Shown: one piece after another, positions 1 through 24,000 of the stretch
How positions within the stretch are numbered: position 1 is the first letter of the stretch
Layout of the letters: each line of letters opens with the position of its first letter
Source of the DNA: Euzebya sp.
GTDB lineage: Bacteria; Actinomycetota; Nitriliruptoria; Euzebyales; Euzebyaceae
Assembly: GCF_964222135.1 (NCBI RefSeq)
Contig: NZ_CAXQBR010000030.1
Coordinates: 29,460 to 53,459 of the forward strand
Reading direction: 5' to 3'
DNA: 24,000 bases
Program-made: the position numbers and the translations under genes
Notes under the pieces: model-generated
What the model saw: only the letters and a program-made list of their open reading frames with translations
What the model was told of the DNA's origin: nothing
Databases searched by the model: none

Positions 1-165
1 ATGGTTCCGCTCCACCTGGTCGGCGTCCTCGTGGATGGCGATCACGTGCGCCCGGCCGCGGCGCTCATGCACGGCGCGCAGTCCCGCCGGCAGCGCACCG
101 AACAGCACGATGACGTTCCGCCGTCCACGCAGCTCGCGCCACGGGTTCCACTGCTCCTCGTCCAC
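1..165 (-). CDS. Hypothetical protein, N-terminal part only (gene runs off the left edge), co-oriented downstream of the repressor
   Basis: Open minus-strand frame with no stop in the window, so it is absent from the ORF track. From GTG at 165-163 it reads VDEEQWNPWRELRGRRNVIVLFGALPAGLRAVHERRGRAHVIAIHEDADQVERNH... A purine-rich GAGGAGGGGGAAGG sits just upstream of the GTG. There is no other ATG/GTG/TTG in this frame between 166 and 288. GC3 does not separate it from the antisense ORF 1..288(+), so the strand call rests on the RBS, co-orientation with the repressor, and avoiding a 59-nt convergent overlap. Confidence 0.4.
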   Translation of the reverse strand, partial: MDEEQWNPWRELRGRRNVIVLFGALPAGLRAVHERRGRAHVIAIHEDADQVERNH

Positions 166-229
166 CGGGCCTTCCCCCTCCTCGATCGGCTCCCCACCGT
201 GCCATCGAGGTGTGACAATGCCGGTCCGC

Positions 230-886
230 CTACTCCCCCACGTCGGGATCGTCGGGATCCAGACCCTGCTGGCGCAGCATCTCGGTGATCATCGTTCGCG
301 CCAGGCGGCGGTTCGCCGGTGTCAAGCGTCCGAACGCGGTCATCTCTCCCGCAGCGGCGTCGTCCTCCGTGAACTCCCACACCGCGATCCAGACGGGCAG
401 CGGGCGGTCGGCAATCCGGAGGCGCTCCGGGTCGAACCCATAGGCGCTGGCAAGATCCTGGAGATCTCGGTCCCGTTCAGCAACGATGACGTCCGGCCAC
501 GTCCCAACCGGGTGCAACCCCTTGTCGTGGGCGAGGCGCATCATCTGCCCTGCTGCGTCGTTCTCCTTCACCAGGCGGTTCTTGCGGTCCGGAGGCGTCC
601 GCATGTCCACAAGCAGGTACTTGCCGTCGCCGAGATCGATCTCCAGATCGACTCCCGTCCATCCACGGCCCGGCCGCTGGATGTATCCGGCGGCCTCTGC
701 CAGCGTCCCCGGCTCGAGACCAAGGACCTGTTCGATCTGGCCGAGTCGCTTCCCGCGGGGCGCGTTGCGGTCGTTCTCCCAGTCGCTGACGGTCGACTGG
801 TGGACGCCGAGCTGCTCGGCCAGCCACCGCTGATCGCGGCTGCCTCGAGCCTCGCGAATCGCCTTCCCGATCGACATGTCTGACAC
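230..886 (-). CDS. XRE-family helix-turn-helix regulator, CI-like phage repressor candidate
   Basis: 218-aa ORF with an N-terminal Cro/C1-type HTH (IGKAIREARGSRDQRWLAEQLGVHQSTVSDWENDRNAP). It is divergent from a second HTH gene across a repeat-bearing spacer. The start is GTG 886 or ATG 877; there is no clear SD, so the mRNA may be leaderless. I cannot recognise an S24/LexA-type Ser-Lys signature in the C-terminal ~150 aa. Confidence 0.8.
   Translation of the reverse strand: MSDMSIGKAIREARGSRDQRWLAEQLGVHQSTVSDWENDRNAPRGKRLGQIEQVLGLEPGTLAEAAGYIQRPGRGWTGVDLEIDLGDGKYLLVDMRTPPDRKNRLVKENDAAGQMMRLAHDKGLHPVGTWPDVIVAERDRDLQDLASAYGFDPERLRIADRPLPVWIAVWEFTEDDAAAGEMTAFGRLTPANRRLARTMITEMLRQQGLDPDDPDVGE
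776..820. repeat. Left arm of a 45-bp perfect inverted repeat (inside the repressor HTH codons)
   Basis: CTCCCAGTCGCTGACGGTCGACTGGTGGACGCCGAGCTGCTCGGC is the exact reverse complement of 1185-1229. Identity ends at 775/1230 and at 821/1184. Confidence 0.95.
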
Positions 887-925
887 CAGACTGCGGCATG
901 ACGCTCCGAAACACCCACGCGGTGG

Positions 926-946
926 TATGGGTTTCGCGGTAGTCCC
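926..946 (+). promoter_or_regulatory. Candidate operator repeat R1
   Basis: TATGGGTTTCGCGGTAGTCCC is one of three ~21-bp direct repeats in the divergent intergenic region. Confidence 0.45.
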
Positions 947-955
947 CTGTAACGC

Positions 956-977
956 GTAGTTCCACGCGGGGAACTAC
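956..977. promoter_or_regulatory. Perfect palindrome GTAGTTCC-N6-GGAACTAC, a candidate dimer-binding operator
   Basis: 8-bp arms at 956-963 and 970-977. A related half-site, GTAGTCCC, lies at 940-947. The palindrome sits in the middle of the switch spacer. Confidence 0.4.
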
Positions 978-1004
978 CCGTTGGGACGTAGGCCCCGCCT
1001 GGTA

Positions 1005-1047
1005 TATGGGATTTGGGGTAGACACATATGGGTTTCTCGGTTTACCA
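1005..1047 (+). promoter_or_regulatory. Candidate operator repeats R2 (1005-1025) and R3 (1027-1047)
   Basis: R2 is TATGGGATTTGGGGTAGACAC and R3 is TATGGGTTTCTCGGTTTACCA. Their starts are 22 bp apart and they overlap the predicted rightward promoter. Confidence 0.45.
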
Positions 1048-1048
1048 T
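1019..1048 (+). promoter_or_regulatory. Candidate rightward (early lytic) promoter giving a leaderless Cro-like mRNA
   Basis: -35 TAGACA (1019-1024), an 18-nt spacer, then -10 TACCAT (1043-1048, fits TANNNT). This places the predicted TSS 7-8 nt downstream, at the ATG at 1056. There is no SD upstream of that ATG. Confidence 0.35.
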
Positions 1049-1055
1049 CGGCGGC

Positions 1056-1325
1056 ATGCCATGGGCGACCACCACCGAGCTGCCAGGAAGCGCCAGCGAG
1101 CGCACCCTGGCCCTCACCGTCGAGGAGCTGTGTGAGCAGCTGCCCGCCATCCGCGAGGTGCTGCACCTCCGCCAGGTCGACCTCGCCGAGCAGCTCGGCG
1201 TCCACCAGTCGACCGTCAGCGACTGGGAGCGCCGGGACTCGCCCGCGATTCCGTCGCGTCACAACGAGCGGCTCCTGCGTCGCTTCCTGGCTGAGGCATT
1301 CATGCGAGAGGCGGTGGCAGCGTGA
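1056..1325 (+). CDS. XRE-family HTH protein, Cro-like early regulator candidate
   Basis: In frame with track ORF 981..1325. ATG 1056 is chosen because 981-1055 carries the operators and promoter. HTH: LPAIREVLHLRQVDLAEQLGVHQSTVSDWERRD. It is small (89 aa) and divergent from the repressor. Confidence 0.75.
   Translation: MPWATTTELPGSASERTLALTVEELCEQLPAIREVLHLRQVDLAEQLGVHQSTVSDWERRDSPAIPSRHNERLLRRFLAEAFMREAVAA
1185..1229. repeat. Right arm of the 45-bp perfect inverted repeat (inside the Cro-like HTH codons)
   Basis: GCCGAGCAGCTCGGCGTCCACCAGTCGACCGTCAGCGACTGGGAG encodes AEQLGVHQSTVSDWE in frame. The same 15 aa are encoded by the left arm in the repressor. Confidence 0.95.
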
Positions 1326-1588
1326 CCGCTCCGGCCACCCCACTCGACGAGGCGGTGTCGCAGCTGTCGGCGGCGCTGCTCGAGCAGGCCCGCGCCCAGG
1401 CGGCCGCGAACCCGGTCGGTGACGACGACGTCCTCGTTGGGCTGAACCGGATCGCCCGGCACCTGTCGATGTCGGCGACCACCGTCACCCAGCTCGCCGA
1501 GTCCGGCGAGCTGCCGGCCCGGAAGGTCGGCACCCGCTGGCGCGCATCGAAGCGGGCCCTGTCGGTGTGGTTGGAGGGCGACCGGTGA
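1322..1588 (+). CDS. Excisionase-family / MerR-like HTH DNA-binding protein
   Basis: GTG start overlaps the upstream stop (GTGA). The C-terminal half, LVGLNRIARHLSMSATTVTQLAESGELPARKVGTRWRASKRALSVWLEG, matches the usual Xis/HTH_17 pattern (HTH followed by G-x-W-x-F/A...W). Confidence 0.65.
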   Translation: MTAPATPLDEAVSQLSAALLEQARAQAAANPVGDDDVLVGLNRIARHLSMSATTVTQLAESGELPARKVGTRWRASKRALSVWLEGDR

Positions 1589-1800
1589 CCCCCTCTCCCA
1601 CCGCCACCGCTGCGGCGCCGGTGACGCCGGACGTGACGCGCCGGTCGGACACGCCTCGTCGGCGGTTGGCCCGCAAGGTCGGCCCGGGCGAGGGCACCGC
1701 CGAGCTGCTCCCCATGGTCCACCCGCGCTGCCTCGGCGGCGGGCCGGGGCGTCGGGACGGCTTCTACGAGTCCGGGCCACCGCGGCCCTGGCCCGACTGA
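1585..1800 (+). CDS. Possible small Pro/Arg-rich hypothetical protein
   Basis: GTG at 1585 forms a GTGA overlap with the upstream stop. Third-position GC is very high across the frame. The sequence is low-complexity with no recognisable domain. Confidence 0.35.
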   Translation: MTPSPTATAAAPVTPDVTRRSDTPRRRLARKVGPGEGTAELLPMVHPRCLGGGPGRRDGFYESGPPRPWPD

Positions 1801-1944
1801 CCACCTGACCGCGACCCCCCGGCTCTCCCGCCGGGCCGGGGCGTCGCGATGGGTCGCTCGACGTACTCCCCCCCGCGTCGGGCGGCCCATCGGGACGCAC
1901 ACCCCGCGGACCACCGACCGCCTGCCAGACCCCATGGAGGACTG

Positions 1945-2319
1945 TTGAGCACCACCCGCACCCCCGACCGCATCGAGGCGCGGCCCGCTGAGGCCGTCCT
2001 CCACGAGATCGACGGCGGCCGTCTGCTGGACGACCTGTCGGAGATGATCCGCGACACCGCGGAGGCCTGCCAGACCTTCGAGAAGGTCGGCACCGTCACC
2101 CTCGTCGTCAAGTTCGCCCCGAACGACGACGGCGAGACCCTCATCGTCACCCCGGAACTGAAGGCCAAGGCCCCGCAGGCACCCCGCAAGTCGCGGACGT
2201 TCTTCATGGGCGACGACGGCCTCCGCCGTGACAACCCCGCCCAGGGCCGCCTCGACGGCTTCGACGAGGACGACCAGCCGCGCGCCGGCCGGATCGCCCC
2301 CAAGGACGGCCAGTCGTGA
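1945..2319 (+). CDS. Hypothetical early phage protein
   Basis: In frame with track ORF 1849..2319. TTG 1945 is preferred because GGAGGA (1936-1941) lies just upstream. It is coupled to the next gene by a GTGA overlap. No domain recognised. Confidence 0.6.
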   Translation: MSTTRTPDRIEARPAEAVLHEIDGGRLLDDLSEMIRDTAEACQTFEKVGTVTLVVKFAPNDDGETLIVTPELKAKAPQAPRKSRTFFMGDDGLRRDNPAQGRLDGFDEDDQPRAGRIAPKDGQS

Positions 2320-3158
2320 CCGCCGCCGAGCGCACCGAGAACGACGCCGTCGCCGAGCTGGCCGCCGCGGCGACCGACCCGATGCTCATCGTCGAGGAAG
2401 CTGTCCTGTCCCGGCTGGTCCCGGACGGGTTCCGGCTCGAGACCATCGACGGCGAGCACCTCGCCGACCACCCCCGCCGGGCCCGCGGCACCGCCGCCTT
2501 CGTCGACCCGGCCTCGTTCATCGCCTACATCGGGCGTCACCTCGACGACGACGCCACCACCCTGTGGGGCGACTGGCGCGACCTGTCCATGACCGCGGTG
2601 TTCAACGACGACGAGCCCCTCGACGGGGTCGACCACCCCGCCGGCTGGCGTGACCACCGGGCCGTCCTCAACCTCCGCACCACCGAGGAGTGGGACGACT
2701 GGACCGCCGCCGACCGGAAGCTGATGTCCCAGGTCGACTTCGCCTCGTTCATCGAGGACCACGTCGACGACATCACCGATCCGCCGGCCGCCGACATGCT
2801 CGAGCTGGCCCAGACCTTCACCGCCACGGAGAACGTCCAGTTCTCACAGGCCGTCCGGCTGTCCGACGGCTCCGGTGAGCTCCGCTACACGAGCGACATC
2901 GAGGCGGGGGCCGGCCGGTCCGGTGACCTGCACGTCCCCCAGACCTTCGAGCTGACCATCCGGCCGTTCGAGGGGGCCGAGCCCAAGACGGTCCGGGCGC
3001 GGCTGCGCTGGCGGATCCGCAACCAGCAGCTCGCCATCGGCTTCCAGCTGATCGGCCCCCGCCGCGTCCTCCAGGACGCCTTCGAGCAGGTCGCCGACGA
3101 GGTCCACACCGGAACCGGCCTGGACATCTACGCGGGCACCGCCCCCGCCGCCCGCTGA
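2316..3158 (+). CDS. DUF2303 / YfdQ-family protein
   Basis: 280 aa. The segments ASFIAYIGRH and QVDFASFIEDHVDDITDPPAADMLELAQTFTATENVQFSQAVRLSDGSGELRYTSD, plus the C-terminal RLRWRI block, match my recollection of the YfdQ (Rac prophage) family layout. Confidence 0.6.
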   Translation: MTAAERTENDAVAELAAAATDPMLIVEEAVLSRLVPDGFRLETIDGEHLADHPRRARGTAAFVDPASFIAYIGRHLDDDATTLWGDWRDLSMTAVFNDDEPLDGVDHPAGWRDHRAVLNLRTTEEWDDWTAADRKLMSQVDFASFIEDHVDDITDPPAADMLELAQTFTATENVQFSQAVRLSDGSGELRYTSDIEAGAGRSGDLHVPQTFELTIRPFEGAEPKTVRARLRWRIRNQQLAIGFQLIGPRRVLQDAFEQVADEVHTGTGLDIYAGTAPAAR

Positions 3159-3174
3159 CCTCCATGCCCGCGAC

Positions 3175-3204
3175 CCCAGCCCGTTCCGCCCCCCGTGGGC
3201 TGGG
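3175..3204 (+). terminator. GC-rich hairpin after the DUF2303 gene (weak terminator candidate)
   Basis: CCCAGCCC (3175-3182) pairs with GGGCTGGG (3197-3204) around a 14-nt loop. There is no U-tract. It lies in a 200-bp intergenic gap before a gene with a good RBS. Confidence 0.25.
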
Positions 3205-3360
3205 CGCCGCGTTCACCTCACCGGTCCGGTCCGCGTCTGGGAGGACGCCGAGCCGGTGGGGTGAACGGGACGCAACCGCGGACCCCGCAGACGACGAGAC
3301 GCCGACCAGGGCTGCAACCCGACGGCCGACGTCTCACCGCATTCGCACAGGAGACGGTAC

Positions 3361-4005
3361 ATGACCTCCACCATCACCCCCGACAGCTTGGGCACGGCCG
3401 CGTCCCGGCGGCCGACCCGCGACGAGCTCGCCCAGCAGATCTTCGAGCAGGTCCGCGACGCCACCGGCGACGCTCGCCACGAGCGGCTGGTCGATCTCAT
3501 CGGCGACGCGCTGCCGGCCGGCTACCTGCCCGACGCCGACGACGACCGGTTCATCCGCTGGTCCGCCCACGGCGACTTCGACGCGGTCGCCGGGCTGATC
3601 CGGCTGCTGCAGCTCCCCAGCGTCTACCGGCGGGTCCGCTGCTGTGACGACCCGACGCCGGAGGCGACCTGGGGACTCGGCACGTTCCACACCGCCTACA
3701 TCACCGTGTGGTGCACCCGCTGCCACGCCGACCTGCTCAGCCTGGCGCCGCCGCAGGGCTGCGGCCATGCGGTCCCGCCGGTGCAGGTCGACCACGACCG
3801 CTGGCTGGCCCGGCTCGTCGGGATGCTCGAGCTGTCGCTGCGCCACCTCGACGACGACCCGGAGCTGACCGACACCCACCGCAAGGTGGCCGCCGAGATG
3901 GTCCGTGAGGCCCTTGGCGACTACTCGACGCTGCGCGCGCAGGAGGCCGCCGTCGCGGCGATCGCCGCCGCCCCGTGCGTCATCTGCACCGAGGCGGCGG
4001 CGTGA
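3361..4005 (+). CDS. Hypothetical protein (Cys-containing)
   Basis: ATG preceded by AGGAGA. 214 aa with high GC3. Contains CC...CxxC...C.H spacing (VRCCDD...WCTRCHAD...GCGH). No domain recognised. Confidence 0.7.
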   Translation: MTSTITPDSLGTAASRRPTRDELAQQIFEQVRDATGDARHERLVDLIGDALPAGYLPDADDDRFIRWSAHGDFDAVAGLIRLLQLPSVYRRVRCCDDPTPEATWGLGTFHTAYITVWCTRCHADLLSLAPPQGCGHAVPPVQVDHDRWLARLVGMLELSLRHLDDDPELTDTHRKVAAEMVREALGDYSTLRAQEAAVAAIAAAPCVICTEAAA

Positions 4006-4235
4006 AGCTGCTCCGCAAGGTCAAGGTCGTCGACCGGGCCGGGCTGGTCGCGCTGGCCAACGAGATCGTGCAGGACGGCAACAGCCGCCGGTGGCGCGGC
4101 CACGGCCCCCACGTCGTCTGCCCGATGGCGCCGCCCGTCACGAGCTGGCGGCGGGCCGCGGCGATCGTCCGCCACCACCACCCCGAGCTGGCCGACCAGG
4201 TCCGCGCCGTCTGCAAGCACAAGGCGGTGGTCTGA
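4002..4235 (+). CDS. Hypothetical protein
   Basis: GTG 4002 forms a GTGA overlap with the upstream stop and is in frame with track ORF 3975..4235. Confidence 0.6.
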   Translation: MKLLRKVKVVDRAGLVALANEIVQDGNSRRWRGHGPHVVCPMAPPVTSWRRAAAIVRHHHPELADQVRAVCKHKAVV

Positions 4236-4236
4236 C

Positions 4237-4530
4237 ATGGCGAACCTCGGCAAGTCCGTGCTCGGCCACCGCATCGAGGTCGTGATCAAGGGCGAGCGCG
4301 GCCAGTCCGTCACCGGCGTCCCCATCCACGTCGGCCTCGGCGGCATCGTCCTCGACGTCGTCGACGACGACCGGCAGCCCTGGCACATCGCCGCGGCCGA
4401 CGTCGCCCGGTGGCGGCTCGACTGCACCTGCATCCTCACCCAGCTCCCCCCGGACGGCTGGTCCTGCCCGGAGCTGGCCGGCCCCGAGCAGCGGCTGCTG
4501 CTCCGCGTCGCCGACGAGGTCGCAGCATGA
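4237..4530 (+). CDS. Hypothetical protein
   Basis: ATG lies 1 nt after the upstream stop. 97 aa. The beta-rich N-terminal half (GHRIEVVIKGERGQSVTGVPIHVGLGGIVLDVV) may be a small barrel fold, but that is a guess. Confidence 0.65.
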   Translation: MANLGKSVLGHRIEVVIKGERGQSVTGVPIHVGLGGIVLDVVDDDRQPWHIAAADVARWRLDCTCILTQLPPDGWSCPELAGPEQRLLLRVADEVAA

Positions 4531-5267
4531 GCGGCTGGGCACCGACCGACGGCGAGGTCCTCGACGGCCGCATCGTCGCCCTCGACGTGGGCACGTCGAA
4601 GCAAGACGGCGAGCCGTACCCCCTCGTGGTCCTCCAGACCGACGACGGCGACGAGATCACCGTCCACGGTCACCACCGCGTGCTGAAGGAGGAGCTCGCC
4701 AAGCGCGCCCCCCGCGTCGGCGACCAGCTGCGCATCACCTACCTGGGCAAGCGGACCCCGGAGGGCGGTGGCCGCTCGTACGCCGCGTACCGGGTGGAGG
4801 GCGGCTCGAACCCGTTCACCTGGAACCTGTTCCGGGATCCCGACGACCAGCTGCCCGACGAGCACGCCACCGGCCAGCCCCTCGAGTCCGAGGGTGCGAC
4901 CTCGGACCGGCCCGCGGATCCCGTCCCGCAGGGCCAGCCCGCCCCCGACACCACTCCCGCCGGTGCGGGGGCGGGCACCCCCACCACCACGCCGCCCGAG
5001 CCGGCGGCCGGGCAGGTCGACACCCGCGACGTCATCGCCCCTGCCGACCAGGTCGCCATCCAGAAGCTGCTCGAGGCGGCCAAGCGCGTCTCGAAGATCT
5101 GGGAGGCGAAGCTGCGGCACCGCCTCAACCAGCGCGCCGCGGGCCCGTGGGAGACACATCTGACCGCGGAGGCCGGCCGTGAGGCGCTCTACTGGCTGAA
5201 GGCGGAGGTCGCCGAGGACGTCGCCGTCGACCGGGTCCTCGGTCACGTCGGGGGGCGAGCCGGATGA
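4527..5267 (+). CDS. Hypothetical protein: N-terminal beta-rich domain, Pro/Thr-rich linker, helical C-terminus
   Basis: ATG 4527 (ATGA overlap) is in frame with track ORF 4410..5267. The N-terminus, GEVLDGRIVALDVGTSKQDGEPYPLVVLQTDDGDEITVHGHHRVL, is OB-fold-like by eye only. There is no SSB acidic tail. Confidence 0.65.
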   Translation: MSGWAPTDGEVLDGRIVALDVGTSKQDGEPYPLVVLQTDDGDEITVHGHHRVLKEELAKRAPRVGDQLRITYLGKRTPEGGGRSYAAYRVEGGSNPFTWNLFRDPDDQLPDEHATGQPLESEGATSDRPADPVPQGQPAPDTTPAGAGAGTPTTTPPEPAAGQVDTRDVIAPADQVAIQKLLEAAKRVSKIWEAKLRHRLNQRAAGPWETHLTAEAGREALYWLKAEVAEDVAVDRVLGHVGGRAG

Positions 5268-5797
5268 CCGCCACGTCGATCCCTGACCGTCTCGTGGCCG
5301 AGTGCATCGAGGCCGGCCAGCATCTGCGCGCGACCCGCCGGTTCGCCGGTGAGCCGTTCGACCGCTGCCACGGCTGCGGCCAGCCGGTCATCGTCGAACC
5401 CGCGCCGGGCTGGCAGGACCGCGGGCTGTGCACGACCGGTGACCCGGACATGTTCTACCCGGAGGCCGGCCAGCAGGAGCTCGCCGACCGCGCCGTCGAC
5501 ATCTGCGCCGGCTGCCCCGTCATCGTCGAGTGCGGCGCCTACGCGCTCCTCCACGAGCCCGTCGGCGTCTGGGGTGGCATGACCGCCCCCGAACGGCGTG
5601 CCATCCGCCGGCAGCTCGGCATCACCGTCGACGTGCCCGGCGGCCTCCGCGCCTCCCGGCTCGCCCGCAACGGCCGGGTCCGCCAGCTCGCCGCCGCCGG
5701 CTGGACCGCCGGGGAGATCGCCGCCGAGCTCGACATCAGCGACCGGGAGGTTCACCGGATCCTCCGCGACCGTGACGACCAGGCGGACGCGGCGTGA
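5264..5797 (+). CDS. WhiB-like (Wbl) Fe-S regulator fused to a C-terminal HTH
   Basis: Cys pattern C55...CAGCPVIVEC (C-x2-C-x5-C) followed by GVWGGMTAPERRAIRR is the Wbl signature. The C-terminus, RQLAAAGWTAGEIAAELDISDREVHRILRDR, looks like a sigma70-region-4/LuxR-type HTH. ATGA overlap with the upstream gene. Confidence 0.8.
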   Translation: MTATSIPDRLVAECIEAGQHLRATRRFAGEPFDRCHGCGQPVIVEPAPGWQDRGLCTTGDPDMFYPEAGQQELADRAVDICAGCPVIVECGAYALLHEPVGVWGGMTAPERRAIRRQLGITVDVPGGLRASRLARNGRVRQLAAAGWTAGEIAAELDISDREVHRILRDRDDQADAA

Positions 5798-5875
5798 TCT
5801 GGGCTGCCATCTCCGACATCGCCGGCGCGGTCGTCGTCCTGGCCGCCGAGATGACCGCGACCGTGAGGAGGGCGC

Positions 5876-6151
5876 GTGGACACGCGCGAGTGCGTCCGCT
5901 GCCACCAGCAGCGGCCCGTGAAGGACTTCAAGCGGACCGGCGCCGGGGTGAAGAAGACCTGCGACCCCTGTGTGATCGCGAAGCGGGCCGCGACGAACGC
6001 CGCGAAGAAGGCGGCAGCCCAGGCGGTCGACTGGCTCGACGCGACCGCCCGCGGGTTCGACGTCGCCGCACTGCTCGACATCACCTGTCAGCAGTGCACC
6101 CGCGAGCCCGTCCGGGTCGAGCAACCCGACCTGTTCGGCGGTGCCACGTGA
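5876..6151 (+). CDS. Small zinc-ribbon-like protein (CxxC...CxxC)
   Basis: GTG preceded by GAGGAGG (5864-5870). High GC3. ECVRCHQQ...KTCDPC, plus a second pair CQQC. Confidence 0.65.
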   Translation: MDTRECVRCHQQRPVKDFKRTGAGVKKTCDPCVIAKRAATNAAKKAAAQAVDWLDATARGFDVAALLDITCQQCTREPVRVEQPDLFGGAT

Positions 6152-6582
6152 AGGCCCTCACCGTCCGTCAGCCATGGGCCAGCCTGATCGTGCTGGGTGT
6201 CAAGGACGTCGAGAACCGCAGCTGGTCCGCCCCCGCCGGAATCATCGGTCAGCGCATCGCGATCCACGCCGGCAAGACGCACAACGGCAACGAGTTCCGG
6301 TCCGCGCTGATCACGGCCCGCTGGGGCGGCCTGCCCGGTGACGACGAGCCCAACAACACGATGCGGTGGATCCATGCCTGGTGGGCCAACCGAGACCTGC
6401 CCTACGGCGCCGTGATCGGCACCGCAGTCGTCGCCGACTGCCACCAGTGCGACGGGGGCTGCTCACCTTGGGCTGTCCGCGGACGCGACTGGCACTGGTC
6501 ACTCACCGACGTCACCGAGGCCCACGACCCGGTCGAGATGAACGGCCGACTCGGTCTGTGGGAGGTGTCCACCCATGGATGA
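6148..6582 (+). CDS. ASCH-domain protein
   Basis: GTG 6148 (GTGA overlap) is in frame with track ORF 5794..6582. The N-terminus, KALTVRQPWASLIVLGVKDVENRSW...GQRIAIHAGK, is the typical phage ASCH opening motif. Confidence 0.75.
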   Translation: MKALTVRQPWASLIVLGVKDVENRSWSAPAGIIGQRIAIHAGKTHNGNEFRSALITARWGGLPGDDEPNNTMRWIHAWWANRDLPYGAVIGTAVVADCHQCDGGCSPWAVRGRDWHWSLTDVTEAHDPVEMNGRLGLWEVSTHG

Positions 6583-6919
6583 CCGTCGCCTGTTCGATGT
6601 CGGCTTCGCCGACTCGCCGCCACCGGAACACGAGCCGGAGGTGTCCCCACGCGGCCATACGCGGTACGGCGCTCGGGCGCGCAACCGGATCCGGCGTGGC
6701 GAACACCCGCTCACCGGCGGGCTACTGCATCCCGACGCGATCGCCGACCCCGCCGTGCGCGAAGGCGGTCCGCGCTGTGGCACCTGCATCCACATCACGA
6801 CGCCGGTGGGCCACAGGGGCAAGACGTGGCGGAAGTGCGACCTGATCGGCGGCGGGTCCGAGGCGACCGACCTGCGGCGTTGGTGGCCGGGCTGCAGTGA
6901 CTGGAAGGGGACGGCGTGA
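6575..6919 (+). CDS. Hypothetical protein (Cys-containing C-terminal half)
   Basis: ATG overlaps the upstream stop by 8 nt. 114 aa. RCGTCIH...WRKCD...WWPGCSDW. No domain recognised. Confidence 0.65.
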   Translation: MDDRRLFDVGFADSPPPEHEPEVSPRGHTRYGARARNRIRRGEHPLTGGLLHPDAIADPAVREGGPRCGTCIHITTPVGHRGKTWRKCDLIGGGSEATDLRRWWPGCSDWKGTA

Positions 6920-7752
6920 ACGCGAACGACATCGCGGCCGCGGTCCGCCGGCTGTACGGCTGCGAGACCGACGACATCGGCCCGGAGTGGGCCGCCCTGG
7001 CCGAGATGGACCTGCAGCCGGGCCACTCCACCCGTCGCATCGACCTGCTGCTCGTCCGCGCCTGGCGCGGCAAGCGCGGCCACGAACGCGTCGCCGTCGA
7101 GATCAAGGTGTCCCGCAGCGACCTTCGACGCGAGCTCGCGTCGCGTAAGTGGATGCCGTGGGCCGACGTCGTCCACCGGTTCATCCTCGCCGTCCCCGCG
7201 GCGATGTCGCTGGACGGCTTCGGGCTTCCGGAGCGGTGGGGCGTCATCACCGTCGACGACGACGGCACCGCTCACCACACCCGCCCGTCAGTTCGGGTGG
7301 CCGACTGCCACGACCTGCCCGAGACGGCCTGGATCGAGGCGTTCCGACGCGCCTCCCGCCTCGAGGCTCGGCTCCGTGCCCCAGACGACCCGCGAGCGCA
7401 GGTCGTCGCGCTGGCCTCTGACGTCGCCCGCCTGGAACGGTCCCTCACCACGGCACGGGCGGCCGCTGACCGTGAACGCAGCCGTCTGGACGACGCGCTC
7501 GAGCTGATCTCCCGGGTCCACCCGGCCGTGTCCTGCGAGTGTGGCACCCCGCTGACCGGCCGGCGGGGCCGGGGCCTGCACCTCCGCTGGGAGCACGACG
7601 GCGACCCGGGACCTGACCCGCTCGACGCCAACCGGATCTGCTCGTGGCCCCGCGTCGACCTGGACGTCCTCGCCGACGCCACGTTGCCCGACACCGAGCA
7701 GCTGCTCGAGAACCACGGCCGCGCCCTCAGGGACGTGATCGCCCGTGCGTGA
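6916..7752 (+). CDS. MmcB-like PD-(D/E)XK nuclease-fold protein with a coiled-coil / Cys-His C-terminal extension
   Basis: RIDLLLV...ERVAVEIKVSRSDLRRELASRKWMPWADVVHRFILAVP matches the D...E-x-K core and the EIK-S-R-x-D...KW...F-x-x-a-v-P pattern of the MmcB/DUF1052 family. The C-terminal ~130 aa has a heptad-like region and CxC-x12-H-x4-H. Confidence 0.6.
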   Translation: MNANDIAAAVRRLYGCETDDIGPEWAALAEMDLQPGHSTRRIDLLLVRAWRGKRGHERVAVEIKVSRSDLRRELASRKWMPWADVVHRFILAVPAAMSLDGFGLPERWGVITVDDDGTAHHTRPSVRVADCHDLPETAWIEAFRRASRLEARLRAPDDPRAQVVALASDVARLERSLTTARAAADRERSRLDDALELISRVHPAVSCECGTPLTGRRGRGLHLRWEHDGDPGPDPLDANRICSWPRVDLDVLADATLPDTEQLLENHGRALRDVIARA

Positions 7753-8011
7753 AGGCGATCCGATCCGGCTGCTGCCGCAGCACTTCGGGCCCGAGGGCAC
7801 GCCCAAGCGTCCGTTCGACACCAAGGACGACGCCCGTCAGTGGCTCCACGACCACGGCCTGAAGGCGGCCATCTACCGGTGCACCGTCTGCCCGGCGGTC
7901 CACATCGCCGGCGTCCACAAGGGCCACACGCCCTCTCCCGCCGAACGACAGGCCGCACACGACGCCGGGAAGGCCGCATGGCCCGCCGACGTCGAGGGGG
8001 CGGGCGCCTGA
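7745..8011 (+). CDS. Hypothetical protein
   Basis: GTG start overlaps the upstream stop. 88 aa. Its stop overlaps the next ATG (TGATG). Confidence 0.6.
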   Translation: MREGDPIRLLPQHFGPEGTPKRPFDTKDDARQWLHDHGLKAAIYRCTVCPAVHIAGVHKGHTPSPAERQAAHDAGKAAWPADVEGAGA

Positions 8012-8409
8012 TGTGGCAGATCGTCCTCCCCGAGGTGGTCGTGGACTACCAGGTCCTCAACCTGAACGCGCGCAAGCACTGGTCTGACCGCGCCCCAGCC
8101 GTCGCGCTCGTCCGCACGATGGTGAAGGCCGAAGCACTCCAGCTGCGGATCGGCCGGCACGACCACATCACCGCCGTCCTCACCTTCCACCCGCCCACGA
8201 GCACGAGGAGGGACCGGATCAACTGCGCGCTCGTGCACAAGGCCGCGATCGACGGGCTCGTCGACGCTCACGTCATCCCCGACGACACCCCCGACCACCT
8301 GACCGACCTCATGCCCCGCATCGGCGCCAAGCGCAAGCCGGCCGAGTGGATCCTCACCATCCACGCCGGCTACCCGACCGCCCAGACGCTCTACGGGATG
8401 ACCAGCTGA
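8011..8409 (+). CDS. rusA: RusA-family Holliday-junction resolvase
   Basis: ATG 8011 is in frame with track ORF 7840..8409. 132 aa. RRDRINCALVHKAAIDGLVDAHVIPDDTPDHL resembles the RusA D-x-(D)N...K...D-x-L...DD core. Size and position before the replication genes fit. Confidence 0.6.
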   Translation: MWQIVLPEVVVDYQVLNLNARKHWSDRAPAVALVRTMVKAEALQLRIGRHDHITAVLTFHPPTSTRRDRINCALVHKAAIDGLVDAHVIPDDTPDHLTDLMPRIGAKRKPAEWILTIHAGYPTAQTLYGMTS

Positions 8410-9326
8410 TGGCGGGCTACGGCAAGGTGTTCCACCGGTTCTGGAAGTCCCGCACCGTCCGCGGCTGGGACGACACGACCCGCACCCTCGCGCTGTACCT
8501 CCTCACGTCGCAGCACGCGACGTCCGAGGGGTACTTCCACCTGCCGATCGCCTACGCCGCCGCCGACCTCGGCTGGGACCTCGACAAGGTCGAGAAGGCG
8601 TTCGCTCAGCTCGACGCGGACGACTTCGCACGGTACGACCCGGACGCCGAGGTGGTGCTGGTCGTCAAGGCGATCCGGTGGAACGAACCGCGCGGCAAGC
8701 CACAGATCAAGGGGGCGGTCACCCGCATCCAGGAGGCGCCGGCCAGCCCTCTGCTGGTCGAGTTGTGCCGGTCAGCGGAGGGTCTCGAAGGGGGTATCCA
8801 CGCCGAGTTGATACCCCTGGCAGACCCTTTCGAGAGGGTATCGGAACCCTCTCCTGATACCCCCTCGGGAGGGTCTGCAGATACCCCCTCGGGACCCTCT
8901 CGGGACCCTGTCGAGTCCTCTAGCTCTAGCTCTAGCTCTAACTCAACCCCTTCCGCGACGTCCGCTGACGCGGACGATCGCCACGAACACGACCCGGACG
9001 CCGGCGACGGACCACCCGGCGAGCCTCAGGTCGACGAGGCGGCACGCCAGTTCGAGGAGCACTTCTGGCCCGTCTACCCGGCCCGGAACGGCAAGAAGGT
9101 CGGCAAGGCCAACGCGCTCATCGAGTGGCGCAAGCTGACCATCGCCGAACGCCGCCGGGCGGTCACCGGCGCCCGGAACCTCGCCTCGTCCGATCAGCTA
9201 CCCAAGGACGCCGAGCGGTTCCTCCGGCGCGCCAAGGGCGGCCGAGGCGACTTCCCGTTCGACGACTGGCAGGAACCCGCGCTGCCGGCCAGCGGACGTG
9301 ACGACCGACGGGACGTGATCGTGTGA
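8409..9326 (+). CDS. Putative replication initiator / replisome organizer
   Basis: ATG 8409 (TGATG) is in frame with track ORF 8346..9326. It lies directly upstream of, and is coupled to, the DnaB-type helicase gene. It has two domains separated by a low-complexity Ser/Pro linker whose coding DNA carries an iteron-like repeat nest. The C-terminal block is FEEHFWPVYPARNGKKVGKANALIEWRKL. Confidence 0.5.
   Translation: MAGYGKVFHRFWKSRTVRGWDDTTRTLALYLLTSQHATSEGYFHLPIAYAAADLGWDLDKVEKAFAQLDADDFARYDPDAEVVLVVKAIRWNEPRGKPQIKGAVTRIQEAPASPLLVELCRSAEGLEGGIHAELIPLADPFERVSEPSPDTPSGGSADTPSGPSRDPVESSSSSSSSNSTPSATSADADDRHEHDPDAGDGPPGEPQVDEAARQFEEHFWPVYPARNGKKVGKANALIEWRKLTIAERRRAVTGARNLASSDQLPKDAERFLRRAKGGRGDFPFDDWQEPALPASGRDDRRDVIV
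8778..8909. repeat. Iteron-like repeat nest (candidate phage origin) inside the organizer gene
   Basis: GATACCCC or its complement occurs at 8791-8798(-), 8810-8817(+), 8836-8842(-, 7/8), 8856-8863(+) and 8880-8887(+). A 15-bp perfect direct repeat, GATACCCCCTCGGGA, is at 8856-8870 and 8880-8894. An 11-bp perfect tandem, CTCGGGACCCT, is at 8888-8898/8899-8909. GAGGGTCT is at 8778-8785 and 8869-8876, with its inverse AGACCCT at 8822-8828. Confidence 0.5.
8918..8941 (+). repeat. Hexanucleotide tandem repeat (CTCTAG)x3 + CTCTAA
   Basis: In frame it reads as a poly-Ser run (SSSSSSSN). It is the locally lowest-GC stretch and lies next to the iteron-like nest. Confidence 0.9.
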
Positions 9327-10639
9327 CGGCCGACCACGCCCAGCTCGTCGACGCCTGGGTCCGCGCCGAAGCGTCCCTGATCGGCGCGACGCTGATCCTG
9401 TACGACGACCGGCACGTCGACGAGATCCTCGGCCAGGTCCCGCCGGCGGCGTTCCACCGCGGCGAGCACCGCAAGATCTGGGAGGCCCTCGCCGCCGCCC
9501 GCGACGACGGGCAGCCCGCCGACACCGCCTCCGTCGTCGACGTCCTCGACAAGCGAGGGCTGCTCGACGGTCACGAACCCGGCTGGCTCGCCGACCTCAC
9601 CGCCTCCATCCCATCCGCCGCCGGCGTCAGCCGGGCCGCCCAACTGGTCCTGGAGCAGGCCCGCCGCCGCGACCTGCACACCACAGGCATGCGGCTCGCC
9701 TCCACCGCCCACGACCGCACCGTCGACATCGACGACCTCGTCGGCACCACCGTCGACGAGCTGCTCGGCCAGGCCGGCCGCACCGGCGACGGGATCATCC
9801 GCGTCGACGACGTCGCCACCGAGGTCCTGGACCGTCGCGAGCACGGGATCATCACCCGCGGCGTGTCCACCGGCTGGTTCGACGTCGACCGGCTCTACCG
9901 GGTCGTCCCCGGCAACCTGACCATCCTCGCCGGCATCCCCGGCCACGGGAAGTCCACGTGGCTCGACAGCCTCCTCGTCAACCTCGCCGAACGACACGGC
10001 TGGCGAACCATGCAGTTCTCACCCGAGTCGGCCCCGATCGCCGAGCACGTCGACGAGCTCGTCACCCGACGCGTCGGCCGCAAAGCCACCCTCCTCGAGG
10101 TCCAAGCGGCGCTCGGCTGGGTGCACGAGCACTTCGCCTGGGTCGACCACGACAGCCACACCACCGTCTCCCAGATCCTCACCGCCGTCCGAGCCGAACA
10201 CGCACGCCGGCCTGTCAACAGCTTCGTGATTGACCCGTGGACCGAACTCGACGTCACCCGGCAACGCAACGAACGCGAGGACGAGTACATCCGCCGCGAG
10301 GTCACCCGCATCCGCCAGTTCGCCCGCCGCCACGACCTCCACGCCTTCCTCGTCGTCCACCCCAAGAACATCGACGCCAACCGCGACGGCACCTACCCGA
10401 TCCCACGCGCCTCCGACCTGCACGGCGGCTCCGTCTGGCGCAAGCAAGCCGACGCGCTCGTCGTCATCTGGCGCGACGAGGGCGGCGTCAACCGGTCCGA
10501 CGACATCGCTGAGGTCGTCGTCCAGAAGATCCGCCGCCAACCCGGCGACGGCCGGCTCGGCCGCACCTCCCTCCGCTTCGACATGCACACCCACACCTAC
10601 GCCCAGATCAGCCCTCTCGACGGAGGCACCCCGGCATGA
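9323..10639 (+). CDS. dnaB: DnaB-family replicative DNA helicase
   Basis: The N-terminus has the DnaB-N pattern (AEASLIGATLI...ILGQVPPAAFHRGEHRKIWEAL...GQPADTASVVDVL). Walker A is AGIPGHGKST and Walker B-like is SFVIDPW. 438 aa, with a GTGA overlap to the upstream gene. Confidence 0.85.
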   Translation: MTADHAQLVDAWVRAEASLIGATLILYDDRHVDEILGQVPPAAFHRGEHRKIWEALAAARDDGQPADTASVVDVLDKRGLLDGHEPGWLADLTASIPSAAGVSRAAQLVLEQARRRDLHTTGMRLASTAHDRTVDIDDLVGTTVDELLGQAGRTGDGIIRVDDVATEVLDRREHGIITRGVSTGWFDVDRLYRVVPGNLTILAGIPGHGKSTWLDSLLVNLAERHGWRTMQFSPESAPIAEHVDELVTRRVGRKATLLEVQAALGWVHEHFAWVDHDSHTTVSQILTAVRAEHARRPVNSFVIDPWTELDVTRQRNEREDEYIRREVTRIRQFARRHDLHAFLVVHPKNIDANRDGTYPIPRASDLHGGSVWRKQADALVVIWRDEGGVNRSDDIAEVVVQKIRRQPGDGRLGRTSLRFDMHTHTYAQISPLDGGTPA

Positions 10640-10965
10640 CCCGCATCACCCCCGAGATCAGCAACCACATCGCCGAGGCGGCCATGTGCAGCCGCGCCGC
10701 CCTCGACCGCATCGACCGGCCCGACTTCACCGACGACGACGTCCACCAGGCCCTCCAACGCGCGCACGACGCCACAGGCCGCGCCCTGACTGCGCTCGGC
10801 ACCATCCCGCCTGGGCGCTGCACTGCCCGCGCAGCCGGAATCGGCGGCGAGGTCGACTGCGTACTCCTCGAGGGCCACACCGGCCAGCACGAGATGAGCG
10901 GCGGCGGCCACTGGATGGTCGTGCCAGGTCCCGACCACGACGAGGTCCTCTCCGATGCCCTCTGA
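10636..10965 (+). CDS. Hypothetical protein
   Basis: ATGA overlap with the helicase stop. 109 aa with high GC3. Confidence 0.6.
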   Translation: MTRITPEISNHIAEAAMCSRAALDRIDRPDFTDDDVHQALQRAHDATGRALTALGTIPPGRCTARAAGIGGEVDCVLLEGHTGQHEMSGGGHWMVVPGPDHDEVLSDAL

Positions 10966-12322
10966 GCCCCCGAGCAACGACGCCTTCCCACAGGATCTCG
11001 CACCGAGCACGGTCAGCGCCGACGACGGCTACGACGCTTTCCTCGCCGCCAAGGCCGCACTCCGCGCCCAGGACGGCATCGAGGTCGGTCGACTCGACGT
11101 GAACGCCCGCCTTCACCCCTGGCAGCGCGAGGTGGTCCGCTGGGCGTGCCGCACCGGTCGTGCCGCGCTGTTCGAGGACTGCGGCCTCGGCAAGACGTTC
11201 CAGCAGGTCGAGTGGCTCCGGCTGATGACCGGTTCGCGCCGCGGTCTGATCGTCGCGCCGCTCTCCGTCGCCCGCCAGACGGTCCGTGAGGCCGCGAAGC
11301 TCGGCGTCGAGGTCCACTACACCCGGACCCAGCCGAACGGCACCGGGCTCTACGTCACGAACTACGAGATGGTCGACCGGTTCGACCTGTCCGCCTTCGC
11401 TGCGGTCGTCCTCGATGAGTCGTCGATCCTCAAGAACGTCGACGGGAAGACCCGACGGCGGCTCACCACCGCGATCGCCGACGTTCCCTACCGTCTGGCC
11501 TGCACCGCCACCCCCGCGCCGAACGACGTCGCGGAGCTGACCAACCATGCGGACTGGCTCGGCCGGATGGCGCGTGCCGAGATGCTGGCCGGCTACTTCG
11601 TCCACGACGACACCGGGTGGCGGCTCAAGGGTCACGCCGCCGAACCGATGGCCCGCTGGATGGGGTCGTGGACCCTCGCCATGCGCAAGCCCTCGGACCT
11701 CGGCTGGCCCGATGACGGCTACGACCTGCCGCCGCTCACCATCCGTCCGCACATCGTCGACGTGGACCTGGCCGCTGACGGCCAGCTGTTCCCCACCGAC
11801 CTCGGCGGCATCGGTGGCCGTGCCAAGGTGCGCCGCGAGACCCTCCCAGCCCGCTGCGACGCCGCCGTCACCCACCTCGAAGGCGATGCCCAGGCGATCG
11901 CGTGGTGCGGCCTGAACGACGAGGCCGACCGGATCGCCGACGCGCTCGGCGACGACGCGGTCAACGTGCAGGGCTCATGGGCTCCGGAGGCCAAGGCCGA
12001 GGCGCTCGAGGCCTTCCAGGACGGCGAGGTCCGGGTGCTCATCACCAAGCCGTCCATCGCCGGGTTCGGCATGAACTTCCAGAACGCGCACCGCATGACC
12101 TTCGTCGGGCTCGGCGACTCCTACGAGGCGTACTACCAGGCCATCCGCCGCTGCTGGCGGTTCGGCCAGACCGAGCCGGTCGACGTCCACATCGTCGTGT
12201 CCGAGCTCGAAGCCCAGATCGTCGACAACGTCCGCCGCAAGGAACGCGACGCCGCCAGCTTCACCGACCTGCTGATCCGACACGCGCCCGTCCGGCGCAC
12301 CGCTGAGGAGGTGGCCGCGTGA
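10955..12322 (+). CDS. SNF2/DEAD-box superfamily-2 helicase
   Basis: LHPWQREVVRWA...ALFEDCGLGKTFQQ (motif I), VVLDESSILKN (DExx, motif II), CTATPAPN (motif III), and the C-terminal helicase lobe VLITKPSIAGFGMNFQ...YYQAIRRCWRFGQ (motif VI). Coupled to the methyltransferase gene. Confidence 0.85.
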   Translation: MPSEPPSNDAFPQDLAPSTVSADDGYDAFLAAKAALRAQDGIEVGRLDVNARLHPWQREVVRWACRTGRAALFEDCGLGKTFQQVEWLRLMTGSRRGLIVAPLSVARQTVREAAKLGVEVHYTRTQPNGTGLYVTNYEMVDRFDLSAFAAVVLDESSILKNVDGKTRRRLTTAIADVPYRLACTATPAPNDVAELTNHADWLGRMARAEMLAGYFVHDDTGWRLKGHAAEPMARWMGSWTLAMRKPSDLGWPDDGYDLPPLTIRPHIVDVDLAADGQLFPTDLGGIGGRAKVRRETLPARCDAAVTHLEGDAQAIAWCGLNDEADRIADALGDDAVNVQGSWAPEAKAEALEAFQDGEVRVLITKPSIAGFGMNFQNAHRMTFVGLGDSYEAYYQAIRRCWRFGQTEPVDVHIVVSELEAQIVDNVRRKERDAASFTDLLIRHAPVRRTAEEVAA

Positions 12323-13221
12323 CGGCCGACGAGTACATCACCGACGACGCCCGCGGCGACGGCTGGCACCTCATGCTCGGCGACTCCTGCGAACGGCTCG
12401 CCGAGATCGGCGACGACACCGTCGACCTGTCCGTGTACAGCCCGCCGTTCGCGTCGCTCTACACCTACAGCCCGTCGCTGCGGGACCTCGGCAACAACCC
12501 CGACCGTGACGCCTTCCTGGCGCACTACCGGTTCGTGATCGACCACGTTCTCCGGGTCACCAAGCCCGGCCGGCTCTCCGTCGTCCACGTCCAGCAGCTC
12601 TCGACCACGAAGGCCACCCACGGCGTGATCGGACTGACCGACTTCCGCGGCCAGGTCATCGCCGCCCACGAGGACGCCGGCTGGATCTTCCACGGCGAGG
12701 TGACCATCGACAAGGACCCCCAGGCGCAGGCCATCCGCACCAAGGCCCATGCCCTGATGTTCCAGACCCTCCGTCGGGACGCCACTGGCAACCGACCGGC
12801 GATGGCGGACTACCTCCTCGTGTTCCGCAAGCCCGGCACGAACGCCGTTCCGGTGAAGCCGACCGAGCACGGCGTCACCAACGAGGACTGGATCTCCTGG
12901 GCGCGGCCGGTGTGGTACGGCATCCGCGAGACCAACACCCTGAACACCGCCGTCGCCAAGGACGACCGGGACGAGCGGCACATCTGCCCGTTGCAGCTCG
13001 ACCTGATCGAGCGGTGCGTCCGGCTGTGGTCCAACCCTGACGAGCTGGTCCTGTCCCCGTTCGCCGGCATCGGCTCCGAGGGCCACGAGGCCCTGCGCGC
13101 GGGCCGCCGGTTCGTCGGCTGCGAGCTGAAGCCGTCGTACTGGCGCACGGCCGCGGACAACCTGCGCGTCGCCGAGCAGGAGCGCGACACGCCGACCCTG
13201 ATGGACGAGGTGACGGCATGA
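12319..13221 (+). CDS. Beta-class DNA methyltransferase (N4/N6 MTase family), SPPF catalytic motif, probably N4-cytosine-specific
   Basis: DTVDLSVYSPPFASLY (motif IV, SPPF) lies N-terminal to HICPLQLDLIERCVRLWSNPDELVLSPFAGIGSEG (AdoMet motif I, FxGxG). This motif order defines the beta class. No restriction endonuclease gene is adjacent. Confidence 0.85.
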   Translation: MTADEYITDDARGDGWHLMLGDSCERLAEIGDDTVDLSVYSPPFASLYTYSPSLRDLGNNPDRDAFLAHYRFVIDHVLRVTKPGRLSVVHVQQLSTTKATHGVIGLTDFRGQVIAAHEDAGWIFHGEVTIDKDPQAQAIRTKAHALMFQTLRRDATGNRPAMADYLLVFRKPGTNAVPVKPTEHGVTNEDWISWARPVWYGIRETNTLNTAVAKDDRDERHICPLQLDLIERCVRLWSNPDELVLSPFAGIGSEGHEALRAGRRFVGCELKPSYWRTAADNLRVAEQERDTPTLMDEVTA

Positions 13222-13296
13222 GCCCCGACGGTCCTTACCCGCCCACCCCCGCCCGACCTGCCTACATCGGGCCTTACCGAGCGGGGGCCGAGGGCG

Positions 13297-13905
13297 ATGT
13301 CTGAGGCCCTCACCGTCACCCTGAACCGGATCGCGCGGGCGCTCCCACGGCTCCACGAGGACGCCTACAGCTCGATGCGGTCACCGTCACCGGCACCGAT
13401 CGACCAGGACGACCGGCTCACCGACGCCCGCGCACACCCCCACCTCCGCCCGGCCATGAACGTCCACTCGTCCGCACCCACGGGCGACGCCCAGGCCGCA
13501 GGCGTGTACCGGCACGCCACCCGCGTCATCACCGCCGCCTACGACCAGCTCATCCCACCCGCCCTGCTGCAGCGGCCCCGTGGTGGCGCCGAAGCCGACC
13601 CGGGCCCCGCCGACCTGGGAGGCATGCTGACGATGCTCCACCGCGTCACCGCGCGGTGGGACGACCAGCCCGGCAGCCGCGCCGACGACCTCCGACCCGT
13701 CCTCCGCGACCACGCCCGGCAGCTCGAGCGGCTCGCCGACCGCATCGTCGGCTGGTGGGAGCCTCCCGCTCGCCCCACGCCCGTCGGACCGACGTGCACG
13801 CAACCCCACGGGTACGAGGGCTGCCGCACGTCACCGGTCCTCGCCCACGGCATGTGTGGGCCCTGCTACCACCACAACCGCCGGCAGAAGGCCCGCGCGT
13901 CGTGA
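13297..13905 (+). CDS. Hypothetical protein with a C-terminal Cys knuckle (C-x8-C-x10-C-x2-C-Y-x3-RR)
   Basis: 202 aa with high GC3. It ends ...CTQPHGYEGCRTSPVLAHGMCGPCYHHNRRQKARAS. It is the last gene before the packaging cluster. Confidence 0.65.
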   Translation: MSEALTVTLNRIARALPRLHEDAYSSMRSPSPAPIDQDDRLTDARAHPHLRPAMNVHSSAPTGDAQAAGVYRHATRVITAAYDQLIPPALLQRPRGGAEADPGPADLGGMLTMLHRVTARWDDQPGSRADDLRPVLRDHARQLERLADRIVGWWEPPARPTPVGPTCTQPHGYEGCRTSPVLAHGMCGPCYHHNRRQKARAS

Positions 13906-13928
13906 ACTCCACGCCTGTGACTACCTGC

Positions 13929-13957
13929 TTGAAGTCCGCACGCAACTCGGGTAACTT
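13929..13957 (+). promoter_or_regulatory. Candidate promoter upstream of the HNH/packaging cluster
   Basis: TTGAAG (13929-13934), a 17-nt spacer, then TAACTT (13952-13957), within a 126-bp gap of lower GC. Confidence 0.3.
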
Positions 13958-14031
13958 TCGGATCAGTACGGTGACCGAAGCTGCGCCCGCCCCTCTGGCA
14001 GGCGTTCGCGCGTCCGCAGCGTGACCCTCCC

Positions 14032-14319
14032 ATGGCCGGCAACAAGGGCCGCACCGGCGCCGCCTATCGGCGCCTGCGTGAGCAGGTCCGCCGCGAGGAG
14101 GGCACCCGCTGCTGGCTGTGCCCGCTCCCCATCGACCTGAGCCTGAAGTACCACGGCGGTCCCGGCGACATGAGCTTCAGCCTCGACCACGTCGTCCCGC
14201 TCGAGCAGGGCGGCTCGCTGCTCGACAGGTCCAACGCCCGCGCCGCGCACCTGGACTGCAACCGGAAGCGCCGCGATAACATCGCCCAGCCGAAGACCTC
14301 GAGGAAGTGGCTCGTTTAA
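14032..14319 (+). CDS. HNH endonuclease (packaging-associated type)
   Basis: 95 aa. CWLCPLP...SLDHVVPLEQGG...SNARAAHLDCNRKR gives the H-N-H residues with flanking Cys pairs. The position just upstream of the terminase genes is typical of cos-type HK97-like packaging modules. Confidence 0.85.
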   Translation: MAGNKGRTGAAYRRLREQVRREEGTRCWLCPLPIDLSLKYHGGPGDMSFSLDHVVPLEQGGSLLDRSNARAAHLDCNRKRRDNIAQPKTSRKWLV

Positions 14320-14343
14320 CCGGCGCTGTGCCACCATCAGCAC

Positions 14344-14826
14344 ATGGATGGGATGGATGCAGCGGCCTGGATAGGTGCCGCAAGCATCGCCGGCGCCCTG
14401 ATCGGGGCCTTCGGTACGACGTGGGCACAGAACCGTGCTGCCCAACGGCAACGTCGCCGCGACGTGCGGCTGGACGCATATGCCACCTACATCTCCATGA
14501 TCGGCGAATCAGCGGGGGCGGCTGCCCGATCCGCCGCGCGGCTCTCGGGCGTGAGTCTGAACGGGAAGCAAGACCCGGCCCTAGTTCACGCTCTCGCTCG
14601 ACTGCGGCTCGTCGCCTCCGACAAAGTCGCAGACGCAGCGAGTGAGTTCGGCGCGACAGCCATCCGCTACTTCGACAGGGCCAAGCCTGTCGGCGAGGAA
14701 GGCATGGCTCTCGAACACATCGAGATGCTCGAGAAGGAGCAGGCGCGCGACCTCGAGCTGATCCAGGCGGAGCTCAAGACCGCGATGGGGGCGCTGCTGC
14801 GGGCGATGCGGGACGACGTCCGATGA
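14344..14826 (+). CDS. Membrane-anchored hypothetical protein (single N-terminal TM helix plus helical domain), moron candidate
   Basis: AAAWIGAASIAGALIGAFGTTW is a hydrophobic helix followed by RAAQRQRRRD (positive-inside). By my hand count 36 of 160 codons end in A/T (including ATA, CTA, AAA), against 26 of 478 in the portal gene. The start could also be ATG 14353. Confidence 0.7.
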   Translation: MDGMDAAAWIGAASIAGALIGAFGTTWAQNRAAQRQRRRDVRLDAYATYISMIGESAGAAARSAARLSGVSLNGKQDPALVHALARLRLVASDKVADAASEFGATAIRYFDRAKPVGEEGMALEHIEMLEKEQARDLELIQAELKTAMGALLRAMRDDVR

Positions 14827-14841
14827 ACGATCGAGGTAGGC

Positions 14842-15414
14842 ATGCGCCGGTGCACCGTCACCACCGCGGACGGGGGCCGGTGCCAGGACGAGCACAAGGC
14901 ACGCGGCCTCTGCCTCCGCCACTACGCCCAGTCCGACCGCCGACGCCGCAAGGCCGACGCGACCAAGGACGACTGGGACTGGCGCGCCGGCGTCCCCGAC
15001 CACCAGCCGCCGGCCGCTCCCGGCTCAGATTTTACTGAGACGGCCAGGTGTGATGCGGAGTCAGTCGCCGCTGCATCTCCCCCCGGTCGCAGTCCGGGTT
15101 ACGCGCCGCCCGACGACCCCTCGACACCCCCGCCCAATGTTACGGAGGGTGACGGCGGGCCGGTGTCCCGGTCGGTGGCGGCGGTGATCGCTCGGATCCC
15201 CGCGGACAAGCGGCAGGACCCGACTCCGGTCCTCGCCCGGGCGCTCGCTCGGCTGATGGACGAGAACCCGACTTCCGCTACGTCCCGTGAGCTTCGCGCC
15301 GTCATGAAGGAGGTTACGGCGATGGCTGCGGTCCAGGAGGTCAGCGCCCTTGGCCGCATCCGCGACGAGCTCGCCGCCCGCCGTGCTGCGCGGGCATCAG
15401 AGGCCTCGGCTTAG
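14842..15414 (+). CDS. terS: Putative terminase small subunit with an N-terminal Cys/His knuckle
   Basis: The call rests mainly on position (immediately upstream of, and overlapping, terL). RBS GAGGTAGG. N-terminus: RRCTVTTADGGRCQDEHKARGLCLRHYAQSDRRRRK. The C-terminus is helical: LARALARLMDE...ELRAVMKEV. The middle of the gene has atypical codon usage. Confidence 0.45.
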   Translation: MRRCTVTTADGGRCQDEHKARGLCLRHYAQSDRRRRKADATKDDWDWRAGVPDHQPPAAPGSDFTETARCDAESVAAASPPGRSPGYAPPDDPSTPPPNVTEGDGGPVSRSVAAVIARIPADKRQDPTPVLARALARLMDENPTSATSRELRAVMKEVTAMAAVQEVSALGRIRDELAARRAARASEASA

Positions 15415-16963
15415 CTACATCCCGCCGGGCTGCACCGAGAACTCCGATCTCGGCGAGGCCGCCGTCGCGCTGGCAGCCGAGGCCGGCCTGCAGCTGGACG
15501 ACTGGCAGGCGTGGGTCCTCAAGCTGTCGCTGTCCGAGGACGACGAGCTCCGCTGGATCGCCGGGCAGATCCTGCTCGTCGTCTCCCGGCAGAACGGCAA
15601 GGGCGGCATCCTCGAGGCCCGCGAGCTCGCGGGGTTGTTCCTGCTCGACGAGCAGAAGCTGATCCACACCGCCCACGAGCTGAAGACCGCTACCCGCCAC
15701 CGCCGTCGGCTCGAGAAGCTGATCAAGCAGACGCCGGACCTGAACGCGCTGGTGAAGCGGTACAACCACTCCCACGGCCAGGAGTCCATCGAGCTGCACG
15801 CCGAGGACTGCCCCACCGTCGGCCCGGGGATCTGTGCCTGCGCTGACGGGAAGATCATCGAGTTCATCGCCCGGTCAAAGTTGTCGGGCCGCGGGTTCGA
15901 CGGCGACCTGGTCGTCCTCGACGAGTGCATGGTCCTCTCCGACGACGTCATGGACGCGCTGGCGCCGGTCATGTCGTCGAAGCCCAACCCGCAGATCTGG
16001 TTCACCGGCTCGGCCGCGGACGACACCGCCGCGGCGCGGACGATGCGGAACCTGCGTGAGGTCGGAATCGCCGAGTCGAAGCGGCTCACCGAGTGGCTGG
16101 CCGCCCAGGGGACCGTCACGACGGAGAAGTGGCGCGGCACGCGACTGCTGTACCTCGAATGGTCCGTCCCCAGCGACGCGGACAAGGACGACCGGGCGAA
16201 CTGGGCGATCGCCAACCCGGCGCTCGGGATCCGCATGCGGGTCGAGACCATCGAGGACGAGCGGACGCTTCTGCTGTCCGATGAGGGCTTCGGCAGGGAG
16301 CGGCTCGGCATGTGGGGAGAGAGCTCGGGTGAGGCGGTCATCCCGATGGGGATCTGGACGGCACGCACCGAGCACGACCCGCTGTTCGTCGCCTCCCCAC
16401 CGTTCGCCTTCGCCGTCGAGGTCGACTCCGCCGGCACCCGCGCCTCCCTGGCAGCCGCGTCACGGCGTCCCGATGGGCTGTGGCACGTCGAGCTGATCAG
16501 GGCCGAGCCGCACACCGACTGGATCGTCGAGGCCTGCCAGACCCTCCAGCGGCGTCACCGTGGCGCCCCGATCGTCGTCCGCACCGCCTCCGGTGCGGCG
16601 CCGACCGTGCGGGCGTTGAAGGCTGCCGGTGTCGACGTGACGCCGGCGACGACGCGGGATGAGGAGCAGGCGTGCGCGCGGTTCGCCGCCGCGGTGGCTG
16701 ACGACGAGCTGCGGCACCTGGACGACCCGATCCTCGCGGCCGCGGTGGTGGCAGGCCGCAAGCAGGACCGGGACGACGAGGCGTGGATCTGGGACCGCGA
16801 CGACGTCGAGACCGACATCACCCCGCTGAAGGCGGTCACGATGGCGCTACACGGCCTCCAGCAGCACCTCCTCGCCGGCACCCGGACCCGCACGCACGTG
16901 CCGACCAACCCGGACGACTTCGTCGACCACACGACGACGTCCCCGATGCACCTGAGGTGGTGA
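15350..16963 (+). CDS. terL: Terminase large subunit
   Basis: Walker A-like VVSRQNGKGGILEA, Walker B DLVVLDECMVL, and a C-terminal nuclease-type region. TTG 15350 is preceded by AGGAGG (15335-15340). The only in-frame alternative before the ATPase motifs is GTG 15383, so an overlap with the upstream gene is unavoidable. Confidence 0.9.
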   Translation: MAASATSSPPAVLRGHQRPRLSYIPPGCTENSDLGEAAVALAAEAGLQLDDWQAWVLKLSLSEDDELRWIAGQILLVVSRQNGKGGILEARELAGLFLLDEQKLIHTAHELKTATRHRRRLEKLIKQTPDLNALVKRYNHSHGQESIELHAEDCPTVGPGICACADGKIIEFIARSKLSGRGFDGDLVVLDECMVLSDDVMDALAPVMSSKPNPQIWFTGSAADDTAAARTMRNLREVGIAESKRLTEWLAAQGTVTTEKWRGTRLLYLEWSVPSDADKDDRANWAIANPALGIRMRVETIEDERTLLLSDEGFGRERLGMWGESSGEAVIPMGIWTARTEHDPLFVASPPFAFAVEVDSAGTRASLAAASRRPDGLWHVELIRAEPHTDWIVEACQTLQRRHRGAPIVVRTASGAAPTVRALKAAGVDVTPATTRDEEQACARFAAAVADDELRHLDDPILAAAVVAGRKQDRDDEAWIWDRDDVETDITPLKAVTMALHGLQQHLLAGTRTRTHVPTNPDDFVDHTTTSPMHLRW

Positions 16964-16966
16964 CCG

Positions 16967-18403
16967 ATGCCGGCAGTGTCCACCGTCCCCACCAGCGAGA
17001 TCGGCAGCTCTGGGGTCGAGTCGAACCGGACCGGCTACGTCTACCAGTCGTCCCTGCACCGCGAGGACGTCGCGCTCCTTCGCTGGCCGTACTCGACCCG
17101 GACCTACGACCGGATCCGCCGCACCGACTCGAAGGTCGCCAGCTCGATCCGGTCGATGATGCTCCCGATCATCTCCGCGGAGTGGCACATCGACCCTCGT
17201 GGCGCCCGCCCGGAGGTCGTCGAGCGGGTGGCGGACAACCTGAACCTGCCGATCCTCGGCCAGGAGGACCGCAAGCCGGCCCGCTCCCGCGACCGGTTCG
17301 ACTGGCCGTTCCACCTCCGCCACGCCCTCCTGTCCCGCGTGTGGGGGTTCACCGCCTTCGAGCAGGTCTACCGGGTCGACGACGACGGCTTCGCGCAGAT
17401 CCGCAAGCTGGCCGTCCGGATGCCCCACACGATCGACGACCTGGTCGTCGCCGACGACGGCGGCCTCATCGGCATCCGCCAGAAGCCCACCGGAGCCGCG
17501 CCGCGCGGCCCGTTCATCCCGATCGACCGTGCCGTCGTCTACACCTTCGACCGGGAGGGGTACGACTGGCGGGGCAACTCGATCCTGCGGCCCATCTACC
17601 GCGAGTTCCTGCTGAAGGACCACGCCCACCGCGTCGGCGCGATCCACGTCGAGCGGAACGGCGCAGGCGTCGTCATCGTCAACGACGACCCGGACGCCGA
17701 GGACCCGCAGGCTGAGGCGGACGCCAACCAGAAGCTGGCCTCGAGCGTCCGGGCCGGCTCGAACGCCGGCGGCCGCCTGTCAGCCGGCGCCAAGGCGCAG
17801 ATCCACGGGGTGACCGGAGAGACCCCCGACATCATCGCGTTCATCCGGATGTACGACGAGGCGATCGCCCAGAACGTCCTCGACAACTTCAGCTCGCTGC
17901 CGTCGGCACCCAACGGGTCGCGGGCGCTCGGCACGTCGATGATCGACTTCTTCGTCCGCGGGCTGAACGCCCACGCGAAGGACATCGCGACGGTCTGCAC
18001 CGGCCACGTCGTCGAGGACCTCGTCGACCTCAACTGGGGACCCGACGAGCCTGCCCCCGCGGTCGTGTGCGGCGAGATCGGCGCCGACCAGCAGCCCACC
18101 GCCGCCGCGCTGAAGATGCTCGTCGACGCCGGCGTCATCACCCCGGACGCCGAGCTGGAGGCGTGGCAGCGCCGCTACTACGGCGCACCCACCAAGGCCG
18201 ACGGGACCGCCGACGAGCCTGGCGCCGCCGACGGTCCCGTCTCACCGGAGGAAGACCGCGACGGGGCGCCCAGGTCACTGACCGCCGCAGAGGTGGCACA
18301 GAAGGTCTACCTGGCCGTCCGCGAGGACGTGGTCACCCGCGGGGAGGCCCGCCGGATGATTGCCGAGGCAGGCGCCCGCCTCGATGGAGAGGACGACGAG
18401 TGA
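16967..18403 (+). CDS. Portal protein
   Basis: 478 aa, directly after terL. The N-terminal region, YDRIRRTDSKVASSIRSMMLPIISAEWHIDP, resembles the DUF935/Mu gp29-type portal opening. The C-terminus is acidic. Confidence 0.8.
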   Translation: MPAVSTVPTSEIGSSGVESNRTGYVYQSSLHREDVALLRWPYSTRTYDRIRRTDSKVASSIRSMMLPIISAEWHIDPRGARPEVVERVADNLNLPILGQEDRKPARSRDRFDWPFHLRHALLSRVWGFTAFEQVYRVDDDGFAQIRKLAVRMPHTIDDLVVADDGGLIGIRQKPTGAAPRGPFIPIDRAVVYTFDREGYDWRGNSILRPIYREFLLKDHAHRVGAIHVERNGAGVVIVNDDPDAEDPQAEADANQKLASSVRAGSNAGGRLSAGAKAQIHGVTGETPDIIAFIRMYDEAIAQNVLDNFSSLPSAPNGSRALGTSMIDFFVRGLNAHAKDIATVCTGHVVEDLVDLNWGPDEPAPAVVCGEIGADQQPTAAALKMLVDAGVITPDAELEAWQRRYYGAPTKADGTADEPGAADGPVSPEEDRDGAPRSLTAAEVAQKVYLAVREDVVTRGEARRMIAEAGARLDGEDDE

Positions 18404-19671
18404 ACCGCCACCACGCGATGTACGCCGCGATCGATCGGCGCACGATCCTCAGCCGACTCGACCAGATCGCCGGCACCGGACGCTGGTACACGATCCAGAA
18501 CGCGGCCGGCGACAACGGCCGGGCGACGATCCGGATCTTCGACGAGATCGGCTACTGGGGCGTCACCGAGGAGGACTTCGCCCGCGACCTCGAGCAGATC
18601 GACGCCGACGAGATCGAGGTGCAGATCTCCTCGCCCGGCGGTGAGGTGTACGCCGGCATCGCGATCTACAACCAGCTGCGCGCCCACCGGGCCCGCATCA
18701 TCACCCGCGTCGACGGGATGGCCGCCTCCGCGGCGTCGGTGATCGTCCAGGCTGGCGACGAGCGGCTGATGATGTCGTCGGCGCAGATGATGATCCACGA
18801 GGCCTGGGGCCTCTGTGTGGGTCCGGCCGGCGACATGCGTGACTTCGCGGAGCTGCTCGACAAGCAGTCCGACATCATCGCCGGCATCTACGCGGCCCGG
18901 TCGGGCCGTGACGTCGCGGAGTTCCGCGACCTGATGCGCACCGACACGTACCTGACCGACACCGAGGCCGTCGACCTGGGGTTGGCCGACTCGGTCTACG
19001 AGCCGCCCAGCAAGGCCGTCGCGGCCGCCACCGCGGCCGCGGCCGCGCAGGCACGCCGCCAGATGGCGAACGCCACCCGGACCCCCCTGAACACCCGCAC
19101 GACCGGCCCGCAGGGCCAGGAGGACAGCATGGATCTGAACGAGATCCGCGAGGCCCTGGGCCTGGCGGCCGACACCCCCGACGACGAGGTCATCGCCCTC
19201 GCGGCCGAGCGGCTCGCCACCCCGCCCACCGGCGACCCGAAGCCGACCGACGATGGCGATCCGGTGGCACAGGTTCCCCCGCCGCCCTCCGGCCCCCCTG
19301 CGCCTGCCGAGCCGACCCTGCCGGACGGCCTGATCGCGGTCTCCGCCGCCCGGTTCCAGGAGATGCAGGAGCAGATCGCCGAGCTGGCCGCCGACAACGA
19401 GAAGCGGTCCGTCGCGGAGGCCAAGTCCCACCGGGACGGGCTGATCAAGGCTGCGCTGCGCGACGGGAAGATCGCCAAGTCCGAAGAGAAGAGCTGGCGG
19501 GACCAGCTCGACGAGGCGCCCGAGGCCGTCGAGGCGCTCCTCAACTCGATGCCGGCTAGCCGCCGCGTCCCCGTCGGCGAGCTCGGCTACGCCGGCGGCG
19601 ACGCCGACACGGTGACCGACGAGGACGCCAAGTACGCCAGCTTGACCGCCGACGCCCCCACGTACAGCTGA
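18400..19671 (+). CDS. ClpP-type (S14) prohead protease fused to a scaffold domain
   Basis: GTG 18400 (GTGA overlap with the portal stop; ATG 18418 is an alternative) is in frame with track ORF 18067..19671. ISSPGGEVYAGIAIYN...VDGMAASAASVIVQAG...MMIHEAWG carries the ClpP Ser and His motifs. The C-terminal 180 aa are helical and scaffold-like (GLIKAALRDGKIAKSEEKSWRDQL). Confidence 0.85.
   Translation: MNRHHAMYAAIDRRTILSRLDQIAGTGRWYTIQNAAGDNGRATIRIFDEIGYWGVTEEDFARDLEQIDADEIEVQISSPGGEVYAGIAIYNQLRAHRARIITRVDGMAASAASVIVQAGDERLMMSSAQMMIHEAWGLCVGPAGDMRDFAELLDKQSDIIAGIYAARSGRDVAEFRDLMRTDTYLTDTEAVDLGLADSVYEPPSKAVAAATAAAAAQARRQMANATRTPLNTRTTGPQGQEDSMDLNEIREALGLAADTPDDEVIALAAERLATPPTGDPKPTDDGDPVAQVPPPPSGPPAPAEPTLPDGLIAVSAARFQEMQEQIAELAADNEKRSVAEAKSHRDGLIKAALRDGKIAKSEEKSWRDQLDEAPEAVEALLNSMPASRRVPVGELGYAGGDADTVTDEDAKYASLTADAPTYS
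19129..19671 (+). CDS. Probable nested in-frame scaffold protein (internal start within the protease gene)
   Basis: AGGAGGA (19118-19124) lies 4 nt upstream of the in-frame ATG 19129 (MDLNEIREALGL...). The arrangement is analogous to lambda C/Nu3 and Mu I/Z. Confidence 0.5.
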   Translation: MDLNEIREALGLAADTPDDEVIALAAERLATPPTGDPKPTDDGDPVAQVPPPPSGPPAPAEPTLPDGLIAVSAARFQEMQEQIAELAADNEKRSVAEAKSHRDGLIKAALRDGKIAKSEEKSWRDQLDEAPEAVEALLNSMPASRRVPVGELGYAGGDADTVTDEDAKYASLTADAPTYS

Positions 19672-19732
19672 CCGGCTGACGCACCTTCGACCCCTGCACC
19701 CCTGACCTCTCGCGCGCTGAGGAGACCCTGTC

Positions 19733-20140
19733 ATGTCTGACCACCTGCCCAAGTACTCCGCGGGGTCCGTCACCCGCACCGCCTCGGCCGCCATCACCGG
19801 CGGCCAGCTGGTCACTGTCACCGGTGACCTGACCGTCGGCCCGGCCGGCGCCGGCGACGTCGTGGTCGGCGTGGCCGACCGCGATGCCGCCACCGACGAG
19901 CTGGTCACCGTCACCACCATCGGCGTCACCCACGTGCTGACCGCCGCTGCGGCCGTCGACGCCGGCGACCTGCTGATGGCTGCCGCCGACGGTGAGGTCA
20001 CCCCCGTCGCCGCCGCCGCCGCGACCGGTTCGGCCACCGCGCAGACCGCCACCGACATCGAGAACGCGAAGGTCGTCATCGGCGTCGCCTGGCAGGACAT
20101 CGCCCAGGACGAGACCGGCGAGTGCCTGCTGCGCGTCTGA
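19733..20140 (+). CDS. DUF2190-family head decoration / capsid cement protein
   Basis: 135 aa, Gly/Ala/Val/Thr-rich beta protein (GGQLVTVTGDLTVGPAGAGDVVVGVA...AGDLLMAAADGEV...VIGVAWQD). It lies between the protease-scaffold and major capsid genes. RBS GAGGAGA. Confidence 0.7.
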   Translation: MSDHLPKYSAGSVTRTASAAITGGQLVTVTGDLTVGPAGAGDVVVGVADRDAATDELVTVTTIGVTHVLTAAAAVDAGDLLMAAADGEVTPVAAAAATGSATAQTATDIENAKVVIGVAWQDIAQDETGECLLRV

Positions 20141-20188
20141 CCCCATCCCACGCACCGACCCCCCGCTGATCTGAGAGGACCCCTCACC

Positions 20189-21229
20189 ATGAAGAACCTG
20201 GCCGTGCGTGCCCTGACGCGCCTGCTCGCCCCCTTCCTGATGCCGGTCGCGTTGGCCCGCGGCCTGGTGTCGCTGCTCAACCTGGACGTCACCTACCCGC
20301 CGCGTCCCGGCACCATCGACGAGGACGGGGTCGCGCACATCTCGGAGTTCCTGAAGGACCCCGCGATGATCGCCCGCCGCATGCGCGACATCGCCGACAA
20401 GATCTTCGTCGGAGACAAGATCCTCCGCGGCCGCGCCTCCACCGCGTCCGGGACGGTGTCCTACGGCCAGTCCGAGAGCATCTACGCCGACGCCGCCCCC
20501 GAGGTCGTCGCCCCAGGCGGCGTCTACCCGACCACCGTGATCGCCGCCGTCGCGCGGATCTGGGAGTCGATGAAGAAGGTCGGCCTCGCCACCGAGATCA
20601 CCCTCGAGTCCGTCGAGGAGCTCCGCTGGGACCCCGTCGACCGGGCCATCCGGAAGCTGAAGAACCGGCAGATCCAGGCGTTCGACCTGCGGGTCATCGC
20701 CAAGATCGTCGCCGCGTTCCCGCTCATCCCCACCGTCACCGGGTCCGACTGGGGGTCGGCGACGACCGCCGCGCCGGTGAAGCACGTCCTCCAGGCCATC
20801 GCCGACATCCGCGACCTGCAGGAGGGCTACGACCCCGACACGCTGCTGCTCGACCACGACAAGTTCGTCGAGTGGGTCGCCAACCCGCAGATCATGGCGC
20901 TGCTCGCCCGCTACGCCGGCGGCGACGCCGACTTCACCGTGTCGGAGAACAGCATCTTCCTGCCCGGCGCGAACCTGACGATCCTGTCCCAGCCGACCGG
21001 GACCGGCATCACCGACCCGCTGGTGTTCGACTCCACCCAGCTCGGCTCCATCGTCCGCAAGGAGTCCGACCCCGCCGAGGACGACGGCGTGAAGATCTCC
21101 TCGAAGTACTTCGACGAGAACGAGGTCTCCCCGGGCGGCAAGTCCGAGGCATGGCGGCTCACCACCAAGCGTGAGCGCGAGCCGATCGTGCAGGAGCCGC
21201 AGGCCGCCGTCCGGATCACGGGCACCTGA
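20189..21229 (+). CDS. Major capsid protein
   Basis: 346 aa, following the scaffold and decoration genes. RBS GAGAGGA. Size and position match lambda gpE-like / HK97-fold capsid genes; the fold is not verifiable by eye. Confidence 0.75.
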   Translation: MKNLAVRALTRLLAPFLMPVALARGLVSLLNLDVTYPPRPGTIDEDGVAHISEFLKDPAMIARRMRDIADKIFVGDKILRGRASTASGTVSYGQSESIYADAAPEVVAPGGVYPTTVIAAVARIWESMKKVGLATEITLESVEELRWDPVDRAIRKLKNRQIQAFDLRVIAKIVAAFPLIPTVTGSDWGSATTAAPVKHVLQAIADIRDLQEGYDPDTLLLDHDKFVEWVANPQIMALLARYAGGDADFTVSENSIFLPGANLTILSQPTGTGITDPLVFDSTQLGSIVRKESDPAEDDGVKISSKYFDENEVSPGGKSEAWRLTTKREREPIVQEPQAAVRITGT

Positions 21230-21270
21230 GCCGGTCCGCGCACCGTCCACCACGAGGTGAGGAGGCCGTC

Positions 21271-21762
21271 ATGGCCAAGGAGAAGAAGGTCACCGGCGTC
21301 CGGTCTGCGTTCGTGCGGGTCGGCTCCGGCGCCAACGTCCGCGAGGTCGTCGTCCACCACGGCGAGCCGCTGCCCGACGGCGTCACCGCTGACGAGCTGA
21401 AGCGGCTCGGCGAGCTGGGCGTGTTCGGCCCGACACCGCGGCACCTGCTGCCGGTCAACGAGCGGCCCCGGCTGGTGTCGGTCCCCGGCACGGCGAAGCT
21501 CGTACCGGCCGACAGCGTCGACGTCGGGAAGATCGAGGCGCGCGCCGTCGAGGCCGAGGAGGCCGCGGAGACGCTGAAGGCGGACCTGGCCGAGGCGAAC
21601 GAGAAGCTCCTCGTCGCCGCCCGGCTCGCCCCGGTCGTCGCGCAGGACCTCGAGAAGGTGCAGGAGCACCTGAAGGCCCACCCGGAGGACCGCGAGGCGA
21701 TCCTGTTCCTCGAGGCCCACGGCCAGAAGCGCAAGGGCATCCTCGGCGAGACCGGGAGCTGA
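21271..21762 (+). CDS. Hypothetical head-region protein with a coiled-coil C-terminus
   Basis: Strong RBS GAGGTGAGGAGG. 163 aa. EAEEAAETLKADLAEANEKLL is a heptad-like stretch. Confidence 0.7.
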   Translation: MAKEKKVTGVRSAFVRVGSGANVREVVVHHGEPLPDGVTADELKRLGELGVFGPTPRHLLPVNERPRLVSVPGTAKLVPADSVDVGKIEARAVEAEEAAETLKADLAEANEKLLVAARLAPVVAQDLEKVQEHLKAHPEDREAILFLEAHGQKRKGILGETGS

Positions 21763-21766
21763 CGAG

Positions 21767-22189
21767 ATGGCTGAGCTGCCGCCGTGGGCCCCCGCGACCA
21801 CGGCGGTGGCTCACCACTTGCGCTCGTACACCAAGGACGAGCACGGCCGCACGACCGACGACTTCACCGCGACGACGACGATCCGGAAGGCCGAGGCCGA
21901 CCAGGCGGTCCTCGAGATCTCCGGTGAGGTGTCCGCCGCCGTCGGCGAGCTCGCCGTCGTCCTCGAACCGCTCGCTGCGTCGGTCACCGCGCTCGGCGCG
22001 GCCGCCCAGGCTGTCGTCGACCTCGACGGCGAGCTGTCGGCCCGGCTGCGTGGCTGGTACGAGGACGGCCTCGCCCGCCTGAAGGTCGCTGCCCGCGACG
22101 AGCGGGACGGCACCCTCGACGGTCGCGCGCGTCGCCCCGCCACCTGGGAGGGCCCCGACGCCTGGGACCAGTCCCGGCGGGCCTACTGA
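21767..22189 (+). CDS. Putative head-tail connector / adaptor
   Basis: 140 aa. The call is from position only (after the capsid gene, before the morphogenesis protein). Confidence 0.4.
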   Translation: MAELPPWAPATTAVAHHLRSYTKDEHGRTTDDFTATTTIRKAEADQAVLEISGEVSAAVGELAVVLEPLAASVTALGAAAQAVVDLDGELSARLRGWYEDGLARLKVAARDERDGTLDGRARRPATWEGPDAWDQSRRAY

Positions 22190-22620
22190 TGTACGGCGTC
22201 CGCATCGACGGCGCCGACCGGCTCGCCGGCCAGCTGGACGACATGGCCGATCAGGTCACCGAGCTGCGGCCGGTGCTGCTCGACGTCGTCGACCGGCTGC
22301 GTGAGCTGATCGTCGACCACGTCGAGTCCGGCGGGTCCGGCACCTGGCCGCCGCTGGACCCCGAGACGATCATCCGCAAGGCCCGGGAGGGCCACTCCAC
22401 CCGGCCCGGCCAGCGGACCGGTGCGCTGCTCGACTCCCTCGCCGGCGACAGCCCTGCCAGCGTGGAGCACGTCGACGACGACTCCGCCGAGGCCGGCACC
22501 GCCATCGACTACGCCCGGTTCGTCAACGCGGTCCGGCCGCTCATCCCCGACCTGGACGGCGGCGACGTCGACGAGCTCGCCGAGCTGATCCTCGAGCGGC
22601 TGATGGAGGCCCTGTCGTGA
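22189..22620 (+). CDS. Virion morphogenesis / tail completion protein (Mu gpG / P2 gpS-like)
   Basis: TWPPLDPETIIRKAREGHSTRPGQRTGALLDSLAG...AGTAIDYARFVN matches the W-x-PL...T...K...tG-x-L-x-S...YA pattern of that family. Confidence 0.55.
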   Translation: MYGVRIDGADRLAGQLDDMADQVTELRPVLLDVVDRLRELIVDHVESGGSGTWPPLDPETIIRKAREGHSTRPGQRTGALLDSLAGDSPASVEHVDDDSAEAGTAIDYARFVNAVRPLIPDLDGGDVDELAELILERLMEALS

Positions 22621-23225
22621 CCACCGCGCCGGCGTTCGGACGGATCATCGGCGCCGACGACGTCGCCGACGCCGTCCTCGGCCAGCTGCAGGAGTGGATG
22701 ACCGCCTACCTGGCGGAGAAGGCCCGACAGGCCGGCCTGGACGCCGACACCCTCCCGCCGATCCGGTCGTGGGATGTCCTGCCGACCCGCACCCCCGGCG
22801 GGGAGCACGAGCCGCCAGCCTGTCTGGTCGTCCCCGAGGGGATCCGTGGTGTCGTCGACGACGGCACCGGCAAGCTGGCCGGCCAGTTCCAGGTGGCCGT
22901 GGTGCTGCTGGTCGAGTCGATCGAGTACCACCCCGCCGTGCGGCTGATCGGCCGGTACACCGCCGCCGCGGCCGCGCTGCTGGTCCAGCAGCGCCACTAC
23001 CCGGACCTGCCCGTCACGGCCGTCACGTTGCAGCGCGTCGACTGGTCGGTGCGGCGACGCAACCGCCACCAGGGCGAAGGGGTCGTCACCGTCGGCCTGC
23101 ACGTCCCCGGGATCGTCGACCCGATCGCCGGCCCCGCCGACGTCCCGGTCCCGCCGACCTCCACCCCGGCAGACCCGCCCATCGCGACCGACGTGCAGGT
23201 CGCCGTCGTCCACACGTTCGACTGA
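22617..23225 (+). CDS. Hypothetical neck/tail protein
   Basis: GTGA overlap with the upstream gene. 202 aa. Structural role inferred from position only. Confidence 0.5.
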   Translation: MTTAPAFGRIIGADDVADAVLGQLQEWMTAYLAEKARQAGLDADTLPPIRSWDVLPTRTPGGEHEPPACLVVPEGIRGVVDDGTGKLAGQFQVAVVLLVESIEYHPAVRLIGRYTAAAAALLVQQRHYPDLPVTAVTLQRVDWSVRRRNRHQGEGVVTVGLHVPGIVDPIAGPADVPVPPTSTPADPPIATDVQVAVVHTFD

Positions 23226-23239
23226 GGAGCACCCCCGTC

Positions 23240-23506
23240 ATGGAGTACCGCAACCCGGGCCGCGAGCCCGTCGACCTGGCGTCGGGACGGCTGGTCCGCC
23301 GCGGCGGCACCGTCACCCTCCCCCCGGAGGGCGAGAAGACCATCGCCGCGCACGACCAGGCGCACATCGACGCCGGCCGGCTCGTCGCCGTGAAGGCCCG
23401 GCCGCCCGCCGCCCCACCGCCGCCGGCGCCGAAGCCGCGCGGCGGGAAGTCCCGGACCGGCAGCGGCGACGCCGTGGCCGCCGACACGACGAGTGAGGAG
23501 AGCTGA
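23240..23506 (+). CDS. Small hypothetical protein preceding the sheath-like gene (possibly DUF2635-like)
   Basis: ATG 23240 with GAGGAG 9 nt upstream, in frame with track ORF 22694..23506. 88 aa. The N-terminal half loosely resembles the small Mu-like gp38 family. The tail is Pro-rich. Confidence 0.5.
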   Translation: MEYRNPGREPVDLASGRLVRRGGTVTLPPEGEKTIAAHDQAHIDAGRLVAVKARPPAAPPPPAPKPRGGKSRTGSGDAVAADTTSEES

Positions 23507-23508
23507 CC

Positions 23509-24000
23509 ATGACGACGCTCGTGACGCCCGGCGCCAACGTCCGGTGGGGCAACGCCCCCGCCCAGCCGGCAGAGTCCACCGCGATCGACACGACGTTCCT
23601 GCCGATCGTCGCCGAACGGGGCCCCGTCGACACCCCCGTCGCGCTGGTCGACATCGTCGGCTACCGCGACACGTTCGGTGACCGCGCCGTCGGGTTCGAG
23701 ATGTCCTACGACGTCGTCGAGGCCCTCACCCGCGGCACCCGCGGCCGCAGGGTCGTCGCCATCCGCGTCCCCGGCGGCCCCGCGCACGCGACCGCCGAGG
23801 TCACCCTCGACGACGGTGAGGGCGAGCCCGCCGCGGCGGTCACGATCACGGCCGCCTGGCCCGGCGCGGCCGGCAACCGGCTGACCGTCGACGTGGTCGC
23901 CGGCTCGTCCGCGGACCTGCGCACCCTCGTCGTCACCTCCGACGACGTCGAGGTGCAGCGGGTCATCGACTTCGACGGCGCCGGCGACCTCGTCGACCAG
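23509..24000 (+). CDS. Tail sheath-like protein, N-terminal part (runs off the right edge)
   Basis: ATG 23509 with GAGGAGAG upstream; the frame is open to 24000 and so absent from the track. My translation: MTTLVTPGANVRW...TAIDTTFLPIVAERGPVDTPVALVDIVGYRDTFGDRA...RVVAIRVPGG...AAWPGAAGNRLTVDVV. The T-x-F-x-g...rGP...v-x-S/D...F-G and PG-x-x-GN-x-L-x-V blocks are typical of sheath N-termini. A siphovirus major tail protein cannot be excluded. Confidence 0.45.
   Translation, partial: MTTLVTPGANVRWGNAPAQPAESTAIDTTFLPIVAERGPVDTPVALVDIVGYRDTFGDRAVGFEMSYDVVEALTRGTRGRRVVAIRVPGGPAHATAEVTLDDGEGEPAAAVTITAAWPGAAGNRLTVDVVAGSSADLRTLVVTSDDVEVQRVIDFDGAGDLVDQ

Follow-up and report, generated by a model that had tools for sequence, protein, structure and literature searches.

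How did two divergently transcribed phage regulators come to share 45 consecutive nucleotides, without a single difference and on opposite strands, in the very segment that reads DNA? This question is raised by a 24-kb stretch of Euzebya sp. DNA, which was analysed over its whole length of 24,000 nucleotides and is called here the window. The features needed in what follows are these (window coordinates):

230..886, minus strand: repressor gene, giving 218 aa if GTG 886 is the start and 215 aa if ATG 877 is (the start in RefSeq WP_370325259.1)
776..820, minus strand: left arm of the 45-nt perfect inverted repeat, repressor residues A20-E34 (counted from ATG 877), AEQLGVHQSTVSDWE
821..1184, no strand: arm-enclosed segment of 364 bp, comprising the start codon and N-terminal coding part of each gene and all of the intergenic control region
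926..942, plus strand: operator-like direct repeat 1, TATGGGTTTCGCGGTAG, on the side towards the repressor gene
951..982, no strand: central near-palindrome with the core GTAGTTCC-N6-GGAACTAC
1005..1021, plus strand: operator-like direct repeat 2, overlapping the -35 hexamer
1019..1048, plus strand: rightward promoter-like site TAGACA-18-TACCAT, ending 7 nt before the cro ATG
1027..1043, plus strand: operator-like direct repeat 3, in the promoter spacer, 22 bp after repeat 2
1056..1325, plus strand: Cro-like gene, 89 aa (WP_370325260.1), leading the rightward early operon
1185..1229, plus strand: right arm, Cro-like residues A44-E58, the same 15 codons as the left arm
1322..1588, plus strand: HTH_17, excisionase-like gene directly after cro, its synteny kept in the related prophages L003 and L005
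7840-8409: RusA-like Holliday junction resolvase

Judged by its sequence, the locus is a divergent repressor/Cro-type lysis-lysogeny switch of a tRNA-adjacent, integrase-bearing prophage. An integrase and a tRNA gene lie to the left of the switch, as read from the contig of a second assembly (L001, GCA_041256365.1), and genes for a helicase loader, DnaB, an SNF2 helicase, a methylase, the large terminase and the portal lie to the right. This gene order, in which the divergent regulators adjoin the integration module and precede the early lytic genes, fits a switch of the CI/Cro type. The sole recombinase is a 372-aa Phage_integrase protein beside the tRNA gene, two genes away, as one expects of an integrating prophage. 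Of enzymes that might drive exchange between the arms, the window revealed only the RusA-like resolvase and no recognisable single-strand annealing recombinase of phage type.

Two related switches were identified, in the prophages L003 and L005, in both of which integrase, repressor, Cro and HTH_17 gene follow one another as they do here. Their Cro orthologues are 67-68 aa long and the window Cro is 51-58% identical to them; the 89-aa protein bears the name Cro by synteny only. These relatives surfaced only in an exhaustive HMMER search and were then placed by profile search. A megablast of window positions 1-2400 against 50,697 phage records gave no match, scans of genome contigs and viral contigs with repressor peptides revealed no close relative, and a word-indexed protein search with the repressor and Cro returned only the queries themselves. 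A tblastn search against isolated phages yielded distant HTH matches only (Pseudomonas and Salisaeta phages).

At its N-terminus the repressor has an XRE/HTH_3 domain, which is followed by a C-terminal alpha/beta domain of no known family. Both regulators match Pfam HTH_3 (PF01381) above the gathering cutoff of 23, the repressor with 41.7 bits and the Cro-like protein with 28.8 bits, and they carry paralogous XRE helix-turn-helix domains. The earlier note on this DNA had described the remainder of the two proteins as unrelated. This was too strong, as BLASTP aligns 24/35 residues, including AIRE and a conserved Gln upstream of the shared patch. PHROG matches of the repressor are to repressor and regulator families, and the top PDB match of its DNA-binding domain in Foldseek is the P22 c2 repressor (TM 0.84, rmsd 1.5). 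No confident PDB match was obtained for the C-terminal domain in the structure search, and the Pfam search gave no Peptidase_S24 or other match outside the HTH. In the AlphaFold2 model of the repressor, helices span residues 3-11, 16-23 (H2), 27-34 (H3), 42-52 and 58-62; the HTH region (block-mean pLDDT 81-92) adopts a predicted five-helix fold in which helix 3 is the recognition helix. On this model the shared patch runs from the middle of helix 2 through the turn to the end of helix 3. The single-sequence model of the Cro-like protein is of low confidence (pLDDT 66). The gene for this protein starts at ATG 1056 and has no further in-frame start codon downstream.

The earlier note had reported a perfect 45-bp inverted repeat that is in frame in both genes and encloses the whole switch, and in each of these respects its description holds. 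Read as its reverse complement, 776-820 matches 1185-1229 exactly (45/45 nt), with identity ending at 775/1230 on the outer side and at 821/1184 on the inner side. Both arms read AEQLGVHQSTVSDWE in frame with the same codon at 15/15 positions, even for Ser, for which both TCG and AGC are used. When one mismatch is allowed, the repeat tool extends the match to 48 nt, the mismatch being a Leu codon, CTG versus CTC. Both start codons, the promoter-like site, the three direct repeats and the palindrome 951-982 all fall within 821-1184. The same two arms are present in L001, despite a SNP at window position 765. Beyond the arms the flanks are non-homologous, with 8/24 and 5/24 nt matching against 45/45 in the patch.

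A chance origin of the repeat is ruled out. A perfect inverted repeat of 45 nt is expected about 4e-16 times per 24 kb, and the second longest in the same 24 kb is 18 nt. When the differences in the 138-nt in-register alignment of the two genes were permuted, none of 200,000 shuffles exhibited a run of 45, the longest being 22. At the level of identity observed between the two regulators of a relative, the corresponding value, (31/45)^45, is 5e-8.

Whether the nucleotide-identical patch is conserved, a point that the earlier note had left to comparison, can be answered from the relatives: it is lineage-specific. The repressor and Cro patches match at 31/45 nt in L003 and 30/45 nt in L005, and in about 14 unrelated pairs of divergent XRE genes, whose HTH patches are separated by 290-410 bp, 22-32/45 nt match. 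None of these control pairs has a perfect inverted repeat of at least 16 nt through the HTH. Since neither the relatives nor the controls approach identity, the identity of the two patches is, on these sequence comparisons, a derived event in this lineage.

The reading that we favour, with a probability of about 0.76, is that of a recent short templated copy (gene conversion in the broad sense) within this phage lineage, most probably from the repressor to Cro. Recent gene conversion or patch recombination had been suggested before, and the suggestion agrees both with the lack of identity in relatives and controls and with the finding of a repressor-type patch between Cro-type flanks. In the comparison with the two relatives, patch and flanks group differently: the Cro flanks go with the Cro orthologues and the patch goes with the repressors. 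The 5' flank of the window Cro is nearest to the L005 Cro (17/24 nt). For its patch the nearest sequence is that of the window repressor (45/45), followed by the L003 repressor (38/45, 11/12 shared codons); the patch matches the L007 repressor at 36/45 and the Cro orthologues at 35/45 and 27/45. The patch exhibits the states L4, V11 and D13 and the AGC Ser codon of the repressor, where both Cro orthologues have V4, I11, A13 and TCG. From this pattern we infer the copying and its probable direction, repressor to Cro, which rests on three residues and one codon because only two related switches were found. It would bear on the direction whether LGVHQSTVSDWE-type sequence with AGC or GAC codons is native to Cro or not.

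In such an event, a 45-47-nt segment of one gene, comprising the end of helix 2, the turn and the recognition helix, would have been overwritten with the other gene serving as the template. The copying would have been non-reciprocal, the repressor most probably being the template and Cro the recipient. Its junctions would lie in microhomologies common to all orthologues, ..CTS GCC on one side and TGG GAG on the other. The perfect inverted repeat would then be the footprint of copying, and not a dedicated recombination site. An instructive comparison is with the tufA/tufB genes of Salmonella, where inverted copies stay identical through non-reciprocal copying, in contiguous tracts, within the chromosome, where the crossover outcome is inversion, and where, in the model proposed, RecA-type conversion needs flanking identity (PMC5485169). 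The tuf genes are near-identical throughout about 1.2 kb, whereas the Euzebya tract amounts to 45-47 nt in otherwise non-homologous genes. Classical RecA-type conversion is thus a poor fit, because the flanks are non-homologous and the patches were probably only about 68% identical before the event. We conjecture that a microhomology-bounded template switch is the more plausible mechanism.

A copy in the opposite direction, from Cro to the repressor, or the arrival of both patches from a third phage, is unlikely, though more probable than any of the other alternatives. Just two Cro orthologues are known, and the first residues of the patch (AE-) also occur in the L003 Cro. The weight of the diagnostic sites is on the other side, as the patch has the repressor state at positions 4, 11 and 13 and in its AGC Ser codon, and as a whole it has more in common with the repressors of L003 and L007 than with the Cro orthologues. 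The sequence ..VSDWE or VSQWE is also found in distant proteins of the repressor family (P0005, P0007, P0008).

The arms might instead constitute a working inverton, in which the 364-bp cassette is turned around by RecA or by a recombinase of the phage or the host. The flip would swap the promoters and N-termini of the repressor and Cro, adding a bistable layer at the DNA level. We consider this very improbable, and the same low estimate applies to its recombinase-independent form, in which homologous exchange alone would flip the cassette and yield CroN-RepC and RepN-CroC chimeras with the same reading head. If such a flip occurred, it would change the promoter driving the lytic operon and thus lay a heritable DNA-level control over the transcriptional switch. 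The geometry is favourable. The arms bracket a promoter-bearing segment, inversion in silico keeps the CroN-RepC (239 aa) and RepN-CroC (65 aa) ORFs open, and the latter product is near the size of the 67-68-aa Cro orthologues. The 45 bp of perfect identity come near the shortest length known to suffice for RecA recombination in E. coli, the window encodes a RusA-like Holliday junction resolvase, and an earlier templated exchange would show that the arms can meet physically. The recombinational flip proposed in the earlier note thus stands as far as the open chimeric frames are concerned, but not as to its occurrence: only RepN+RepC and CroN+CroC are found in the assemblies of the window, L001, L003/L004 and L005, and the contigs of the window and L001 assemble unbroken through the arms. 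Moreover, there is no invertase-type recombinase, only the prophage integrase, and a flip would put the lytic operon behind the repressor promoter with no obvious benefit. The switch works without the repeat, given that relatives with the same switch lack a perfect one. Intragenic invertons able to recode proteins have been described (PMC10028968). The Euzebya locus resembles them in having inverted repeats around a promoter-containing segment, but it differs in that it has no dedicated invertase, its arms are long coding segments, no second orientation is present in any available copy and the repeat is absent in relatives.

It is very improbable that selection on the nucleic acid itself maintains the repeat, either as a binding site for protein, such as an operator, in each arm or as a 45-bp RNA duplex formed by a leftward read-through transcript. 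Each arm does carry a 15-nt palindrome, GCCGAGCWGCTCGGC, at 806-820 and 1185-1199, and an RNA across both arms would be expected to give a perfect 45-bp stem. Neither the palindrome nor the repeat is kept in L003 or L005, however, and the promoter scan of window 1-3200 placed no leftward site on the right-hand side of the arms. Rfam gave no match, and the operator-like motifs of the intergenic region are absent from the arms.

Equally hard to sustain is an origin involving no transfer of DNA, in which purifying or convergent selection on the amino acids, combined with an extreme GC3 codon bias, produced the identity. The codon bias is real: GC3 is about 0.9, most of the 15 codons are the dominant ones, and the probability of the same codon is 1.0 for W and at least 0.86 for the seven codons that specify E, Q, H or D. 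XRE HTH segments are also generally alike, as the control pairs indicate. Because of the high GC3, the synonymous identity is less extreme than "15 of 15" implies. It is nevertheless significant, the probability of 15/15 identical codons given the same amino acids being 0.0016 with the codon usage of this window, and the two shared Ser codons match although neither is the commonest (TCC). Relatives under equal constraint share just 10/15 and 9/15 amino acids between their two patches, with the same codon at 5/10 to 7/9 of these, and in the Euzebya pair identity stops abruptly beside the CTG/CTC difference. The peptide of the patch is no common consensus: the degenerate pattern GV-HQ-(S/T)-TVSDWE had no match in 596 Gb of genome contigs and none in IMG/VR. 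No phages were seen that combine 15/15 amino acid identity between repressor and Cro with scattered synonymous differences.

An assembly or error-correction artefact of the kind met in metagenome-assembled genomes has next to no probability, even though the source is an uncultured-type assembly and L001 has a clear artefact elsewhere (a 103-nt fold-back at a contig end), for a SNP, 11 nt away from an arm, distinguishes the two assemblies in which both arms are intact, homogenisation of 45-nt segments that lie 364 bp apart with equal coverage is not something that assemblers do, and both ORFs are in frame with orthologous flanks.

Under the favoured reading of a templated copy, both proteins would now present the same reading head to the candidate operators of the 178-bp intergenic region, and it is plausible that they read the same operators with an identical recognition helix. 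Shared operators are textbook behaviour for CI/Cro pairs. In phage 434 the repressor and Cro are homologous, have closely similar recognition helices and read the same operators. The Euzebya locus resembles the lambdoid CI/Cro switches (c2/cro; 434, P22) in its divergent repressor and small Cro around a short intergenic region with candidate repeated operators, and P22 c2 in particular as the closest structural match of the repressor DNA-binding domain. It differs from them in the 45-nt nucleotide identity of the recognition segments within genes whose remaining parts have diverged, in operator-like repeats that are direct and not palindromic, and in a cro mRNA that is probably leaderless. Unlike lambda CI, the Euzebya repressor has no LexA/S24-type cleavage domain by Pfam; RecA-stimulated S24 self-cleavage is not required of all CI/Cro-type switches. 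Shared operator reading is in itself the classic CI/Cro arrangement, and what appears to be new here is the nucleotide-identical helix patch. No earlier report of such a repressor/Cro HTH patch, or of an invertible lysis-lysogeny cassette, was found within an incomplete coverage of the literature.

For a temperate phage to change its immunity specificity, the repressor, Cro and several operators must change together, which is a long-standing problem. The locus suggests that one step of short templated copying can transfer an entire recognition helix to the antagonist regulator. The copied helix carries Ser at helix-3 position 2, a state derived with respect to every relative seen, and since this residue would have been copied along with the helix, the two proteins stay matched. 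If general, this would be a simple route for the concerted evolution of the protein half of a switch. The locus also offers a natural experiment on the share of CI-versus-Cro operator preference that resides outside the recognition helix. With identical reading heads, differences in operator preference must lie elsewhere: in helix 1, after helix 3, or in oligomerisation via the repressor C-terminal domain. The practical impact is modest, as it concerns one lineage and a switch of a familiar kind.

The intergenic region exhibits candidate sites for such reading. TAGACA-18-TACCAT is the only promoter-like site in window 1-3200 (shuffle mean 0.1), and since it ends just 7 nt short of the cro ATG, a leaderless cro mRNA is probable. 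The same scan detected no repressor promoter in window 1-3200. The 15-17-nt direct repeat occurs in three copies in the 24 kb, all inside the 178-bp intergenic region and two of them overlapping the promoter-like site; the count by itself is weakly significant, being reached in 3/100 shuffles. The C repressor of phage P2 is a phage HTH repressor that recognises direct, not inverted, repeats (PMC2995052). Its operators may be an analogue of the three Euzebya repeats, the likeness being one of repeat orientation with no homology implied. The promoter scan returned no site in the L003 and L005 switches. By eye, both exhibit a weak promoter-like geometry (-35, 17 nt, -10, 6-7 nt, ATG), to which we give no weight. 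GTAGTT/AACTAC elements occupy the same central position in L003 and L005.

Window positions 776-820 and 1185-1229 are exact reverse complements, the match breaking at 775/1230 and at 821/1184; it extends to 48 nt with one mismatch, at the third base of a common Leu codon (CTG versus CTC). Both arms encode AEQLGVHQSTVSDWE in the same codon phase, with 15 identical codons. Base comparison thus bears out the inverted repeat, its limits and its same-phase coding as the earlier note described them, and the arms do enclose the start codons, the promoter-like site and the repeats. Among perfect inverted repeats across the 24 kb the next in length has 18 nt, and the chance expectation of one of 45 nt is about 4e-16. 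The features of the switch are as follows.

776-820, minus-strand coding: left arm, within the 218-aa repressor ORF 230-886 (215 aa from the ATG at 877)
926-942, 1005-1021 and 1027-1043, between the arms: three direct repeats of 15-17 nt, with no further copies in the window
951-982, between the arms: near-palindrome
1019-1048: promoter-like site TAGACA-18-TACCAT, ending 7 nt upstream of the cro ATG; the sole one in window 1-3200
1185-1229, plus-strand coding: right arm, within the 89-aa Cro-like ORF 1056-1325

Both start codons sit between the arms. No other in-frame start codon lies downstream of the cro ATG, and the -10-like hexamer 7 nt upstream of it suggests that the cro mRNA is leaderless.

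The region, part of a 99.5-kb RefSeq contig of Euzebya sp., belongs to a prophage whose divergent repressor/Cro-type switch consists of the two HTH genes (WP_370325259.1 and WP_370325260.1). To the right of the switch lie genes for an excisionase-like HTH_17 protein, for PHROG_204 and DUF2303 proteins, for a WhiB-like regulator and a RusA-like resolvase, and for a DnaD-like loader, the helicases DnaB and SNF2, a DNA methylase, the large terminase and the portal protein. A 6.8-kb contig of a second Euzebya assembly (L001, GCA_041256365.1) carries a tyrosine integrase adjoining a tRNA-Met gene, a 159-aa gene left of the repressor, and both arms. The only inter-assembly difference in 1898 nt (window 1-1898) is a SNP at 765, non-synonymous, giving repressor N38 in the window and T38 in L001. 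This SNP falls in the HTH domain, four codons past the repeated patch, and relatives carry Asn there.

The AlphaFold2 model of the repressor has helices at residues 3-11, 16-23, 27-34, 42-52 and 58-62, with block-mean pLDDT of 81-92 in the HTH. From these helix positions, the patch (A20-E34) is predicted to span the end of helix 2, the turn and the entire helix 3. Structurally, the DNA-binding domain comes closest to the P22 c2 repressor (TM 0.84); the central alpha/beta domain has no Pfam match and no confident PDB match. The earlier view that the two proteins are otherwise unrelated is too strong: Pfam places each in HTH_3, and BLASTP gives 24/35 aligned residues, AIRE and a Gln ahead of the patch among them.

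Word-based protein searches with the repressor and Cro returned only the proteins themselves. Exhaustive HMMER searching recovered one repressor relative of full length (P0003, 44% identity) and two shorter ones (P0004, P0005), and a profile search added P0152 and gave access to the relatives' contigs. Two related prophages, L003/L004 (encoding P0003) and L005 (P0004), share a layout of tRNA-adjacent integrase, repressor, divergent 67-68-aa HTH_3 Cro and HTH_17 gene, and their Cro proteins are 51% (L003) and 58% (L005) identical to the window Cro.

Patch identity between repressor and Cro of the same prophage (nucleotides; amino acids; codons shared at matching amino acids)
Window: 45/45; 15/15; 15/15
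L003: 31/45; 10/15; 5/10
L005: 30/45; 9/15; 7/9

As controls, we took about 60 loci of viral or metagenomic origin whose XRE proteins contain the motif Q[STA]T[VI]S[DQA]WE. About 14 have a divergent partner HTH at 290-410 bp, the geometry of the window; their patch identity is 22-32/45, and none has a perfect inverted repeat of at least 16 nt through the HTH. Since the relatives' and control pairs lack the identity, it is a derived peculiarity of the window lineage and not a property of the switch family.

GC3 of the phage genes is about 0.9, and with codon frequencies from 13 confident window genes the probability that two independent encodings of the patch peptide share all 15 codons is 0.0016, which is significant, yet less dramatic than "15 of 15" sounds. 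At the relatives' identity level the probability of 45/45 is about 5e-8, and permuting the 67 differences over the 138-nt in-register alignment gave a longest run of 22 in 200,000 trials. Nor is the patch peptide a common consensus: neither IMG/VR nor 596 Gb of species-representative genomes contained a match to a degenerate DNA pattern for GVHQ(S/T)TVSDWE.

Outside the patch the window Cro is clearly a Cro; its 5' flank shares 17/24 nt with the L005 Cro, and it keeps the conserved C-terminal ..PSR.NER.LR..LAEA. Within the patch its states are those of the window and L003 repressors, namely Leu4, Val11, Asp13 and AGC for Ser12, where both Cro orthologues have Val4, Ile11, Ala13 and TCG. Val11 and AGC also occur in the repressor of a further relative, L007, and VSDWE or VSQWE in more distant members of the family. 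After the window repressor, the nearest sequence to the patch is that of the L003 repressor (38/45; 11/12 codons in common), the Cro orthologues matching at 35/45 and 27/45. Such disagreement between patch and flank is the mark that non-reciprocal templated copying leaves. A recent copy of this kind, in line with the gene conversion or patch recombination first proposed, is well supported by these differing histories and by the lack of the identity in relatives and controls. The direction was most probably from repressor to Cro, at odds of only roughly three to one because just two Cro orthologues are known.

In the tuf model, RecA-type conversion aborts without flanking identity (PMC5485169). 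The switch genes would be a poor substrate for it, since the arm flanks show no relationship in nucleotide sequence (8/24 and 5/24 nt) and the two patches probably shared only about 68% identity prior to the copy. The presumed junctions lie in short sequences common to all orthologues (CTS-GCC and TGG-GAG). For these reasons we would favour, as a guess at mechanism, a template switch from one inverted segment to the other, bounded by microhomology.

Alternatively, the arms might be kept identical by selection acting directly on DNA or RNA. An arm-spanning transcript would make a 45-bp stem, and each arm holds a 15-nt palindrome, GCCGAGCWGCTCGGC (806-820, 1185-1199), made by the AEQLG codons; however, conservation in the relatives does not support such selection, a scan of window 1-3200 found no leftward promoter-like site, and there is no Rfam match. 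The palindrome is not kept in the relatives' repressor or Cro genes and is thus probably incidental. An assembly artefact is unlikely, as the arms are the same in two assemblies told apart by a SNP close by. A functional inverton flipping 821-1184 is likewise very improbable: the proposed geometry holds, in that in-silico inversion leaves a 239-aa CroN-RepC ORF and a 65-aa RepN-CroC ORF both open, but the window, L001, L003/L004 and L005 all have the canonical N-terminus/C-terminus pairings, the relatives operate the same switch without the repeat, the prophage integrase is the only recombinase, and the assembly of both contigs runs unbroken across the arms. Rare RecA-mediated inversion across the 45 bp may occur; the reading as a recombinational flip is unsupported.

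As a result of the templated copy, helix 3 and the end of helix 2 are now identical in repressor and Cro. Analogues for a repressor and Cro reading the same base pairs are found in 434 and P22; by this analogy the two proteins should do likewise, and differences in operator preference would stem from other parts of the proteins. Relative to the L003 Cro, the closer of the two orthologues, the copy altered five Cro residues, two of which lie in helix 3, Asp13 and Ser9 (all relatives have Thr or Ala in place of this Ser); this fits a change of repressor specificity passed on to Cro. Of moderate interest is that a templated copy offers a one-step way to keep the two specificities matched. Candidate operators are the three direct repeats or the near-palindrome 951-982; direct-repeat operators have a precedent in the P2 C repressor (PMC2995052).

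Judged by synteny and domains, the system is a lambdoid CI/Cro switch, differing in a repressor without the S24 cleavage domain and in its putative direct-repeat operators. As concerted evolution of inverted paralogues, tufA/tufB is the nearest analogue (PMC5485169), whereas invertons resemble the locus by geometry only. The switch itself is thus of a familiar type; its unusual part is the nucleotide-identical reading-head patch, of which we found no earlier report in the literature searched.

Several further observations concern the prophages. The repressor family has a modular build: P0004 (126 aa) and P0005 lack the central domain (about residues 70-170) but retain the HTH and a conserved tail, AFGxLTPxNxxxVxxxxTxLLRAQGLDPxxPxV (window 230-706 being the C-terminal part of the repressor). 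The window Cro has a 21-residue N-terminal extension (1056-1118) missing in the L003 and L005 orthologues. That about 14 unrelated loci (in L009-L050, e.g. L010, L041, L014, L011, L030) repeat the window geometry suggests that the divergent-XRE layout is widespread and stereotyped. Downstream of cro/xis the relatives carry a RecT and YqaJ recombination module (L003 2231-4047; L005 2176-3989), where the window (1849-3158) has the PHROG_204 and DUF2303 proteins instead, a mosaic replacement. The window-type prophage adjoins tRNA-Met (L001 3164-3239) and the relatives' adjoin tRNA-Asn (L003 8748-8823; L005 8483-8558), near an isocitrate dehydrogenase gene, so that the tRNA serving as attachment site differs between these related phages. 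The ORF at 5264-5797 encodes a WhiB-like domain and, C-terminal to it, a part weakly similar to late transcriptional activator and HNH families. The longest direct repeat of the window, 23 nt and perfect, lies in the structural-gene region (19586-19608 and 20910-20932, 1324 nt start to start). A strong imperfect hairpin (1846-1892; DNA fold -27.8 kcal/mol, z = -4.1) lies 3' of ORF 1567-1800; L001 ends (6521-6774) in a 103-nt fold-back centred on it. This fold-back accounts for the divergence between L001 and the window at 1899-1996 and has the look of an artefact of assembly at a stem-loop that is itself real.
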